From Myxococcales bacterium (GTDB taxonomy: Bacteria > Myxococcota_A > Polyangia > Polyangiales > Ga0077539), in assembly GCA_030652255.1 (NCBI GenBank), contig JAUSAZ010000005.1:6685-70684 (forward strand): a stretch of 64,000 bases of DNA, written 5' to 3'. Positions 1 through 64,000 of this stretch are shown one piece after another. The notes beneath the pieces were generated by a model. The model was given only the letters and a program-made list of their open reading frames with translations. It searched no databases and was not told the origin of the DNA. The position numbers and the translations under genes were made by a program. How positions within the stretch are numbered: the stretch's first letter is position 1; every line of letters starts with the position of its first letter.

Positions 1-342
1 GCGCTGCTCGGTGACGCCGCACACCCAATGACCCCCAACCTGGGGCAGGGGGGCTGCCAGGCCATCGAGGACGCCGTGGTGCTCTCCGGCGCGCTCGCGG
101 CGCACGCGAAGCTCCCCAGCGCCCTCGCGGACTACGAGCGCATCCGCGTCGCCCGCGCCAACCGCGTCGTGCGCGACTCCCGCCGCCTCGGCGCGCTGGC
201 CGCCCAGGAGGGCGCGGTCTTCCAGGTGCTGCGCGACGCGATGCTCCGGTGGACACCCGCGTCGGTGATGCACGACCGATTCATCGAGCTCTTCCGCTTC
301 GAAGACCCCTTCGCCGCCGCGCGTCGCGCTCCCCGCGAATAG
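1..342 (+). CDS. FAD-dependent monooxygenase, C-terminal part (5' end outside window)
   Basis: Frame 1 reads [25 protein letters not shown], the GDAAH...GQG motif of flavoprotein aromatic hydroxylases; TAG at 340-342. Confidence 0.9.
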
Positions 343-492
343 TCCGACCGCGAGGCCGTCCGCGAGGGGGCGCTCCCGCCAACGCTGCCGGTCGTCGTGA
401 GTTCCCTATGCGCCCGGGGAGGTCCGCGCGGAGCCACGAGCGCTCGTCGCGTGTCAGCACCGATGAGCCCAATGGGACCATCGAGCGCCAGT

Positions 493-1284
493 TCACGCGC
501 GCGGACCAAAGAGCCGCGCGACCGCCGTACGAGAGTAGCCGTCCGCGCCGCGCCACGCGCCGGCATGAACGAACTCGCCGCTACCGCGCGACGGGTCCGA
601 CGGGGCGAGCACGCCGACCGCCGCGAGGATCTCGACGAGGACGTCGCGCTCGGGCTTCGACGAAGGGAGGGCGTCGGCGAGCCGCCTGGAGAGCTTCCCT
701 GGCGTGTCCTTCGGGGCGGAGTCCGCGACGAGCTCGAGGATCTTCTCGAAGGTCGCCCGGTCGTCGTCGGTGGGGGTCGCAGGCTCGGTGCGCGCCAGCT
801 CGGAGAGGTCGAGGAGCGTGTACAGCGGGTCGCCGTGCCGGACGCCGCCCCACTTGTGGCGCTCGAAGTTGAGCACGTCGAGGTCCTCGTCGCGGTGCTC
901 CCGGAGCGCGCCGCAGGTGACGCAGGTGCCCGAGGCGTTGCCGACGTAGTCGTGCGGACCCGCCGCGCTGGCCAGCACGTAGCTCGCCAGTCCCGAGCGG
1001 AGGTCGAGACGCCGCGAGGTCAGGCTCGCGAGGAAGGCCGCCGACGCCTTCGTGGGCTCGATGGACTCCACGAGGCGCCGGGTCTCGGTCGCGAGGGCGT
1101 CGTGCCCGATGGTCAGCGGGTCGAACATCATCCCGTGGCGCTTCGCATACTCGCGGTCGGCCTCGGAGAGCTGGCGCGCGTCCCGGTCGATCCAGCCCTT
1201 CGACGACCAGAAGGTGTCGAAGAGGATCTTCTTCGCGCGGGGGTCGGGACCGCTCGGTCCTGAGGGAGCGGGAGGAGGCTGCAT
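493..1284 (-). CDS. Conserved-looking hypothetical protein with a CxxC motif
   Basis: Globular-looking 263 aa frame (KILFDTFWSSKGWID, CVTCG, LNFERHKWGGVRH) with host-like codon usage; start chosen at MQPPP, 1305 also possible. Confidence 0.7.
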   Translation of the reverse strand: MQPPPAPSGPSGPDPRAKKILFDTFWSSKGWIDRDARQLSEADREYAKRHGMMFDPLTIGHDALATETRRLVESIEPTKASAAFLASLTSRRLDLRSGLASYVLASAAGPHDYVGNASGTCVTCGALREHRDEDLDVLNFERHKWGGVRHGDPLYTLLDLSELARTEPATPTDDDRATFEKILELVADSAPKDTPGKLSRRLADALPSSKPERDVLVEILAAVGVLAPSDPSRGSGEFVHAGAWRGADGYSRTAVARLFGPRA

Positions 1285-1406
1285 GGCGGGGGTTGTCGCG
1301 CACATTTGGCGGACGCGTCAGGAACGAAAGCTTCGGGGATGCAACACTGCAAGGTTCCGCCGGGTGGTGGCGACGGGCCATGCCTGGAATCCCGTTGGTG
1401 GGCTCC

Positions 1407-1421
1407 TGGCACGTCTCCTGC
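1407..1421 (+). promoter_or_regulatory. Candidate sigma54 (-24/-12) promoter
   Basis: TGGCACG-TCTC-CTGC has GG-N10-GC spacing and differs from TGGCACG-N4-TTGC at one position; intergenic and oriented toward the 1830-4284 operon. Confidence 0.55.
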
Positions 1422-1493
1422 GATGTATCTCCCCGAGCGGCGGCGCCGGCGTCCCCCCCCAAACGCCAACGGTGACCGCTGCTAAGTATTTCA

Positions 1494-1529
1494 TCGAGGC
1501 CGATCGTCCAGGGTGGCGATCGGCCTCGA
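1494..1529. repeat. 13-bp perfect inverted repeat (hairpin)
   Basis: TCGAGGCCGATCG (1494-1506) and CGATCGGCCTCGA (1517-1529) flank a 10-nt loop. Confidence 0.8.
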
Positions 1530-1829
1530 AGTCTATTGGGCGGGTCGCCAGCGACGCTCGCCGACGGCCACGGATGGAGTTGTCGACGACGCACCGCCAA
1601 TCCCGAGCGACGCGAGCTGTGCAATGAGCGTTGCTGGTAGCTGTAGCGGACCGGTGCCGCCAACGGCTCCGCTCGCCGACCGGCTGAGTTCCCCATTGCG
1701 CTCGGGTATTCGCTTCGGCGTCAAGGCCACGCAGGCTCTCGCTCCCGCGGCCGTAGCGGGCGGAGCTGCACGCCCTCGTGCCCACCCGGATCGGGTCCTC
1801 CCGCGTCGCGCTCTGGTACTGTCTGAACC

Positions 1830-2381
1830 ATGTCGGACGCAAACGCGATCATCGACCTCGACCTGACGGTTCTGGCCCAGGAGACCGAGTTGAGCGCCCC
1901 TGTCGTCCAGGCGATCGCGCTCGCCGCCAGCGTTGTCCTCGACCGCCTCCACCCCTCCCGGGCGATCGACCCGGCTCGGGTCGTCCAGGGATCCTCCGAG
2001 CGCCTCGCCACCGTGCGGCGCGTGCCCGTCGACGCGCAGGCCCGGGATTCCTACGGCGACCCGCAGGAGGCTACCGAGGAGGGCGCCGAAGGCCTCGCGA
2101 TCGCGGCCGCCCGCAAGGCGCTCGATCGCATCGTCTTCCGGCGGCTCCCGAAGGGGACCGGCGCCGATTACCTCATGCGCGACCCCGCGGCGAACGACGG
2201 CGACGCCTACGAGCGGTTGGAGTGCAGCGGCATCGCTGAGGGGAGCGAGTCGGCCGGCACGCGGATGCGGGAGAAGCTGGCGCAATTGGCGAAGGTTCCG
2301 AACCAGCCCGCGGGGTTCGCGGCGGTGACAGACTTCCGCCCCGAGGTCGTCGCTGTTCACCTGGCGCGGTGTTCCCGATGA
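1830..2381 (+). CDS. Hypothetical protein, putative PD-(D/E)xK restriction-endonuclease-like fold
   Basis: 183 aa with ATEEGAEG (E83), GTGADY (D113), RLECSG (E131) and RMREKLAQ (K149), the order expected for this catalytic core; ATGA overlap with the next gene. Fold call is by recall. Confidence 0.6.
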   Translation: MSDANAIIDLDLTVLAQETELSAPVVQAIALAASVVLDRLHPSRAIDPARVVQGSSERLATVRRVPVDAQARDSYGDPQEATEEGAEGLAIAAARKALDRIVFRRLPKGTGADYLMRDPAANDGDAYERLECSGIAEGSESAGTRMREKLAQLAKVPNQPAGFAAVTDFRPEVVAVHLARCSR

Positions 2382-2800
2382 ACGAATGGATGCGAGACCC
2401 GCGGGTGGCGCAGGCCGAGACCGACGCCTTCCAGGCGGAGCGGGCCGAGCGGCGCGGCAACCCCAGCCAGGCACGCGCGCTCTACCGACAGGCGGCAGAG
2501 TCGCTGGCGTGCGTCGCGCTGCGGGTTCCGGCGGACCACCCCAATACGCGCGGAGACCTCGCGATCGCCGCGGTGGCGAGCTTCTCCCGGGCGGGTGACT
2601 TCGGCCGGGCGATCGAGTTCGGGCAACGGATGCTGGCCGAGGGTGACGCGCTCACGGCACACGGCCGTGACGAGATCCGACGCCTGGTGCACGAGTACGA
2701 GCTGATCGCTGCGCCGGGCGACGTGCCGGTGTTGCCGATGAACAACCGCGGCCGGGCGGTGCGTGATCAGGTCCGGGGAATGTTCCGGAGGGCCGCGTGA
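2378..2800 (+). CDS. Small all-helical (TPR-like) hypothetical protein
   Basis: 140 aa Ala-rich amphipathic helices (ARALYRQAAESLA, DLAIAAVASFSRAGDFGRAIEF); ATGA and GTGA overlaps on either side. Confidence 0.75.
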   Translation: MNEWMRDPRVAQAETDAFQAERAERRGNPSQARALYRQAAESLACVALRVPADHPNTRGDLAIAAVASFSRAGDFGRAIEFGQRMLAEGDALTAHGRDEIRRLVHEYELIAAPGDVPVLPMNNRGRAVRDQVRGMFRRAA

Positions 2801-4284
2801 CCCGCGCGGTGCCGACCGGCGACCTGGGCCTCGACCTCCTGCTCGGCGGCGGATGGAAGCTGGTGGAGCGCCTGCCCGAGCGGCACTCGACCACCGTGGT
2901 GGTGCGCGGCGGTCCAGGCGCGGGCAAGACGCTGCTGGCGATCCAGGTGGCGCTGGCGCTGGCCGAGGCGCTCGGCGGCGACGTCGCGGTGGGATGCGTC
3001 GAGATCCTCCCGAGCGAATACCTCGCGCAGCTTCAGTCGGCGCGGGCGGACATCGAGCGGGCGCGCATCGTGGTGCTGCCCGAGGCGGCATCGCCTTCGC
3101 CATTACCGCGGGTGTTCTGCGGGTTGCTGACCGACCTCGACCCGGCCGCCCCGGACCTCGTGGCGAGCCTGGAATCGCTCGGTCGGGACGTGGTCGCCGC
3201 GGGCGGGAACCCCGCCGTCTACGTCGTGGACTCGCTGATCGAGGGCTATGGCATCGGCGAGTCCGCGCCGCGGGCGAGCGCCGACGCCGCGATGAAGTTC
3301 GCGGTGCAGGGGGGGCGCGGCCTCGTGCTGTGCGAGGAGACCCGCAGCGAGGCCGCGACGACGTGGGTGTTCGCCGCGGACACGGTGCTGGAGCTGGGCG
3401 TCGCCTCCCGCGAACGCGGTCGTTGGATCGAGGTGCGCAAGCACCGCTTCGCGGCCTCGGTCTCTGGGCGTCACGAGCTGGAGATCCGTCGGCAGGGCGC
3501 GCCGGCGGTGTACCCACAGACCCACGCGTGGGTGACCGACCACTCGCACGAGGTGTTGCGAGCGCATGGGTGGCGCTACGCGAACTCGCGAAGAACTATG
3601 GCATTGGGGTGGCATCCGTCGTCGGTCCCCGGGGAAGACGGAGGGTTCGGGGCACGGCAGCTTGAAGGGACCTTCGTCTTGATCACCAGCCCCATCGCGG
3701 ACCTGGCCCGGAGGCTGGCGTTTCGTCTGCTGCCCGGCCAGGGCGCGAGCCACTCCGCACATGACCTGTTCTTCGAGCTAGATCCCTTGATGCTCGGCGA
3801 AGTGGATGCGAGCTCTGCATCGACATCCGTCGAACCCATCCCGACGATCCGCGGCGCGACCCGTGCTTTGCGTTGGTTCATCGAGGTCTGCACGACGAGG
3901 TTCACCGAGACCGGAGAGAAGTCACGGGCGCTGATCCGCCGTGTGATCCTGGGGGATGTTCGCCTCGTCCTGGCCTCTCCAGACGCATTGGAATGGGTCG
4001 AGGCGATCCGGGTCTTTGCGAGTCTGGTGGCCGAGGCTGGGTGGGCCACACCTGTCATCGTCTTCGAAACGCAGGCAGACACCGACTCATCCACCAATGC
4101 GAGCGCGATCCTGGCCCGTTACAGCGACCTCCAGCTCCACGCCTATCGCAATGAGCCCACGGGCACGGTCGTGACTCTCACCGGGCGCGGGCGCCGCAAC
4201 CCGCGGAGGCTGACCTGGCAGTCACGCCTCGACGACACGCCCCTGCCCGCCGACCTGGCGGCGCTCGACCGCTCGGCGCCCTGA
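2797..4284 (+). CDS. KaiC/RAD55-like RecA-fold ATPase with a degenerate second domain
   Basis: PTGDLGLDLLLGGG, Walker A GGPGAGKT, Walker B VYVVDSL and RWIEVRKHR in the N-half; the C-half has no Walker A. Confidence 0.85.
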   Translation: MTRAVPTGDLGLDLLLGGGWKLVERLPERHSTTVVVRGGPGAGKTLLAIQVALALAEALGGDVAVGCVEILPSEYLAQLQSARADIERARIVVLPEAASPSPLPRVFCGLLTDLDPAAPDLVASLESLGRDVVAAGGNPAVYVVDSLIEGYGIGESAPRASADAAMKFAVQGGRGLVLCEETRSEAATTWVFAADTVLELGVASRERGRWIEVRKHRFAASVSGRHELEIRRQGAPAVYPQTHAWVTDHSHEVLRAHGWRYANSRRTMALGWHPSSVPGEDGGFGARQLEGTFVLITSPIADLARRLAFRLLPGQGASHSAHDLFFELDPLMLGEVDASSASTSVEPIPTIRGATRALRWFIEVCTTRFTETGEKSRALIRRVILGDVRLVLASPDALEWVEAIRVFASLVAEAGWATPVIVFETQADTDSSTNASAILARYSDLQLHAYRNEPTGTVVTLTGRGRRNPRRLTWQSRLDDTPLPADLAALDRSAP

Positions 4285-4558
4285 CCGCGGTTCCTCGGTC
4301 TTCGCCGCCCATCGCCGCCGGTGTCCACTGCCCTTGGAGAACACCGTACTGCGCTGGATCCCCACGCCGGGCACCCTCTCGGCGGTCGTGGTCGTCTCGC
4401 TGCCCGACGGCGCGGTGAGGGCGCCGGCGACTACCGCGGCGTCGCGCTCTGTGCGCTCGACGGCGTGCTCGGCCCCTGCGCGTGCGACGCGGGCGTGACC
4501 GCGGCGCTGAGCGGCGCCGTGCCGCTGCCCGAGACGCTGCGGGTGCTGCTCGACGAGG

Positions 4559-5170
4559 TCAGAGCGCGGAGGGCAGGCCCCCGGCCATCAGCGCCTGCGC
4601 GTCGGTGTTGGCGGCGAGCGCGGCGACGATCACCGGGTGGGCGTCGGGCTCGTTGCGGAGGTAGTCCACCTCGCCGAGGGCGGGGCGGATGGGGAAGGCC
4701 AGGGCCTCGGCGCCGAGCGAGAAGCGGGCGTCGACGCCGGGGCGGTTGCCGCGGGCGTCGAAGCGGATCCATCGACCGAGCGGGCTGAGGTAGACGGTGT
4801 TGAGCGCGTGCACGACGTGCCCCGCGGAGGCGTCGTCGTCGCGCAGCGTGAGGCGCTGGTAGCAGACGCCCGCGGGCACGCCGGCGCGGCGCAGCAGGGC
4901 GGCGGCGAGGTGGCTCTTGGCGTAGCAGAGGCCCTCGCGGTGGCGCAGCACCTCCGAGGCGACGCAGGTGACGCGGCGGCCCTGCGCGTCCCACGAGTGG
5001 CGCACCTCGTCGCGCACGAAGACGAACACCGCCTCGGCGAGGGCCACCGGGTCGAGGCCGCGGAGGCGCGCGTCGACGAAGGCCGCGATGTCGGGGGCGT
5101 CGGCGTCGATGACCGCCGTGGCCGCGAGGTAGCGCTCGATGGGGTGGGCGGTGCGAAGGGCGTCGGACAT
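4559..5170 (-). CDS. Transglutaminase-like family protein
   Basis: EGLCYAKSHLAAALLR (catalytic Cys), HALN and WIRFDARGN give a Cys-His-Asp triad; ATG at 5170. Confidence 0.9.
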   Translation of the reverse strand: MSDALRTAHPIERYLAATAVIDADAPDIAAFVDARLRGLDPVALAEAVFVFVRDEVRHSWDAQGRRVTCVASEVLRHREGLCYAKSHLAAALLRRAGVPAGVCYQRLTLRDDDASAGHVVHALNTVYLSPLGRWIRFDARGNRPGVDARFSLGAEALAFPIRPALGEVDYLRNEPDAHPVIVAALAANTDAQALMAGGLPSAL

Positions 5171-5245
5171 CGCTGGGGGACCGACGGTACAACGCCCCCG
5201 CGGTGTGGCGTTGACGGATCTCCGGCGTCGGAGGGAGTGTGCGCC

Positions 5246-6175
5246 GTGACCTCCTCCGCCCGCATGCTGGCCTTCGTCTTCGCGGCGCTCTCGTGCCGCT
5301 CGTCTGCTACGTCCGCGGTCGACGACGACCCGCGGTACCTCTGCCGCGTCGACGTGGCGCCCCTGCGCGCCGCACTGCGCGCCGCGGGCGGCGACCCCGC
5401 GCGCATCCTGCAGCCCACCACCGCGGCGGGGCTGCTCGCGCTCACGAGCGGGCACCGGCACAAGTTCGTCCTCAACGAGAACGGGATGTTCGTGGTCGCG
5501 CCGCTGCCCGCGGACGCGGCGCACAACGAGTACGTGCACCCGATCCTCGGTGACGGCGCGCCGGTGCGCGGCGCCGGGGGGATGACGGTGGTGCACGTCG
5601 ACGGCCGCGTGACGCGGGTGGTGCTCGACGCGGAGAGCTTCTCGTACTGCACCGCCACGGAGAGCCTGCGGCCGTCGGTGCGCGCGCTCCAGGCGATGGG
5701 CATCCCGGCGGAGGCGATCGTGGTCGAGGCGCGGCCGCTCGCGTGCGCGGGGGCGGGCGCGGCGCCGAAGCGCTACGGCGCGGTGATGGTCGGCGTGGGG
5801 CGGCGCTTCGAGACGCTGGGGCGGGCGCTCGCGGCGGGCCGGTGGGAGCTCGCGGACTACGAGATGGAGGAGCTCGCCGAGGACGTGGACGAGCTGCCGG
5901 GCGCGGCGGCGCCGCCGTCGGTGCGCGTCGACCTCGTGCCCACGGCGCGGGCGTTTCCGACGACATACCTGGCGCCGCTGGCGGCGGCGGTGGCGCGGCG
6001 CGACGCGGCGGCGGCGACGGCGGCCTACGGGGTGGCCGCGGGCGGGTGCTACGGCTGCCACCAGGCGGCGGGCAAGGTCGGGATCATGGTGTCGCCGACG
6101 CCGGGCGACGGGGTGCCGTGGATCACGCCAGCGGCGACGGCGGGCGATGGGGGCGTCGGGGGCGACGCGCGGTGA
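5246..6175 (+). CDS. Secreted two-domain protein: unknown N-domain plus C-terminal cytochrome c (c'-like) domain
   Basis: GGAGGGAG RBS before GTG 5246; hydrophobic leader ending LSC; CYGCH heme motif at 6047-6061 at the end of a helical domain. Confidence 0.7.
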   Translation: MTSSARMLAFVFAALSCRSSATSAVDDDPRYLCRVDVAPLRAALRAAGGDPARILQPTTAAGLLALTSGHRHKFVLNENGMFVVAPLPADAAHNEYVHPILGDGAPVRGAGGMTVVHVDGRVTRVVLDAESFSYCTATESLRPSVRALQAMGIPAEAIVVEARPLACAGAGAAPKRYGAVMVGVGRRFETLGRALAAGRWELADYEMEELAEDVDELPGAAAPPSVRVDLVPTARAFPTTYLAPLAAAVARRDAAAATAAYGVAAGGCYGCHQAAGKVGIMVSPTPGDGVPWITPAATAGDGGVGGDAR

Positions 6176-6188
6176 GGAGCCGCGGCTT

Positions 6189-8309
6189 CTATCCCTCCAG
6201 GGCGTCGAAGCGCGCGAACACGGCCACCTCGTCGGCGATGCGCCCCAGCAGGCGCAGCCGCGAGGCGCGCACGACCTCGTCCTTGTCCATCACGAAGACC
6301 TCCGTGAAGAAGCGGTCGACCGGCGCCCGGAGCGAGCGCGCGATGAGCTCCAGCGCGTCGTCGTAGCGGCGCCCGGCCCACAGCGGCGCGAGCTCCATGC
6401 GGGTGCGCGCGAAGGCCTCGATGAGGCCCACCTCCGCGGGCAGCGTGAGGCGCCCGAGGTCGTCGGCCGTGAGCTCCCCCGCCGGGGCCTCGCGCGAGAT
6501 GTTGAACACCCGCTTGAAGGCCACGCCCAGGTCGGCCGCGGCGGGGGTCTTCCAGAAGGTCGCCAGCGCCTCGACGCGCTCGGCCACGTCGACCGGGTCG
6601 TCCTTGCCCGCGGCCATGCACGCCGCCACCGGGTCGCGCCCGTAGCGCTCGGTCAGCAGCACCCGCAGCCGCTCGGCGCAGAACTCCACCACCGTCGCGA
6701 CGAGGGCCTCGCGGGTCGACCCCGCGGCCGTCGCCGCGGCGAGCATCTTCCCGCTCTCCATGTGGAAGACGTCCCAGGTCCAGGTGGCCATGGTGGTGAG
6801 CGAGGTGCGCACGCCGTGGTGCAGCAGCGTGCGCACGATGCCGCCCGCGAGGCGCCGCAGCCCGAAGGGGTCTTCGCTCCCGGTCGGCCGCAGGCCCACC
6901 GCGAGGCAGCCCACGAGGGTGTCGATGCGGTCGGCGATGGCCACGATGGCGCCCATGGGGGAGGGCGCCACGTCGTCGGTCGCGCCCTTGGGCTGGTAGT
7001 GCTCCCCGACGGCGTCGGCCACCGCGGTGGGCTCGCCGTCGAGCTGCGCGTGGTAGCGCCCCATCTCGCCCTGCAGCTCGGGAAACTCCCCCACGGTGAG
7101 CGTCACCAGGTCGGCCTTCGCCAGCACCGCCGCGCGCGACACGTCCGCGGAGTTGCCCCCGAAGCCCTCGCAGAGCAGCGGCGCCAGCTTCGCGAGGCGC
7201 CAGGCCTTCTCGCCGTAGCTCCCGAGCTTCGCGTGGAAGACCACCCCGTTGAGGTCGGCGACGCGGTCGCAGAGCGGGCGCTTGCGGTCCTGCTCGACGA
7301 AGAAGGCCGCGTCGGAGAGGCGCGCGCGCATCACCCGCTCGTTGCCGCGGCGGATGGTGTCCGGGTCGAGCGCCGTGTTCACCACCGTCAGGAACACCGG
7401 CAGCAGCCGCCCGTTGCCCGCCGCCCCGCCGCCCCCCGGGCGCAGCACCGCGAAGTACCGCTGGTGGTCGCGCATCACGCTCTCGATGAGCGCGTCGGGC
7501 AGCTTCAGGAAGTCCTCGTCGAAGCGCCCCGCCACCACGAAGGCCTCCTCCACGAGGCCGGTCACCTCGCGCTCGAGGAAGGCGTCCTCGCGCAGCGCGC
7601 CGCCGGACTCCTTCGCCGCCGCGTGGAGGGCCGCCATCATGCCCGCGCGCCGCGCGTCGGTGTCGACCTGCACGTGCGCCGCCGCGAGCGCCTCGACGTA
7701 GCCGCCCGCGCCCGGGAGGTCGAAGAGGTCCGGCGCGAGGAAGCGGTGCCCGCGCGTGCTGCGCCCCGCCGTGACGCCCGCGAAGGCGAAGGGCACCACG
7801 GCGTCGTCGAGGAGCGCGACGATCCACTGGATGGGTCGGCCGAAGGCCACCTCGCCGTCGGCCCAGCGCATGCTCTTGGCGAAGGTGATGCGCCGGCACA
7901 CGGCCCCGAGCACCTCGGGCAGGAGGGTGCTCGCGGCGGCGCCGGGGGTGCGCTTCACCGCGCGGAGGTAGCGGCCCTTCGGGGTCTCGGCGATGGAGAG
8001 GTCGGCGAGGCTGACGTTGTTCTTCCGGGCGAAGCCCTCGGCGGCCTTGGACCACTCGCCCGTCGGGGTCTTCGCGGCGCCCTCGGCGGGGCCGAGCAGC
8101 TCCTCCTCGCGGGCCTCGACGGCCGCCGGGACGCCCTCGACCACCACCGCGAGCCGTCGCGGCGTGCCGAGGGTGCGCAGGGTGTCGTAGGAGAGCCGCG
8201 CGCGGGTGAGCTCGTCGATGACGAGGTCGGCCAGCTGCCGCAGCGCACCGTCGAGGAAGGAGGTGGGGAGCTCTTCGCAACCAATTTCCAGCAGGAGCGT
8301 CGATGCCAT
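6189..8309 (-). CDS. glyS: Glycine--tRNA ligase beta subunit
   Basis: LLLEIGCEELP, GTPRRLAV, KSMRW, GEFPELQGEMGRY, GSEDPFGLRR; 706 aa. Confidence 0.97.
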   Translation of the reverse strand: MASTLLLEIGCEELPTSFLDGALRQLADLVIDELTRARLSYDTLRTLGTPRRLAVVVEGVPAAVEAREEELLGPAEGAAKTPTGEWSKAAEGFARKNNVSLADLSIAETPKGRYLRAVKRTPGAAASTLLPEVLGAVCRRITFAKSMRWADGEVAFGRPIQWIVALLDDAVVPFAFAGVTAGRSTRGHRFLAPDLFDLPGAGGYVEALAAAHVQVDTDARRAGMMAALHAAAKESGGALREDAFLEREVTGLVEEAFVVAGRFDEDFLKLPDALIESVMRDHQRYFAVLRPGGGGAAGNGRLLPVFLTVVNTALDPDTIRRGNERVMRARLSDAAFFVEQDRKRPLCDRVADLNGVVFHAKLGSYGEKAWRLAKLAPLLCEGFGGNSADVSRAAVLAKADLVTLTVGEFPELQGEMGRYHAQLDGEPTAVADAVGEHYQPKGATDDVAPSPMGAIVAIADRIDTLVGCLAVGLRPTGSEDPFGLRRLAGGIVRTLLHHGVRTSLTTMATWTWDVFHMESGKMLAAATAAGSTREALVATVVEFCAERLRVLLTERYGRDPVAACMAAGKDDPVDVAERVEALATFWKTPAAADLGVAFKRVFNISREAPAGELTADDLGRLTLPAEVGLIEAFARTRMELAPLWAGRRYDDALELIARSLRAPVDRFFTEVFVMDKDEVVRASRLRLLGRIADEVAVFARFDALEG

Positions 8310-8364
8310 GGCGTCGGTGTGGGTATCAGAAGCCCGCTGTTCCGTCGATGCTTCGCGCGGGGCG

Positions 8365-9246
8365 CTAGAGGTCCATCGGGAGGCCCGCGCGCTGCCAGAG
8401 CGAGGTGCCGCCCAGGAAGAAGAGCAGCAGCCCGGCGCCGCCGTAGGTGACGGCGATGCAGTCCGCGCGGGTGATCCCGTCGGGGCCGCGGCGCCAGAGG
8501 AAGGCCGCCTGCGCGATGGGGGCGGCGACCATCAGCAGCTCGCGGGTGGTCACCACCTGGGCGACACGCGCGCCGACGAGCACCGCCACCGAGGCCGCGC
8601 AGAGGGCGTAGATGATGGCGGCGCTGGTCTTCGGGCCGTGCACCACGGGGTAGGTGGGCACGCCCACGGCGCGGTCGCCGTCGACGTCGCGGAGGTCGTA
8701 GAGCACCTCGAAGGTGTGCTCGAAGAGGAAGAAGAACCCGACCACGGCCGCGATGCCGGGCAGCGACATCACCCGCTCGTGCTGCACGCCCAGGAGGGGA
8801 TAGAGCCCCACGCTGAGCACGAACATCACGGCGCTCATGGAGTTCTTGAAGAGGTAGAGGTCCTTGAAGCGGCGCATGCCCTTCGGGGTGGGGACGATGC
8901 GGAAGCTGTAGCCCAGGCCCATCGCGTGGAAGACCACGCGCACGATCGCGAGCGAGGTGGGCAGCGCGACGAAGCCCCAGGCCAGCGAGGCCGCGAGCGC
9001 GACGAGGCACCCGGCGACGAGGGCCTTCGCGTGGCGCGCGACGAACTCCGTGGCCGCGATGCCGTTGAGCCGGTCTTCGTCGACGTCGGTGGCGCGGTTG
9101 AGGAGGTTGACGATGCACCAGTCGAAGCCGCAGAGCAGCGCGAGCCCGACGGGGTAGGCGCCCATGAAGAGGTAGCCGAAGGTCACGGTGGCGCAGACCG
9201 CGATGGCCACGATGTGCAGCCGCAGCGCCGAGGCGAGGTCGTTCAC
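8365..9246 (-). CDS. UbiA-family prenyltransferase
   Basis: Multi-TM protein with two Asp-rich motifs, NRATDVDEDRLN and YDLRDVDGD. Confidence 0.85.
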   Translation of the reverse strand: MNDLASALRLHIVAIAVCATVTFGYLFMGAYPVGLALLCGFDWCIVNLLNRATDVDEDRLNGIAATEFVARHAKALVAGCLVALAASLAWGFVALPTSLAIVRVVFHAMGLGYSFRIVPTPKGMRRFKDLYLFKNSMSAVMFVLSVGLYPLLGVQHERVMSLPGIAAVVGFFFLFEHTFEVLYDLRDVDGDRAVGVPTYPVVHGPKTSAAIIYALCAASVAVLVGARVAQVVTTRELLMVAAPIAQAAFLWRRGPDGITRADCIAVTYGGAGLLLFFLGGTSLWQRAGLPMDL

Positions 9247-9290
9247 GCGCGGACTCTATACCTGGCCCGTGCGATCCTCCGCGCCCGTCG

Positions 9291-10145
9291 ATGATCGCCC
9301 TGGAGACCGCCTGCCTCGCCATCCTCGCGGCGTACTTCGTCGCCCACCGCCGGGAGCCCGCGCTGCTCCGCGACGCCCTGCTGCTCGGCCTCGGCGCGCT
9401 CGTCGGCGAGGACACCATGATCCGCGCGTACGGCTTCTACGGGTACTCGCCGGGCTGGCACCTCTTCGTCGACCGGGTGCCGCTGCTCATCCCGACCATC
9501 TGGGCGCCGGTGGTGCTCTCCGCCCGCGCCGTCTCCCGCGCGCTCCTGCGCACGACCGACGCGCCGCCGTGGAAGGAGGCCGCCCTCACCGGCGCGCTGG
9601 TCACCTTCGACGCGGCGCTCATCGAGCCCATCGCCGTGCGCGCGGGCCTCTGGCGCTGGACCCAGCCCGGCGTGATGACCGTGCCCCTCATCGGCATCGT
9701 CGGCTGGGGCTGCTACGCCTTCGCGGCGACGTGGCTGCTCGCCGCGCTGCCTCCCGCGCGGCGGTGGGCGATGATCCCGCTGGCGCTGGTGGCGTCGCAC
9801 GCGCTGGTGCTGGCGCTCTGGTGGGGCGCTCTCCGCTGGGTGCTGCGGGCCGAGCTGCCGCTGTCGACGACGGCGCCGGCGCTGGCCTTCTGCGCGACGT
9901 TGTACACGGTGGCGGTGCTGAAGACGGGCGCCCGGCTGCCGTGGCGCGAGCTGCTCCCCCGGGCGGCGGCGACGGGCTTCTTCGCGGTGCTGCTGGCGAG
10001 CCGGGCCGACGCGGCGATGGTGCTGTGGGCGGCCCTCTTCACGCCGCCGTGGCTGGTGTTCTGCGCGCGGGCGCTGCGGGCGTCACCCCCCGAAGACCAC
10101 CCGCCCGAACCTCGTCGACCGGTGGAAGTTCCCCTGACCCAGTAG
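9291..10145 (+). CDS. Membrane protein, carotenoid biosynthesis (CruF/DUF422-like) family
   Basis: YGFYGY...VPLLIPTIW, FDAALIEPIAVRAGLWRW and VPLIGIVGW match my recollection of this family; many TM segments. Confidence 0.65.
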   Translation: MIALETACLAILAAYFVAHRREPALLRDALLLGLGALVGEDTMIRAYGFYGYSPGWHLFVDRVPLLIPTIWAPVVLSARAVSRALLRTTDAPPWKEAALTGALVTFDAALIEPIAVRAGLWRWTQPGVMTVPLIGIVGWGCYAFAATWLLAALPPARRWAMIPLALVASHALVLALWWGALRWVLRAELPLSTTAPALAFCATLYTVAVLKTGARLPWRELLPRAAATGFFAVLLASRADAAMVLWAALFTPPWLVFCARALRASPPEDHPPEPRRPVEVPLTQ

Positions 10146-10853
10146 CGGCGACCACGCGAGCGAGTCGCGCTGCCCGTCCCTGAACGTGTACAGGTTCATC
10201 CGCCAGGTCTCGCCCGCCCTCGGCGGCGCGGTCACCCGCGAGGTGAGCACCGCCCCCCAGGGGAGCAGCATCTCCACCACGTAGCCGTCGCTGGTCTTCG
10301 CGGTGCCGCACTCCAGCGCGGGCTCCCACTCCTCGTGGCCGAAGTGCATCACCCCGCTCGGGTCGCGCCCGACGGGCCGGTTGTAGTCGTCGAAGCGCGT
10401 CGTCCAGCGCGCGCCGTTGACCCCCACCTGCACCTCGAAATAGTCCCGGTTGTCGCCGAAATCCCCGGGCTGCAGCATCAGCTCCACGCCCGACGCCCGC
10501 TCCCAGACGTGCGCGTCGCGCATCGGCGGCGGATAGGGGCTCTGCGCGTCGCGGTCGCGCACCTCGAAGGCCACGAGCAGCCCCGCGTCGCTCCACGCCA
10601 CGCGCGCGTCGCCGTTGACCCTCGACGCCGGCTCGGGCTGCCCCGTCGTCGGGTGCACGAAGCCCCCGACGCGCCGCGCGCTCGCCCACACGGGCTCGTC
10701 CAGCCGGCCGTCCCAGCGCACCGCGCCCGTCACCCTCGGCGCCGTCACCGTCGGCAGCGTCCCGTCGGCCCGGGAGACCACCGCCGTCGCGGGCGGCGCG
10801 TTGCCGCGGCACCCGAGCGCGGCGGCCAGCACCAGGGCGAGAGCAGGGCGCAT
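10083..10853 (-). CDS. Lipoprotein with CBM9/DOMON-like sugar-binding domain
   Basis: Lipobox ALGC; WDGRLDEPVW, AWSDAGLLVAFEVRD, GVELML, YFEVQV, GETWRMNLY; TGATG overlap with the upstream acylase. Confidence 0.8.
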   Translation of the reverse strand: MRPALALVLAAALGCRGNAPPATAVVSRADGTLPTVTAPRVTGAVRWDGRLDEPVWASARRVGGFVHPTTGQPEPASRVNGDARVAWSDAGLLVAFEVRDRDAQSPYPPPMRDAHVWERASGVELMLQPGDFGDNRDYFEVQVGVNGARWTTRFDDYNRPVGRDPSGVMHFGHEEWEPALECGTAKTSDGYVVEMLLPWGAVLTSRVTAPPRAGETWRMNLYTFRDGQRDSLAWSPLLGQGNFHRSTRFGRVVFGG

Positions 10854-13800
10854 CAGTCGGTTCCGCCCGCGCGCACCGGGGCGGGGGAGAGCACCTCGTG
10901 GCCCGTCGCCGCGGCCACTACGGCGTCGGCCGCGAGCAGCATCGGAAGCGCGCGGTTGCCCAGCCACAGCCGCGCCTGGTCGTCATAGAACTCGTTGTTG
11001 TTCAGCCCCGACTGGCCGCCCGGGAGCACGTTGCGGCCCTCCGTCGCGTCGGGCATCCCCCGGCGCAGGGCCACCACCATCCGGTAGGTGGGCCCGGAGC
11101 CGTAGCTGAAGGACTCGCCCCCGAAGCCCGAGTTGGCCGCGTCGACGCCCCACTGGTCGCCCGGCCGGGGGAAGCCCGGGAGCGTGGCGCGCGGGTCCGT
11201 CGCCGGGAGGTTCATCGCCAGCGGAATACGGGTCGGGGTAATCGAGAAGCCCGACACCAGCGCGCCCAGGGAGGATGCGCCGTCGAGGAAGGTCGACAGG
11301 ATCGACTCGAACTTCACCGTGTGCCGCAGGCCCCACACCCACTGGTCCATGTCGTTGGTGCCGAAGCCGCCGCGGCCAGGCGCCGACGGGGCGGCGCGCA
11401 GGAAGGTGAGCGCCCCGTCGAGGGCCGTGAGGGCCACCTCGCGGCTGGTCTCCACGGCCTCGGTTCCGAGCACGTCGAAGTACGCGCTCTCCTGCGTGGC
11501 CGGGTTGAAGGACGCGAGCATCTCGGTGTTGCCCGCCCCGCGGCCGCGCAGCATCCGCAGCACCGCCCGCACGCGCCCGACGTTGCCGCCGCCGCCGTTG
11601 TCGAACACCCCGTCGGGCAGCCGCTCGTCGCCGAACACCCCGTTGAGGAAGCGGCCCATCCACGCGTTGTGGATGGTGGTCGCGACGGAGAGCTCGCGCT
11701 CGTTGGGGACGAGCGAGTGATAGAAGGTCTCGACCCCCGAGTGGGCGGGGTAGCCCGCGGTGCGCCACGCCGTGAGCCGACGCTCGACGCTCTCGTAGTC
11801 GGCCTGGTGGGCGCGCCACGCGGCCGCGAGCCGGGCCTCCGGGGTGCCTGCGGTGGGCGTCCCGGCGGCGGCGGTGCGGGCGCTCGCGAGGGCGTCGAGC
11901 AGCGCGGGCACGAGGGCCTCGCCGAGGTTGGAGTGGGTGTCGGCCTGGAGCGCGGCCATGGCGTCGCTGTCGAGGGTGCGGGCCGCGACCCCGGCGGTGA
12001 GCACGGTGTCGATGCGCGCACCTCGGAAGCCGTCGCCCCAGGGGCCGCCGATGTAAACCGGGTCGTTGTTGAGCGAGTCGTCGCCGGTGATGTTGCCGGG
12101 CTGGTTGTTGGCGGTCATCACGTAGCCGCGGGCCGGGTCGAGCGCCGCGGGCGTGCGGTCGAGGGGCACCACGCACTGGTACGGGTCGACGGTGCCCATG
12201 GTCTCGTCGATGACGCCGTCGCGCAGCGGGATGTGGAAGCCGCCGTAGGTGGTTCCGTCGAGCAGGCGGCGGGGGTTGGCGCCGGTGCGCCACGAGCGGT
12301 CGGCCTCGCGCGGGAGGTACTCGCGGCACGGCACCGCCTGCCAGCCGGCGTAGTAGATCGAGCCGTCGGCGTCGGCGGCGACCTGGTTGAGCGAGGTGGC
12401 CAGCATCGAGCGGCTCGCCTCGCGGAACTCCCGCACGTTGCGGGCCTTGCCGTAGCCGTCGTAGGCGCGGAAGGCGTTGCCGCCGTCGAGGCCCACGTAG
12501 TCGAAGCTCACCGCGGTGATCACCCCGTCGCCGTCGGTGTCGCCCGGAACCACCACGTCGCCGAGCAGCTGCACCCGCACCTCGCCGGGCACCACCGGGT
12601 CGCCGGGCATCACGCGGCGGCCCTCGATCTGGTTGATCCAGCGGCCGTCGAAGGTGACGTAGCGGCTCCAGCGCTCGGTGCGCCCGACGCTCATGAGCGC
12701 CGGGACGTTGGCGACGGTGACGGTCTCTTCGGTGACCGTGAGGGGACGGGTCTCGCCGCGGAAGCGCGTCGCGGTGGGGCGGCCCGTGGCGTCGAGCACG
12801 AGCTCCTCGCGGTACCAGTCGGTGATGTCGCCGCCGAGCTGGGTGAAGCCCCAGGCGACGCGGCCGTTGGTGCCCATCGCCGTGGCCGGGAGGAAGGTGA
12901 GCGCGATGCCCATCTGGTGGATGTCGCCGCCGCCGAGGGTCTGCGTGTCGAGGCCGATCTGGTAGAAGAGCGCGGGGATGGTGAGCGGGAGGTGCCCGTC
13001 GGCCGCGAGCAGGGTGCTGCCGTCGCGGGTGCGGCTGCCCATCACGGCCCAGGCGTTGGAGCCGTAGCCCACGTCGGGGTCGCGCATGAGCCGCGCCTGG
13101 ATCTCGCCGAGGTTGCTCGCGAGCCGGTCGAGCGCGGTGCGCGGCACGGCCATGCTGGCGGCGCCGGGGTGGGTCTCCGGGCGCGGGTCGCGGGGCGGGG
13201 CGGCGGGGCGGCGGATGGCCATGGTGCCCGCAGCGGTCTCGAGGCCCCAGCCGTCGGCGGAGCGCGACGCGGCGGGCTGGCGCAGGGGGTTCCAGAGCTC
13301 GGGGAGCACGCCCGCGGCGCGGAGCTCGGAGAGGGCCTGGCCGGTGAAGTCGCCGGGGAGGTTGCGGGCGGCGCGGTCGCGGTTGACGTCGTCGGTCTCG
13401 AAGCCCGACTGGTAGAGGAAGGTGGTGTTCATCGCGGCGACGTCGCGCACGGTGAAGTTCTCGAGGAGGTCGGACGCGCGGCGGCGGCCGAGCAGCGGCG
13501 CGGCGAGCGTGAACTCGCTGGGCGCCGAGAGGGCGCCGTCCTGGGCCTGGGCGATGTAGGCGTTGATGCCGTCGGCGAAGCCCTGGAAGACCTCGCGCTG
13601 CTCGGGGCTGAGCAGCCGGAGGATGGCGTCGGTGACGAAGCCCATGCCGACGCCGAGGTTCTGCTGGTCGGTGCGCAGGGCGGCGTCGCCGAGGAGGGCG
13701 GCGAGGCGGCCGGTGCCGTAGCGCCGCGCGAGGTCGAGGAAGAAGAAGCGGTCGCGGGCGACGACGAAGCCGTGCGCGCGGGCGAGGTCGGCGCGGTTGC

Positions 13801-14074
13801 GGGCGTAGAGATGGGGGACATTGCCGGCGGTGCGGAGGATGTGCACCTCGCCGGTGAGCCCGGGGATGTCCCAGCGCTCGGTGACGGCGACGGTGGGGAA
13901 GGCGCTGGGCAGTGCGCTGTCGCTGGCGTCGGAGGGTCCGGGCGCGTCGCCGAGGTCGCTGGTGGCGTCGATCGCGGGCGCGTCGCCGCCGGCGTCCGCA
14001 GGCGGCGTCGGCGAGTCGGTGCACGAGAGGACCAGGGCAGGGCAGACCGCGAGGAGCCAACGAAGCGTACGCAT
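10853..14074 (-). CDS. Penicillin acylase family (Ntn hydrolase) lipoprotein
   Basis: PHLYARNRADLARAHGF, nucleophile motif GSNAWAV, ADGHL, MGTNGRVAWGFT, YGSGPTYRMVV, PGGQSG; start 14074 or 14083. Confidence 0.92.
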   Translation of the reverse strand: MRTLRWLLAVCPALVLSCTDSPTPPADAGGDAPAIDATSDLGDAPGPSDASDSALPSAFPTVAVTERWDIPGLTGEVHILRTAGNVPHLYARNRADLARAHGFVVARDRFFFLDLARRYGTGRLAALLGDAALRTDQQNLGVGMGFVTDAILRLLSPEQREVFQGFADGINAYIAQAQDGALSAPSEFTLAAPLLGRRRASDLLENFTVRDVAAMNTTFLYQSGFETDDVNRDRAARNLPGDFTGQALSELRAAGVLPELWNPLRQPAASRSADGWGLETAAGTMAIRRPAAPPRDPRPETHPGAASMAVPRTALDRLASNLGEIQARLMRDPDVGYGSNAWAVMGSRTRDGSTLLAADGHLPLTIPALFYQIGLDTQTLGGGDIHQMGIALTFLPATAMGTNGRVAWGFTQLGGDITDWYREELVLDATGRPTATRFRGETRPLTVTEETVTVANVPALMSVGRTERWSRYVTFDGRWINQIEGRRVMPGDPVVPGEVRVQLLGDVVVPGDTDGDGVITAVSFDYVGLDGGNAFRAYDGYGKARNVREFREASRSMLATSLNQVAADADGSIYYAGWQAVPCREYLPREADRSWRTGANPRRLLDGTTYGGFHIPLRDGVIDETMGTVDPYQCVVPLDRTPAALDPARGYVMTANNQPGNITGDDSLNNDPVYIGGPWGDGFRGARIDTVLTAGVAARTLDSDAMAALQADTHSNLGEALVPALLDALASARTAAAGTPTAGTPEARLAAAWRAHQADYESVERRLTAWRTAGYPAHSGVETFYHSLVPNERELSVATTIHNAWMGRFLNGVFGDERLPDGVFDNGGGGNVGRVRAVLRMLRGRGAGNTEMLASFNPATQESAYFDVLGTEAVETSREVALTALDGALTFLRAAPSAPGRGGFGTNDMDQWVWGLRHTVKFESILSTFLDGASSLGALVSGFSITPTRIPLAMNLPATDPRATLPGFPRPGDQWGVDAANSGFGGESFSYGSGPTYRMVVALRRGMPDATEGRNVLPGGQSGLNNNEFYDDQARLWLGNRALPMLLAADAVVAAATGHEVLSPAPVRAGGTD

Positions 14075-14147
14075 GGCCTGCATTGGTGGAGGGAAGCTGG
14101 TGACGCCGTCAAGGGCCGTCGCGCGGGGGATTAGATGGGGCGCGCGA

Positions 14148-14792
14148 TCACTCCGCCGCGAGGTCGCCGAGCGCGACCCCGAAGGCCCGCTCGAAGAGCC
14201 CTGGCTCGTCGCGCAGGAAGCGGTAGCTGCGGTCCTGGCGCAGCATGCCCACGACCACGCTGCGGCTCTGCCACCCCGGCCAGCGCGCCCGCAGCATCGC
14301 CGCGTCGCGCACCACGGCGGCCGCGTCGCGGCGCTGGCACCCCACCGCGATGAGCCCGAGCAGCGCGAACTCGTTGAGCGGATCGATGCTGAGCGCGAGG
14401 GCGTATCCCTCCCGCGCCCGGTCGAGGTCACCCTCCTCGAAGCTCGCGGTCGCCGCGTTGGCGGCGCAGGTGCCCCGGAAGCTCGCGTCGTCGCTCAGCG
14501 CCATCGCCGCGGCGTACCCGGCGCGCGCGTCGTCGTAGCGCCGCTGGTAGTGCCGCCCGATCGCCGCGTACAGCACCGCGTCGGGGTCACGCTCCCACCC
14601 CGCGGAGCGCTGCGCGCGCGCCACGCCCTCGTCGAAGCGCAGCGCGCGGTAGAGCGCCGAGCACTCCTCCTTCAGCGCCGGGTCGACCCCGGACTCGTCA
14701 GGCACGTAGACGTCGTGCGCCTCGACGTGGGCCCGGCGCAGCAGCGACGCGCGTACGTCTCGCGAGGGCGGCTGTAGCTCCTTCGACTTCAC
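14148..14792 (-). CDS. TPR-repeat protein
   Basis: Helical repeats (DAVLYAAIG...YDDARAGY, NAATASFEEGDLDRAREGYALALSIDP) and a DRSYRFLRDEP tail; GTGA overlap with the upstream gene. Confidence 0.75.
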   Translation of the reverse strand: MKSKELQPPSRDVRASLLRRAHVEAHDVYVPDESGVDPALKEECSALYRALRFDEGVARAQRSAGWERDPDAVLYAAIGRHYQRRYDDARAGYAAAMALSDDASFRGTCAANAATASFEEGDLDRAREGYALALSIDPLNEFALLGLIAVGCQRRDAAAVVRDAAMLRARWPGWQSRSVVVGMLRQDRSYRFLRDEPGLFERAFGVALGDLAAE

Positions 14793-15439
14793 GGCGCCTC
14801 CCGGTCGGCGACCATCAGGCTCGTGACGGTGCCGCGCAGTCGTGCCACGGCGCGCGACACCGTCGGCTCGGAGAGGCCCACCATCCGGGCGATCTCCCGC
14901 TGGTCGTGGCCGCCCGCGAGGCCGCTGAGCACCCGCCCGTCGCGCTCGTCGAAGCCCGGCGCCGACCTGAGGCGCTCGAGCAGCTCGCGCAGGTGCGTCT
15001 CCCCGTCGGGGGCGTCGCCGCGGCTCGGGGGCTCCGGGCCGTCGCCGTCGTCGGGCGCGCCCGCGGCGCCCCGGGTGAGGGCGTGCCTGCGGTCGAGGGC
15101 CGCGCGGCGCTGTCGGGTGCGGCGCATCGCGCGGAGCTGGTCACGCAGCTGATCGGCCACCAGCATCGCGAGGGAGCGGGTGATGACGCCGCGCGCGACG
15201 CCGTCGAGCCACGCGCCCACGGAGCGCTCGTACGCGAGGGACATGCACGCCCCGCGGGCCTCGTCGGCGCCCATCACGTCGCGGAACTCCCGCGCGACGC
15301 GCTCGCACTGCGGGAGCAGCGCGTCGAAGAGCGCCTCCCACCCGTGGCCCGTGCGCTCCAGGTCTTGCAGCCACCCGGCGAGCGCGGCGGCCTCCGGGGT
15401 GCCGGGCGCCCGGCGGATCCAGTCGGTCAGGTCTTCCAT
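14789..15439 (-). CDS. Divergent sigma70/ECF-like or LuxR-type HTH regulator
   Basis: C-terminal HTH ERDGRVLSGLAGGHDQREIARMVGLSEPTVSRAVARL; region-2-like helices are poorly conserved; ATG at 15439. Confidence 0.7.
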   Translation of the reverse strand: MEDLTDWIRRAPGTPEAAALAGWLQDLERTGHGWEALFDALLPQCERVAREFRDVMGADEARGACMSLAYERSVGAWLDGVARGVITRSLAMLVADQLRDQLRAMRRTRQRRAALDRRHALTRGAAGAPDDGDGPEPPSRGDAPDGETHLRELLERLRSAPGFDERDGRVLSGLAGGHDQREIARMVGLSEPTVSRAVARLRGTVTSLMVADREAP

Positions 15440-15459
15440 GGGTGTGTCCGCGCGCCCGC

Positions 15460-15828
15460 TCAGCGCCCGCCGCCGCCGATGCCGACGGACGCGGTGGTGT
15501 ACGACCCTCCCGGCAGGTCGCCGCCCCCGCCCGAGACCTTCATCGACTCCGCGCGCTCCGGCGGCAGCCCGGCGAGCAGCAGCGCCTCGACCGCCCCGCT
15601 CGCGTGCACCGCCATGCTCCGGTCGTCGAAGAAGAGCCACCAGGTGCGCTGGCCCGCGGCGTCGGGCGCCGAGACCAGCGCCGTCACCTCCGTCGCGGTC
15701 GCGGGCGCGTCCGCCGACGAGCGGGTGGCGTCGGGCTCGACCGCACAGCCCTGGAGCGCGGCGGCGAGCGCCATCGCCCCCAACATCAACAGCGCACCGC
15801 CCCGTCGCCCCGCCACGCCCCTGCTCAT
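15460..15828 (-). CDS. Small hypothetical lipoprotein
   Basis: Signal peptide ending LQGC; 122 aa; first gene of the lipoprotein-HTH-TPR run. Confidence 0.6.
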   Translation of the reverse strand: MSRGVAGRRGGALLMLGAMALAAALQGCAVEPDATRSSADAPATATEVTALVSAPDAAGQRTWWLFFDDRSMAVHASGAVEALLLAGLPPERAESMKVSGGGGDLPGGSYTTASVGIGGGGR

Positions 15829-15909
15829 CGTCGTCCGTCCCTTCGTGGTCACCGCGCCCGTCGCGGGTGCTGATTCTCTCCCCGATACGGGGCCACGAAC
15901 CGACCCGGG

Positions 15910-15944
15910 ATTTCACCCTCGACGAATTATCTCGTCGATGAAAT
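15910..15944. promoter_or_regulatory. AT-rich dyad between divergent genes (candidate operator)
   Basis: ATTTCA-ccc-TCGACGA-attatc-TCGTCGA-TGAAAT. Confidence 0.45.
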
Positions 15945-16024
15945 TGCGCGGCGCGCGGTGGCCCCGGTGGGGCTCAGGAGCGCCGGGGCCATCGATGGGG
16001 AACGCCCGGCTCCGGAGGAGAGCC

Positions 16025-16696
16025 ATGACGAAGATGTGGATGGTGGGCTGGATGCTCGCGCTCGGCGGCTGTTCGAGCGCCGTGATCGGGGGAGGGGCCA
16101 CCGGGGCGGACGTCCCGGCGAGCGATGTGGGGGCGACGGCGGTCGACGTGAGGGGGGCGCGCGAGGACGCGGCACGGAGCGATGGAGGGACGCTTGCCGA
16201 TGTGGAGGCGACCGGCGTCGACGCGAGCGCGGCCGACGTGCCGGTGGTGGAGGATGTTCCGCCCCGTCGGGACACCCCCACGCCCTGGGAACCGCCGCCC
16301 CGCACGGGACCGATCAGCTTCGTGGTCGTGCGGTCTGGCGGCAACTGCATCGACTTCTTCCCGCACGAAGACTCCACCGTCTACGAAGACGGTCGGGTCG
16401 ACTCCTTCGGGTACTACTCATCGGGTAGCCCCTACGAGGACAGGCGCTGGCTCCCGGCGGGGGTCGACAGCGTCCGGAGCGCGCGCCTCACGCTGGAGGC
16501 CTCGGGCCTCCTCGACGTCCCGGAGGGCACCTATCACATCCCCCAGGACCGGTGCGAGTCGGTCTCCCTCGAGTATCACCGCGCCGGGCGGGTGTACTCC
16601 TGGCTGCTCGAAACGAGCACCGACGACCCGCTGCCGCCGCCCAGCCTGGTGGCTGCGATCGCCGTCGCCGAAGCCTACGTCCGCTCGGCGCGCTGA
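16025..16696 (+). CDS. Hypothetical lipoprotein with low-complexity linker and small C-terminal alpha/beta domain
   Basis: GGAGGAG RBS; lipobox LGGC; C-domain SFVVVRSGGNC...TVYEDGRV (DUF6438-like by recall). Confidence 0.7.
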   Translation: MTKMWMVGWMLALGGCSSAVIGGGATGADVPASDVGATAVDVRGAREDAARSDGGTLADVEATGVDASAADVPVVEDVPPRRDTPTPWEPPPRTGPISFVVVRSGGNCIDFFPHEDSTVYEDGRVDSFGYYSSGSPYEDRRWLPAGVDSVRSARLTLEASGLLDVPEGTYHIPQDRCESVSLEYHRAGRVYSWLLETSTDDPLPPPSLVAAIAVAEAYVRSAR

Positions 16697-16715
16697 GCCC
16701 GCAGCGGGTGGGGCG

Positions 16716-18233
16716 TCAGCCGGGTGACGTCCCGCCGTCGGAGGACGTCTCGGCGTCGGGCGACGTTCCGCCGTCGGAGAATCCGCCGTCGGGCAGCGTC
16801 GACGGGCAGATGCCGGTCATGGAGATGCAGAGGCCCGACAGGCAGCAGTAGCGCACGCTGTCGGGGTCGCTGCTCGTCCGGCAGGGGTTGCAGTCGAGGT
16901 CCGTGCCGCACGACGACGGGCAGGCAATAGGGCCGCTGCCGCAGACGCCGCCGACGCACCGCTGCCCCGGGGCGCAGGCGAGGCCGCACCCGCCGCAGTG
17001 GCTGTTGGACGTGCGGGTGTCGACCTCGCAGCCGTTGGTGTCTGCGCCGTCGCAGCTCGCGTAGCCCGTCGTGCAGACCAGGGCGCAGCCGTCGGCCACG
17101 CAGCGAGCGGGCGCGTTGGCGCTCGCCGAGCAGACCACGCTGCCGTACCCGAGTCCGTCGGCGTTGCAGACCTGCGCGGTGGTCGCGTCGACGCACCCGC
17201 CTGGCGCGCCGGGGGTGCACACCCGGGCGAGGCACGCCCCGGCCGAGCAGGACTGTCCCTCCAGGCACGAGACGGGCGCCTCGTAGCCGAGGCCATCGGC
17301 GCGGCACGCGCGACGAAGGGTGCCGTCGACGCACTCGGCGCTGCCGGGGGTGCACACCCGCATGACGCAGCGGCCGTCGAGGCACGACTGCCCGGCCGCG
17401 CAGGGGGTGGTGGTGGCGAGCGAGCCGCGGGCGTCGCAGGTGCGAGTGGTCATGGTGTCGACGCAGACGGCGCTCGACGGCACGCACACGAGGCGGCGGC
17501 ATAGCCCGGAGGGCGCGCAGAAGGCCCCGGCGCCGCAGTCGAGGTCGGCCACGCAGTCGACGCAGCGACCCGCCGTGACGTCGCAGACCATGCCGAGCTG
17601 GCTGCACTGGACCGACGAGCGACACGGCGTGTCCGCGACGCACGAGTGGGTGACGCAGCGCTCCCCGGCGTCGCAGTCGAGGTCGACGCTGCACCGGACG
17701 CAGCTCTGCGCCGTGGGGTCGCACACCTCGCCCGGGCACATCCGCGAGGAGGTGCAGACGTTGCGAACGACGCAGAGACCACCGGCACACACGGGCCGCT
17801 CGGAGGGGCACTCGGGATCGGACGAACACTCGACGCAGCGGCGCAGGAGCGACGAGCAGATCGCCCCGCCCGCGCAGTCACTGGACGAACGACACGTGGG
17901 CCCCACGTCGGCCGTGGACACATCGATGGAGGGGACGTCGATGGAGGAGACGTCGATGGAGGCATCATCAACGGAGGGGACGTCGATGGAGGGGACGTCG
18001 ACGGAGGGGGCATCGTCGAGCGGGGTCACGTCGACGGCGGAGTCCGGTGCTGGGGCATCGTCGACCGCGGCCTCTGGGGCAGCGGCGTCGGGCGCGGGGC
18101 TGTCCGCGGCGATCACATCGGAGGCGGCGAGGTCATCGGTCGTCAGCGCGTCGGGACCATCCAACAGGGTGCTTCCGTTGGACGAGCAGGCGAGGCAGCA
18201 CAGCACGACGCCCAGGACCCCGATTCGACGCAT
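16716..18233 (-). CDS. Cys-rich repeat surface lipoprotein (myxobacterial type)
   Basis: Lipobox CLAC; IDV/S-rich linker; many CxxDxDC repeats and a CDGADTNGCEVDTRTSNSHCGGCG repeat. Confidence 0.85.
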   Translation of the reverse strand: MRRIGVLGVVLCCLACSSNGSTLLDGPDALTTDDLAASDVIAADSPAPDAAAPEAAVDDAPAPDSAVDVTPLDDAPSVDVPSIDVPSVDDASIDVSSIDVPSIDVSTADVGPTCRSSSDCAGGAICSSLLRRCVECSSDPECPSERPVCAGGLCVVRNVCTSSRMCPGEVCDPTAQSCVRCSVDLDCDAGERCVTHSCVADTPCRSSVQCSQLGMVCDVTAGRCVDCVADLDCGAGAFCAPSGLCRRLVCVPSSAVCVDTMTTRTCDARGSLATTTPCAAGQSCLDGRCVMRVCTPGSAECVDGTLRRACRADGLGYEAPVSCLEGQSCSAGACLARVCTPGAPGGCVDATTAQVCNADGLGYGSVVCSASANAPARCVADGCALVCTTGYASCDGADTNGCEVDTRTSNSHCGGCGLACAPGQRCVGGVCGSGPIACPSSCGTDLDCNPCRTSSDPDSVRYCCLSGLCISMTGICPSTLPDGGFSDGGTSPDAETSSDGGTSPG

Positions 18234-18293
18234 GGGGAAGACTCTCCGGGGCCCCGCGCTCGTGTCAACCCGTCGGGCGGGGCGAAATCGCGC

Positions 18294-19082
18294 TCACCAC
18301 CACTCCCAGTGCCAGGGCTCCGTGGGCACCGTCCGGCGGAACCCGAAGCGCCGGGCGTTGCGCTCCAGCCAGCGGAGCACGCCGGGCGTAGAGGTGTTGA
18401 GGTCGAGCGCGTGGCCGCTCTGGTGGTTGGAGTGCCCCGGGACCGCCGCGAGGTTGCCCCGCCCCCGCCGGTACGCGCGGTAGAGCGCCTGCTGGTGGGC
18501 CATCGTCCGGAAGCCGCTGGCGATGCGCAGCCTCACCCGGTCGCGCAGCGCGGCGTCGCGCATCCGGGTGAAGGCCGCCGCGGTGTGCACCTCCACCGGC
18601 TTGGCGTCGAGGCGCGTCACCACGATGCGAACCGCCCGGCCGTCGACGTATCCCTGCGCCGGGCCCTCGGGCACGTTGTCGGAGGTGACCACCGCCCCGT
18701 CGCGCCGTCGCGGCGTCGCGCCCGCCGCCGGCGCCGCCGCGGCGACCACCCCCGCCTCGGCCGCCGACTCGTCGATGATCACCACCGCCCCCGCGTCCGA
18801 CGGGGCCTCGTCGAGGTCGTCCATGACCCCGTCGCCCACCGTCTCGGGGTTGGCCTCCTGGGAGAGCAGCGCCCCGCCCGCGTCGGGCGTCGCGGCCGCC
18901 ATCGCCGTCGCGACCGGCGCTCGCCCGGCCTGCACCACGCCCACCGCGCTGCCGCCGAGCATGCCCCCGAGGCTCGCGCACAGCGCCGCGAGGGCCACGA
19001 GCCCGACGCGCGATTGCGGCGGCGGCGACAGCGGCGTCGGCGGCGGCGGATCAGGCAACGTCGTGGGGAGACCTTCGCTCAT
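18294..19082 (-). CDS. M15 family (VanY-like D,D-carboxypeptidase) metallopeptidase
   Basis: ASGFRT...Q, SNHQSGHALD and EPWHW zinc-peptidase motifs; N-terminal TM anchor. Confidence 0.92.
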   Translation of the reverse strand: MSEGLPTTLPDPPPPTPLSPPPQSRVGLVALAALCASLGGMLGGSAVGVVQAGRAPVATAMAAATPDAGGALLSQEANPETVGDGVMDDLDEAPSDAGAVVIIDESAAEAGVVAAAAPAAGATPRRRDGAVVTSDNVPEGPAQGYVDGRAVRIVVTRLDAKPVEVHTAAAFTRMRDAALRDRVRLRIASGFRTMAHQQALYRAYRRGRGNLAAVPGHSNHQSGHALDLNTSTPGVLRWLERNARRFGFRRTVPTEPWHWEWW

Positions 19083-19340
19083 CGCTGGCGACGTGGGAGG
19101 CTAGCAGGGTCGCGGCGCCGCCCACCCAACGATGTGCGCGGGCCGCGGTGTTCTCCCCACGCCGGACGCTCCCCCCCCACCGTCGGGGGAGGCGCGCCGG
19201 GGGGGGTAGACATCCCTCGGGTCGGGCCCGACGTTCGAGAAGCCACAGAGCCGGGCGCTTGACCTGCGGCGTAGGAGTGCGGCACTCACGCCATCGGGCG
19301 CAGCGCTCGGCGGCAGACAACGGATGGAGGGTTCTCCCAA

Positions 19341-19991
19341 GTGACGACGGACGGCGGACAATCAAGCGGACCCCACACCGCCCGCGTGGTGAAGCGGTAC
19401 AGCAACCGCAAGCTCTACGACACGGTCGAGAGCCGCTACGTCACGCTGCCGCAGATCGCGGAGTACGTCCGCCAGGGCGAAGACGTCCGGATCATCGACA
19501 ACACCACGAAGGAAGACCTCACGCGGATGACGCTGGCGCAGATCCTCTACGAGGAGGAGCGCAAGCAGAGCCGCCTGCCCCTGGGGGCGCTGAAGGAGCT
19601 CTTGCACTCGTCGAGCGAGCGCATCCTCTCGGCGGTGCGCGACACCCCGATGGGCAAGCTCATCGCCCGCGGCGACGCCCCTCCGACCGAAGACGCTCCC
19701 CCCGACGAGTCCCCCGAGCCGGCGCCCCCGGCAGCCGCGGCCCCTGCCGCTGCCGCCGCCCCGGCCGAGCCCGGGCGGGTGGAGAAGTTCGTCGAGCAGT
19801 CCCGTGAGGCCATCGACCAGTGGCAGCACCGGGTTGACCACCAGATGAAGTCGTTCTGGGAGGGCATCAACCCGATGGCCCAGATCGAGGCCCTCCAGGC
19901 GGAGGTTCGGCGGCTCAACCAGCGGGTCGAGGCCCTCGAGGCCGAGCGCCGCCAGGGTGATCCCAAGGCTGATCCGGGGCACCGGGAATAG
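19341..19991 (+). CDS. PhaR-type (polyhydroxyalkanoate regulator) DNA-binding domain protein
   Basis: [21 protein letters not shown]...[16 protein letters not shown]; C-terminal coiled coil. Confidence 0.9.
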
Positions 19992-20044
19992 ATCGCCCCC
20001 TTGCCAGGGTTCACCACCATGCTTCTCTTGCCGCGCCAAGGAAC

Positions 20045-20668
20045 ATGATGGACCCCACGCAACGTCGTAAGCTCTTCGAGGCCGAGGTGCTCCCCCACCT
20101 CGACGCCATGCATCGCACGGCCTCCCAGTTCACCCGAAGCCCCAGCGACGCCGACGACCTGGTCCAGGACGCGGTCATCAAGGCGTGGCGCTTCTTCGAG
20201 AGCTACGAGCGCGGCACCAACATCCGCGCGTGGCTCCTCAAGATCGTCACCAACGTCTTCTATTCCAAGCACCGCCGCAACACGCTGGAGGGCAACGTCC
20301 ACGCGATGGCCACGGTCGACCCGATCTCCGACGGGTGGATCAGCGCCTCGTCGATGAACGCCCAGCGCGAGCCCGAGCGCGTGGCCGAGCGCCCGCTGCT
20401 CGAGCGCTCGGTGGCCGAGGCGCTGAAAGACCTGCCGGAAGATTTCCGCCAGGTGCTGGTTCTGGTCGACGTGGAAGGGCTGACGTACCGCGAGGTCGCG
20501 GAGGCGATGAATTGCCCGATGGGCACGGTGATGTCCCGGCTCCACCGGGCGCGCCGCGCGGTCGCCCTGAAGCTGGGCATCGCGCCCGAGCAGTCGGGCG
20601 CCAACAACGAACACGAAGCGGCGAAGGTGGTGGAGATGAACAGCTTCCGTCGCCGCAAGGAGGCATAG
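20045..20668 (+). CDS. ECF RNA polymerase sigma factor
   Basis: DADDLVQDA, NIRAWLLKIVTN, LTYREVAEAMNCPMGTVMSRLHRAR. Confidence 0.95.
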   Translation: MMDPTQRRKLFEAEVLPHLDAMHRTASQFTRSPSDADDLVQDAVIKAWRFFESYERGTNIRAWLLKIVTNVFYSKHRRNTLEGNVHAMATVDPISDGWISASSMNAQREPERVAERPLLERSVAEALKDLPEDFRQVLVLVDVEGLTYREVAEAMNCPMGTVMSRLHRARRAVALKLGIAPEQSGANNEHEAAKVVEMNSFRRRKEA

Positions 20669-20672
20669 ACGG

Positions 20673-21482
20673 ATGACCGTGAGTTGCGAACAGGCGACGC
20701 GGTGGACCGACGCATGGATCGACGGGGAGCTCGACCCAAGCGCGGCCCTGCTCGTGGAAGATCACCTCGCCGGGTGCGCGTGCTGCCGGGCCGAGGCCGA
20801 CATGATACGCAAGCTCAAGCGCGGCCTCGGGGCGCTGCGCGAGGACTGCGCGCCGACGGCGCTGCGCTTCCGCATCACGGCGGCCCTCGACGCGTGCGAG
20901 CGCGAGCAGGAGTCCGAGCGCGCCGCGGTGGCCCGCAAGAAGCACGCGCGCAACTTCGCGCTGGCGGGCGCGGCCCTCGCGGGCGTGGTGCTCGCCAACG
21001 GCATCAAGCTGCGCACCGGGGCGCCGTCGGGCCCGATGACCACGGCGGGGATGCTCCCGGTGGTGGAAGACATCGCCGAGCGCCACGCGCGCGAGCTGCC
21101 GGTGGAGGTCACCAACAGTGACCCCGCGGCGGTCACCCAGTGGTTTCGCGGGAAGATGGACATCCCCGTGCGGCCGGTGATGTTCCGGGGGATGACGGCC
21201 CGGCTCGTGGGGGCGCGCATCTCCAACGTGCAGAACCAGATGGCCGCGGCGCTCACCTACGACGTCGACGGCCGGCGCATGACCGTGTTCGTGTTCGACA
21301 ACGCCCGCATGCCGCGCATCGCCGGGTCGACCGCGACGGTGCACGGCCGCCCGACCTACACCACCTCGGCGCACGGCTACACGGTGACCTTCACCGAGCA
21401 GCAGGGCATCGGGTACGCCATCGCCTCCGACCTGCCCCCGCAGGAGTGCGCCCGCATCGTGGCCCACGCCGAGATGCGCTGA
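20673..21482 (+). CDS. Zinc-binding (ZAS) transmembrane anti-sigma factor
   Basis: WIDGELD...HLAGCACC (HxxxCxxC), one TM helix and an extracytoplasmic domain; directly follows the ECF sigma. Confidence 0.9.
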   Translation: MTVSCEQATRWTDAWIDGELDPSAALLVEDHLAGCACCRAEADMIRKLKRGLGALREDCAPTALRFRITAALDACEREQESERAAVARKKHARNFALAGAALAGVVLANGIKLRTGAPSGPMTTAGMLPVVEDIAERHARELPVEVTNSDPAAVTQWFRGKMDIPVRPVMFRGMTARLVGARISNVQNQMAAALTYDVDGRRMTVFVFDNARMPRIAGSTATVHGRPTYTTSAHGYTVTFTEQQGIGYAIASDLPPQECARIVAHAEMR

Positions 21483-21615
21483 GAAGGTCAGCACAACCCT
21501 GCTGCGCCCCCCGATCCAGCGGTCGGCCGCGCTCGAAATACCCCGCGTATGTCTCGCGCGGCCTCCCTCGTCTCGGGGTGCTCGCGACGGGTTGTGCTGA
21601 CCTTCTGAGCGTCGC

Positions 21616-22536
21616 TCAGCGGCCGTCGCGGAGCGCGTCGAGCATCGACTGCACGGCGGCGCGCACGCGGGCGTCGTGGGCGACCACCATGGCGTCGGTG
21701 ACCTCGTCGCCAGCGCCCAGCTCGGGGGGCACGGGGATGGGCGCGCCCAGGCGGTAGCGCAGGGTGGTGGGCACCGGGATGTGCGGCCACGGCCCGATGG
21801 CGAGGCCCCACGGCAGCGACAGGTGCACCGGGAAGACCTCGGCCCGCGCGATGGCCCGCAGGCCCACGGCGCGCGCGAAGCGGTGGCCGTCGCTGAGCAC
21901 GATGAGGGTCTCGTGGGCGCCCGCGTGGGCCACCGGCACGATGGGCACCCGCGCCTGCAGCGCCAGCCGCGCGTAGCCCGTGCGACCCGCGAACTCGACC
22001 TCGTAGCGACGGGAGTACGGTCGCCAGGTATCCCGGTCGCCGCCGGGCATCACCATGAGGTCGCGCCCCCGGGTGAGCGCCTCGCGGGCGAGGATCGGGT
22101 TCGCGTGGATGACGCCGCGGCGGGCGAACCAGCGCCCGATGCGCTCGTTGGCGAAGATGAGCTCGTGGCCGGAGGGATGGATCGGGCGCGCGGTGCCGAA
22201 GCGCCGGTACCAGAACCACAGGAAGCCCCACACGTCGGGGATGATGGTTCCGCCGGAGTGGTTGGAGACGATCATCACGGGCGAGGGGGGCAGGGCCTCG
22301 ATGCCCCGCACGTCGACGCGAAACCACCCCCGCGGGCCGAACACCGGGCCCGAGAGCGCGTCGATGGTCTCGAGCACCGTGGCCGCGTCGAAGTGCTCGA
22401 GGTCGCGGCCCCAGTCCATGCGGTCGGTGCCACGTAGCAGGCGGTGCAGAAAGGTCTGGGTTCTCTCCAACTGGGTTCTCTCCTGCGCAGCGGCGGACCG
22501 TGTCACCAATTGGCGCCTGGGCCCCCGGGCGGCCAC
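21616..22536 (-). CDS. Lysophospholipid/PlsC-type acyltransferase
   Basis: VSNHSGG (HxxxxD-type block), MPGGDRD, VPIVPVAHAGAHE; start uncertain. Confidence 0.88.
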   Translation of the reverse strand: MAARGPRRQLVTRSAAAQERTQLERTQTFLHRLLRGTDRMDWGRDLEHFDAATVLETIDALSGPVFGPRGWFRVDVRGIEALPPSPVMIVSNHSGGTIIPDVWGFLWFWYRRFGTARPIHPSGHELIFANERIGRWFARRGVIHANPILAREALTRGRDLMVMPGGDRDTWRPYSRRYEVEFAGRTGYARLALQARVPIVPVAHAGAHETLIVLSDGHRFARAVGLRAIARAEVFPVHLSLPWGLAIGPWPHIPVPTTLRYRLGAPIPVPPELGAGDEVTDAMVVAHDARVRAAVQSMLDALRDGR

Positions 22537-22547
22537 CCTGTAAATGC

Positions 22548-23423
22548 ATGCCCGCCTTCACCGACCGCGCCTCGCTCCTCAACCTCCAGGTACGGGGCTG
22601 GCGACGGCGGCACGTCGAGACCCGCTCGGGCCGCGTGCACCTCGTCGAGGCGGAGGGCGACGGCGCGCTGCCGCCGGTGGTGCTCCTGCACGGCTTCACC
22701 GCCGCGGGCGCCCACTACGGCCCGCTGTTGGAGCGCCTGCGTCGCACCTCGCGCCACGTCCTGGCGCCCGACCTCCCCGCCCATGGCTTCAGCGACTCGC
22801 CGGTCGAGCTCGGCCTCGACGCCCTCTACCTCGGCCTCCGCGACGCGCTCGACCAGTGCCTCGACGGCCCCTCCATGCTGGTGGGCAACTCCCTCGGCGG
22901 CGCGCTCGCCGTCCGCTACGCCATCGACCGGCCGCAGCGGGTGCTCGGCCTCGCGCTGCTCTCGCCGGGCGGCGCCCCCATGAGCACCCCAGAGCTCGCC
23001 GCCCTCAAGGCGCTCTTCGACGTGCGCTCCGACGCCGACGCGCTGGCCTTCGTCGACCGGGTGATGGTGCGCCCCGGCGCGATGCGGCGGCTCTACGCCT
23101 ACGGCATCCGCGGGGGGTTCGCGAGGCCCGCGATCCGCTCGATCCTCGCGGCGATGACCACGGCGGACTGCCTCCACCCCGAGGAGCTGCGCTCGCTCGC
23201 GATGCCCGTGCGGGTGATGTGGGGCGAGCACGAGCGGGTGCTCCCCCCGAGCGGCCGCGCCTTCTTCGAGGCGAACCTCCCGGCGCAGGGGAGGGTCGAG
23301 CTGCACCGCGACATCGGCCACTGCCCCCACCTCGACGACCTCGACCACACGACGCGCACCCTGGTGCGCTGGGGCCGGGAGTTCACGCCAGGCGCGCACA
23401 CCCCGACGCATCGGCACCGCTGA
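22548..23423 (+). CDS. Alpha/beta hydrolase
   Basis: LLHGF, PDLPAHGFS, nucleophile elbow GNSLGG, WGEHE, GHCPH. Confidence 0.92.
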   Translation: MPAFTDRASLLNLQVRGWRRRHVETRSGRVHLVEAEGDGALPPVVLLHGFTAAGAHYGPLLERLRRTSRHVLAPDLPAHGFSDSPVELGLDALYLGLRDALDQCLDGPSMLVGNSLGGALAVRYAIDRPQRVLGLALLSPGGAPMSTPELAALKALFDVRSDADALAFVDRVMVRPGAMRRLYAYGIRGGFARPAIRSILAAMTTADCLHPEELRSLAMPVRVMWGEHERVLPPSGRAFFEANLPAQGRVELHRDIGHCPHLDDLDHTTRTLVRWGREFTPGAHTPTHRHR

Positions 23424-23481
23424 GGCGGGCACCAGGGCGGAGGTCGCGCCTCCAGGGGCGGTGGAGTAGGGTGCCGCCGCG

Positions 23482-24237
23482 ATGTTCAGACATCATGGCC
23501 CGGGGCGCTCGTCCCAGGAGAATCGGGTCGTCGCCAGCTACCTCGCCCTCGTCGGGGGCTTCGTCAACTCCGCGGGCTTCGTGGTGATCGGCACCTTCAC
23601 GTCCCACGTCACGGGCAACGTCGGGCGGCTCTCCAACGACCTCGCAGGAGCCCACTTCGGCGCGGCCGCGACGGCGCTGACGATGCTGTTCGCGTTCTTC
23701 TCCGGCGCCCTCGTCGCGAGCATGGTGACCGAGAGCCATTTCTTCGGCCGCAACCCCGCGGGCTACGGCGTGGCGCTGCTCACCGAGGCCGCGCTCCTGC
23801 TGCTCTTCATGGGCGCGGCCACCCTCACGCCCGCGGCCCACCCGCGGCTCATGGACCTCTCGGCCGCGATCCTGTGCGCCTCGATGGGCATGCAGAACAG
23901 CCTGGTGACCCGGCTCTCCGGCGCGGTGGTCCGCACCACGCACCTCACCGGCGTCATCACCGACCTGGGCATCGAGGCCGGGCGCTGGTTTCGTTGGTGG
24001 CGTGTGTCCCTGTCCCAACGGATGCGCGTGAAGCTCGCCTTCGGGGAGAACCCCCCGGAGCGCCCGTCCGGACCCAAGGCCGAGCTGCTCATCACCATCA
24101 CGGTGTCCTTCGTGGCGGGGGCCATCGCGGGCGCGGGCCTCGGGGCCCGGCTGAGGCACGTCGCGATGGTGATCCCCGCCGTGGCCGTCGCCGCCCTCGG
24201 GGTCTACGCCCTGCTACAGCATCGCGGCGAGGAATAG
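23482..24237 (+). CDS. DUF1275 (YoaK-like) membrane protein
   Basis: GGFVNSAGF, FTSHVTGNV, MGMQNS, VRTTHLTGVITDLG. Confidence 0.9.
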   Translation: MFRHHGPGRSSQENRVVASYLALVGGFVNSAGFVVIGTFTSHVTGNVGRLSNDLAGAHFGAAATALTMLFAFFSGALVASMVTESHFFGRNPAGYGVALLTEAALLLLFMGAATLTPAAHPRLMDLSAAILCASMGMQNSLVTRLSGAVVRTTHLTGVITDLGIEAGRWFRWWRVSLSQRMRVKLAFGENPPERPSGPKAELLITITVSFVAGAIAGAGLGARLRHVAMVIPAVAVAALGVYALLQHRGEE

Positions 24238-24322
24238 GGGGCCGCGCAACCCGCGCCGTCGACGGGGCATCAAACACCTCGATCGGCGTCTCCTCGGCGG
24301 GGCATCGCCGTGGAGACCGACC

Positions 24323-25738
24323 ATGAACACCACGAACTCATCGATGCGCGCTGGCGCCCTCGCGCTGGCGCTCGCGGGCTGCTCGGACGACCCCGCGGCC
24401 GCCCCCGACGCCGCGGTCGACGCGGCCGCCCCGACGCCCCTCGTCAGCTGCGTCTACACCAACGCCTTCTCCATGGCCGAGGAGTGCCGCGAGTACACCG
24501 ACCCCCGGTGGACCGACGCCCTCATCGCCACGGACTGCACCACCGCCCGCGGCACCCTCCGCCCCGGCGTCGCGTGCGCCTACCCCGACGCGCTCGGCAC
24601 CTGCGACGTCCGCATCCCCAACGTGCGCACCACCCGCCTGACCTTCCCCGGCAGCGAGGCCTCGCGCTGCGCCGCCACGCGCACCGGCTGCACCGTCTTC
24701 GCCCGCGGAACCTTCACCCCGAGCGCCCTCTGCGCGAGCGCCGTCGGCGACGCTGGCGCCGCCCCCACGGACGCCGCGACGGGGGGCTTCCCCACCTACC
24801 AGCCCGCCGTGCGCGAGTGCCGCGCCCCGCGCCCCGGCGAGGCCCCGGGCGCCTCGGCCGGGGGTCAGGTGTGCACCTGGTCGGCCGTGTCGGGCGCCAC
24901 CGAGGAGGGCCGACGCTACGACGACTACGCCTCGTGTGATCGCGTGCGCACCCAGCGGCCGTACTACCCGCGGCCCCCGGGGCCGGCGCGCGCCGCCCCC
25001 GACACACGCCTCCAGGACCCTGCCTACGCCGCCGAGCTCGCGTGGGTTCGGGGCCAGGTCGAGGCGAGCGCGTGCGTGTGCTGCCACGCCACCCGCACCT
25101 CGCCCGCCGGGCCGTCCAACTGGTACATCGACGCGCCCGGCAACTGGATGGACAGCTTCTTCGACTCCGGGCTCGCGCTCGGCGCGGGGTGGGTCGACTC
25201 CACCGCCCTCGGCGCCTATCCCGCCGAGCAGAACAACGGCTTCGCGCGCACCACGTCGGGGGTTCCGAGCACCGACCCCGCCCGCATGGCGAGGTTCTTC
25301 CAGCAGGAGCTCGCGCACCGCGGGCGCACCCGCGAGTCCTTCGCCACCACACCCCCCTTCGGCGGACCCATCGCCGCGCAGCTCACCTTCATGCCCGCCG
25401 CGTGCACCGGCACCGACGGCCTCGGGAGCGACGGCGCGCTCCGCTGGTCGGGCGGCCGCGCGCGCTACCTCTACGTGCTCGAGCAGGGCACGCCGAACCC
25501 CGGCGTCCCGCCCAACCTCGACCTGCCCACCGGCACCCGATGGCTCGCGGAGGTCCCCTTCACGGCCGAGCCCTTCGCGAGCGGCGTCGCCTACGGGACC
25601 CTCCCCCCCAACGCCACCCAGCGTGTGCCCGCCACCGGCGCGCCCCCCGCGCTCGCCCCGGGCGCGACGTACTACCTCTATGTGCTGGAGGACGTCGGCA
25701 TCCCGATCACCCGCTGCCTCTTCACCGTCCCCCGCTGA
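24323..25738 (+). CDS. Hypothetical Cys-rich lipoprotein with one CxxCH motif
   Basis: Lipobox LAGC; several paired Cys; ASACVCCHATR. Confidence 0.75.
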   Translation: MNTTNSSMRAGALALALAGCSDDPAAAPDAAVDAAAPTPLVSCVYTNAFSMAEECREYTDPRWTDALIATDCTTARGTLRPGVACAYPDALGTCDVRIPNVRTTRLTFPGSEASRCAATRTGCTVFARGTFTPSALCASAVGDAGAAPTDAATGGFPTYQPAVRECRAPRPGEAPGASAGGQVCTWSAVSGATEEGRRYDDYASCDRVRTQRPYYPRPPGPARAAPDTRLQDPAYAAELAWVRGQVEASACVCCHATRTSPAGPSNWYIDAPGNWMDSFFDSGLALGAGWVDSTALGAYPAEQNNGFARTTSGVPSTDPARMARFFQQELAHRGRTRESFATTPPFGGPIAAQLTFMPAACTGTDGLGSDGALRWSGGRARYLYVLEQGTPNPGVPPNLDLPTGTRWLAEVPFTAEPFASGVAYGTLPPNATQRVPATGAPPALAPGATYYLYVLEDVGIPITRCLFTVPR

Positions 25739-25798
25739 CGACACAAAGCCCGCCGCGGGAGTGGCTCCGGCCGCCCCGCCTCGTGTACTCCATCCATC

Positions 25799-27565
25799 AT
25801 GGATTACGACCTCAAGATCACCGGTGGGACCCTGGTCGACGGCACCGGCGCCCCCGCCCGCCGCGCCGACGTGGCCGTGCGTGACGGGCGCATCGTGGCG
25901 GTGGGCGAGTGCCCCGGCGCGGCGGCCCGCACCCTCGACGCCGACGGGGCGATCGTCACCCCGGGCTTCGTCGACATCCACTGCCACTACGACGGCCAGG
26001 TGTCCTGGGACGAGACCCTCTCGCCCTCGGCCTCGCACGGCGTCACCACCTGCGTGATCGGCAACTGCGGGGTGGGCTTCGCGCCGGTGCACGAGCGCGA
26101 CCGCGCGCGGCTCATCGCGCTGATGGAGGGCGTGGAGGACATCCCCGGCTCGGCGCTCGCGGAGGGCATGCAGTGGAGCTGGGAGAGCTTCCCGGAGTTC
26201 CTCGACGCCCTCGCCGCGAAGCCGCGGACCATCGACGTGCTGGCGCAGGTTCCGCACGACGCGCTGCGGGTGTTCGTGATGGGCGACCGCGCCGTGGCCC
26301 ACGGCGTCGCGACCGCCGACGACATCGCCCGGATGCGCGACCTCGTGCGCGAGGCCCTGCTCGCGGGCGCGGCGGGCTTCTCCACCGGGCGCTCGGACAA
26401 CCACGTCTCGGTGACCGGCGAGGCCACCCCCGCGTCGGAGTCCGGAGCCGCCGAGCTGGCGGGCATCGCGCGGGCCTTCGAGGGCCTCTCGCACGGGGTC
26501 CTCCAGGCCGTGAGCGACTTCGACATGCCCAAGGGGCCCGACCGCTTCGACGCGGAGTTCGACGTCATCGAGCGCATGGCCGAGGGAGCCTCCGGGCACC
26601 CGGTGTCCATCTCGCTGATGCAGCGCGACATGGAGCCCGACCAGTGGCGGCGCATCCTGGCGCGGGTCGAGGCCGCCGACGCGCGGGGCGTGCCGATGCG
26701 CGTGCAGGTGGCGCCGCGGGCCATCGGCGTGCTGCTCGGCCTCGAGGCGACCTTCCACCCCTTCATGGGCTTCCCCAGCTACAAGGCCATCGCGCACCTC
26801 CCGCTGGCCGAGCGCGTGGCGGCGATGCGCGACCCGGCCTTCAAGGCCCGGCTGCTCACCGAGCAGTCCGAGAAGGTCGCCGGGGACGGGAGCAAGATCC
26901 CGCCGCTGGCCGACCTGCTGCTCGCGCGCATCGAGATGGTGGCGCTGCGGCTCTTCCGGCTGGGCGTTCGGCCGAGCTACGAGCCCACGGTGGAGCAGTC
27001 GCTCTACGCCGAGGCGCAGGCCACCGGGCGCCCGCCGCTGGACGTCGTGTACGACGCGCTGCTCGACCACGACGGCCACGAGCTGCTGTATTTCCCGCTC
27101 TACAACTACACGGAGTTCTCGCTCGACAACGTGCGCGCGATGCTCGGCCACCCGCTCTCGCTGCTGGGCCTGAGCGACGGCGGCGCCCACGTCGGCACGG
27201 TCTGCGACGCCTCGTACGCCACCTTCGCGCTGATGCACTGGGCGCGCGACCGGGCCGACGGGCGCATCCCCCTGGAGGCGCTGGTGAAGAAGCTCGCCCA
27301 CGACACGGCGCGCTTCATCGGCCTGCGCGACCGCGGCACCGTGGCGGTGGGCCAGCGGGCCGACCTCAACGTCATCGACCTCGCGAACCTGACGCTGCAC
27401 CGCCCTCGGATGACGGCCGACCTCCCGGCGGGCGGCAAGCGCCTCGTGCAGGACGCCACGGGCTACCGAGCGACGCTGGTCGCGGGGCAGGTCATCGTCG
27501 ACCACGACCAGATGACCGACGCGCGGCCGGGGGCGCTCGTGCGGATGGGTCGCGCGGAGGCGTAG
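25799..27565 (+). CDS. N-acyl-D-amino-acid deacylase family amidohydrolase
   Basis: [44 protein letters not shown]. Confidence 0.93.
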
Positions 27566-27617
27566 CCGGATCCGGACGCGGGCTTGTACCCGCCGCGCCG
27601 CTGGACGAAAACGTCCC

Positions 27618-28736
27618 ATGGCCGAAGCCTTCAAGACCTTCCTCAACGCCGCCGTCGTCCGAACCGCCGCAGGCCACCTGCATCGGGCGTGGCCGGACTT
27701 CGACGCACGCGCCTTCGAGCGCCGCTCGCTCGCCGGGCTCGACGCGCTGGAGATGAAGGCCCGCGCGATGCACATCGCCGACGCCCTCGAAGCCACGCTG
27801 CCGCAGGACTTCGATCACGCCGCGGCGGTGCTCGAAGCGAGCCTCGCGCCGCTCGACGACGAGACCGGCGCGCTCGGCCTCCGGAGCTGGGGCCTCTGGC
27901 CCGTCGGGGAGTTCGTCGCGCGCCGCGGCATCGCCCACCCGGCGCGGGCGCTGACCGCGCTGCACGCCATCACCCAGCGCTTCACCGCCGAGTGGGCCAT
28001 CCGTCCCTTCATCCTGGCGCACCCGCAGCTCTGCTGGGACACGCTCGCCCGCTGGGCCGACGACCCGAGCGAGCACGTGCGCCGGCTCGTGAGCGAGGGC
28101 AGCCGGCCGCGCCTCCCGTGGGGCATGCAGCTGAAGGGGCTCATCCGCGACCCGTCGCCCACGCTGCCGCTGCTGCGCGCGCTACAGGACGACCCGAGCG
28201 AGTACGTCCGCCGCAGCGTCGCCAACCACCTCAACGACATCGCCAAGGACCACCCGGCCCTCGTCGCGCAATGGCTCGGCGCCCACCTGCCGGGCGCGTC
28301 GGCCGAGCGGCGGGCGCTGCTGAAGCACGCGAGCCGCACGCTCATCAAGCAGGGCCACGCGGACACCCTCGCGGCGTGGGGGCTCGGTCGTCGCATGGAG
28401 GGCGAGGCCTCGCTCGCCGTCTCGCCAAAGCGCGTGTGTGTGGGCGAGAGCCTGCGCCTCGACGTCACCCTGCGGTCGGCGTCGCCGCGCCCGCAGAAGC
28501 TGGCCATCGACTACGCCGTGCACCACGTGAAGGCGAGCGGCGAGACGACGCCCAAGGTGTTCAAGGGCTGGGTGCTGGAGCTCGGTCCTCACGAGGAGCG
28601 CGCGCTCAGCAAGGGCCACTCGATGCGCCTCATCACCACGCGGCGCTACCACGCCGGGGCCCACGGCGTGGACCTGCGCGTCAACGGCGAGGTGGTCGCC
28701 ACCGCGGGCTTCGACCTGCGGGTCACCCCGGCGTGA
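27618..28736 (+). CDS. DNA alkylation repair (AlkD/AlkC-like HEAT-repeat) protein
   Basis: FTAEWAIRPF, HVRRLVSEGSRPRLPW, YVRRSVANHLNDIAKDHP, and C-terminal TRRYHAGAH domain. Confidence 0.9.
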   Translation: MAEAFKTFLNAAVVRTAAGHLHRAWPDFDARAFERRSLAGLDALEMKARAMHIADALEATLPQDFDHAAAVLEASLAPLDDETGALGLRSWGLWPVGEFVARRGIAHPARALTALHAITQRFTAEWAIRPFILAHPQLCWDTLARWADDPSEHVRRLVSEGSRPRLPWGMQLKGLIRDPSPTLPLLRALQDDPSEYVRRSVANHLNDIAKDHPALVAQWLGAHLPGASAERRALLKHASRTLIKQGHADTLAAWGLGRRMEGEASLAVSPKRVCVGESLRLDVTLRSASPRPQKLAIDYAVHHVKASGETTPKVFKGWVLELGPHEERALSKGHSMRLITTRRYHAGAHGVDLRVNGEVVATAGFDLRVTPA

Positions 28737-30531
28737 TGCGCCGGAGGTCGAGGCCGCCCGGGTACATGTACGAGGTGTACGGCGCGACGCCGTAGACCTT
28801 GAGCCCGATGCCCTGCCCGCCGGGGCTCCGCAGGCGGTGGTCGCCGGGCGCGATGGGGAGCGTGTAGATGGTGAAGCCACCGACGTCGGAGGACGAACCG
28901 CGCAGCGCCACGCCGTCCATCTCCAGCGTGCCCCCGGCGGTGGTCACCACGTTGATGAAGTTGGAGACATACGACGCAGGCACGGTGAAATCATACGAGC
29001 TGCGGTATTGCTCCACCGGCACCTCGATGACCATCGCGGGGTCGCCCGCCATGGCGCGGTCGAAGCCCTGGCCGCGCATGAACTGCACCGGCAGGAAGGC
29101 CCCGGTGCCGCGCACGATGAAGTGCTGCGCGGTGGCGAGGTCAAGCACCTGGCCCGCGGAGAGGGTGACGGGCGCGTGCACCGAGGGCGGGTCGAAGGTG
29201 AGCTCGTTGCCGTCGACGCGCGACACGATGCGCACCGCCGACGCCGTGGTGGCGCCGCGGTCGCGCAGGCCCGAGACGACGTACTCGCGGCCCCAGGTCT
29301 CGTTGGGCAGGAGCTGCTCCTCCAGGTGGTCGCACGCGGGGTTGTCGAGCGGAACGTTGGTGCAGTCGTGGCCGACGAAGACCGCCACGCGCTGGCTCGA
29401 CTCGATGGTGGTGCCGGTGATGTCGCCGCGGTCGGCGCCCACGAGCTGGAGCACGTCGCCGGGGCCGAGCTGGAAGGTGCGGGTCTCCCCGGCGTTCATG
29501 CGCGGGACGCCGGTGCCGGGGCGGATGGCGCTCGACGCGCGCACCGTCACCGAGGTGGTCTCGCCGGTGACCGCGACCACCGAGGCGAAGCCGCCGAAGT
29601 AGAAGGTCATCGGGTTCTCGCCGCCCGGCGAGTACGGGAAGTTGGGCCAGGTGACGACCGTGTAGCGCTGCGAGAGCACGCCCTGCGGCAGCAGCAGCGA
29701 GGCGTCGTTGGTGTACGAGAACGACCCGTTGGGGCGCGAGAAGGTCAGCGGGTTGAACTGGTACGCCGTGATGGGCCCGTCGCTGTGCACGTGGTACGCG
29801 CCGCCCCGGCGTAGCGTGGAGACCGCGGCGTCCCAGGGGATGCAGAACTCCCCGATCTGCACGCAATTGGGGTTGAGCTGCACGAGGTCGACGACCCACG
29901 GGAGGGTCACCGTCTCGACGGCGCCGGGCGCCAGCTCGACGACCCGCGGGGCGGTGAGCGAGCCGCCGGTGAGGGTCGCCCGCACGGGGTAGACCTGCGG
30001 GTTGGTGAGCACCACGGCGAACTCGAAGGCCGGGTTGAGCCCCGCGTTGGGCGTCACCGTCGGCCAGTAGTCGCAGCCCAGGTACGAGTTGCCGAGGGCG
30101 CTGTCCGAGCAGCGGTCGACGCACGCGCCGGCGTTGCAGGTCTGCCCGGGGCCGTCGCAGAGCGTGCCCTCGGTGTAGCCCGAGCCGTCGTCGCGGCAGG
30201 TCTGCGCGCGGGCGGGCATCGCGGGGTCGCAGCGCGCCGTACCCGGGTTGCACGCGAGGCACCCACGGCCCTGCACGCACAGGGGGGTGGGCGAGGCGCA
30301 GGCCTGCCGGTCGACCACGTTGCCCTCGGCGTCGCAGGTGTAGCGCGTGTCGCCGGTGCAATAGATCGTCCCCGGGACGCAGAGCGACGGGGCGTCGACG
30401 GGAGGGGGCGCGTCGATGCGGTTCTCGATGTCGGCGCGGGCGCCTGCATCCGCCGGGGTGAGGGGGCGCGGCTCGTCGGCGCAACCGAGCCAGAGGGCGC
30501 ACGCAAGCGGGGCGAGTCGTCGGGGGTGCAT
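28723..30531 (-). CDS. IgGFc-binding-protein N-terminal domain lipoprotein
   Basis: Lipobox WLGC; SYLGCDYWPTVT, YTNDASLLLP, DHLEEQL, WGREY, GDPAMV, SYMYPGG. Confidence 0.85.
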   Translation of the reverse strand: MHPRRLAPLACALWLGCADEPRPLTPADAGARADIENRIDAPPPVDAPSLCVPGTIYCTGDTRYTCDAEGNVVDRQACASPTPLCVQGRGCLACNPGTARCDPAMPARAQTCRDDGSGYTEGTLCDGPGQTCNAGACVDRCSDSALGNSYLGCDYWPTVTPNAGLNPAFEFAVVLTNPQVYPVRATLTGGSLTAPRVVELAPGAVETVTLPWVVDLVQLNPNCVQIGEFCIPWDAAVSTLRRGGAYHVHSDGPITAYQFNPLTFSRPNGSFSYTNDASLLLPQGVLSQRYTVVTWPNFPYSPGGENPMTFYFGGFASVVAVTGETTSVTVRASSAIRPGTGVPRMNAGETRTFQLGPGDVLQLVGADRGDITGTTIESSQRVAVFVGHDCTNVPLDNPACDHLEEQLLPNETWGREYVVSGLRDRGATTASAVRIVSRVDGNELTFDPPSVHAPVTLSAGQVLDLATAQHFIVRGTGAFLPVQFMRGQGFDRAMAGDPAMVIEVPVEQYRSSYDFTVPASYVSNFINVVTTAGGTLEMDGVALRGSSSDVGGFTIYTLPIAPGDHRLRSPGGQGIGLKVYGVAPYTSYMYPGGLDLRRITPG

Positions 30532-30552
30532 CGCGGCGGCGATGATATCCCT

Positions 30553-32712
30553 TCAGATGCGCTCGACGGAGAGCACCCCCTTCACCTTCTGCAGGGCCTT
30601 CATCACGCCCTTGAGCGAGCCGAGGTCGGTGATGGTGAAGGTGAAGAGGTTGACCGCGCGCTCCTCCTCGGCGGCGCGGCAGTTGGCCTCCTCGATGTTG
30701 ACCCCGCACTTGGAGAAGGTGTTGCCCACCTCCGCGAGGAGCCCTGGGCGGTTGGCGGTGATCACCCGCAAACACACGGGCCGGGACATCTTGGCGCCCT
30801 CGTCCCAGCTCACGGTGACGCGGCGCTCGGGGTCGATGTCGAGGCCCTTGGTGCAGCTCCGGCGGTGCACCGAGATGCCCCGGCCGCGGCTGATGTACCC
30901 GACGATCTGGTCGCCGGGCAGCGGCGAGCAGCACTTGGCGAAGCGCACCAGGATGTTGTTCTCGCCGTCGACCAGGATGCCGTTGGAGTCGCGGCCGGTG
31001 ACCTTGCGCATCACGCGCTCCATGGTCCCCTGCTTGATGTCCGAGGGCGCCTGGCTCTCCGGCGGCATCAGGCTGCGCACCACGGACTCGGCGCCGTAGC
31101 GCCCGTAGCCCACCTGGATGATGAGCTCGTCGACGCTCTGGGCCTTGGCGTCCTCGAGGGCGCGGCCGAGGGCGTTGGTCTTGAGCACCTTGGCGAAGCT
31201 CAGCCCCGCGGCGTGCAGCGCCCGCTCGATGAGGTCGCGGCCCAGCTTGAGCGCCGACTCGCGCTGCTCGGCGCGGATGAAGCTGCGGATCTTGCTGCGC
31301 GCCCGGGAGGTGACCGCGAACTCCAGCCAGTCCTTGTTGGGGTGCCGGTTGGGGTCCGTGAGGATCTCCACCACGTCGCCCGAGCGGAGCTGGTAGCGCA
31401 GCGGCACGATCTGCCCGTTGACCCGCGCGCCGGTGCACTTGTTGCCGACGTTGGAGTGCACCGCGAAGGCGAAGTCGACCGGCGTCGCCGTGCGCGGAAA
31501 CACCTTGATCTCCCCGCGCGGCGTGAACACGTACACCTCGTCCTGGAAGAGGTCGACCTTCACGCTCTCCAGGAACTCTTGCGGGTCTTTGAGCTCCTGC
31601 TGCCACTCCATGAGCTGCCGCAGCCAGTGGAAGCGCTGGGCGTCCTTGTGGTCGATGGCGTGGCCCGCGACGTTCTTCGGGCGCTCCTTGTACTTCCAGT
31701 GCGCGGCGATGCCCTGCTCGGCGATGCGGTGCATGTCGCGGGTGCGCAGCTGCACCTCCATGCGCTCGCGGTCGGGGCCCAGCACGGTGGTGTGCAGCGA
31801 CTGGTACCCGTTGGGTTTGGGCAGCGCGATGTAGTCCTTGAAGCGCCCGGGGATGGGGGTGAAGAGCGAGTGCACCACCCCGAGCACGGCGTAGCAGTCG
31901 GCGGCCGACTCGACCACGCCGCGGAAGGCGATGACGTCCCACACCTGCTCGAACTCGCTCTTGGAGGCCTGCATCTTCCGCCAGATCGAGTACAGGTGCT
32001 TCACCCGCCCGGTGACCTCCGCGGCGAAGCCCGCCTCGGCGAAGCGCTCGGAGAGCAGGGCCTGCGTGCGGTGGATGTACCCGTCGCGCTGCTGCACGAG
32101 CGCGGTCACCTTGCCCGAGACGAGCTTGTACCCGTCGGGGTTGGTGTGCTTGAAGCCGAGGTCTTCGAGCTCGGACTTCATCCACGCGATGCCCAGGCGG
32201 TTGGCCAGCGGGGCGTAGATGTCGAGGGTCTCGCGCGCGATGCGCTCCTGCGCCTCGGGCTTCATGTGCTCGAGGGTGCGCATGTTGTCGAGTCGGTCGG
32301 CGAGCTTCACGAGCAGCACGCGGATGTCGCTCGCCATGTGGAGCAGCATCTTGCGGAAGTTCTCCGCCTGGGCGTCTTCCTTCGAGGAGAAGCTGAACTT
32401 CGACAGCTTGGTGACGCCGTCGACGAGGAAGGCCACCTCCTCGCCGAACTCCTTCTGCACGTCGTCGAGGGTGGCCTTGGTGTCCTCCACCGTGTCGTGG
32501 AGCAGCGCGGCGCAGAGCGAGGCCGAGTCCAGGCGCAGCTCGGTGATCACCTTGGCGACCGCGATGGGGTGCGTGAAGTACGCCTCGCCGGACTTGCGCT
32601 TCTGCCCCTCGTGGTGTCGCTCGCCGAACTCGAACGCGCGCCGCAGCAGCCCGACGTCGGCCTCGGGGTGATAGCGGGTGACCTGCTCGATAAGCTCTCC
32701 AAGCGCGTCCAT
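30553..32712 (-). CDS. relA/spoT: Bifunctional (p)ppGpp synthetase/hydrolase, long RSH
   Basis: QKRKSGEAYFTHP, LLHDTVED, VKLADRLDNMRTL, RFKDYIALPKPNGYQSLHT; TGS, ZFD and ACT domains. Confidence 0.97.
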   Translation of the reverse strand: MDALGELIEQVTRYHPEADVGLLRRAFEFGERHHEGQKRKSGEAYFTHPIAVAKVITELRLDSASLCAALLHDTVEDTKATLDDVQKEFGEEVAFLVDGVTKLSKFSFSSKEDAQAENFRKMLLHMASDIRVLLVKLADRLDNMRTLEHMKPEAQERIARETLDIYAPLANRLGIAWMKSELEDLGFKHTNPDGYKLVSGKVTALVQQRDGYIHRTQALLSERFAEAGFAAEVTGRVKHLYSIWRKMQASKSEFEQVWDVIAFRGVVESAADCYAVLGVVHSLFTPIPGRFKDYIALPKPNGYQSLHTTVLGPDRERMEVQLRTRDMHRIAEQGIAAHWKYKERPKNVAGHAIDHKDAQRFHWLRQLMEWQQELKDPQEFLESVKVDLFQDEVYVFTPRGEIKVFPRTATPVDFAFAVHSNVGNKCTGARVNGQIVPLRYQLRSGDVVEILTDPNRHPNKDWLEFAVTSRARSKIRSFIRAEQRESALKLGRDLIERALHAAGLSFAKVLKTNALGRALEDAKAQSVDELIIQVGYGRYGAESVVRSLMPPESQAPSDIKQGTMERVMRKVTGRDSNGILVDGENNILVRFAKCCSPLPGDQIVGYISRGRGISVHRRSCTKGLDIDPERRVTVSWDEGAKMSRPVCLRVITANRPGLLAEVGNTFSKCGVNIEEANCRAAEEERAVNLFTFTITDLGSLKGVMKALQKVKGVLSVERI

Positions 32713-32808
32713 TGCGGTTCACTATGCCCACGGACTTCGAAAGGGCAACGAAGCTACGCGACCTCGTCGCTTGACAACGGGTGCCCAACCGGACGACCCC
32801 TCCCGCCC

Positions 32809-33726
32809 ATGATCGACCTCGCGGGCCTGCTGGAGCGCACGAGCCGTACCTTCGCGCTCTCGATCCCCCGGCTCCCGGAGCCCACCCGCCTCGCGGTCAC
32901 CCTGGCCTACCTGCTCTTCCGCATCGCCGACACCTTCGAGGACGCTGCCGTGTGGCCCCGCGAGCGTCGCGTCGAGGTCCTCGTCGACTTCATGGCGCTG
33001 CTCGATCAGCAAAACCAGAGCCCCGACGGTCGGCCCCCCGCCCGCGCCACAGACGTGGCCCGGCACTGGTCGGCGCTGCGCCCCTCCGAGCACCAGGGCT
33101 ACGTCGACCTCGTGGCCGCCACGCCCGGGGTGCTCGACGCCGTCGCGGGCCTGTCCCCGGCGTCGCGCGCCGTGGTGCTCCGCCACGCGAGCCGCACCGC
33201 CGAGGGCATGCGCCGCTTCGTCGAGAACAGCTACGAGGACGGCACGCTCGACCTCTCCTCGCTCGAGGAGCTGCGCGACTACTGCTACGTCGTCGCGGGC
33301 ATCGTGGGCGAGCTGCTCACCGACCTCTTCCTGCTCGACGCCCCGGCGCTCCAGGCCTCCGCGCACGCGCTCCGGTCGCGCGCCCGGGACTTCGGCGAGG
33401 GCCTCCAGCTCGTCAACATCCTCAAGGACGTGAGCGACGACGCCCGCGACGGCCGCACGTACCTCCCGCCCGACACCGACCGCTCGGAGATCCTCGCGCT
33501 CGCCCGCGCCGACCTCGCATCGGCCGCAGAGTACGTGCTCACCCTCCAGCGGGGCGGCGCGCCGCGCGGCTTCGTGGAGTTCACCGCGCTGCCGGTGCTG
33601 CTCGCCGTCGAGACGCTCGCCCTGCTGGAGCGCGACGGCCCGGGCGCGAAGCTCCCGCGCGAGCGGGTGATGACCCTGGTGTCGGAGCTCGACGCGCGCC
33701 TCGACGTGGGAGCCCCCGCGCTGTGA
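32809..33726 (+). CDS. Squalene/phytoene synthase family protein
   Basis: RTSRTFALSI, RIADTFED, DYCYVVAGIVGE, GLQLVNILKDVSDD. Confidence 0.9.
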   Translation: MIDLAGLLERTSRTFALSIPRLPEPTRLAVTLAYLLFRIADTFEDAAVWPRERRVEVLVDFMALLDQQNQSPDGRPPARATDVARHWSALRPSEHQGYVDLVAATPGVLDAVAGLSPASRAVVLRHASRTAEGMRRFVENSYEDGTLDLSSLEELRDYCYVVAGIVGELLTDLFLLDAPALQASAHALRSRARDFGEGLQLVNILKDVSDDARDGRTYLPPDTDRSEILALARADLASAAEYVLTLQRGGAPRGFVEFTALPVLLAVETLALLERDGPGAKLPRERVMTLVSELDARLDVGAPAL

Positions 33727-34250
33727 GCGCCGAGCGGCTGCACCGATCGCACGGCACCGGGCTCTTCGAGCCGTCGCAGTTTCGCGCGCTGGGCGAAGGC
33801 TGCGTGTTCGAGCCCGGGGTGATGGTCTTCCACCCCGAGAACATCTCCCTCGGGCGCAACGTGTACGTCGGCCACCAGGCCATCCTGAAGGGCTACTACC
33901 GCAACGAGATGACCATCGGCGAGCAGACCTGGATCGGCCAGCAGTGCTTCTTCCACAGCGCCGGCGGGCTCACCATCGGGGCGCGCGTGGGCATCGGGCC
34001 CGGGGTGAAGATCATCACCTCGGTGCACGCGGAGGCGGGCCGGGACGTCCCGGTGCTCTTCTCGCCGGTGGAGATGGCCGCGGTGGTGATCGAGGACGAC
34101 AGCGACCTCGGGGTCAACAGCGTGATCCTGCCGGGCGTGCGGGTGGGCCGCGGCGCGGTGGTGGGCGCCGGGGCGGTGGTGACCGAGGACGTGCCGCCCT
34201 ACGCCGTGGTGGCGGGCGTGCCGGCGAGGGTGTTGAGGATGCGGCCGTGA
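33723..34250 (+). CDS. Hexapeptide-repeat (LbH) acyltransferase
   Basis: IGEQTWIG, IGARVGIG, VGRGAVVGAGAVVTEDVPPYAVVAGVPA; GTGA overlap. Confidence 0.92.
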   Translation: MSAERLHRSHGTGLFEPSQFRALGEGCVFEPGVMVFHPENISLGRNVYVGHQAILKGYYRNEMTIGEQTWIGQQCFFHSAGGLTIGARVGIGPGVKIITSVHAEAGRDVPVLFSPVEMAAVVIEDDSDLGVNSVILPGVRVGRGAVVGAGAVVTEDVPPYAVVAGVPARVLRMRP

Positions 34251-34948
34251 GGGTGGAGCGCTTCGCGGTGGTGGTGTTCGCCTTCCACGAGGTGGAGAAC
34301 GTGCCGACGGTGCTGCGGGAGATCCACGCGTGGCTGCGCGCGAAGGGCCCCGGGCACGAGCTGATCTTCGTCGACGACGGGAGCACCGACGGCACGCTGG
34401 CGGCGGCGCGCGAGGTGCTCGCGGGCGACCCCCACGCGACGGCCTTCTCGCTCGGCGCCAACCGGGGCATCGGCGGCGCGCTCAAGGCGGGCGTGACCAG
34501 CGCGACGGCCCCGTGGGTGACCTTCCTGCCCTGCGACGGGCAGATTCCGCCCGGCGAGCTCGACGTGCTGCTCGCCGAGGCCGAGCGCTCGGACAGCGAC
34601 GTGGTGTTCTCGGTGTACCGCGACCGCGACGACGGGTTGCTGCGGAAGGTGTTCTCCGCGGGGGTGCGAGGGATGATCCGCGCGGTGCACGGGGTGACCA
34701 TGCGCTCGGACGGGCCGTACCTCTTCCGCCGCGAGCTCTTCAGCGCGCGCGAGCTCGCGCCCGACAGCTTCTTCCTCAACTTCGAGTTCCCCATCCGGGC
34801 GATGCAGCGGCGGGTGCGCTCGTCGGTGGTGACCATCGAGTGCGTGCCGCGCCGCGCGGGTCAGAGCAAGAGCGCCGGCTGGCGCACCGTGTACCGGGTG
34901 GGCCGCGACCTGCTCGACCTCAAGCGCCGGCAGCTCCGCGGGCGCTGA
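34247..34948 (+). CDS. Glycosyltransferase family 2
   Basis: FVDDGSTDGT, NRGIGGALKAG, FLPCDGQ; GTGA overlap. Confidence 0.9.
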   Translation: MRVERFAVVVFAFHEVENVPTVLREIHAWLRAKGPGHELIFVDDGSTDGTLAAAREVLAGDPHATAFSLGANRGIGGALKAGVTSATAPWVTFLPCDGQIPPGELDVLLAEAERSDSDVVFSVYRDRDDGLLRKVFSAGVRGMIRAVHGVTMRSDGPYLFRRELFSARELAPDSFFLNFEFPIRAMQRRVRSSVVTIECVPRRAGQSKSAGWRTVYRVGRDLLDLKRRQLRGR

Positions 34949-34961
34949 CCCCGCCGTTGGG

Positions 34962-35071
34962 GCTCATCGTTGCCCTCATCGTGCGCAGGGCGTTTGCAGG
35001 CTGGGGTTCCGCGCGTTGGCGCGTCACCCCAGCCTGCAAGCGCCCTGCGCACGATGAGGGCAACGATGAGC
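34962..35071. repeat. Long extragenic inverted repeat (REP/REPIN or MITE-like)
   Basis: 46-bp arms (34962-35007 and 35026-35071) with one mismatch and an 18-nt centre. Confidence 0.85.
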
Positions 35072-35234
35072 TGTTGGGGGGGCAGGGCGACCGTGCACCG
35101 CGGTTGACACCCCCGGCCGCGAACGCCGTCCCACGCGCCGGGGCGTGAAGGGTGCTACAAAGCCGGAGATCACGCGGTGAGCGGCGCTGGCCCGCCCCGT
35201 GCGTCGCGCTCGCGGAGAGGATGAACCAAAACCC

Positions 35235-35732
35235 ATGAAGACCTTTCCCCAACCGATGTTCCTGATCGGGTCGCTGGCGCTGTTGGCGGGGTGCGCGAGC
35301 GACGCGTTGAGCGTCCAGGGCACCGCGGTGCTCACGTCCACGGTCGCGGGCCAGACCCCGACCCGCATGGGCTTCGACTTCACCGCCCGCGCCACGGCCC
35401 TCGAGGCGGGCTCCGGGTTCACCGGGAGCTGCGCCCGCGTCGCCAACCGCTGGGAGGTGCAGGTCGCCCGCGAGTCTCCCGGGGCCGCGGAGTTCAAGCG
35501 CTTCACCCTGAGCATCCCGGTGCCTTCGGGCGTCACCCGCGAGAGCCCCACGGCGAACTTCGTGGTGGGCGACTCCACCTTCACCGCCAGCGGCACCTGC
35601 GTCGACACCACCACCACCGTCAGCGACGGGCTGCACGTCGTCACGCGCTGCACCGGCGTGCGCGCCCCCGGCGACAGCCGGGTGATCGAGGCCGACATCA
35701 ACCTCGTCTTCACCAACTGCGCCCTGGAGTGA
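35235..35732 (+). CDS. Hypothetical beta-rich lipoprotein
   Basis: Lipobox LAGC; 165 aa; GTGA overlap with the next gene. Confidence 0.75.
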   Translation: MKTFPQPMFLIGSLALLAGCASDALSVQGTAVLTSTVAGQTPTRMGFDFTARATALEAGSGFTGSCARVANRWEVQVARESPGAAEFKRFTLSIPVPSGVTRESPTANFVVGDSTFTASGTCVDTTTTVSDGLHVVTRCTGVRAPGDSRVIEADINLVFTNCALE

Positions 35733-37630
35733 CCCGGCGGGCCTTCGCGCTCGGCGCCGTCCCCGCGGCGCTCTGGTTCACTGCCTACGCCGCTCCCTCG
35801 GTCGCCTACCGCGACGCGGGCGAGCTCACCGCCGCCGCCTTCCTGCTCGACGTCGCCCACCCGACGGGCTTCCCCGTCGACGTGCTCCTCGTGCGCCTCG
35901 CGATGCTCGTGCCCATCGGCGACGTGGCCTTTCGCGCCAACCTCGCCGTCGGCGCGCTCATGGCCCTGGCCTGCGGGTGCGCCTCGGCGCTCGCCCACCG
36001 CCTCCTCCCGGCGCTGTCCCCGCCCACCCGCCTCGCGCTCTCGGCGCTCCCCGCGGCGGCCCTCATGGCCTCCTCGACGGTGCTGCGCGCCGCGACGGCG
36101 ATGGAGGTCTACGCGGGCTCGCTGCTGGTCACCCTCGCCGCCCTCACGCTCACCGAGGGGCGCGCGCCCGTCGCCGCGCGGCGCCGCCTCGCCGGGCTCG
36201 CGCTCGGCCTCACGCTCGCGATGCACGTCACCACCCGCGCCGCGGCGCTGCTCGCGGTGGCCCTGACGGCGTGGCCCGCGTTGCGCTCGGCCCGCTGGCC
36301 CGCCCGCGCGCGGACGCTCGCGCCGGTCGCGGCGCTCGGGCTCGTCGGGGCCCTGGTGGTGACCTACCTCCCGCTCGCCTCGCGGCGCGACGGGCCCATC
36401 GACTGGGGCGACCCGGAGACCCTCGCGCGCTGCTTCGATCACCTCACGGCGCGCACCATCCGTGCGGCCTACGCCCACCGCATCCTGGTGCCGTGGCGCC
36501 TCCCCGAGGACCTCGCCACCGCCGCGCGCACGCTCGTCGAAGACCTCGGCGCGCTGCTGGCGCTGCTCTCCGTCGCGGGGGCCCTCGTGGCGGCGCGGCG
36601 GCGCGCGGCGTGGCCGGTGCTCGCGATCACCCTGCTCGACCTCGCCTACGCCGTCGCGGTGAACCCCATGGGAACCATCGACCGGCAGACCCTCTTCGTC
36701 ACCGAGGCGGGGGCGGCGATCCTGGCCGCGCTCGCGCTGGGCGTCCTGGTCGAGCGCGTCGCGAAGGGGCGGGTGGAGCTCCCGCTGGCCGCGGCGGCGG
36801 CGGCCCTGGCCGTGGTGACGCTCGCCCGGCGCGACGCCCGCTGGGCCGGCGCGGCGGACGGCTGGGCGGCGGGCGAGGTGCTGGGCGGCGCGGGGGCGCT
36901 CGGGGCGGCGCCGGGCCGCGCGGTGGTGCTGTGCACCTCGGACGACGCGTGCGGCGGGGCGATGTACGCCCAGTGGGTGGAGGGCGAGCGGCCCGACGTG
37001 ACGGTGATGCCGCAGAGCTTCCTCGGCGACCCGTCGACGTGGCGTCGCCTGGAGGCCCGGCGCTCGCTGCTCCACCCCCCCGCAGACCCGGTCGCGGGGG
37101 CCGCGCTCGATGCGTGGCGCCTGCGATGGCTGCTCGCGCACGCGGCGGGGCGGCTGCGCTGGGAGGGCGACGGGAGGGACACCCCGTGGATCGCGCTCAC
37201 GCCGGGGGAGACGCCCGTGTTCGCGCGGGTGGCGGCGGACGAGGGCTCGGCGGCGGACGCCGCGGTCGATCGCGACGCGGCGGCGTGGGTGCGGGCGAGG
37301 GCGCCGGGGGAGGGCGTCGGGGCGCGGCGCATCGGGGCGATGGTGCTCTTCGCGGCGGGGGTGAGGGAGGCGCGGGGCGAGCTGGCGCGGGGGGTTCCGC
37401 TGTGGCGCGCGGCGCTGGCGGAGTGGCCCGAGCACGCCGCCGCGTGGACCAACCTCGGCCTCGTCGCCGCCCGCGCGGGGCACCTCACCGAGGCCGTGGC
37501 GATGACCCGGCGGGCGCTCGACCTGCAGCCCGAGCGCCCCCGGGCGTGGCGCAACCTCGCGGACTACCTGGCCGCGACCGGCGACCCGGAGGGCGCCGCG
37601 GAAGCCCGGCGCGAGGCGGCCCGGCGCTGA
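35729..37630 (+). CDS. DUF2723 (TMEM260-like GT-C) membrane glycosyltransferase with C-terminal TPR
   Basis: YRDAGEL...DVAHPTGFP, YLPLAS, IDWGDP; many TMs; TPR AWTNLG...AWRNLA. Confidence 0.8.
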   Translation: MTRRAFALGAVPAALWFTAYAAPSVAYRDAGELTAAAFLLDVAHPTGFPVDVLLVRLAMLVPIGDVAFRANLAVGALMALACGCASALAHRLLPALSPPTRLALSALPAAALMASSTVLRAATAMEVYAGSLLVTLAALTLTEGRAPVAARRRLAGLALGLTLAMHVTTRAAALLAVALTAWPALRSARWPARARTLAPVAALGLVGALVVTYLPLASRRDGPIDWGDPETLARCFDHLTARTIRAAYAHRILVPWRLPEDLATAARTLVEDLGALLALLSVAGALVAARRRAAWPVLAITLLDLAYAVAVNPMGTIDRQTLFVTEAGAAILAALALGVLVERVAKGRVELPLAAAAAALAVVTLARRDARWAGAADGWAAGEVLGGAGALGAAPGRAVVLCTSDDACGGAMYAQWVEGERPDVTVMPQSFLGDPSTWRRLEARRSLLHPPADPVAGAALDAWRLRWLLAHAAGRLRWEGDGRDTPWIALTPGETPVFARVAADEGSAADAAVDRDAAAWVRARAPGEGVGARRIGAMVLFAAGVREARGELARGVPLWRAALAEWPEHAAAWTNLGLVAARAGHLTEAVAMTRRALDLQPERPRAWRNLADYLAATGDPEGAAEARREAARR

Positions 37631-37669
37631 ATTCCGCCTGGCGGGCGCGCGAGGCGTACGCTCGACGGC

Positions 37670-38731
37670 GTGATGAAGCGACACGCTTACGGGACGGGCC
37701 TGGTGGTGATCCTCGCGGCCCTGGCCGGGTGCAGCAGCGGCGATACGCCGGGCACGGACGCAGGGGTCGTGAAGGAGGACGCCCCGGTCATCGTGGACGT
37801 GGGCACGGACGTGGGCTTCGACACGGGTCCCGACGTGCGCACGGACACCGGCACGGACACGGGCGCTGACACCGGCACGGACCTGGGCGCCGACACCGGG
37901 ACGGATGCAGGCCTCGACGTGGGCACGGACGCGGGCGCGGACGTGGGCACCGACGCGGGCACCGACGTGGTGGACGTCGTGGACGTCGTGGATGTGCCGG
38001 ACGTCGACGAGTGCGGCGACGGCGGCGTGCGGGTCGACGGCGGCGCGTGCCTGCGCTGCGGGGCCGGCGAGCGGGTGTGCGGCGGAGCGTGCGTCGGCGC
38101 GGCGGATCCGGCCAACGGGTGCGGCGCGGCGACGTGTGCGCCGTGCGCGCTGCCCAACGCGACGGCGTCATGCGCGGCGGGGGCGTGCGCGGTCGCAGCC
38201 TGCGGGTCGGGCTTCGCGGACTGCGACGGCGACGCGGCGAATGGCTGCGAGGTCGACACCCGGCTGTCGGTCGCGCACTGCGGGGCGTGCGCGCGGGCGT
38301 GCATCACGGCCAACGCGACGCCGGTGTGCGCGGCGGGGCTCTGCGCGGTGGCGTCGTGCGCCCCGTTCTACGCCGACTGCGACGGCGCGCCCGGCGACGG
38401 CTGCGAGGTCGACACCCGCAACGACCTGAACCACTGCGGCGGCTGCGGGCGCGCGTGCCGGCTGTCTCGGGCGACGGCGCGCTGCGAGGCCGGGCAGTGC
38501 CGCGTCGCGGCCTGCGAGGCGGGCTTCGGCGACTGCAACGGCGACGAGGCCGACGGGTGCGAGACGCCGCTGGCGGCCGACCCGAACCACTGCGGCGTGT
38601 GCGGGGTGTCCTGCCCGGAGGTGTGCCGCGGGAGCGTGTGCGAGGCGTGCTCCGCGGGGAGCCAGGGGTCGACCTGCCGCGGGGGGTCGATCTGCCGCTG
38701 CGACAGCCTCGGGTGCGCGTGCCGGACCTGA
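37670..38731 (+). CDS. Cys-rich repeat lipoprotein with D/T/G-rich linker
   Basis: Lipobox LAGC; DTG/DVG repeats; three DCxG...GCE...HCGxC repeats. Confidence 0.85.
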   Translation: MMKRHAYGTGLVVILAALAGCSSGDTPGTDAGVVKEDAPVIVDVGTDVGFDTGPDVRTDTGTDTGADTGTDLGADTGTDAGLDVGTDAGADVGTDAGTDVVDVVDVVDVPDVDECGDGGVRVDGGACLRCGAGERVCGGACVGAADPANGCGAATCAPCALPNATASCAAGACAVAACGSGFADCDGDAANGCEVDTRLSVAHCGACARACITANATPVCAAGLCAVASCAPFYADCDGAPGDGCEVDTRNDLNHCGGCGRACRLSRATARCEAGQCRVAACEAGFGDCNGDEADGCETPLAADPNHCGVCGVSCPEVCRGSVCEACSAGSQGSTCRGGSICRCDSLGCACRT

Positions 38732-38759
38732 GCGCGGCGGGCAGAACCCACCTCGCAGA

Positions 38760-38789
38760 TTGACAACCATCGGCCCGACTTCCTATAGG
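38760..38789 (+). promoter_or_regulatory. Candidate sigma70 promoter of pyrG
   Basis: TTGACA (38760-65), 18-nt spacer, TATAGG (38784-89). Confidence 0.6.
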
Positions 38790-38919
38790 GATCTCCCGTG
38801 CGCCGAGTGGCGCGCGGTGGCCCTCTCCGCCCTCGCGCTCTTTTCGGCTGTCCCTCGACTGCCCCAGCGCGACGCGAGTGCCTCGGCTCCCACCGCCCCC
38901 GCATTCGTGCGCCGGGTAG

Positions 38920-40665
<1,746 letters not shown>

Positions 40666-40689
40666 AGCGACCGTCCCGCGCGCGCGTCG

Positions 40690-41025
40690 CTACGGCGCGT
40701 GCCACTCCACCGCGGTGCCCACCATCCGCACGCGGCCGCCGCGCAGGGGCCGCGCGTCCACGTCCACCACGGCGTCGGCGTTGGCCTCGCACGCGGCCCG
40801 CTGGAGGGCCGTGCGGCACTGCTCGGGGTGGGAGTCGCTGCACTCCGCGGTGACCACCGCGATGGCCTCGCGCGGGGTCGACGGGCCGTGGTCGGTGTGC
40901 AGCGGCGGCGCGGCGCAGGCCTCGGCGCGCGGGGTGCGCCGCGCGTTGATCATACGGAAGTGATGGGAGGGGCCGCTCGAGCAGCCCAGCGAGAGGGCGA
41001 GCGCCAGGAAGACCGTCGGTCGCAT
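40690..41025 (-). CDS. Small hypothetical lipoprotein
   Basis: Lipobox LGC; 111 aa; ACEANADAVV motif. Confidence 0.65.
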   Translation of the reverse strand: MRPTVFLALALSLGCSSGPSHHFRMINARRTPRAEACAAPPLHTDHGPSTPREAIAVVTAECSDSHPEQCRTALQRAACEANADAVVDVDARPLRGGRVRMVGTAVEWHAP

Positions 41026-41059
41026 GCCGCGCAGGATGCGCGATGCGCCCCGCGGGCGT

Positions 41060-42253
41060 CTAGCGTCCGCGGTGGTGGCGCCCGCGCGCGGGCTCGACCG
41101 GCGGCGGGGGGGCTGGGGGCGGGGGCGGGGGCGGCGGGGCGAGCACGGTCGGCGGCTCGACGGGCGCGTGCACGCAGCGGAACCCGAGGGTGGCCAGGCG
41201 GAAGGCGGGGTTGGCCGGGACGCGCGCGGTGGTGCGCAGCGCGGCGGCGGTGCCGGAGTACCAGTGCCCCCCGCGGGCCACGCGGTTGGTGCCCCCGGCG
41301 GCGCCGGTGGGGTCGGTGGCCGGGGCGGCGGTGTAGAGGCCGAACCAGTCGCCGGTCCACTCCATCACGTTGCCGGCCATGTCCAGCACGCCGAAGAGCG
41401 AGGCGCCCGGGGTGAAGGCGCCCGCCGGGGCGGTGGCGCCGTGCGAGTCGCTGCCCGGGAGCGACGCCGCGGGGCGCGACAGGTTGCTGCGGGTGAGCAA
41501 CGCGATGCAGTCGGCGTCGCAGGCGTTGACCCGGTCGAGGGAGGGCGCGGCCTCGCCCCAGGGGTAGGTGCGGGTCTCGGCCCCGCGCGCGGCGAACTCC
41601 CACTCCGCCTCGGTGGGCAGCCGGCCGCCGCGAGAGCGGCAGTAGGCGTTGGCCTGCGACCAGTCGACGCAGTTCATCGGGTGGTCGGCGCGGTCGGCGC
41701 GGTTGCCGTTGCAGAGCTGGTTCCAGGCGGGAAGCTGCGGGGCGGGGATGGCGGGGAAGTTCACCGTCGACGAGGTGGTGCACTGCCCCGAGGTGGCGCA
41801 CTCCTGGTAGCGGTGCGCGGAGACCTCCGTGCGGTCGATGCAGTACGGCGCCAGGGTCACGCGGTGCGCGGGCGTCTCGTTGCGGTCGCCGCTCTGGCCC
41901 GCGGCGGCGCCCATGTTGAACACCGGGTTGTCCATCAACACCATGCCCTCCGGGCAGCGCGACGGCGGCGGCGGCGGAGGCATCGGGACCGCCACCGGCG
42001 GGGGCGGCGGTGCGGCCGCGAGGGCGGCCTGACGGCAGGCGTCCGCGCCGTCGACGCACATGCAGCGGTCGCGGGCGGGCACCCACTCCTCGCCGCCAGC
42101 GCAGCAGTGGCCGTCGGAGTCGTGCTGGGGCGCCGCGCACGCGGCGGGCGGGGGGCGCCGGCGGTGCTGCGCGTGCGCAGAGGCGCCGAGCAGGGTGACC
42201 GCGCCGAGGAGGGTGGTGAGGGTGGACCGATAGTTTGGACGGAAGGATCTCAT
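41060..42253 (-). CDS. Formylglycine-generating-enzyme (SUMF1/FGE-sulfatase) domain secreted protein
   Basis: YCIDRTEV, GGRLPTEAEWEFAARG, DMAGNVMEW, RGGHW, LGFRC; signal peptide and Pro-rich linkers. Confidence 0.9.
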   Translation of the reverse strand: MRSFRPNYRSTLTTLLGAVTLLGASAHAQHRRRPPPAACAAPQHDSDGHCCAGGEEWVPARDRCMCVDGADACRQAALAAAPPPPPVAVPMPPPPPPSRCPEGMVLMDNPVFNMGAAAGQSGDRNETPAHRVTLAPYCIDRTEVSAHRYQECATSGQCTTSSTVNFPAIPAPQLPAWNQLCNGNRADRADHPMNCVDWSQANAYCRSRGGRLPTEAEWEFAARGAETRTYPWGEAAPSLDRVNACDADCIALLTRSNLSRPAASLPGSDSHGATAPAGAFTPGASLFGVLDMAGNVMEWTGDWFGLYTAAPATDPTGAAGGTNRVARGGHWYSGTAAALRTTARVPANPAFRLATLGFRCVHAPVEPPTVLAPPPPPPPPAPPPPVEPARGRHHRGR

Positions 42254-42371
42254 GGTGAAGCTCCGACGGAGGACAGGGCGCAGGCGTTCAACATCACTCC
42301 CGCCCCGGGTGCAAGGGCCCCGGCGGACGTCGTTGACACTGTCCCTCCGGGGGGTGCTTATTGCGCCCGCC

Positions 42372-43136
42372 ATGGCGGTCAACGGATCTGTGAAGGTATT
42401 TCTCTCGGCCCTCTGTCTCGCGGGCGCGCTCGGGTGTTCATCCAACTCCCCGCCGCCGCCGTCGGACGCGGGCGTCGTCGACGCGGGCGAGGACGCGGGC
42501 GACGTGCCGCTCTTCGTGGGCCCCGGCGACCTCACGGTGACCTGGACCATCAACGGCAACCCCCCGGAGACCGAGTGCGCCGTGGCGGGCGCGGCCTTCG
42601 TCGCCATCCAGGCCACCTTCGGCGCCGCGACGCGGCTGCCCTGCACCCAGGGGATGTTCTCCAAGCTGATGCTGCCGGCCAACCGGCTCAACGTCGGGGC
42701 GAAGCTGCTGCGCGCCGACGGCACGTCCATCTACGAGTACGTCATCCCGACGACCATCGTCACCGGCGTCACCACCACGGCCAGCATCAACTTCGAGCCG
42801 CCGGGCAGCCTGCGGGTGCGCTGGACCGTCAACGGCAACGCCCCCAGCAGCGAGTGCGCCACCACCACGGCGACGCACGTCATCGTCCGGGCCGAAGGGC
42901 TCGACGGCTTCCAGGCGACCTGCGCCACCGGCCGGGTGAGCTTCACCCGCGTGCCCGGGGCGATGCTCACCGGGCTGCAGCCCGGGCGCTACGCCGTCAC
43001 CGGCGAGATCGTCTCCGGCACCGGGTCCAACCGCCGCTCGATCCAGACCCTCATGGGCGAGGCCGAGGTGCCGTCGGGCGCCGTCGGCGAGGTCGTGCTG
43101 CCCTTCGAGGCGCCGCCGCTGCCGGTCGATCCGTGA
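42372..43136 (+). CDS. Hypothetical lipoprotein with two repeated beta domains
   Basis: Lipobox LGC; internal repeat GDLTVTWTINGNPPETEC / GSLRVRWTVNGNAPSSEC. Confidence 0.75.
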   Translation: MAVNGSVKVFLSALCLAGALGCSSNSPPPPSDAGVVDAGEDAGDVPLFVGPGDLTVTWTINGNPPETECAVAGAAFVAIQATFGAATRLPCTQGMFSKLMLPANRLNVGAKLLRADGTSIYEYVIPTTIVTGVTTTASINFEPPGSLRVRWTVNGNAPSSECATTTATHVIVRAEGLDGFQATCATGRVSFTRVPGAMLTGLQPGRYAVTGEIVSGTGSNRRSIQTLMGEAEVPSGAVGEVVLPFEAPPLPVDP

Positions 43137-44182
43137 GCCTCCCCCCCGCGGAGGTGCTCGCGCGCTACGCCGGCTTCGAGGCGGCCGCCGCGCGCCCCTA
43201 CGGCCGCGGGCTCATCAACGACACCTTCCTCCTCGAAGCCCCATCGGGGCGCTGCGTGCTCCAGCGGCTGCACCCGGTGTTCGGCGCGGCGGTGCACCAC
43301 GACATCGAGGCCGTCACCGCGCACCTCGCGCGCAAGGGGATGGTGACGCCGCGGCTCATCCCCACCCGCGACGGCGCGCTCTGGGTCGAGCGCCCGACGC
43401 CCGAGCGCACCGAGGTGTGGCGGGCGCAGACCTTCCTCCCCGACCTGGTCACCTACGACCGCCTCGCGCGCGATGACCACGCCGCCGCCGCGGGCGCGCT
43501 GGTGGGGCGCTTCCACAGCGCGCTGCGCGACCTCGACCACGAGTACCGCTTCGTGCGGGCGGGCGTGCACGACACCCACGGGCACCTCGCCACCCTCGCG
43601 GCCGCCGTCGAGGCCTCGCCGGGGCACCGGCTCTACGAGGAGGTGGCGCCGCTGGCGGAGATGATCCTCGCGGCGGGGCGCTCGCTGCCCGACCTCACGG
43701 GCCTGCCGAGGCGCCACAGCCACGGCGACCTCAAGCTCTCCAACCTGCTCTTCGACGCGCGCCGCGAGGGGGTGTGCCTGGTCGACCTCGACACCGTCGG
43801 CCGGATGAACCTCGCCTTCGAGCTCGGCGACGCGCTGCGCTCGTGGTGCAACCCCTCGGGCGAGGACGCCACCGACTGCGCCATCTCCGCCGAGCGCGTG
43901 GGCCTCGCCGTCGCGGGCTACGCGAGCGCCGCGCGCGACCTCGTCGATCCCGCGGAGGCGGAGTCGCTCGTCGACGGGCTCGCGACGATCTGCGTCGAGC
44001 TGGCCGCGCGCTTCGCCGCCGACGCCCTCCTGGAGCGCTACTTCGGGTGGGACCCGTCGCGCCACCCCTCGCGCGGCGCCCACAACCTGGTGCGCGCGCG
44101 GGGCCAGTGGTCGCTCGCGCGCAGCGTGCTGGCCGACCGCGCGGGGCTCCAGGCCCGGGTCGCGGCGGCGATGTCGGCGTAG
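43133..44182 (+). CDS. Aminoglycoside-phosphotransferase-fold kinase (N-acetylhexosamine kinase-like)
   Basis: GRGLINDTF, HGDLKLSNLLF, VDLDT, LGDALRSWCN. Confidence 0.88.
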   Translation: MSLPPAEVLARYAGFEAAAARPYGRGLINDTFLLEAPSGRCVLQRLHPVFGAAVHHDIEAVTAHLARKGMVTPRLIPTRDGALWVERPTPERTEVWRAQTFLPDLVTYDRLARDDHAAAAGALVGRFHSALRDLDHEYRFVRAGVHDTHGHLATLAAAVEASPGHRLYEEVAPLAEMILAAGRSLPDLTGLPRRHSHGDLKLSNLLFDARREGVCLVDLDTVGRMNLAFELGDALRSWCNPSGEDATDCAISAERVGLAVAGYASAARDLVDPAEAESLVDGLATICVELAARFAADALLERYFGWDPSRHPSRGAHNLVRARGQWSLARSVLADRAGLQARVAAAMSA

Positions 44183-44206
44183 GCGGGCTCTGGTAGCGTC
44201 CGGCGG

Positions 44207-44701
44207 GTGGTGCGACCCATCCCCGACCGGTGCCCCTGCGACGCGGGGCGGAGCTACGACCAGTGCTGCGGACCGTTCCACCGCGGGGAGCGCGAGGCGC
44301 CCGACGCGCCGTCCCTGATGCGATCGCGCTACAGCGCCTTCGCCCGCGGCGACGAGGACTACGTCCTGCGCACGCTGCACCCCGACCACGCCGACCTGGA
44401 GGAGGGCGTCGAGGCGATGCGGGCGTCGCTGCGCGACACCTTCCGGCGCAACCGCTACGAGGGCCTGCGGGTGCTCGACCAACGGCCCGCGGGGAGCGAC
44501 GGTCTCGCGGAGGTGCTCTTCCAGGCGCGGGTGCGGGAGGGCGGGGTCGACCGGTCCTTCGTGGAGCGCTCGTACTTCGCGCACGACGGGGTGGGCTGGC
44601 GCTACCTCGCGGGCGACCTGCTGCCCGCGGCGGCGCTGAAGGGCCGCATCGAGGGGCTCACCCTCGACGCCTTCTCCCGGGCGCTGGAGTCCGCGCGGTG
44701 A
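44207..44701 (+). CDS. YchJ family (SEC-C motif) protein
   Basis: CPCDAGRSYDQCC, LMRSRYSAF, ERSYF, WRYLAG. Confidence 0.9.
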   Translation: MVRPIPDRCPCDAGRSYDQCCGPFHRGEREAPDAPSLMRSRYSAFARGDEDYVLRTLHPDHADLEEGVEAMRASLRDTFRRNRYEGLRVLDQRPAGSDGLAEVLFQARVREGGVDRSFVERSYFAHDGVGWRYLAGDLLPAAALKGRIEGLTLDAFSRALESAR

Positions 44702-45942
44702 CGGCCCCGGCGCTCACCCGAGGGCAGTCGTGGGCCCTGGTGCTCGCGGCGACCTTCACCATGACCATCAGCTACATCGACCGGCAGGCGCTGGCGGTGC
44801 TGGCCCCCACGATCACCCGCGAGCTGCGCCTCTCGGAGACGCAGTACGGGCTGCTGGCGTCGGCCTTCTCGCTCGCGTACCTGATCGGCGCGCCCTTCGC
44901 GGGCCGGTGGATCGACCGGGTCGGCGCGCGTCGCGGGCTGCTCGCCGCGGTGCTGGTCTGGACGGCGGCGGCGGGTCTGCACGCGCTGGCGCCGGGCTTC
45001 GGGGCGCTGGTGGTCTTCCGGGTGCTGCTGGGCTTCGCGGAGTCGCCGTCGTTTCCGGGCGCGTCGCAGGTGGTGCACCGCGCGCTCTCGCCCGGCGACC
45101 GGCCGCGGGGTGTGGGGGTGCTGTTCACCGGGAGCTCCATCGGCTCGATGATCGCGCCGCCCATCGCGGTGGCGCTGCTGGGGGTCTTCGGGTGGCGCGG
45201 GGCGCTGCTGGTGTCGGCGCTGAGCGGGCTGGTGTGGGTGCCCCTCTGGATGGGCGTGGCGTGGCGCTCGCCGGGCCGCGAGGTGCTCGACGCGGCGCCG
45301 GAGCCGGCGGAGCTCACGGCGGCGGGCGAGGCGTGGAGCGCGTGGCGCTCGCCGGCGGTGCGGCGGACCCTGGCGCTCATCATCGCCTCGTCGCCCGCGA
45401 TCGGCTTCGTGCTGACGTGGAGCGCGAAGTACCTCGTGCGCGCGTGGGGCGTGACGCAGGTGGGGGTGGCGGCGTTCATCTGGCTGCCGCCGTTGATGTT
45501 CGACGTGGGGAGCGTCGCGTTCGGCGACCTGTCGGCGCGGCTGGCGAAGCACCCGAGCAACGCCCGCGGCGGCACGCATCCGGCGCTCATCGCGGCGAGC
45601 GCGTCGCTGGCGGTGGGCGCGACGCTGGCGATGACCGCCGCCACCTCGCCATGGATGGCGATGGGCTTCGCGGGCGCGGCGATGTTCGGCGGCGGCGGCA
45701 CCTACGCGATGATCACCGCCGACATGCTGGCGCGCATCCCGGCGCGCGGGGTGTCGACCGCGGGCGGCTGGTGCGCGTCGGCGCAGGCGCTGGCCTTCGT
45801 GGTGGCCAACCCCCTCATCGGGCGCGGCGTGGAGGCCTACGGCGGGTATCGGCAGGTGCTGGCGGCGCTGGCGCTGTGGGTGGTGCCGGGCACGCTGGCG
45901 TGGCTGGTGTGGCCGCGGGTGCCGCCGGTGCGCGCGGGGTAA
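44698..45942 (+). CDS. MFS transporter (ACS/hexuronate-like)
   Basis: ISYIDRQAL, GRWIDRVGARRG, RVLLGFAESPSFPG; about 12 TMs. Confidence 0.92.
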   Translation: MTAPALTRGQSWALVLAATFTMTISYIDRQALAVLAPTITRELRLSETQYGLLASAFSLAYLIGAPFAGRWIDRVGARRGLLAAVLVWTAAAGLHALAPGFGALVVFRVLLGFAESPSFPGASQVVHRALSPGDRPRGVGVLFTGSSIGSMIAPPIAVALLGVFGWRGALLVSALSGLVWVPLWMGVAWRSPGREVLDAAPEPAELTAAGEAWSAWRSPAVRRTLALIIASSPAIGFVLTWSAKYLVRAWGVTQVGVAAFIWLPPLMFDVGSVAFGDLSARLAKHPSNARGGTHPALIAASASLAVGATLAMTAATSPWMAMGFAGAAMFGGGGTYAMITADMLARIPARGVSTAGGWCASAQALAFVVANPLIGRGVEAYGGYRQVLAALALWVVPGTLAWLVWPRVPPVRAG

Positions 45943-45976
45943 AACGAGGGGCGGCGAGGGTGGTACGGTGCAGGCG

Positions 45977-47080
45977 ATGAGTCCGCCGGATTGGAAGAGT
46001 CTCTCGCCCCAGGAGCCTGCTCCCAGAGATGGCTACGTCAGTCGCCCCGACTCGGTGTGGGAGCGGGTGTTGAAGCGGCTGGATCAGGGCCTCGCGCCGA
46101 TCGCCATCGTCGGTCCGTCGGGAGCGGGGAAGAGCACCGAGCTGGTTGAGGTCGCTCGAATGCTCACCCCACATCGGCTCGTAGCACCGTGCCTGCAGGA
46201 TCATGTGCAGAACCCGAGCGTCATGGCGTTCCAGGGAGAGAAGCTGCTTGTCCTCGCTGCCTCGATGCTCATTCACAGATGCCAGGGCGCCTCTCTCGCC
46301 CTTTCAGACTCGTTCATCCATCGTTGGATCGTGTCCGCACAGCCCGGAGCCTTTGAGGCTCTTTCACCGCTATTGGCTTCGCCCGTCGATGCGATGCGAG
46401 AGCTGATCGCGGAGCTCAAGACCTTGCGCGGAAGCGAACGTCCATTGGTCCTGCTCGACGGACTCGAACGTCAGGATGACGCTGCGATTCGCAGCAGCCT
46501 CGACGCCTTCCGCCCATTCCTGACCTCGCTCGATCTCGTCGTGGTCCTCCCGGCGCGATGGACCAGCGACGACGCATTCTCCTCTGTGCTCGACGGCTAC
46601 CGCATCGAGGCGCTGCGCCCGCTGCCAGTGCGCGCCGAGCACGGTCCATCGTGGCGAGAGGGCCGTGCCTTCCTGACGCAGATCGTCTGCAAGCGCCTCG
46701 GCATCGCGGCCCCACCCGCCGCCGCGGTCGCAGTGCTCGATCGCGCCGCGGAGGCCAGCGGAGGCGTCCCGCGGGTATTCCTCCAGCTCGTCCAGGATGC
46801 TGCCTTCTACGCTTCGATCACGGGTCGCGAGTGGCCGAATGAAGACGATCTGCGCCAGTCGATGCGCGACCAGGTGAGCTCGCTGCGCCGCCTCCTGCGC
46901 CCGGGCGACCTCGCGGCACTTCAGTCCGCTCGCGGTACCGATGGCCTGGAGGTCGACGTCGAGCGGCGCATCCGCTTCCTGGGGCACGGCCTGCTCCTCG
47001 AGTACGGCGAGGCCGAAGACACTCGGGTGTTCCCGACGCCGCTGCTGGAAGGGATCCTCGCGCTCCGGGCCGCGGCGTGA
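45977..47080 (+). CDS. P-loop ATPase (AAA+/STAND-like)
   Basis: Walker A GPSGAGKST, Walker B LVLLDGLER, helical lid SGGVPRVFLQLV and LLLEY; start 45977 or 45968. Confidence 0.88.
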   Translation: MSPPDWKSLSPQEPAPRDGYVSRPDSVWERVLKRLDQGLAPIAIVGPSGAGKSTELVEVARMLTPHRLVAPCLQDHVQNPSVMAFQGEKLLVLAASMLIHRCQGASLALSDSFIHRWIVSAQPGAFEALSPLLASPVDAMRELIAELKTLRGSERPLVLLDGLERQDDAAIRSSLDAFRPFLTSLDLVVVLPARWTSDDAFSSVLDGYRIEALRPLPVRAEHGPSWREGRAFLTQIVCKRLGIAAPPAAAVAVLDRAAEASGGVPRVFLQLVQDAAFYASITGREWPNEDDLRQSMRDQVSSLRRLLRPGDLAALQSARGTDGLEVDVERRIRFLGHGLLLEYGEAEDTRVFPTPLLEGILALRAAA

Positions 47081-47652
47081 GTCGCTCCAACGCGGAGCTC
47101 GGCCGCCTCGCCGCCGAGGGACGCCCCCTGGCGGTGGTGTTCTTCCGTGACCTCGATGAGCGCGAGTCCCTCGCCGGGCTGCTCGATCTGCTGCTCCCCG
47201 ATGGCGCCTCGATGCGACGCGTCGCCGGGCTTGCTCCGGTGTTCGATCCGGCGACCTTCGACCAGACGCTGGCGGTGTTGCTCCCCGATGCGGCCTCCGA
47301 GGAGGAGGCCGTCGGCGAACTCGAACGCCGCCGCGACGCGCTCATCGCCCGTCGGGCGACCGCGGTGCTGTTCTTTCCCGTCGGAGGAGCCGCCGCGCGT
47401 CGACTGGGCGAGACACCGTCGCTCGCGAGCTGGCTGCGAGGTCAGATGTACACATCGGGAGTTGACGAGCTCGACCCCGACACTGGCCACGACGAGGACT
47501 TCGACCGAGCCCGAGCGGCATTCGAGGCGCGCACCCGGCAGACCCCCGAGGCGTGGTGGGAGGCCTGGACCCGCGGAGTGATCGAGTCGACGCTGGTCAA
47601 TCACCTGCTCGCGGTCGAGGCCGAGCGCCTCTGCATCGAGCCGCTCGCATGA
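47077..47652 (+). CDS. Hypothetical alpha/beta protein, possible inactive NTPase-like partner
   Basis: 191 aa; GTGA and ATGA overlaps on either side; LERRRDAL...VLFF...PSLASW; no Walker A. Confidence 0.75.
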   Translation: MSRSNAELGRLAAEGRPLAVVFFRDLDERESLAGLLDLLLPDGASMRRVAGLAPVFDPATFDQTLAVLLPDAASEEEAVGELERRRDALIARRATAVLFFPVGGAAARRLGETPSLASWLRGQMYTSGVDELDPDTGHDEDFDRARAAFEARTRQTPEAWWEAWTRGVIESTLVNHLLAVEAERLCIEPLA

Positions 47653-48209
47653 GTCGTTGGACGAGCCTTCGAGAAGAGATCGACCGCGCGCGAAGAGACC
47701 AGCCGCGCTACGACCTCACGCGGGTTACCGGGGTCATCAAGCGCCTTGGTGACCGCGGCTATTGCGACAAGAGTGCGAAGCACTGGCTGTCGGAAGTCAA
47801 CGGACCAAAGGGTATGACGATCCGGGCCTGGAGCAGGAGCGCCGACGCCTTCGACAATCGCGGTCACCACGCTCTGCGGCTGAAGGCGTTGCGGTTCCTC
47901 GCAGACGGCGCGAACGCGTCCATGCCCGATCACCTGCGCCTGGGGCCGGTGCTCTCGCTCCGCGTGGTGATGGACCGCGCCGGGCGCCTTCGAGAGTTCA
48001 GCGTCGGGATCGATGGAGCCTGTCGTGGCACCACGGAGGGTGCGGTCGGCTCGCGCTGGTACGCCCGTGTCGACCTGACCGAGACACCCGAAGGTCAGGG
48101 TGACTGCGGTCACCCGCTGCTCCACGCGCACATCGGCGACGACCCCGATGACGTGCTCTCGCCGCGCGCTCCGCTTCCGTGGATGTTGCCGCACGAGGCG
48201 CTGGAGTAG
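47649..48209 (+). CDS. Hypothetical protein with RVD...HPxxHxH motif; frame may extend to 48251
   Basis: ATG 47649 overlaps the upstream TGA; WYARVDL...CGHPLLHAHIG; 186 aa to TAG 48207-09. Confidence 0.75.
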   Translation: MSRWTSLREEIDRARRDQPRYDLTRVTGVIKRLGDRGYCDKSAKHWLSEVNGPKGMTIRAWSRSADAFDNRGHHALRLKALRFLADGANASMPDHLRLGPVLSLRVVMDRAGRLREFSVGIDGACRGTTEGAVGSRWYARVDLTETPEGQGDCGHPLLHAHIGDDPDDVLSPRAPLPWMLPHEALE

Positions 48210-48260
48210 CTCCTCGCGACGGTCGATCCGGCGCTCGAACCCGCTCCGTAGCCTCGCGGC

Positions 48261-48277
48261 CCCCGCCTTCGGCGGGG
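48261..48277 (+). terminator. GC-rich hairpin after the ATPase operon
   Basis: CCCCGCC-TTC-GGCGGGG, a 7-bp stem 10 nt after TAG 48251; no U-tract. Confidence 0.4.
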
Positions 48278-48321
48278 CGCCGCCGGGTGAGCGCTCGTGC
48301 TAACAAGCCCCTCAACCCGAC

Positions 48322-48849
48322 ATGGAAAACGCCGTCGCGCTGCTCATGGCCATCGTGCTGCTCACCGCCGTGATCTCGTGGTTCAACCGCCGCCACGACC
48401 GCATGAAGGCCTCCGCCGGCCCGACGCCCGACGAGCGGGTCGAGGCCGCCTGGGAGGGCTTCGGCTTCGGTGACGACCCCGCCGCCGCCCGCGCCGCCCT
48501 CGACGCGCTCCTCGACGAGGTCGACCCCGCCGCGCTGCGCCGCAAGAACTCCATCGTGTCGCTCGCGGTGATGGCCGCGCGCACCGAGCACTACGACGTG
48601 CTCCCGGCGCTGGCCGAGCAGGCCCGCGCGCTCGACGGCGGCTGCGGCGAGACCGCGGCGCTCGCGGTGCTGGCCGAGGCCTGCGCGGGCGACCCCCGGC
48701 GCGCGCGGGAGATGTACGTCGCCTCGCAGTCCGCGATGGCGGGCTGCGGCTCGTGCGGCACCCAGGGGCCCGGGCGCTACCTGATGCAGGAGGTCGCGAT
48801 CATGGTCGACGCCATGGACGGCCCCGCGCCGTCGGCCGTCGTCCACTGA
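48322..48849 (+). CDS. Membrane-anchored hypothetical protein
   Basis: N-terminal TM (AVALLMAIVLLTAVISWF), helical body, GCGSCG motif. Confidence 0.75.
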   Translation: MENAVALLMAIVLLTAVISWFNRRHDRMKASAGPTPDERVEAAWEGFGFGDDPAAARAALDALLDEVDPAALRRKNSIVSLAVMAARTEHYDVLPALAEQARALDGGCGETAALAVLAEACAGDPRRAREMYVASQSAMAGCGSCGTQGPGRYLMQEVAIMVDAMDGPAPSAVVH

Positions 48850-48865
48850 CCCGGCCGCGCGACGC

Positions 48866-50011
48866 TCAGTAGCCTTCGAGCTTGCTGATGATCTCGTTCA
48901 TGATCTCGCGGGTGCCGCCACCAATGGGGTAGAGCCGCGCGTCGCGGTACAGCCGCTCGACCAGGTATCCGCGCATGTACCCGTAGCCCCCGTGTATCTG
49001 CACCGCCGCGTCGCAGACCGCGCTGCACATGTCCGTCGCGGTGTTCTTCGCCATCGCCGCGAGGCCCGCGGCGGCCATGTCCCCGGCCAGCACACGCGAC
49101 ACCACCTCGCCGGTCAGCGCGCGCGCCGCGGCGATGCGCGTCGCCATGTCCGCCAGCTTGTGCCGCGTCACCTGGAACCCGCTCAGCGCCTTGCCGAAGG
49201 CCATCCGCTCGCGGGCGTAGGCCACCGACTCCTGGTACGCCAGCGTCGCGATCGCCACGCACTGCGCCGCCAGGAACACCCGCTCCGTCGCGAAGTTCTG
49301 CATGATCGTCACGAAGCCCTGGTCGACCTCGCCGAGCACGTTGCCCATCGGCACCCGGCAGTCCTCGAAGTGGAGCTCGGCGGTGTCCGACGCCCACCAG
49401 CCCATCTTCTTCAGCTTACGCCCAACGGTAAAACCGGGCGTGCCCTTCTCCACCACCAGCAGCGACACGCCGCCGTGCCCGGGGCCCCCGGTGCGCACCG
49501 CCACGGTCACCAGGTCGGCCCTCGCCCCGGAGGTGATGAAGGTCTTGCTGCCGTTGATCACCAGCTCGTCGCCGTCGCGCACGGCCCGCGTCTGGAGGTT
49601 GGCCACGTCGCTGCCGCCCCCCGGCTCGGTGATCGCCAGCGCCGACACCCACTCGCCCCGCAGCACCCGCGGCACCCAGCGCAGCTTCTGCTCCTCGGTG
49701 CCCGCCCGCAGGATGGGCGGCAGCGCGATGCCGTGGCTGCCGAGCCCCACGGTGGTGCCCACCGAGCGCCCCGCGAGCACCATCGACTCGCTCGCCGCCA
49801 CCACGTGCGACAGGTCTCCGCCGCCGCCGCCGTAGGCCTCGGGGTACCCGACGCCCAGCACCCCCGCCGCGGCGGCCCTGCGGTAGAGGTCGAGCGGAAA
49901 CTCCTCGGCCTCCTCCCAGGCGTCGGCGTGGGGCGCGATCTCCGCCGCGGCGAAGCGCTCCACCTGGGCGCGCAGCGCGGCATGCTCGTCGTTCTCGAAG
50001 AGGTAGGGCAT
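48866..50011 (-). CDS. Acyl-CoA dehydrogenase
   Basis: AITEPGGGSDV, NGSKTFITSG, KKMGWWASDTAELHF, IHGGYGY, IGGGTREIM. Confidence 0.96.
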   Translation of the reverse strand: MPYLFENDEHAALRAQVERFAAAEIAPHADAWEEAEEFPLDLYRRAAAAGVLGVGYPEAYGGGGGDLSHVVAASESMVLAGRSVGTTVGLGSHGIALPPILRAGTEEQKLRWVPRVLRGEWVSALAITEPGGGSDVANLQTRAVRDGDELVINGSKTFITSGARADLVTVAVRTGGPGHGGVSLLVVEKGTPGFTVGRKLKKMGWWASDTAELHFEDCRVPMGNVLGEVDQGFVTIMQNFATERVFLAAQCVAIATLAYQESVAYARERMAFGKALSGFQVTRHKLADMATRIAAARALTGEVVSRVLAGDMAAAGLAAMAKNTATDMCSAVCDAAVQIHGGYGYMRGYLVERLYRDARLYPIGGGTREIMNEIISKLEGY

Positions 50012-50127
50012 GACCGCTACGGGTATCACAGCTCCGGCGCGAACCGGCCGCGGGTTGCGGTACGATCGCCCCGCGCGACCGTCGCGCTTACGAGGTCTGG
50101 TATGTCCCGCCGCACACGCACCGCCCC

Positions 50128-51384
50128 ATGAGGCTCGCCGAACGGATCGATCTCGCCAACGCCGAGGCCGCCCGCCGGCTCACCGCGAGCCGCGCGCGCT
50201 GGGTCGACGTGCGCCCGCTGCGCGACGTGGTGCTCGACCTCGGCGCCTACGAGCTCACCCACGGCGGCCCGCCGCTGCTCTGGCGCGAGATGGGCGGCGC
50301 GCAGCGGGGCGCGGTGCTCGCCGCGGTGCTCTACGAGGGCTGGGCGCGCACCCCGGCGGAGGCGCGCGGGATGCTCGACCGCGCGGAGGTGTCGCTGCGC
50401 CCCAACCACCACGCCGGCGGGGTCGGCACGGGCGCGGGGGTCGGGTCGCCGACGATGCCGGTGTGCGTGCTCGAGGAGCGCGGCGTGGCCGACCGGCAGG
50501 GCACGCTCTCCTGGGCGCCGCTCGCACCCGCGGGCATCGACGCCGGGGCCCACGACGCCGCGACCCTCGCGCGCCGCCGGCGCTGGCGCGAGGCCCTCGC
50601 CCCGGCGCTCGGCCGGGCGGTGGCCGCGCGGGGGGGCCTCGACGTCGACGCCGTCGTCGCGCGGGCGCTGCACATGGGCGACGATCTGGTGCACCGCACG
50701 GACGCGTCGACCGCCCTGGCGGTGGCGGCCCTCGCCCCGGCGCTGACGGCCGCGGGGCTCGACGGCGACGCGCTGCGCGAGCTGGTCGACGGGCTCACGG
50801 AGGGGGAGGGGTTCTTCGGGGCGCTGGCGCTGGCGGCGGCGAAGCTGGCGTGCGACGGAGCGCAGGTGGAGGACAGCACGGTGGTCACGGCGATGAGCCG
50901 CAACGGGGTGCGCTGCGGCGTGCGCCTCGCGGGCACGGGCGAGCGGTGGTTCACGGCGCCGGCGCCGACGGTGAAGGGGCGGCTGCGCGACGGATACGAC
51001 GACGCCGACGCGGGGCGCGACCACGGCGACTCGGCCCTCGCGGAGGCCGCGGGCCTCGGGGCCTTCGCGCTCGCCGGGGCGCCCGCGCTGCACGCGCTGC
51101 TCGGCACCCGCACCGCCGACGGGCTGCGCGTGACCCGGGACATGGCCGAGGTCACCGTCGCGCGGCACCCGCGGTACACGCTCCCGGCGCTGGAGTTCGC
51201 GGGCGCCCCGGTGGGCATCGACGCGCGGCGGGTGCTCGACACGGGCATCCTGCCGGTCATCGGCGCGACCATCGAGCACCGCGAGGCGGGGCACCGGCCC
51301 ATCGGCGCGGGGCTGACGCGCTTCCCGAGGGAGTGCTTCACCGCGGCCATCGAGCACTTCGCCGACGCGCGGGGCGTCCGGTGA
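50128..51384 (+). CDS. DUF1116 (YlbE/YahG-like) protein, divergent
   Basis: THGGPP, LYEGWA, MSRNG, WFTAP, GDSA, DARRVLDTGILP, IGAG align with recalled YlbE motifs. Confidence 0.85.
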   Translation: MRLAERIDLANAEAARRLTASRARWVDVRPLRDVVLDLGAYELTHGGPPLLWREMGGAQRGAVLAAVLYEGWARTPAEARGMLDRAEVSLRPNHHAGGVGTGAGVGSPTMPVCVLEERGVADRQGTLSWAPLAPAGIDAGAHDAATLARRRRWREALAPALGRAVAARGGLDVDAVVARALHMGDDLVHRTDASTALAVAALAPALTAAGLDGDALRELVDGLTEGEGFFGALALAAAKLACDGAQVEDSTVVTAMSRNGVRCGVRLAGTGERWFTAPAPTVKGRLRDGYDDADAGRDHGDSALAEAAGLGAFALAGAPALHALLGTRTADGLRVTRDMAEVTVARHPRYTLPALEFAGAPVGIDARRVLDTGILPVIGATIEHREAGHRPIGAGLTRFPRECFTAAIEHFADARGVR

Positions 51385-52928
51385 GCGGGGCGATGCGGGC
51401 GATGATCCGCGCGGACGAGTACCGCGACGCGGGGGTGCTGCTGGGCCTCACGCAGCACATGGAGTCCGTGGCCGGGGTGCGCCGCGCGGTGGCCATGATG
51501 GGCGCGCCGCGCAACCTCGAGGTGCTGCGCAAGATGGGCCTCGCGCCGGACTACTGGCCCGTGCCCCCGAAGCCCTGCGACCTGGTGGTGGTGGCCCAGG
51601 CCGACGACGAGGACGCCGTGGTGGAGGCGATGCGCCGGGCCGACGCGTGGCTGGCGGCGCGGCCCCCGGCGGGCGCGCTCGTGGCGCAGGGCACCGCCCT
51701 CGACGACGCCCCGCGCACGCTCGCGCAGGCCCTCGCGCGGCAGCCCGAGGCGCACCTCGCGCTGGTGTCGGTGCCCGGGGCCTTCGCGGCGCGCGAGGCG
51801 CGGCGGGCCCTGGAGCAGGGGCTCTCGGTGATGCTCACCAGCGACGGGGTCAGCGAGGACGACGAGGCGTCGCTCAAGGCGCTCGCCGACACCCGCGGGC
51901 TGCTGGTGCTGGGCCCCGACTGCGGCGCCGCCATCCTCGACGGGGTGTCGCTGGGCTTCGCCGGGGCGGTGCGCCGCGGGGACATCGCCGTCGTCGCGGC
52001 CTCGGGCTCCGGGCTGGTCGAGCTCGCGTCGGTCATCCACCGGCTGGGCGGCGGGGTGTCGCACGCGGTGGGCGCGGGCGACCGCGACCTCACCGACGCC
52101 ATCGGCGGGCGCACCACGCTGGCGGCGCTCGACCGGCTCGCGGGCGACCCCGCCACGAAGACCATCGTGCTGCTCGCGCGCGGCGGCTCTCGCGCGGTGC
52201 TGCTGCGGGCCGCGGAGCGCGCCGCGGCCACCGGGCGCCCGGTGGTGGCGCACCTCGTGGGCGCGGCCGACGGGCTACCGCCGGTGCCCGGGGTGAGCTG
52301 GGCGACGTCCATCGCGGACGCGGCGCGGCGCGCGTGCGAGCTCAGCGGGGTGACCGCCCCGCCGTGGGAGACCGCCGCCCTGGTGCGACCCGACTACGCG
52401 CCGGCGCAGCGCTGGCTCCGCGGGCTGTACGTGGGCGGGACGCTCTGCGCCGAGGCCCTGGCGCGCTGCCGCGGGCTCGCGCCCCTGTCGTCCAACCTGG
52501 GGCTCGACGGGGTGACGCACAGCGCGCGCTTCCGCATGCCGGGGCACCACCTGCTCGACCTCGGCGACGAGGGGTACACCCGCGGGCGGACGCACCCGGT
52601 GCTCGACCCCTCGCTGCGGGTCGACGCGATGTTCAACGCGGCCAACGACGAGGCCGTGGCGGTGCTGCTCTTCGACGTGCTGCCGGGCCCGGAGACCGAT
52701 CCCGTGGAGGCCCTGCGGGCGGCGCTGACGGCGGTGCGCGAGCGCTCGCGGGCGCGCGGCGGGGAGATCGCGATGGTGGCGGCGGTGGCGGGCACCGACG
52801 ACGACCCGCAGCGGCGCGGTGCGCTGGTGGCGGCGCTCGAGGCGCTGGGGGTGACGGTGATGCCCGACCACGTGACGGCGGTGGAGGCGGCGCTGGCGCT
52901 GCTGCCAGCAGGCGAAGAGGGGCGATGA
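51381..52928 (+). CDS. fdrA: FdrA-like protein (succinyl-CoA ligase alpha-like fold)
   Basis: MMGAPRN, LALVSVPG, GPDCG, ASGSG, GLYVGGTLCAEA, DLGDEGYTRGRTHPVLDP, VAGTDDDPQ. Confidence 0.88.
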   Translation: MSGAMRAMIRADEYRDAGVLLGLTQHMESVAGVRRAVAMMGAPRNLEVLRKMGLAPDYWPVPPKPCDLVVVAQADDEDAVVEAMRRADAWLAARPPAGALVAQGTALDDAPRTLAQALARQPEAHLALVSVPGAFAAREARRALEQGLSVMLTSDGVSEDDEASLKALADTRGLLVLGPDCGAAILDGVSLGFAGAVRRGDIAVVAASGSGLVELASVIHRLGGGVSHAVGAGDRDLTDAIGGRTTLAALDRLAGDPATKTIVLLARGGSRAVLLRAAERAAATGRPVVAHLVGAADGLPPVPGVSWATSIADAARRACELSGVTAPPWETAALVRPDYAPAQRWLRGLYVGGTLCAEALARCRGLAPLSSNLGLDGVTHSARFRMPGHHLLDLGDEGYTRGRTHPVLDPSLRVDAMFNAANDEAVAVLLFDVLPGPETDPVEALRAALTAVRERSRARGGEIAMVAAVAGTDDDPQRRGALVAALEALGVTVMPDHVTAVEAALALLPAGEEGR

Positions 52929-53116
52929 GGCGCGACGACGAGCACGAGCAGGACGTGTACGGGACCTTCGGCGTGCGCGCCGGGGTGGTGGTGCTGGGCC
53001 TCGAGGTGCTCGCGGAGTCGCCGCGGGCGGCGGGCGTCCCGGTGGTGGTGGTCGCGTGGGAGCCGCCGGCGGGCGGCGACGAGCGGCTGGCCCGCATCGT
53101 CGCGGGGCTGCTGTGA
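52925..53116 (+). CDS. Stand-alone FdrA C-terminal-like small protein
   Basis: VVVLGLEVLAES...VAWEPPAGGDERLARIV matches the recalled C-terminal tail of FdrA; ATGA overlap. Confidence 0.75.
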   Translation: MRRDDEHEQDVYGTFGVRAGVVVLGLEVLAESPRAAGVPVVVVAWEPPAGGDERLARIVAGLL

Positions 53117-54294
53117 CGCGGCCTCGGGTGCGCACGGGCCTGGAGGCCCTGGTCGGGGACGAGGCCCGGCGGGTGCGGGGCCGCGCGGTGGGGCTGCTGG
53201 CCCACCCGGCGAGCGTGACCTCGGAGCTGTGGCACGCCCGCGAGGTGCTGGCGGGCGCGGGGGCGTCGGTGCGCGCGCTCTTCGGCCCGGAGCACGGGGT
53301 GGGCGGCGAGGCGCAGGACATGGAGGGCGTCGCCGACGGGGGCGGGCCCCTGCGCACGTACTCGCTGTACGGCTCGGAGTACGCGTCGCTGAGCCCGCAG
53401 CCCGCGTGGCTCGACGGGCTCGACGCGATGGTGATCGACCTCCAGGACGTCGGCTCGCGCTACTACACCTTCGTCTGGACGGCGCTCCTGATGGCGCGGG
53501 CCTGCGCGGCGCGGGGCATCGAGGTGCTGGTGTGCGACCGGCCCAACCCCCTCGGCGGGGCGGTGATCGAGGGCGCGCCGCAGCGGCCCGAGCTGCGCTC
53601 CTTCGTGGGCCTGGAGGCCTGTCCCGTGCGGCACGGGCTGACGCTGGGCGAGGTGCTCTCGTGGCGGGCGGGGGTGGAGTCGCTCACCAACGTGACGGTC
53701 ATCCCGATGGAGGGGTGGACGCGCGAGATGCGCTGGGAGGACACCGGGCTGCCGTGGGTGCTCCCGTCGCCCAACATGCCGACGCCCGACACGGCGACGG
53801 TGTACCCGGGCGGGTGTCTGCTGGAGGGCACCAACCTCTCCGAGGGCCGCGGGACGACGCGACCCTTCGAGGTGTTCGGGGCGCCGTGGGTCGACGCCGC
53901 GGCGCTGGCGTCGGCGCTGGAGTCGGAGGGCGGCGGCGGGATGCGAGCGCGGGCGATGAGCTTCCGGCCGATGTTCCAGAAGCACGCCGGGGTGACCTGC
54001 GAGGGGGTGCAGGTGCACGTCACCGACGCGCGGGCCTTCGCGCCGTACCGGGCGTACCTCGCGGCGCTGCGGGCGTGCCGGCGCTTCGAGGGATTCCGCT
54101 GGCGCACCGAGCGGTACGAGTTCGTCGACGACGTGCCGGCGGTCGACCTGCTCACCGGCGACGGGGCCGTGCGCGAAGGCCTCGACGCGGGCGCGACCGT
54201 GGATGAGCTGCTCGCCATCGGGAGCGAGCGCATGGGCGCGTGGCGCGAGGGCGAGCGGGGGCGCTGGCTCTATCCCGGGCGGGACGGGCGTTGA
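53113..54294 (+). CDS. DUF1343 exo-beta-N-acetylmuramidase (NamZ-like)
   Basis: LFGPEHG, DLQDVGSRYYTF, DRPNPLGG, PSPNMP, LEGTNLSEGRGTTRPFE. Confidence 0.93.
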   Translation: MTRPRVRTGLEALVGDEARRVRGRAVGLLAHPASVTSELWHAREVLAGAGASVRALFGPEHGVGGEAQDMEGVADGGGPLRTYSLYGSEYASLSPQPAWLDGLDAMVIDLQDVGSRYYTFVWTALLMARACAARGIEVLVCDRPNPLGGAVIEGAPQRPELRSFVGLEACPVRHGLTLGEVLSWRAGVESLTNVTVIPMEGWTREMRWEDTGLPWVLPSPNMPTPDTATVYPGGCLLEGTNLSEGRGTTRPFEVFGAPWVDAAALASALESEGGGGMRARAMSFRPMFQKHAGVTCEGVQVHVTDARAFAPYRAYLAALRACRRFEGFRWRTERYEFVDDVPAVDLLTGDGAVREGLDAGATVDELLAIGSERMGAWREGERGRWLYPGRDGR

Positions 54295-54395
54295 CCCTCG
54301 ACGGCGGGGCTCCGCGGGACGAACTATAGGAGTCCACCGACCGCCCATGAGGGGTGATCAGCCCCGCGGGACACCCGATCGAAGGAAGTGCATTG

Positions 54396-55388
54396 ATGGA
54401 CGATGATCAGCGATCAGCCCCGCCGACCAGGGAGTTTGCAGAGGCGCTGAGCGGCGGCGCGGCGGGCGAGCGGGCGGGCCTCCTCGGGCTCGGCCGGAAG
54501 GACCCGCGGTCCCTCATCGCCGTCCGCCACTTCGCCGGGCCCGACTCCTTCGTGGGTCAGCTCGACGGGCTGCGCATCGCCCACCTCACGGACATCCATG
54601 TCGGGCGCGTCACCCCGATGGCCATCCAGAACGCCGCGGTGGCGCTCACCAATGAGGCCAATCCCGACCTCGTGGTCATCACCGGCGACTTCGTATGTCA
54701 TAGCCAGAAGTACCTCGACCAGCTCGAGGCCCTGGTGCGCGGCTTCAAAGCCCCGGTCATCGGGGTGCTGGGCAACCACGATTACTGGTCGGGCGCCGCG
54801 GAGGTGCGGGCGGCGCTCAAGCGCGGCGGCGTGGAGGTGCTCGACAACGCGCACACCACCGTCACCCTGCGCCACCAGCGGCTCCAGGTGCTCGGCCTCG
54901 ACGACGCCTACACGGGCCACGCCGACCGCGCGCGCGCCCTCAAGGGGCTCGACGCCCGCCTCCCCACGCTGGGCCTCTCGCACATCGCCGAGGAGGCCGA
55001 CCGCCTCTGGCCTCACGGCGTCGGGCTGGTGCTCTCGGGGCACACCCACGCCGGCCAGGTGACCCTCGCGCGGCTGCACGAGCTCGCCATCGGGCACCTC
55101 GCCGGGCACCGCTATGTGCATGGGCTCTATGGCACCCGGCGAAGGGGCGTCGCGCCCGGCGGGGCCGTCTATGTGGGCGCGGGCATCGGCGCGTCGGTGA
55201 TCCCCCTGCGGCTGGGCGAGCGGGGGCGCCGCGAGGTCGCCATCTTCGAGCTCGGCATGGCGCTCGGGACGCTCGACGAACACCACGGCGAGCAGGCTCC
55301 CTTGAAGGGGCGCGCGCCCGCGCCCGAGCTGGTGGCGAAGCGCAACGCCGCCGTGCACAAGAAGCAGGCGAAGCGCGCGAAGCAGTGA
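54396..55388 (+). CDS. Calcineurin-like metallophosphoesterase
   Basis: HLTDIHVG, ITGDF, LGNHD, LSH, SGHTHAGQ. Confidence 0.92.
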   Translation: MDDDQRSAPPTREFAEALSGGAAGERAGLLGLGRKDPRSLIAVRHFAGPDSFVGQLDGLRIAHLTDIHVGRVTPMAIQNAAVALTNEANPDLVVITGDFVCHSQKYLDQLEALVRGFKAPVIGVLGNHDYWSGAAEVRAALKRGGVEVLDNAHTTVTLRHQRLQVLGLDDAYTGHADRARALKGLDARLPTLGLSHIAEEADRLWPHGVGLVLSGHTHAGQVTLARLHELAIGHLAGHRYVHGLYGTRRRGVAPGGAVYVGAGIGASVIPLRLGERGRREVAIFELGMALGTLDEHHGEQAPLKGRAPAPELVAKRNAAVHKKQAKRAKQ

Positions 55389-55405
55389 GCGCCCGGCGAG
55401 ACTTC

Positions 55406-55432
55406 CAATCAGCGCCGCCGGCGCCCTGATTG
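55406..55432 (+). terminator. Hairpin after the metallophosphoesterase gene
   Basis: CAATCAG-CGCC...GGCG-cc-CTGATTG. Confidence 0.4.
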
Positions 55433-55625
55433 CGAGTCGGCCGGGCAGAGCTCCGGGCCGTCACTGGACACCTGCTCCCGATCGACGACTCGCGACATTG
55501 CACTAACTACTTCCACTGAAAGTCCATATGCGGTACGGCTGCCGCAATCCCCGCCAGCTGGCAGGCACGCGCCCGCGCGTCTTTCGGCTGAAACTTTCCC
55601 CATTTGAGTTCGTGAAAGAGTCGCC

Positions 55626-56234
<609 letters not shown>

Positions 56235-56283
56235 TCCCGTCCGTTCGTCGGTCGTATGGGGATACGAGCGGGGGGACGCTCGC

Positions 56284-56931
56284 CTACGAATGTCGGGTCA
56301 GGATCGGGAACGCCGCGATCAATCCATCAATGATGAACTGCGCCGCCACCGCGGCGAGGATCAGCCCCATCACGCGGGCGATGACGTTCATTCCAGTGAG
56401 GCCGAGCACCCGCGCGATGCGCGACGCGCTGCGCAGCACCAGCCAGGTGAGCAGCGCCACCGCGGCGATCGCCGCCACGAGCGCGCCCTTCTCGGGAAAC
56501 GAGTGCGCGCGGGCGGAGAGCACCATCACCGACGCGATGGCCCCGGGGCCGGAGAGCAGCGGGATGCCCACCGGCATGAGGCCGACGTCCTCGCGGGAGG
56601 TGGCGTCGGCGTTCTCCTCGGGGGTGCTCTTCGTGGTGGAGACCTGGGCGTTCATCATGTCGAAGGCCACCGCGAAGAGCAGCAGTCCTCCGGCGATCTT
56701 GAAGGCCCCGATGGAGATGCCGAAGAACTGGAAGAGCACCTGTCCCGAGAGGGCGAACACCAGCAGCACCGAGAGGGTGGTGACGGCGGCGCGCAGGGCG
56801 GTGCGGCGGCGGTGGAGGTGGCTCTCCCGCGCGGTGAGCGCGAGGTAGACCGGCAACGCCGCGAAGGGGTCGACGATCGCGAAGAGCGACGTGAAGGCGG
56901 TGAGGGCGAAGGAGAGGGCGGGGGGCATCAT
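56284..56931 (-). CDS. MarC family membrane protein
   Basis: LFAIVDPFAALPVYL, FKIAGGLLLF, PVGIPLLSGPGAI, RVMGLILAAVA. Confidence 0.93.
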   Translation of the reverse strand: MMPPALSFALTAFTSLFAIVDPFAALPVYLALTARESHLHRRRTALRAAVTTLSVLLVFALSGQVLFQFFGISIGAFKIAGGLLLFAVAFDMMNAQVSTTKSTPEENADATSREDVGLMPVGIPLLSGPGAIASVMVLSARAHSFPEKGALVAAIAAVALLTWLVLRSASRIARVLGLTGMNVIARVMGLILAAVAAQFIIDGLIAAFPILTRHS

Positions 56932-56977
56932 TGGGGGTACGCGGTCGCGGAGGTATCCGCCGCGCACCCCCGCCCGG

Positions 56978-58324
56978 TCAACGGCAGGCCTGGAGCGGGC
57001 CGCAGCCGGGCTCGCGCGAGGGGAGCGTCTGGGCGCAGCCGGCGAGGTCCTCGAAGGTGTTGCTGTCCATGAAGTCCGGCGTGGAGGCGCCGCGCCAGCC
57101 GCGGAACACCCCGTGGCCCCGGCCGTGCGCGATGCGGGTGTTGCGCACGAAGGCCGACGCGGGAGGCTGCGAGAAGATGATCGCGGCGTCGTGGCGGGCG
57201 ACGTCGCTGCAGGTCGCGAGCACGCAGCCGCAGTCGCCGCCGGTGTACTCCACGGAGACGTGCTCCAGGCGGTTGTCGGCCGAGGGGATGCCGCCGTACC
57301 AGAGGCCCGACCAGTCGCCCGCGCTCGGGGCCGGCGCGGCGCTGGTGATGACGATGGGGCGGGCCGCGGTGCCCACGGCGCGGAGCACGCCCGACGCGGC
57401 GAAGTCGCCGGTGTAGTGCTCGACCTCGAAGCGCGTGCCGGGGTGGAAGCGCATCACCACGCCGGGCTCGACGGTGAGGGTGGTGCGCCCCGGGGCCTCG
57501 CGCCCGCCGGCGCCGATGACGAAGCGGTCGACCCGGGAGTCGCCGATGCGATAGGGCACGCCCCGGTCGCGCATGGTGGAGTCCGCCTGGAGGCCGCCGC
57601 GGCCGTTGGCCCCCTCCGGGTCGACCAGGATCTCGTCGGCGCGGTTGCCCGTGTACGTGCCCGCCGGGAGCCCGTCGATGGCGTGCTCGCCGATGACCAC
57701 CGGGAAGGGGATGGCTTCGCTCCCGGAGCGGGTCACGACGAGGTCCGTCGAGCCGGGGGCGAAGGTGCCGGCGCGCTCCACCACCACGCCAGGACCGAAG
57801 GAGTCCGTGATGGTCACGTGGTCGAGCAGGGCGACGGGCTTCGCCGGGAGCGTCAGGTCGCCGCGCAGCACCAGCGAGGCGTTGCTGTGGAAGCGGTCGG
57901 CGCCGCCGTCGGCGAAGCTCACGTAGCGCAGCGAGGCGCGGGCCGGACCCTCCACCTTCAGCTGCCCCCAGCGGGCGCCGGAGAGGCCCGTGAAGCTGAT
58001 GGGGCGCGACGCCGTGCCCTCGGCCACGAGGCGGGTGTTGGCCCGCGCCAGGGTGAGCGACGCGTCGGCGCGGAACACCACCCGGGCGCAGGGCTCGATG
58101 GTGAGCGTGGCGCCCTCGGCGAGCCGGGTGTCACCCTGCACGACGTGGGGGCTCGCGGCGGCGGTCCAGGTCTCGCTCTGCTCGATGCTGAGCGGGTGGG
58201 TGGTCGGGGTGGTGTTGGTGATCACCGGGCACCCTTCGGGGGCCGGGGCGTCGCCGGGGATGGGGCCACAGGCGGCGGCGAGCGAGGCGAGGGCGATGAC
58301 CGAGAACACGGCGGGAGTACGCAT
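56978..58324 (-). CDS. Secreted lipoprotein with right-handed beta-helix-like repeats
   Basis: Lipobox LAAAC; duplicated ATLTIEPC / TTLTVEPG...GTAARPIVITS...W blocks. Confidence 0.8.
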   Translation of the reverse strand: MRTPAVFSVIALASLAAACGPIPGDAPAPEGCPVITNTTPTTHPLSIEQSETWTAAASPHVVQGDTRLAEGATLTIEPCARVVFRADASLTLARANTRLVAEGTASRPISFTGLSGARWGQLKVEGPARASLRYVSFADGGADRFHSNASLVLRGDLTLPAKPVALLDHVTITDSFGPGVVVERAGTFAPGSTDLVVTRSGSEAIPFPVVIGEHAIDGLPAGTYTGNRADEILVDPEGANGRGGLQADSTMRDRGVPYRIGDSRVDRFVIGAGGREAPGRTTLTVEPGVVMRFHPGTRFEVEHYTGDFAASGVLRAVGTAARPIVITSAAPAPSAGDWSGLWYGGIPSADNRLEHVSVEYTGGDCGCVLATCSDVARHDAAIIFSQPPASAFVRNTRIAHGRGHGVFRGWRGASTPDFMDSNTFEDLAGCAQTLPSREPGCGPLQACR

Positions 58325-58404
58325 TGGAGGACCGGACCTTCCTGGCGCCGCGCGACAACCCCGTGTCGGCGCGGCGCTCCGTTGTTGGATGTGCAAACCC
58401 CTTG

Positions 58405-58420
58405 AGCAACCGACATGCCG
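58405..58420 (-). promoter_or_regulatory. Candidate sigma54 promoter of the beta-helix lipoprotein gene
   Basis: Minus strand reads CGGCATG-TCGG-TTGCT (GG-N10-GC), about 80 nt upstream of ATG 58324. Confidence 0.65.
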
Positions 58421-58557
58421 CGCGGTGTTCTGCACGGAGAGCACATGCTCTCGCCGGGGGCGCCGCGCACGATGGGCGGCGGCGGCGCGACTTGAGCCGA
58501 TCCTGCGCAACACGGCGGAGAGCACCCAGGACGGGTGTGATAGTGACAGGCGCTTCG

Positions 58558-61500
58558 ATGTTGCCCGGGCAGGTCATCGCGGATCGCTTCGTCGTCGGGG
58601 CCCTCGTCGCCGCGGGGGGCATGGGCAGCGTGTACCGCGCGCTCGACCGCGCGAGCGGAGAGCCCGTCGCCCTCAAGGTCATCGGGGCGGGCGGCGACTT
58701 CGACCTGCGCTTCGCGCGCGAGACGGCGCTGCTCGCGTCGTTCACCGACCCGGGCATCGTGCGCTACGTGAGCAGCGGCCGCACCGACGCGGGGCAGCGC
58801 TTCCTGGTCATGGAGTGGCTGGAGGGGGTCGACCTCCGGGCGGCGCTCGACGAGCGGGCCCTGCCGATGGCCGACGGCGTGCGGATGGTGGAGCGCGTCG
58901 CCGAGGCCCTCGGGCACGCCCACGCGCGGGGCGTGGTGCACCGCGACGTGAAGCCGAGCAACCTCTTCCTGGTGGGGGGCGACCCCGGCGCGGTGAAGGT
59001 GATCGATTTCGGCATCGCGCGGGTCGACGACTCGGGCGCGGTCACCCGCCCGGGGGTCATCCTCGGGACGCCGGGCTACCTCAGCCCCGAGCAGGCCCGC
59101 GGCGGCGGCGAGGTGGGCCCGGCGTCGGATGTGTTCTCGCTCGGGTGCGTGCTCTTCGAGGTGCTCACCGGGCGGCCGCCCTTCCTTGGCGAGCACTTCG
59201 TCGCCGTGCTCGCGAAGATCCTCGCGGAGGACGCGCCCCCCCTCCGCTCGCTCTGCGCCGACGCCCCCGCCGAGCTCGACGAGCTCGTCGCCCGCATGCT
59301 CGCCAAGGACCCCGCGCGCCGCCCGCCCGACGGCGCCGCCGTGGCCGCCGCGCTGCGCGCCATCGCCGGGGCGGTGACCGGTCCGCCGGGTGCGCCGCGG
59401 CCCGCGGCCCCCGCGACGCTCACGGCGCGGGAGCAGCAGCTGGTGAGCGTGATCCTCGTGGCGCAGGACGCCGGCGGCGCCGAGGCGGAGGGCGCCCCCA
59501 CGCTGCGCACCGACGCGCTCGACGCGGGCTTCGCGCGCCTGCGCGACGCGGCCGCGCGCTTCGGCGCCGTGCTCGAGCCGCTCCTCGGCGGCGCCTCGCT
59601 CGCCACCCTGGTCCGCGCGGGGGTGGCGACGGACCACGCGGCGCGGGCGGCGCGGTGCGCGCTGGCGATGCGCGAGGCGCGCCCCGGGGTGCCGATGGTG
59701 CTCGCGAGCGGGCGGGCGACCATCGCCGACCGGCTGCCCGTCGGGGCCGTCATCGACCGCGCGGCCGAGCGGCTGCGGCGGATGCGCCTGGCGGGCGACC
59801 GCGCGCTGGCCGTCGACGAGCTCACCGCGGCGCTGCTCGACGGGCGCTTCGAGCTGCGCGGCGCGCCCGGGGCGGCGGGCTTCGAGCTCGGGGGCGAGCG
59901 CGAGGTGGCGGCGGCCGCGCGCACGCTGCTGGGTCGGCCGATGGCGTGCGTGGGGCGCGAGCGCGAGCTGGGCGTGCTGCTGGGCGCGTGGGCGGAGTGC
60001 GTCGAGGCGCCGTGCGCGCAGGCGGCGATGGTGACGGGCGCGCCGGGCGCGGGGAAGTCGCGGCTGCGGGGGGAGTTCCTGCGGCGGGTGGCCGCGCGGG
60101 GGGAGGGGGCGGAGGTGTGGATCGCCGCGGGCGACCCGGTGGGCGCGCGCTCGCCGCTGGGGATGGTGTCGCGGTGGATACGCCGCGCCGGGGCGCTGCT
60201 CGACGGCGACCCCCTCGCGCTGCGGCAACAGAAGCTCCGCGCGCGGCTCTCGCGGCACCTGGGCGGCGACGCGCTCGACCGCGCGGCGGCCTTCCTGGGC
60301 GAGGTGGCGGGCGCGCCGCTGGCCGACGAGGCGCACGTCGAGCTGCGGGCCGCCCGGCGCGACCCGACGCTGATGGGCACGCAGGTGCGCCTCGCCTTCG
60401 AGGGATGGCTGGCCGCCGAGTCGGCCGCGGCGCCGATGCTGCTGGTGCTCGAGGACCTCCAGTGGGGCGACCTCGCGAGCGCGCGGCTCATCGGGTCGGC
60501 GCTGCGCTCGCTCGGCGACCGCGCGGTGCTGCTGCTCGCGGTGGCGCGCCCCGACCTCCGGGACGACCTCCCGGCGGCCCTGGGCGACGCGGTCGCGCTC
60601 ACCCTCGCGCTCGGCCCGCTGCCCGACCGGGCCTGCGAGGTCATCGCGCGGGACGCCCTCGGCGAGGGCGCCGACCCGGCGGTGATCGCCCGGCTGGTGG
60701 GGCGCTCGGAGGGCAACCCCCTCTACCTGGAGGAGCTCGTGCGCGCGGTGGCCGACGGCCGCGGCGACGCCCTCCCGGAGACGCTGCTGGCGATGCTCTC
60801 CGCGCGGCTCGACCGCCTCGACCCGCAGGCCCGCCGGGCGCTGCGCGCGGCGAGCGTGTTCGGGCAGGACTTCGCCGACCCCGGCGTGGCGGCGCTGCTG
60901 GGCGGCGTCGAGCGCGCCGCGCAGGTGGGCGAGCGGCTGCGCGAGCTCGTGGCCGCGGAGGTGCTCGTGCGCCGCGGCGAGGGCTACGCGTTTCGCCACG
61001 CCCTGCTGCGCGAGGCCTCGTACGCGCAGCTCACGGAGGCCGACCGGGCGCTCGGCCACCGCCTCGCGGGCCGCTGGCTGCTCGAGACCGGCGAGGGCGA
61101 CCCCGCGGTGCTGGCCGAGCACTTCGCCCGGGGCGAGCTCCCCGAGCTGGCGGCGCAGTGGTTTCGCCGCGCGGCGGAGCAGAGCCTCGACGCGAGCGCG
61201 CTGGGCGAGGCGCTCGAGTGGGCCGCGAGGGCGCGGGCGTCCGGGGCGCAGGGCGAGGCGCTCGGGGCGGTGCGCCGGGTGGAGGCGCGGGCGCGCTCGC
61301 TGCGGGACGAAAACGCCCAGGCCGCGGCGGCGGGGGAGGAGGCCCTCGCGCTGCTCCCCCGCGGCGGCGCGGCGTGGCACCTCGCCGCCGCCGACCTCGG
61401 GACGACGGCGCTGCGCATCCACGACCACGCGCGCCTCGTGGCCATCGCGGACGACCTCGCCGCCGCCGTGGCCGCCCCGGACGCCGTGGGCAGCCGGGTG

Positions 61501-62454
61501 ATCGCGCTGGCGCGCACGGCGATCCACCTGATCCAGACCGGGCACCCGGCGGAGGTGGCCCGGCTGCGCGCGGCCCTCGACGCCCTGGTCGACCCGCCGG
61601 GCGACCCCGCGGTGCGGGCGTGGCGCACGCGGCTGCGGGCCGTGGAGGCGCTGCGGGCGGGCGACCCGGCGGCGTACCGCGCGCTCACCGAGGAGTCCGC
61701 GGCGGCCTTCGAGCAGGCGGGCGACCGCGGCGGAGCGTGCGCGCAGCGGGGCAACGTCGGCTACGCGCTACAAGAGCTCGGCGACTACGCGGGCGCGGCG
61801 GCGGTGATGCGCGAGGCGCTGGCGCAGGCCGAGGCGCTCGGGATGCGGAGCTCCGCGGGGCTCATCCGGCACAACCTGGGCCTGGTGCTGGCGCGCACCG
61901 GCGCGGTGGCCGAGGGCCTCGCGCTGGAGGCGGCGGCGCTCGCGGGCTTCGTCGCGCAGGGGCACCGCCGGCTGGAGGGCTTCGCGCGGGCCTACCTCGC
62001 GCGCATCGCGACGCTGGCGGGCGACCACGCGACCGCCGCCCGCGAGGCCGCCGGGGCCGTGGCGCTGCTGGGCGAGTCCGAGCCGTCCCGGGCCTTCGCG
62101 CTCGCGGTGCAGGCCGAGGCGCTGCTCGCGGCGGGCGAGGCGGCGGCGGCGCGCGCGTCCGCGGCGGGCGCGGCGGGGCTGCTGGAGAAGCTCGGCGGCA
62201 TCGAGGAGGGCGAGGGGCTCATCCGGCTGATGGACGTCGAGACCCGCTTCGCGACGGGCGACGCGGAGGGCGCCGCGCGGGCGCTCGCGGCGGCGGCCGA
62301 CCGGCTCTACGCGCGGGCCGAGCGCATCAGCGACGCGGGGCTGCGGGCGAGCTTCCTCGACCGGGTGCCCGAGCACGCGCGCACGTGGTTTCTCGCGGCG
62401 ATGGCGCCGTCCGCGGCGGGCGTCGTAGAGTCCCGGGCCCGGACGCCGCGATGA
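58558..62454 (+). CDS. Hanks-type Ser/Thr kinase fused to degenerate cyclase-like, P-loop ATPase and TPR domains
   Basis: GGMGSVY, VALK, HRDVKPSN, DFG, GTPGYLSPEQ; GAPGAGKS and LEDLQWGD; C-terminal TPRs. Confidence 0.93.
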   Translation: MLPGQVIADRFVVGALVAAGGMGSVYRALDRASGEPVALKVIGAGGDFDLRFARETALLASFTDPGIVRYVSSGRTDAGQRFLVMEWLEGVDLRAALDERALPMADGVRMVERVAEALGHAHARGVVHRDVKPSNLFLVGGDPGAVKVIDFGIARVDDSGAVTRPGVILGTPGYLSPEQARGGGEVGPASDVFSLGCVLFEVLTGRPPFLGEHFVAVLAKILAEDAPPLRSLCADAPAELDELVARMLAKDPARRPPDGAAVAAALRAIAGAVTGPPGAPRPAAPATLTAREQQLVSVILVAQDAGGAEAEGAPTLRTDALDAGFARLRDAAARFGAVLEPLLGGASLATLVRAGVATDHAARAARCALAMREARPGVPMVLASGRATIADRLPVGAVIDRAAERLRRMRLAGDRALAVDELTAALLDGRFELRGAPGAAGFELGGEREVAAAARTLLGRPMACVGRERELGVLLGAWAECVEAPCAQAAMVTGAPGAGKSRLRGEFLRRVAARGEGAEVWIAAGDPVGARSPLGMVSRWIRRAGALLDGDPLALRQQKLRARLSRHLGGDALDRAAAFLGEVAGAPLADEAHVELRAARRDPTLMGTQVRLAFEGWLAAESAAAPMLLVLEDLQWGDLASARLIGSALRSLGDRAVLLLAVARPDLRDDLPAALGDAVALTLALGPLPDRACEVIARDALGEGADPAVIARLVGRSEGNPLYLEELVRAVADGRGDALPETLLAMLSARLDRLDPQARRALRAASVFGQDFADPGVAALLGGVERAAQVGERLRELVAAEVLVRRGEGYAFRHALLREASYAQLTEADRALGHRLAGRWLLETGEGDPAVLAEHFARGELPELAAQWFRRAAEQSLDASALGEALEWAARARASGAQGEALGAVRRVEARARSLRDENAQAAAAGEEALALLPRGGAAWHLAAADLGTTALRIHDHARLVAIADDLAAAVAAPDAVGSRVIALARTAIHLIQTGHPAEVARLRAALDALVDPPGDPAVRAWRTRLRAVEALRAGDPAAYRALTEESAAAFEQAGDRGGACAQRGNVGYALQELGDYAGAAAVMREALAQAEALGMRSSAGLIRHNLGLVLARTGAVAEGLALEAAALAGFVAQGHRRLEGFARAYLARIATLAGDHATAAREAAGAVALLGESEPSRAFALAVQAEALLAAGEAAAARASAAGAAGLLEKLGGIEEGEGLIRLMDVETRFATGDAEGAARALAAAADRLYARAERISDAGLRASFLDRVPEHARTWFLAAMAPSAAGVVESRARTPR

Positions 62455-63815
62455 AGGACCGACCCGCACCGCTCAAGCTGATGGTCTTCGCGGGCGGCGT
62501 GACCAGCACCCACGACCTGCCGGAGGCCGGCACGATCACCCTGGGGCGCTCCAGCGACAACGGGGTGTGCATCGATGACCCGTCGGTGTCGCGGCGCCAC
62601 GCGGCCCTGCACCTCGGCCCCGAGGTGCTGCTCGAAGACCTCGGCAGCGCCAACGGCACCTCGGTGCGCTCGCCGGTGCAGGACGCCGCCACGGCCGACC
62701 TCTCGCAGTCGCGGCTCGCGCCGGGGCGCCGGGTGGCGGTCGCCCCGGGGGCGTCGTTTCACCTGGGCTCGACGGTGCTGGTGCTGCGCCGCGACGAGCG
62801 CGCGGGGGACGTGCCCGCGCCGGTGATCCGCGACGAGGCGATGCGCAAGCTGCACGCGATGCTCGGGCGCGTGGCTGACGGCACCATCAGCGTGCTGCTG
62901 CTGGGCGAGACCGGCGTCGGCAAGGAGGTGCTGGCCCACGCGCTACACCAGCGGTCGCCGCGCGCGGCGGGGCCCTTCGTGGCGCTGCACTGCGCGGCCC
63001 TCACGGGCAGCCTGCTGGAGAGCGAGCTCTTCGGGCACGAGAAGGGTGCGTTCACGGGCGCGGTCAGCGCGAAGGCGGGGCTGCTGGAGTCCGCCGCGGG
63101 GGGCACGGTGTTCCTCGACGAGGTGGGCGAGCTGCCGCCGGACGTGCAGGTGAAGCTCCTGCGCGTCATCGAGCAGCGCGAGGTGCTGCGCGTGGGGGCC
63201 CTGCGCCCGCGCCCCATCGACGTGCGCCTCGTGTCGGCCACGCACCGCGACCTCGAGGCCGAGGTCGCCCGCGGCACCTTCCGGCAGGACCTCTTCTTCC
63301 GCCTCAACGGCATCGCGCTCACCATCCCCCCGCTGCGCGAGCGCGTCGCGGAGATCGCCGAGCTGGCGCGGGTCTTCGCCGCCCGCGTCTCAGCGCAGCT
63401 GGTGCGCCCGCTGGTGCCGACGCTCTCCCCCGAGGCGCTCGCGCTGCTGGAGGGCTACCGCTGGCCCGGCAACATCCGCGAGCTGCGCAACACCGTCGAG
63501 CGCGCCGTGGTGCTCTGCGCCGGCCCCACCATCCTGCCCGAGCACCTCCCGCTCGATCGCATGCGCGCGGCGGCGCCGTCGGTCGCGCCCCCGCCGCTGT
63601 CGGTCGCGCCCCCGGCCCCGCCGCCGTCGGTCGCGGCTGCCGCCGGACCGCTGCGCAACGAGATCGAGGCGCTGGAGCGGCAGCGCATCGTCGACGCGCT
63701 GGAGCAGAGCGCTGGCAACCAGACCCAGGCCGCGGCGCTGCTGGGGATGCCCCGGCGCACGCTGGTGGCGAAGCTGGTGGCGTACAACATCCCGCGGCCC
63801 CGCAAGCGGGCCTGA
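62451..63815 (+). CDS. FHA-domain sigma54-dependent enhancer-binding protein (Fis-type HTH)
   Basis: FHA LGRS...SVSRRHA...DLGSANGT; GETGVGKE; GHEKGAFTGA; FLDEVGE; WPGNIREL; GNQTQAAALLG; ATGA overlap with the kinase. Confidence 0.96.
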   Translation: MKDRPAPLKLMVFAGGVTSTHDLPEAGTITLGRSSDNGVCIDDPSVSRRHAALHLGPEVLLEDLGSANGTSVRSPVQDAATADLSQSRLAPGRRVAVAPGASFHLGSTVLVLRRDERAGDVPAPVIRDEAMRKLHAMLGRVADGTISVLLLGETGVGKEVLAHALHQRSPRAAGPFVALHCAALTGSLLESELFGHEKGAFTGAVSAKAGLLESAAGGTVFLDEVGELPPDVQVKLLRVIEQREVLRVGALRPRPIDVRLVSATHRDLEAEVARGTFRQDLFFRLNGIALTIPPLRERVAEIAELARVFAARVSAQLVRPLVPTLSPEALALLEGYRWPGNIRELRNTVERAVVLCAGPTILPEHLPLDRMRAAAPSVAPPPLSVAPPAPPPSVAAAAGPLRNEIEALERQRIVDALEQSAGNQTQAAALLGMPRRTLVAKLVAYNIPRPRKRA

Positions 63816-63854
63816 GCGCGCCGCTCCCATCGTCGCCTCCTGTGAAGGAGACGA

Positions 63855-63868
63855 GTGAGAATTCTCAC
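63855..63868. promoter_or_regulatory. Perfect 14-bp palindrome (candidate operator)
   Basis: GTGAGAATTCTCAC equals its own reverse complement. Confidence 0.45.
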
Positions 63869-64000
63869 GACGAACCGTAGGGGCGGACCCAGGTTGCTCG
63901 TCGAAGCCCCGGAGGTCTCGACGGTGCTCGTCGAGCCCCAGCCGGGCATCGGCGACGCGCACGATCTGCGGCGCCCGACCGATGCCTCCCCCTCCCTCGG

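What the first reader, a model, noticed from the sequence alone, without database searches (positions are those of the whole stretch)
1830..4284. Candidate novel defence/conflict operon: nuclease-like + helical + KaiC-like ATPase
Seen: three genes coupled by ATGA (2378-2381) and GTGA (2797-2800) overlaps, set among unrelated genes, with patches of lower GC. Gene 1 has an E83...D113...E131xS...K149 pattern, gene 2 is a 140 aa helical protein, gene 3 is a RecA-fold ATPase with one intact and one dead module. Established: nuclease plus NTPase is the core design of many anti-phage systems. Inference: the ATPase senses, the helical protein adapts or inhibits, and gene 1 is the effector. I recognise no named system with this composition.
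Basis: partly seen in the sequence, partly recalled or inferred. Interest (0 to 1): 0.8.

Follow-up and report, generated by a model that had tools for sequence, protein, structure and literature searches.

The report
KaiC-like ATPase toxin–adaptor conflict cassette
Three tightly coupled genes (a nuclease-like protein, a small helical partner and a KaiC-fold ATPase) form a rare, unnamed, self-contained cassette whose first gene is replaced in other bacteria by a known toxin domain. It therefore looks like an undescribed ATP-controlled toxin/defence module, though its function has not been tested.

Summary
The three + strand genes are g1 1830-2381, g2 2378-2800 and g3 2797-4284. They are joined by ATGA and GTGA overlaps, sit among unrelated genes, and have slightly lower GC than their surroundings.

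- **g3** is a double RecA-domain KaiC-fold ATPase. Its first domain is intact and its second has no P-loop (Foldseek to KaiC E 6e-19).
- **g1** belongs to a large unannotated family of at least 1416 representative clusters. They sit on an alpha-beta-beta-beta-alpha-beta core. The only structural neighbours are PD-(D/E)xK nucleases, and none of those matches is significant.
- **The cassette** recurs in 19 loci (Myxococcota, Acidobacteriota), and the flanks differ wherever I compared them.
- **The first-gene slot is swapped.** Acidobacterial cassettes carry a gene whose roughly 50%-identical relatives pass Pfam's Tse2 ADP-ribosyltransferase toxin model. Two further loci carry other unknown proteins.
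- **The middle proteins** differ in body but share a C-terminal basic helix, R..hR..h. It is present in 18 of 19 ATPase-linked copies and in 0 of 59 copies without the ATPase.

No PADLOC, Pfam or literature match names this system. My best reading is a toxin plus antitoxin/adaptor pair plugged into an ATP-driven KaiC/GvpD-like switch. Anti-phage function, nuclease activity and the direction of control are inferred, not shown.

The parts
1830..2381 (+). g1: 183-aa predicted effector/toxin. It has an N-terminal subdomain (res 8-63) and a PD-(D/E)xK-like alpha-beta-beta-beta-alpha-beta core (res 78-181). E83 lies in helix 1, D113 before strand 2, E131-x-S133 in strand 3, and R145/K149 in helix 2.
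   Evidence: ORF and GC3. 64 homologues. Conserved residues. AF2 pLDDT 95.2 and secondary-structure order. Weak Foldseek hits are almost all PD-(D/E)xK nucleases, and none is significant. HMM search finds 1416 representative clusters.
2378..2800 (+). g2: 140-aa helical, TPR-like partner of g1. Predicted to be an antitoxin/immunity protein and an adaptor to g3.
   Evidence: ATGA overlap. Weak TPR hits. Conserved directly downstream of g1 in all variant-A loci. Profile match to the partner protein of the wider g1 family: hhalign 57%, E 1e-4.
2753..2797 (+). C-terminal basic tail of g2 (R126-A140, RAVRDQVRGMFRRAA). Proposed docking element for g3.
   Evidence: R129 and R133 are present in at least 90% of the variant A and B middle proteins aligned. 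Motif R..[VIALTM]R..[hydrophobic] occurs in 18/19 g3-linked middle proteins against 0/59 partners without g3.
2787..2791 (+). GGAGG ribosome-binding site for g3, inside g2 codons R137-R138.
   Evidence: Read directly from the sequence.
2797..4284 (+). g3: 495-aa double-domain KaiC-fold ATPase.
   Evidence: 86 homologues. AF2 pLDDT 89.1, pTM 0.90. Foldseek to full-length KaiC: E 6e-19, TM about 0.6, about 520 columns. Pfam KaiC 26.3 bits for this protein (cut-off 26.6) and 38.7 bits for relative L020.
2797..3531 (+). g3 N-domain (res 1-245): the active RecA/KaiC-CI-like module. Walker A GGPGAGKT is at 2908-2931; E69, D145, E180/E181, R209, K215, R217 and H226 are conserved.
   Evidence: Invariant columns in 40 sequences. 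Mean identity to the window protein is 65%.
3667..4206 (+). g3 C-domain (res about 291-470): RecA-like fold without a P-loop. It evolves fast and has lower GC. Candidate specificity/sensor surface.
   Evidence: No GK[ST] motif. The fold aligns to KaiC CII. Mean identity 33% against 65% for the N-domain; GC 0.665.

Best explanation
The locus is a three-component toxin / antitoxin-adaptor / ATPase conflict module. g1 is the toxic effector, most likely a divergent metal-dependent PD-(D/E)xK-type nuclease. g2 is its cognate neutralising partner: the TPR-like body holds g1, and its C-terminal basic helix docks onto g3. g3 is a KaiC/GvpD-type ATPase, probably a ring, that uses ATP binding and hydrolysis in its N-domain as a switch. 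On some trigger, possibly read by the fast-evolving degenerate C-domain, it captures, remodels or destabilises g2 through the tail. That frees g1 and causes growth arrest or cell death (abortive infection or stress-triggered dormancy). Shown: the gene anatomy, the folds of g1 and g3, cassette conservation, swapping of the first gene, and the ATPase-specific tail. Inferred: toxicity of g1, neutralisation by g2, tail-g3 binding, the direction of control, and the trigger.
For: (1) The exact three-gene unit recurs in 19 loci, and the flanks differ in every locus compared. (2) The first gene is displaced while g3 is kept. Six acidobacterial loci carry a 133-163 aa protein whose roughly 50%-identical relatives pass Pfam's gathering score for PF18648, Tse2 ADP-ribosyltransferase toxin (best 41.4 bits, E 2.7e-10). 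L017 and L019 carry two further unrelated proteins. On an NJ tree of g3, the A-type effector is found on both sides of the B, C and D types, which implies at least three displacements. Effector displacement in a preserved operon is a stated hallmark of conflict systems (PMC7159879). [quoted passage not shown] The cassette's toxin-then-small-partner order fits that pairing. (4) The tail motif is present in 18/19 g3-linked middle proteins of three different body types, and in 0/59 homologous partners that lack g3. (5) g3 keeps every catalytic motif of the first KaiC-type domain, and its second domain is degenerate and fast-evolving. (6) Precedent: GvpD, a P-loop ATPase of the KaiC/GvpD group, binds the small helical GvpE and makes it almost undetectable. 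A repression-defective GvpD mutant fails to do so (PMC4390858). (7) g1 has invariant D/E/K residues on an alpha-beta-beta-beta-alpha-beta core, and about 44 of the top 50 PDB Foldseek hits are PD-(D/E)xK or EndA-fold nucleases. (8) g1-type plus partner pairs lie on a conjugative Anabaena plasmid and beside an integrase on a Leptolyngbya plasmid.
Against: There is no experimental datum for any of the three families. No Foldseek match of g1 is significant (best E 0.03-0.04, TM at most 0.37), and the canonical Lys of (D/E)xK is a Ser. One relative (L016) has Gln at E83. The acidobacterial first-gene proteins themselves did not score on the Tse2 model; only their relatives did. The cassette is not in recognisable defence islands, and g3 has no match in the phage or plasmid collections. 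In L001-L004 it sits among housekeeping genes. g2 homology to the wider partner family is only moderate (hhalign 57%). The tail motif was defined after seeing the data. All g3 loci come from MAGs or metagenomes, and only 12 of 185,579 species genomes were hit by a two-pattern scan.
Confidence: 0.55

Rival explanations
1. Same three parts, but control runs the other way. g3 is a protective chaperone-like factor that binds the g2 tail and keeps the antitoxin folded or shielded from proteases, as SecB does in tripartite toxin-antitoxin-chaperone (TAC) systems. Loss or ATP-starvation of g3 then releases the toxin. The unit works mainly as an addiction/stabilisation module.
For: An ATPase-specific C-terminal extension on the middle protein resembles the chaperone-addiction extension of TAC antitoxins (from my own knowledge). 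14/19 g3-linked and 3/3 ART-linked middle proteins end in Ala-Ala, which could be a protease degron needing protection (ssrA-like; from memory, untested). g1-type pairs occur on plasmids.
Against: The one documented KaiC/GvpD-group precedent removes its partner rather than protecting it. g3 has no SecB-like fold. The cassettes are chromosomal and are not on the plasmids searched.
Confidence: 0.2
2. The first two genes are an interbacterial effector-immunity pair delivered by a type VI or contractile injection system encoded elsewhere. g3 is a loading or unfolding ATPase for the effector.
For: Tse2 is a T6SS substrate in Pseudomonas. One ATPase-less ART cassette (L024) lies about 4 kb from a phage-sheath-type gene.
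Against: No secretion, PAAR, VgrG, Hcp or adaptor genes flank any of the g3 loci examined. The effectors are short stand-alone proteins without trafficking domains, and all 150 listed g1-family hits are about 70-265 aa. The conserved tail is on the immunity-like protein, not on the effector.
Confidence: 0.08
3. A housekeeping DNA repair or recombination module: a RecA/RadA-like ATPase working with a structure-specific nuclease and an accessory protein.
For: g3 is in the RecA superfamily, with weak RadB, RadA and DnaB hits. g1 looks nuclease-like. The L001-L004 neighbours include dinB, ligA and a TfoX-like gene.
Against: The distribution is sporadic and rare. Flanks are unrelated everywhere. 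The nuclease slot can be filled by an ADP-ribosyltransferase toxin type. The second ATPase domain is degenerate and evolves fast.
Confidence: 0.05
4. The cassette is real, but g1 is not a nuclease. It uses its conserved D/E/R/K residues for another chemistry (for example nucleotide or NAD-derived substrate cleavage) or for binding only.
For: There is no significant fold or profile match. The motif is E-x-S instead of E-x-K. An extra N-terminal subdomain is present.
Against: The secondary-structure order and the placement of E83, D113, E131 and K149 fit the PD-(D/E)xK template. The weak hits in two independent structure libraries are almost all nucleases of that fold.
Confidence: 0.25

Closest known systems
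KaiC (cyanobacterial clock ATPase) and KaiC-like double-domain RecA-superfamily ATPases
   Same: Two tandem RecA-like domains, and full-length structural alignment (Foldseek E 6e-19, TM about 0.6). The N-domain has Walker A, a catalytic Glu about 25 residues after the Lys, and Walker B. KaiC binds small partner proteins according to its nucleotide state (my own knowledge).
   Different: The second domain has lost its P-loop, so it cannot be a CII-type ATP-binding autokinase module. No kaiA or kaiB is present. Sequence identity is only 13-16%. The window protein is 0.3 bits below the Pfam KaiC cut-off. The operon partners are a toxin-like protein and a tailed helical protein.
GvpD-GvpE of haloarchaeal gas-vesicle regulation
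   Same: A KaiC/GvpD-group P-loop ATPase binds a small helical protein and lowers its amount, which requires a functional GvpD (PMC4390858). This is the functional analogy I use for g3 acting on g2.
   Different: The similarity to GvpD is very weak (GvpD_P-loop E 0.041). GvpE is a transcription activator, not an antitoxin, and no toxin is involved.
Tse2-Tsi2 toxin-immunity pair
   Same: In six cassettes the first gene belongs to a family whose members pass the Tse2 ADP-ribosyltransferase toxin model, followed by a small helical protein.
   Different: The window's own first gene is not an ART. The cassette proteins have no T6SS context. A third ATPase gene and an ATPase-specific tail on the immunity-like protein are added.
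Tripartite toxin-antitoxin-chaperone (TAC) systems
   Same: Three co-transcribed genes. The middle, antitoxin-like protein carries a C-terminal extension that is specific to the third component.
   Different: The third component is a KaiC-fold ATPase, not an ATP-independent SecB-like chaperone. The gene order is toxin first. The toxin families differ.
NTPase-plus-effector anti-phage systems in general (PADLOC/DefenseFinder catalogue)
   Same: The general design of an NTPase, an adaptor and an exchangeable effector, with a patchy distribution.
   Different: No protein of the cassette or of its variants hits any PADLOC-DB v2 model beyond P-loop noise. I found no described defence system built on a KaiC-fold ATPase.

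Membership tests
KaiC family (Pfam PF06745; double RecA-like ATPase) | Passes the curated Pfam gathering score | tested here: inconclusive
   The window g3 scores 26.3 bits against a cut-off of 26.6, on the N-terminal 65 residues only. Cassette relative L020 scores 38.7 bits over the whole model. Several homologues carry a precomputed PF06745 hit.
KaiC family (Pfam PF06745; double RecA-like ATPase) | Two tandem RecA-like domains with the KaiC fold | tested here: met
   The AF2 model (pLDDT 89.1) aligns to full-length KaiC chains over about 520 columns, E 6e-19, TM 0.55-0.6.
KaiC family (Pfam PF06745; double RecA-like ATPase) | Walker A, Walker B and catalytic Glu in the first domain | tested here: met
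   G38, G39, G41, G43, K44 (T45 in at least 90%), E69, D145, E180 and E181 are invariant in 40 sequences.
KaiC family (Pfam PF06745; double RecA-like ATPase) | Second domain also binds ATP (CII-type kinase module), with kaiB/kaiA partners | tested here: not met
   There is no GK[ST] motif in residues 291-470 in any homologue. No kai genes are among the neighbours. It has the KaiC fold but is not a clock KaiC.
PD-(D/E)xK (restriction-endonuclease-like) nuclease superfamily, for g1 | alpha-beta-beta-beta-alpha-beta core | tested here: met
   AF2 (pLDDT 95.2): H78-98, E101-105, E114-117, E127-135, H142-154, E162-168.
PD-(D/E)xK (restriction-endonuclease-like) nuclease superfamily, for g1 | Acidic residue at the start of strand 2 and a (D/E)-x-K in strand 3, often with a Glu in helix 1 | tested here: inconclusive
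   D113 and E131 are invariant and E83 is present in at least 90%. The K position is S133, and an invariant K149 sits in the next helix. I could not inspect the spatial arrangement because no coordinates were available.
PD-(D/E)xK (restriction-endonuclease-like) nuclease superfamily, for g1 | Significant sequence-profile or structural match to a known member | tested here: not met
   No Pfam, NCBIfam, PHROG or PADLOC hit. PDB profile search gave nothing. Best Foldseek E is 0.044 (PDB) and 0.028 (BFVD), although the weak hits are dominated by this fold.
PD-(D/E)xK (restriction-endonuclease-like) nuclease superfamily, for g1 | Metal-dependent nuclease activity | not testable with these tools
   Needs purified protein and D113A/E131A/K149A controls.
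Toxin-antitoxin / toxin-immunity module | Adjacent, translationally coupled small genes that travel together | tested here: met
   4-nt overlaps. g1-type plus partner pairs appear in most of the 80 metagenome loci that have room downstream, and on plasmids.
Toxin-antitoxin / toxin-immunity module | One partner belongs to a recognised toxin family | tested here: inconclusive
   Relatives of the variant-B first gene pass the Tse2 ART model PF18648, but the cassette copies themselves did not score. The window's g1 is assigned only by its equivalent position and its nuclease-like features.
Toxin-antitoxin / toxin-immunity module | Toxicity of one gene, neutralised by the other | not testable with these tools
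   Needs expression experiments.
Catalogued anti-phage defence systems (PADLOC-DB v2.0.0) | Match to a system's marker HMMs | tested here: not met
   There are only P-loop-level hits with E of at least 0.027 for g3. Nothing was found for g1, g2, the ART variant or the wider-family partners.
Tripartite toxin-antitoxin-chaperone (TAC) | SecB-like chaperone as the third gene | tested here: not met
   The third gene has the KaiC fold.

The most novel reading that the evidence does not exclude
A previously undescribed class of immune or abortive-infection systems is built on a KaiC-fold ATPase. A short, portable basic C-terminal helix lets unrelated toxin-immunity pairs (a new PD-(D/E)xK-like nuclease family, Tse2-type ADP-ribosyltransferases and others) plug into one ATP-driven switch. 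The degenerate, fast-evolving second domain of that switch senses infection. The same analysis would also define a new, very large two-gene toxin-partner family (at least 1400 representative clusters) that has no annotation at all.
Probability: 0.3. Interest if true: 0.8.

Novelty: new variant of a known kind. Interest (0 to 1): 0.68.

Why it matters
If confirmed, this would add a KaiC-type ATPase to the motors known to control bacterial toxins. It would also show a simple, transferable peptide tail that couples different toxin-immunity pairs to one regulator. That is directly testable by tail swaps and by Walker A or tail-deletion mutants. It would give a first functional handle on a large unannotated protein family (g1-like, at least 1416 representative clusters) and its TPR-like partners. 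It would extend the biology of KaiC-like proteins beyond clocks and archaeal signalling.

Tried and rejected
- **Family scans.** Pfam, NCBIfam, PADLOC and PHROGs scans of the three proteins gave no usable family for g1 or g2, and only sub-threshold KaiC/P-loop hits for g3.
- **PDB sequence profiles.** The g1 profile gave nothing. The g3 profile gave only a weak PH0284 KaiC-like hit (E 0.009).
- **g3 in plasmid and phage collections.** tblastn found no match.
- **Regulatory and mobility signals.** There is no sigma-70-like promoter, no convincing terminator and no flanking repeats around the cassette, so there is no sign of a transposon or att site.
- **A fourth conserved gene.** The ORFs upstream of g1 in the window, L107 and L109 are unrelated to each other.
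- **L018.** This is a frameshifted nanopore contig, so I discarded it.
- **Metagenome scan with the broad alignment A6.** I repeated it with subgroup A7.
- **Literature searches.** KaiC with anti-phage, defence, Tse2 or toxin-antitoxin terms found no description of such a system. The eLife NTP-dependent conflict-system survey does not mention KaiC.
Full report
**1. The observation**

The window is GC-rich (about 0.74). On the + strand, ORFs run 1830-2381 (183 aa, g1), 2378-2800 (140 aa, g2) and 2797-4284 (495 aa, g3).
- I read the junctions directly. The g1 stop and g2 start form ATGA at 2378-2381. The g2 stop and g3 start form GTGA at 2797-2800. A GGAGG ribosome-binding site lies at 2787-2791.
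- All three have coding-type third-position GC of 0.86-0.90, a little below the neighbours at 0.92-0.99.
- The lower-GC patch is real and maps to the second half of g3: 0.645-0.675 in the profile, and 0.665 against 0.740 for the whole window.
- The neighbours are unrelated: an FAD-binding fragment, an unknown divergent ORF, a transglutaminase-like gene, glyS, UbiA, a carotenoid protein and a penicillin amidase.
- No promoter, terminator or flanking repeat of note was found.

**2. The ATPase, g3**

Forty homologues share invariant residues G38, G39, G41, G43, K44 (Walker A), E69, D145/S146 (Walker B), E180/E181, R209, K215, R217 and H226. All of these lie in residues 1-245. The second half has no GK[ST] motif.
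- An AlphaFold2 model (pLDDT 89.1, pTM 0.90) aligns over about 520 columns to full-length KaiC, with E 6e-19 and TM about 0.6.
- By sequence it is marginal for Pfam KaiC: 26.3 bits against a cut-off of 26.6. A cassette relative passes at 38.7 bits.
- The N-domain is 65% identical on average to the homologues. The C-domain is only 33% identical.

**3. The first gene, g1**

No library recognises g1.
- Its AF2 model is very confident (pLDDT 95.2). It shows an N-terminal subdomain followed by helix 78-98, strands 101-105, 114-117 and 127-135, helix 142-154 and strand 162-168. This is the order of the PD-(D/E)xK core.
In 43 diverse relatives, G111, D113, E131, G134, R145 and K149 are invariant. E83, R105 and S133 are present in at least 90%.
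- Foldseek finds nothing significant in the PDB or BFVD (best E 0.044 and 0.028).
- Even so, the weak lists are dominated by nucleases of this fold. The PDB hits include tRNA-splicing endonuclease, Cas4/ACE1, AdnAB, HincII, DdmD, SPARDA and MGME1. The BFVD hits include phage RecE, RecB, YqaJ and VRR-NUC types.
- I read this as a divergent restriction-endonuclease-like enzyme in which Ser replaces the strand-3 Lys and a helix Lys may substitute for it. This is suggested, not proven.
- An exhaustive profile search shows the family is large and consists of stand-alone proteins. There are 1416 representative clusters at E up to 1e-3, and all 150 listed hits are about 70-265 aa.

**4. Co-occurrence**

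Homologue lists for g1 and g3 share many contig lengths.
- Fetching loci shows g1-g2-g3 intact in Myxococcota contigs: L001-L007, L010, L014, L016, L020, L107-L109.
- The flanks differ in every locus compared. They are TfoX/ThiC, T2SS ATPase, peptidase M13 with cupredoxin-RND, and protein kinase with VWA.
- The ORFs just upstream of g1 in the window, L107 and L109 are unrelated to one another.
- The conserved unit is therefore exactly three genes.
- Only 12 of 185,579 species genomes were hit by the pattern scan. g3 has no relative in the plasmid or phage collections.

**5. The key result: the first gene is exchangeable**

Six loci keep a clear g3 homologue: L008, L009, L011-L013 and L015. Five are labelled Acidobacteriota and L009 is labelled Alphaproteobacteria. 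None has a g1 or g2 detectable by tblastn. Upstream they carry two other small genes.
- The first is 133-163 aa, with motifs FRAMTP, GTGGMSVSP, HRRPRGMGRG and HAFVEP.
- These cassette proteins did not score on any Pfam model themselves. Relatives about 50% identical to them do pass Pfam's gathering score for PF18648, Tse2 ADP-ribosyltransferase toxin (41.4 bits, E 2.7e-10, and four others).
- Tse2 is a growth-arresting toxin. The small cytoplasmic immunity protein Tsi2 neutralises it by occluding its active site (PMC6099711).
- Two more loci have yet other first genes: L017 (161 aa) and L019 (253 aa).
- On a neighbour-joining tree of g3 N-domains, the ART clade is sister to the main g1-type clade. 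The g1-type loci L016 and L020 branch deep with L017 and L019. At least three displacements therefore occurred.
- Repeated effector displacement in a preserved operon is a recognised signature of conflict systems (PMC7159879).

**6. The middle gene and its tail**

The middle proteins differ between variants: 140 aa and TPR-like in variant A, 83-102 aa in B, and 242 aa in D. Nearly all end in a basic helix, for example VRDQVRGMFRRAA, VRQNVRAQFRRAA and RRNWRLAA.
- The motif R..[VIALTM]R..[hydrophobic] in the last 25 residues is present in 18 of 19 g3-linked middle proteins.
- It is present in 0 of 4 homologous partners from ATPase-less ART or plasmid cassettes, and in 0 of 55 partners of the wider g1 family.
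- The motif extends well beyond the ribosome-binding site, and it persists where the genes do not overlap. It is therefore a protein-level feature.
- I infer that it is the docking element for g3. The motif was defined after seeing the data.

**7. The g1-g2 pair is an autonomous module**

I fetched eighty metagenome loci with g1-family genes (hhalign to g1 99.9%, E 2.5e-34).
- None has g3.
- Where sequence was available downstream, most have a gene overlapping the g1 stop by 4 nt. It encodes either a protein of about 130 aa or one of about 375 aa.
- The N-terminal helical domain of these proteins (EPTRSVLHRSAA...AERLI) matches g2 moderately: hhalign 57%, E 1e-4, 81 columns.
- None has a Pfam or PADLOC match.
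- Such pairs lie on the conjugative plasmid pANACY.01 of Anabaena cylindrica PCC 7122 (WP_015217606.1/WP_015217607.1), and beside an integrase on a Leptolyngbya boryana plasmid. Both are annotated as hypothetical.
- Likewise, the Tse2-like gene with a g2'-like partner also occurs with a 137-aa all-beta third gene instead of the ATPase.
- g3 is therefore an add-on that attaches to at least two different toxin-partner pairs.

**8. Mechanism**

My best reading has confidence 0.55.
- g1 is the toxin.
- g2 neutralises g1 and links it to g3 through the tail.
- g3 is an ATP-driven switch that acts on g2 to release g1.
- The documented behaviour of GvpD supports this direction. GvpD is a KaiC/GvpD-group P-loop ATPase that binds the small helical GvpE and makes it nearly undetectable, and this requires a functional GvpD (PMC4390858).
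- The opposite direction, with g3 as a protective TAC-like chaperone, is the main rival (0.2).
- Interbacterial delivery (0.08) and housekeeping repair (0.05) fit the data poorly.
- Anti-phage function is plausible but untested. The loci are not in recognisable defence islands.

**9. Novelty**

No PADLOC model, Pfam family or paper in the searchable library describes this combination. It fits the known theme of an NTPase, an adaptor and an exchangeable effector. The motor (KaiC fold), the portable tail and the g1 family all appear to be undescribed. I rate it a new variant of a known kind, with interest 0.68.

Noticed in passing
L009:886-1309: The Tse2-like first gene of this cassette is split into two overlapping frames (886-1227 and 983-1309). 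This is either a frameshift that inactivates the toxin or an assembly error. The contig is labelled Alphaproteobacteria, but its cassette groups with the acidobacterial ones.
   Followed up: no
L020:2046-3968: This g3 homologue is 640 aa. Its extra C-terminal stretch of about 150 residues contains GSGALVMRG...DDLDLFV, which resembles a minimal nucleotidyltransferase motif. Pfam found no match for that part. In L019 the divergent neighbour has a weak NTP_transf_5 hit.
   Followed up: partly
L021:5001-6327; L022:1586-2741; L024:5001-6132: These are Tse2-like ART plus g2'-like partner cassettes in which the KaiC-like ATPase is replaced by an unannotated protein of about 137 aa (weak phrog_12462 hit). 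In L024 the cassette sits next to a PLD-SNF2 helicase and an HNH_2 gene, and about 4 kb from a phage-sheath-type gene.
   Followed up: partly
L025-L104 (e.g. L028:4516-5661, L062:4510-5622): The wider g1 family is usually paired with a partner of about 375 aa. Its C-terminal region of about 250 residues has no family match. This large two-gene module is entirely unannotated and deserves study of its own.
   Followed up: partly
C-termini of the middle proteins (window 2792-2797 and the equivalent positions in L005, L008-L016, L019-L024, L107, L109): 14 of 19 ATPase-linked and 3 of 3 ART-linked middle proteins end in Ala-Ala. This recalls ssrA-type C-terminal protease degrons (from memory). It may instead reflect the stop/start overlap context, because several loci without an overlap lack it.
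   Followed up: partly
window:3667-4206: The degenerate C-domain of g3 is both the lowest-GC stretch of the region (0.665 against 0.74) and the fastest-evolving part of the protein (33% against 65% mean identity).
   Followed up: yes
window:4559-6175: Two long ORFs overlap on opposite strands (4559-6061 on the minus strand, 4637-6175 on the plus strand). Only the 3' part of the minus-strand ORF (4559-5182) matches a family (Transglut_core). The plus-strand part 5291-6175 has no match. This is probably the usual high-GC ORF inflation, so the true gene boundaries are unclear.
   Followed up: partly
window:493-1305 (- strand): A divergent 270-aa ORF with coding-type GC3 has no family match. It is not conserved next to the cassette in other loci.
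   Followed up: yes
L016:6901-7458: The g1 homologue of this deep-branching cassette has Gln at the position of E83 but keeps D113, E131, R145 and K149. The helix-1 Glu may therefore not be essential.
   Followed up: no

Follow-up and report, generated by a model that had tools for sequence, protein, structure and literature searches.

The window, the 64-kb stretch of Myxococcales DNA analysed here, contains three consecutive genes that form one conserved, coupled cassette of Myxococcota. With moderate confidence, our preferred reading is that the trio defends against phages or mobile elements, with a minimal STAND-type NTPase at its core. The trio is probably a new anti-phage module because some genomes carry it inside a BREX anti-phage operon. 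The window copy itself bears a nonsense mutation in its third gene. The features of the locus, all on the plus strand, are as follows.

45977 to 47080, plus strand: gene 1, STAND/AAA_16-like P-loop NTPase of 367 aa (370 aa if GTG 45968 is the start)
46112 to 46135, plus strand: gene 1 Walker A, GPSGAGKS, residues 46-53; G46, G49, G51 and K52 invariant in 37 sequences
46202 to 46426, plus strand: gene 1 hypervariable segment, residues ~76-150, in the Walker A-B interval; lowest-GC stretch, GC 57-60%
46445 to 46468, plus strand: gene 1 Walker B, LVLLDGLE, residues 157-164; D161 and G162 invariant, L163 and E164 at least 90% conserved (37 homologues)
46757 to 46789, plus strand: gene 1 SGGVPRVFLQL, residues 261-271, putative helical lid; S261 and G263 invariant, G262, P265, R266, F268, L269 and Q270 at least 90% conserved
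47077 to 47652, plus strand: gene 2, 191-aa partner without a family match
47649 to 48209, plus strand: gene 3 as now readable, 186 aa against 200 aa in the ancestral form
47758 to 48053, plus strand: gene 3 hypervariable recombined segment, codons ~37-135, a blastn gap against relatives
48093 to 48137, plus strand: gene 3 signature G-x-G-x-C-x-H-x3-H-[C/A]-H-x-G, residues 149-163, probable metal site
48207 to 48209, plus strand: nonsense codon TAG in place of conserved Trp187 (TGG), a single G-to-A change at 48208
48210 to 48251, plus strand: relic of the gene 3 C-terminal tail, LLATVDPALEPAP plus the ancestral stop, in frame; DNA 90% identical to relatives
48256 to 48283, plus strand: GC-rich hairpin 3' of the operon; a 60-nt piece folds at -38.7 kcal/mol

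The trio lies downstream of an MFS gene (Pfam MFS_1, E 1.5e-45), with a spacer of 34 nt separating the stop of that gene at 45940-45942 from the gene 1 ATG at 45977. Start and stop codons overlap at both internal junctions, as GTGA at 47077-47080 between genes 1 and 2 and as ATGA at 47649-47652 between genes 2 and 3. The initial annotation had described the spacer and both junctions, and all of them are found where it placed them; its hand counts of GC, 36/60 and 34/60 within 46201-46320 against 44/60 at 45001-45060, are likewise exact. Overall, the GC content of the trio is 68.1%, compared with 75.4% upstream and 76.5% downstream. With in-frame GC3 values of 0.78-0.83, dN/dS values of 0.12-0.15 for genes 1 and 2 against close relatives, indicative of purifying selection, and a gene order kept in 53 loci, the three are real genes and not chance open reading frames of a 74% GC genome.

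The trio had also been described as inserted at this position and closed by a hairpin. The dip in GC is there; insertion is not borne out, as YchJ-MFS-trio synteny is shared by six related contigs, Rfam, tRNA and flanking-repeat searches for insertion marks at the locus were all negative, and no mobility genes lie nearby. The stem-loop at 48256-48283 is present, though it lacks a U-tract or T-run, and for this reason the terminator scan makes no call. It adjoins a junction at 48254-48271, where a lipoprotein gene of the relatives is missing from the window; the relatives hold 1.35 kb of extra DNA between window positions 48253 and 48272. This neighbouring gene of 442-462 aa was considered as a further part of the system and rejected: it encodes a lipoprotein, has native GC3 and is absent at other trio loci.

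By surveying gene neighbourhoods, we found the three genes in the same order at 53 distinct loci, and wherever an organism is named it belongs to Myxococcota. This upholds the earlier suggestion that they form a conserved unit. Gene 3 is always preceded by gene 2 of the trio, with nothing else in front of it at any locus, and the overlaps of start and stop codons recur (L001, L007, L012, L030). The initial annotation had stated that this type of ATPase usually precedes a long TPR protein. The relatives examined give no support for this: each gene 1 with a partner precedes a gene 2 homologue of ~175-191 aa, never a long TPR protein, and three relatives are orphans. Matches in GTDB genomes carry Myxococcota or older delta-/proteobacterial labels in 13 of 13 cases, giving a narrow and patchy distribution. 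Within the GTDB genome loci (L014-L026), GC3 of the trio genes is 0.69-0.83 nearly throughout, reaching 0.90 in L023, and that of the flanking genes is mostly about 0.8-0.98; the composition of the trio thus appears foreign-like. Standalone copies reside mostly among housekeeping genes, not in defence islands, and their neighbours differ in almost every lineage. No relatives of the trio were found in IMG/VR viral contigs, and literature searches returned no published description of it.

Gene 1 has intact Walker A and B motifs, as first noted, and all its relatives retain them. Further downstream, SGGVPRVFLQL was assigned by inspection as a putative STAND GxP-like motif, and alignment reveals a conserved C-terminal region of ~100 residues after SGGxPRxFLQL, which may form a winged helix. 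Against Pfam, gene 1 matches AAA_16 with E 6.7e-05 and 23.9 bits, below the gathering cut-off of 32.6, and nSTAND1 with E 0.061; no curated STAND-type profile matches the window gene 1 above threshold. Many of its homologues (n=40) are flagged PF13191, PF25199 or PF24883, and among relatives precomputed matches to PF13191 are numerous, with weak or faint ones to PF25199, PF24883 and PF05729. A STAND profile signal is therefore present at the level of the family, if weak. The PDB sequence-profile search with gene 1 returned P-loop matches only. The protein ends ~100 residues past the lid motif, with no C-terminal TPR, WD40 or LRR sensor and no fused effector. Gene 1 is a sensor-less STAND/AAA_16-like NTPase. 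Its hypervariable segment shares 36-48% identity with L029, where the rest of the gene on either side reaches 88-100%, and cannot be aligned to L001 by blastn.

Gene 2 carries no P-loop or Walker motifs, in line with the earlier description, and has no match in Pfam, PADLOC, NCBIfam or PHROGs. Its AlphaFold2 model (pLDDT 77.5) combines an alpha/beta N-terminal half with three helices in the C-terminal half; the models of genes 2 and 3, with pLDDT of 75-78, were built on alignments of only 6-7 sequences. Residues R86, S118, F149, W160 and A182 are invariant across 34 sequences. A fold search of gene 2 against the PDB gave best E values of 0.1-0.6 (Mfd, DDX3, RIG-I, ORC5, clamp loader, NorQ), none reaching E 0.001, and the PDB sequence-profile search found only a sub-threshold AraC/Ada HTH-like stretch at E 0.087. 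Gene 2 had been read as an inactive partner; an inactive ATPase is no more than a candidate identity, as the RecA/AAA-like fold matches are weak (best E 0.1). It may also be a BrxB-like inactive STAND module, although Pfam and PADLOC gave no BrxB match. An origin of gene 2 by degeneration of the ATPase domain of gene 1 was rejected as unsupported (hhalign probability 0.2%), and DUF4780, which appeared in 11 of 34 homologues in a permissive Pfam scan (best E 0.004), was judged spurious.

Gene 3 belongs to a small family, with 109 representatives among 1.84 billion proteins; these are short standalone proteins or fragments, except for a weak multi-stretch match in one protein of 3963 aa. Its conserved C-terminal half comprises a C-x-H-x3-H-C-H cluster, an R-x-P-x-P stretch, a helix bearing W187 and an E-P tail. 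The signature reads CGHPLLHAH in the window, and among 79 representatives C153 is conserved in 95%, H155 in 99%, H159 in 99% and H161 in 95%, with cysteine at position 160 in 78%. No family in Pfam, NCBIfam, PADLOC or PHROGs matches the protein. When 50 members were scanned permissively against Pfam, nothing recurrent emerged, and the PDB sequence-profile search gave zero matches at E 10. By Foldseek, the best E values were 0.5 (PDB) and 0.14 (BFVD), with none at E 0.001; the motif loop is modelled below pLDDT 50. Assignment as an HNH/His-Me, cupin, MBL, JAMM or HIT protein was rejected for want of a profile or fold match, and by eye the motif appears to fit none of these. The histidine motif singled out by the initial annotation is real; an enzyme-like effector, as which gene 3 had been read, is a candidate role for a protein that matches no family or fold. 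The best reading of gene 3 is that of a Cys/His metal-binding sensor or effector; the cluster could equally well bind a metal for structural reasons.

The central part of gene 3 behaves differently. Across 43006-48253, only 47758-48053 cannot be aligned by blastn to L014, L002 and L029, with flanks that are 85-93% identical. In this segment dS is ~2.0, compared with 0.22-0.34 in genes 1 and 2 and the remainder of gene 3. Positive selection in situ was rejected because dS rises together with dN, with dN/dS at 0.36-0.43 in the variable region; recombination or old alleles are preferred. Between alleles that are otherwise near-identical, recombination has exchanged two segments, the insert between Walker A and B of gene 1 and the central part of gene 3. 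This variable central part of gene 3 is more suggestive of a specificity element or a sensor.

A stop codon cutting gene 3, noticed from the outset, is confirmed as TAG at 48207-48209. The codon is TGG in 5 of 5 aligned relatives (L027, L028, L014, L029, L001), and W187 is conserved in 97% of the gene 3 family. After the premature stop, 13 conserved codons lead to the ancestral TAG at 48249-48251, and in seven close homologues gene 3 continues to WLLATVDPALEPAP. The truncation costs the last 14 residues, including W187, E197 and P198, each more than 90% conserved in the family. Because the TGG-to-TAG change removes this conserved tail, the window cassette is probably non-functional or hypomorphic. 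About a dozen copies have been inactivated independently (among them the window, L019, L023, L026, L027, L029, L036, L042, L045, L055 and L063), although assembly errors may account for some of the frameshifts seen in metagenome contigs.

These properties suggest how an anti-phage module of this kind could work. Recognition of a component derived from the invader would fall to the variable surfaces of gene 3, and possibly to those of gene 1, and would license gene 1 to switch or oligomerise in an NTP-dependent way. Gene 2, as an alpha/beta domain without a P-loop joined to a small helical domain, may bridge the other two proteins or bind nucleic acid. The conserved C-terminal half of gene 3 would then supply either the output activity or the means of docking onto gene 1 or gene 2. 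In a more specific and more tentative form of this proposal, which we regard as possible, the trio is an autonomous, undescribed anti-phage system in which gene 3 provides the output through a new Cys/His metal-centre fold and carries a recombining specificity region, and which has also been recruited as a second layer of Pgl/type-2 BREX in some Myxococcota.

The BREX context bears on both this proposal and its principal rival. In six contigs (L030, L012/L031, L032, L033, L037 and L038), the trio is found between pglX and pglY of type-2 BREX; in an Enhygromyxa MAG (L030), the locus is complete, reading PglW-PglX-trio-PglY-PglZ-BrxD-BrxHI. The alternative is that the trio serves Pgl/type-2 BREX as an accessory or regulatory module and is not autonomous, for example as an extra sensor or loader acting on PglX or PglY, with standalone copies being remnants after BREX loss or acting in trans with a BREX locus elsewhere in the genome. 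The exact pglX-pglY placement in all six contigs, with overlapping stop and start codons on the PglX side, argues for such a role. PglX, PglY and the trio have co-diverged within the embedded subclade (identities of 54-76% for gene 3, 64-79% for PglX and 72-91% for PglY), and since the embedded copies form one subclade, they may trace back to a single ancient embedding and have a role specific to BREX. In L042, HTH_17 and the first 58 aa of PglW directly precede the trio, a BREX remnant that resembles a BREX locus minus PglW and PglX with the trio retained; L046 carries a PglW-like gene 4 kb downstream of the trio. BREX itself uses active ORC/STAND-like ATPases (BrxC, BrxD) together with inactive STAND modules (BrxB, PglW C-terminus) (PMC12839542).

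Several observations nevertheless make a role confined to BREX unlikely. Most loci with 6-10 kb of flank contain no BREX gene, and tblastn with the L030 BREX proteins detected none in the 64-kb window. Purifying selection persists on standalone copies. Genes 1 and 2 have no match to the PADLOC or Pfam models of BrxB, BrxC and BrxD. Type-2 BREX has been described across 1309 taxa without the trio genes (PMC12839542). Moreover, genes embedded in loci of BREX, DISARM, RM and Hma are enriched for defence systems (bioRxiv 10.1101/2024.01.29.577857; PMC12839542), and autonomous systems nest in BREX likewise, as DarTG does here (L031 has DarT-Macro in the same BREX locus as the trio) and PARIS and BrxU do elsewhere.

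Less probable still is that the trio is a selfish, toxin-antitoxin-like addiction cassette, kept by post-segregational effects and often decaying, or an NTPase-regulated stress module with no phage role. The cassette is small, compact and translationally coupled, its contexts vary and its GC3 is low, single components are often pseudogenised, and no nuclease or known defence domain is recognisable in the three proteins, all of which would suit addiction. Set against this, two of the three proteins carry hypervariable segments shaped by recombination, which suggests that they recognise a diversifying external partner, repeated placement in BREX operons is typical of defence genes, and no copy was found on IMG/VR viral contigs. 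Finally, although metallochaperone systems pairing an NTPase with a small protein exist and the gene 3 C-x-H-x3-H-C-H cluster resembles a metal-binding site, a housekeeping module in which the NTPase, a gene 3 metallochaperone and a gene 2 adaptor deliver metal to a client enzyme is very improbable, given that no conserved client metalloenzyme lies beside the trio and its neighbours vary, that a housekeeping function would not be expected to show recombined hypervariable segments or to lose genes often, that gene 1 is STAND/AAA_16-like and not a G3E/CobW-type GTPase, and that the trio is embedded in BREX operons.

We therefore return to an anti-phage or anti-mobile-element module as the favoured reading. 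The initial annotation had proposed a conflict system, and the genomic behaviour of the trio fits that proposal in its patchy distribution, low GC3, hypervariable recombination, frequent inactivation and BREX embedding. Weighing against a role in defence, no toxic or nuclease domain is recognisable in any of the three proteins. If the trio is anti-phage, it would add a split minimal STAND system with sensor and effector as separate small proteins that match no known fold, and would establish two new protein families that Pfam lacks. The segment of gene 3 that is swapped between alleles offers a natural handle on specificity, and the repeated pglX-pglY placement a concrete link to the poorly understood mechanism of Pgl/type-2 BREX. 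A tractable three-gene system would be useful, as myxobacterial immunity has been little explored experimentally. Because of its nonsense mutation, the window copy is chiefly a pointer to the family.

The failure of the first reading to match the trio to a named system is repeated in PADLOC-DB v2, Pfam, NCBIfam and PHROGs. With three trios and three further gene 1 homologues as queries, genes 2 and 3 matched no model of PADLOC-DB v2.0.0, and the only other matches, to mad3 and mad8, spanned no more than a P-loop (E 0.02; for L013, E 8.5e-05). With the ternary NTP-dependent conflict systems of Kaur, Burroughs, Iyer and Aravind (2020, PMC7159879), the trio shares an NTPase-centred arrangement of three components, enrichment in multicellular bacteria such as myxobacteria, enzyme-like partners that appear inactive, and diversifying components. 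Those systems combine MoxR-vWA pairs with VMAP, iSTAND or FtsH, or use GTPases, and have recognisable effector-associated domains, whereas no MoxR, vWA or effector domain of that type was found in the three trio proteins.

Autonomous systems embedded in BREX, RM or Hma loci (BrxU/GmrSD, PARIS, HEC and PDC candidates) behave alike, as short cassettes nested among the core genes of the host locus and found alone elsewhere (bioRxiv 10.1101/2024.01.29.577857). They use ABC/OLD ATPases and TOPRIM, HNH, PIN or HEPN domains, none of which is detectable in the trio, and the trio is absent from PADLOC-DB v2.0.0, which covers the embedded candidates of that study. Type-2 BREX/Pgl is related by position, with one trio subclade physically within the operon in the pglX-pglY interval, but the trio is not among its described components and most copies, including that of the window, have no BREX gene nearby.

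Gene 1 also resembles bacterial STAND/NLR-like defence proteins (Avs/AVAST, bNACHT and related). No PADLOC Avs/NLR model is matched, and gene 1, at only ~370 aa, has neither a fused N-terminal effector nor a C-terminal TPR/WD/LRR sensor. Shared between the two are a P-loop NTPase core with Walker A and B motifs, weak Pfam signals of AAA_16, nSTAND and NACHT in gene 1, and a fast-diversifying, patchy locus of conflict type; a GxP-like lid and a winged-helix end may be further common features. In the trio, the presumed sensor and effector would reside on two separate small proteins.

The locus consists of three tightly packed genes, a putative NTPase (gene 1) and two downstream partners, arranged in the window as follows.

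45977-47080, + strand: gene 1, with an ATG start and an alternative GTG at 45968
47077-47652, + strand: gene 2, overlapping gene 1 through a GTGA start/stop
47649-48209, + strand: gene 3, overlapping gene 2 through an ATGA start/stop
48256-48283: GC-rich hairpin 3' of the trio, without a T-run

The initial annotation had described the trio accurately, with the overlaps, GC counts, Walker motifs, histidine motif and stop all present; a recount of its manual GC values (36/60, 34/60 and 44/60) gave identical numbers. A 34-nt spacer separates gene 1 from the stop codon of the preceding MFS transporter gene (MFS_1, E 1.5e-45), and the hairpin, as it lacks a T-run, is not listed by a terminator scan. 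GC content of the trio is 68% against 74% for the window, with a minimum of 57-63% within gene 1. Judged by in-frame GC3 (0.78-0.83) and by dN/dS of genes 1 and 2 against close relatives (0.12-0.15), the three ORFs are genuine genes. Elsewhere in the window, very long ORFs on both strands, including 41024-44182, belong to overlapping long ORFs in all frames that are artefacts of the 74% GC; the ORF at 41024-44182 looks genuine only in its C-terminal part, which carries an APH-like HGDLKLSNLLF motif, and its syntenic gene in a related locus (L029) is annotated PF01636.

Gene 1 comprises an N-terminal DWxxLxPHRPL motif, a Walker A motif (GPSGAGKS), a poorly conserved insert, a Walker B motif (LVLLDGLE), an SGGxPRxFLQL motif and a conserved stretch of the last ~100 residues ending in HGLLLE. 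Both Walker motifs are invariant among aligned homologues, in which the N-terminal and SGGxPRxFLQL motifs are likewise conserved. The window protein lies below curated Pfam thresholds and a PDB profile search returned P-loop matches and nothing else; across the family, weak yet consistent Pfam signals point to AAA_16, nSTAND1, nSTAND_NTPase5, NPHP3_N and NACHT. We interpret gene 1 as a minimal NTPase module of the STAND type that has neither an effector nor a repeat sensor fused to it. Upstream of the Chondromyces apiculatus homologue (P0044) lie a 559-aa AAA_21/AAA_15 ATPase and a 323-aa protein, a pair resembling a two-gene ABC-ATPase defence pair.

The claim that the trio matches no named system holds for Pfam, NCBIfam, PADLOC and PHROGs, which assigned no family to gene 2 or gene 3. 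The long TPR protein bearing an L..RRD.L...W motif, which the initial annotation named as the usual partner, was not found beside any relative examined; gene 2 carries L-x3-R-[DE], in the window as LERRRDAL. Gene 2 lacks a P-loop. Its AF2 model (pLDDT 77.5, from an alignment of only six sequences) consists of four beta-alpha units and then three helices, and the closest PDB folds are RecA/AAA-like domains at E 0.1-0.6, a likeness that is suggestive at most. The C-terminal helices (residues ~141-185, window 47497-47631) show an AraC/Ada-like helix-turn-helix pattern, F..tG.tPe.W...WR, with Ada (1wpk) as the closest, sub-threshold PDB sequence (E 0.087), which hints at DNA binding.

Gene 3 had no PDB sequence match and no fold match in PDB or BFVD. 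The model (pLDDT 75.5, pTM 0.75) comprises two helices at the N-terminus, a beta-sheet and, at 181-192, a C-terminal helix, with low confidence in the loop bearing the motif, CGHPLLHAH in the window. Across 79 full-length representatives the first 140 residues vary, and the C-terminal 60 contain G149-x-G-x-C153-x-H155-x3-H159-[C/A]-H161-x-G163, then R173-x-P-x-P, W187 and E197-P198, the named residues being 91-100% conserved. The Cys/His cluster looks like a metal centre, catalytic or structural.

Protein searches found 40, 5 and 7 homologues of genes 1, 2 and 3, respectively, and a profile-based search across 1.84 billion representatives yielded 109 gene 3 family members. With the exception of one 3963-aa protein, whose eight weak matching stretches are probably spurious, these members are either short and standalone or fragments. 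We gathered 72 loci, by exact protein, a GTDB genome scan (13 loci) and a JGI metagenome scan (42 loci), and searched them with profiles of all three proteins using hmmsearch. The gene order is kept in 53 distinct loci; the other gene 3 loci end at contig edges, and none has a different gene preceding gene 3. Overlapping stop and start codons recur in distant loci, and three gene 1 relatives (L008, L009, L011) are orphans without partners. Named hosts are all Myxococcota (Archangium, Byssovorax, Polyangiales, Polyangiaceae, Chondromyces, Enhygromyxa and a Myxococcaceae MAG); two additional MAGs carrying homologues bear old proteobacterial labels. In the GTDB loci (L014-L026), GC3 of nearly all trio genes is 0.69-0.83, with a maximum of 0.90 in L023, below that of flanking genes, mostly about 0.8-0.98; the examined loci among L042-L072 follow the same trend.

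Within this conserved frame, gene 3 is mosaic. The window and its relative L014 are collinear, with DNA identities of 87.5% (43006-47757) and 90.5% (48054-48253), and the intervening 47758-48053 (codons 37-135) could not be aligned by blastn. In this segment dS is ~2.0, compared with 0.22-0.34 for genes 1 and 2 and for the remainder of gene 3, and dN/dS is 0.36, which indicates recombination with divergent alleles or their long maintenance; the same values disfavour local positive selection. A second swapped segment, gene 1 residues ~76-150, occurs in L029 but not in L014, so the two segments vary independently.

Disrupted copies of the trio are listed below.

Window: gene 3 nonsense
L042: gene 3 TAG at the same Trp codon as in the window (10508-10510, within L042:10001-10600)
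L036: gene 2 stop at a conserved Trp
L027: gene 2 frameshift
L029: gene 2 with 408 nt deleted
L019, L023, L045, L055: gene 3 split
L026: gene 1 split
L063: genes 2 and 3 fused by a deletion

Assembly errors may account for some of the frameshifts, but not for the deletions or nonsense codons. The stop whose repair had been proposed is real: TAG at 48207-48209 replaces TGG of five aligned relatives by one G-to-A substitution. The window copy is probably inactive, as it loses the last 14 residues, including W187, E197 and P198, each >90% conserved in the family. Conservation continues through the 13 codons between the TAG and the ancestral stop (48249-48251), which marks the TAG as a recent mutation, or possibly as an error of sequencing. 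Window and L042 gene 3 share about a third of their residues, yet have the identical TGG-to-TAG change. The repeated loss of Trp (window, L042, L036) may be a recurrent off-switch or a coincidence, since Trp codons are among the few that lie one step from a stop in GC-rich genes.

In the window's own lineage (L002, L014, L027, L029, L072) the synteny YchJ-MFS-trio is kept. Close relatives carry, directly after gene 3, a 1.35-kb minus-strand lipoprotein gene (L014:10579-11933, L002:4480-5837, L029:5944-7301; 442-462 aa, lipobox LAACG, no Pfam); the window lacks it, with the junction at 48254-48271, just before the hairpin. In other lineages the neighbours are unrelated: AsmA, alpha/beta hydrolase, PAP2, Uma2, GlnD, histidinol dehydrogenase, adenylate cyclase, a Macro-domain protein, acyl-CoA dehydrogenase, WS/DGAT, MatE, acetate kinase, bestrophin, a radical SAM protein and VgrG. 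Directly 3' of the trio in L013 (8338-9750) is a 470-aa protein with PTS_2-RNA (Tpt1/KptA) and microbial PARG domains, implying ADP-ribose or RNA 2'-phosphate chemistry of a kind known from conflict systems.

Several copies are embedded in BREX, an anti-phage operon. An Enhygromyxa MAG (L030) has the order HTH_17, a 239-aa gene, PglW, PglX, genes 1-3, PglY, PglZ, BrxD, BrxHI, with the PglX stop overlapping the gene 1 start; PglX-trio-PglY, or the part the contig allows, recurs in L012/L031, L032, L033, L037 and L038. L031 also has a DarT-Macro (DarTG) pair between PglW and PglX (L031:1526-4449, equivalent to L012:429-2150), so one type-2 operon hosts two embedded cassettes. L042 looks like a decayed BREX locus, as HTH_17 and the first 58 PglW codons remain directly 5' of the trio. 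In L046, an HD-CE/GHKL protein and a PglW-like gene both lie downstream of the trio. The former (979 aa, HD-CE plus HATPase_c_3; L046:10833-13769, also L047:4576-7515) may be another defence gene, and is followed by the PglW-like NERD-kinase gene (L046:14508-15920). New defence systems have been predicted successfully from their position inside BREX, RM or Hma loci (bioRxiv 10.1101/2024.01.29.577857), and the trio genes are absent from the type-2 components and auxiliary effectors listed in a BREX survey (PMC12839542).

A defence or conflict cassette would be expected to combine the features seen here: three genes in strict linkage, an NTPase that is always intact, two variable surfaces that recombine, codon usage of foreign character, a patchy distribution restricted to certain lineages, frequent loss, and repeated placement inside a known defence operon. 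This combination leads us to favour, by a modest preference, a STAND-centred sensor-switch-output module, in which the variable surfaces would serve recognition, gene 1 would act as an NTP-dependent switch and the Cys/His core and tail of gene 3 could form an output or docking element. The proposed roles of gene 2 as "inactive partner" and gene 3 as "effector" are treated here as hypotheses. That the trio is a dedicated Pgl/BREX accessory module, as its PglX-PglY placement might suggest, is unlikely; the 64-kb window contains no BREX genes, nor do most loci with 6-10 kb of flank. A toxin-antitoxin-like selfish cassette, which would often decay, we regard as rather improbable, and a metal-handling housekeeping module, for which the Cys/His cluster might speak, as very improbable given the frequent loss.

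The STAND-centred module is a credible and unusually well-delimited candidate; such candidates are numerous, and the window copy is broken. The literature and databases searched contain no description of the two partner families, of the split architecture or of the nesting in BREX; the NTPase-centred conflict module, as a type of system, is already known.
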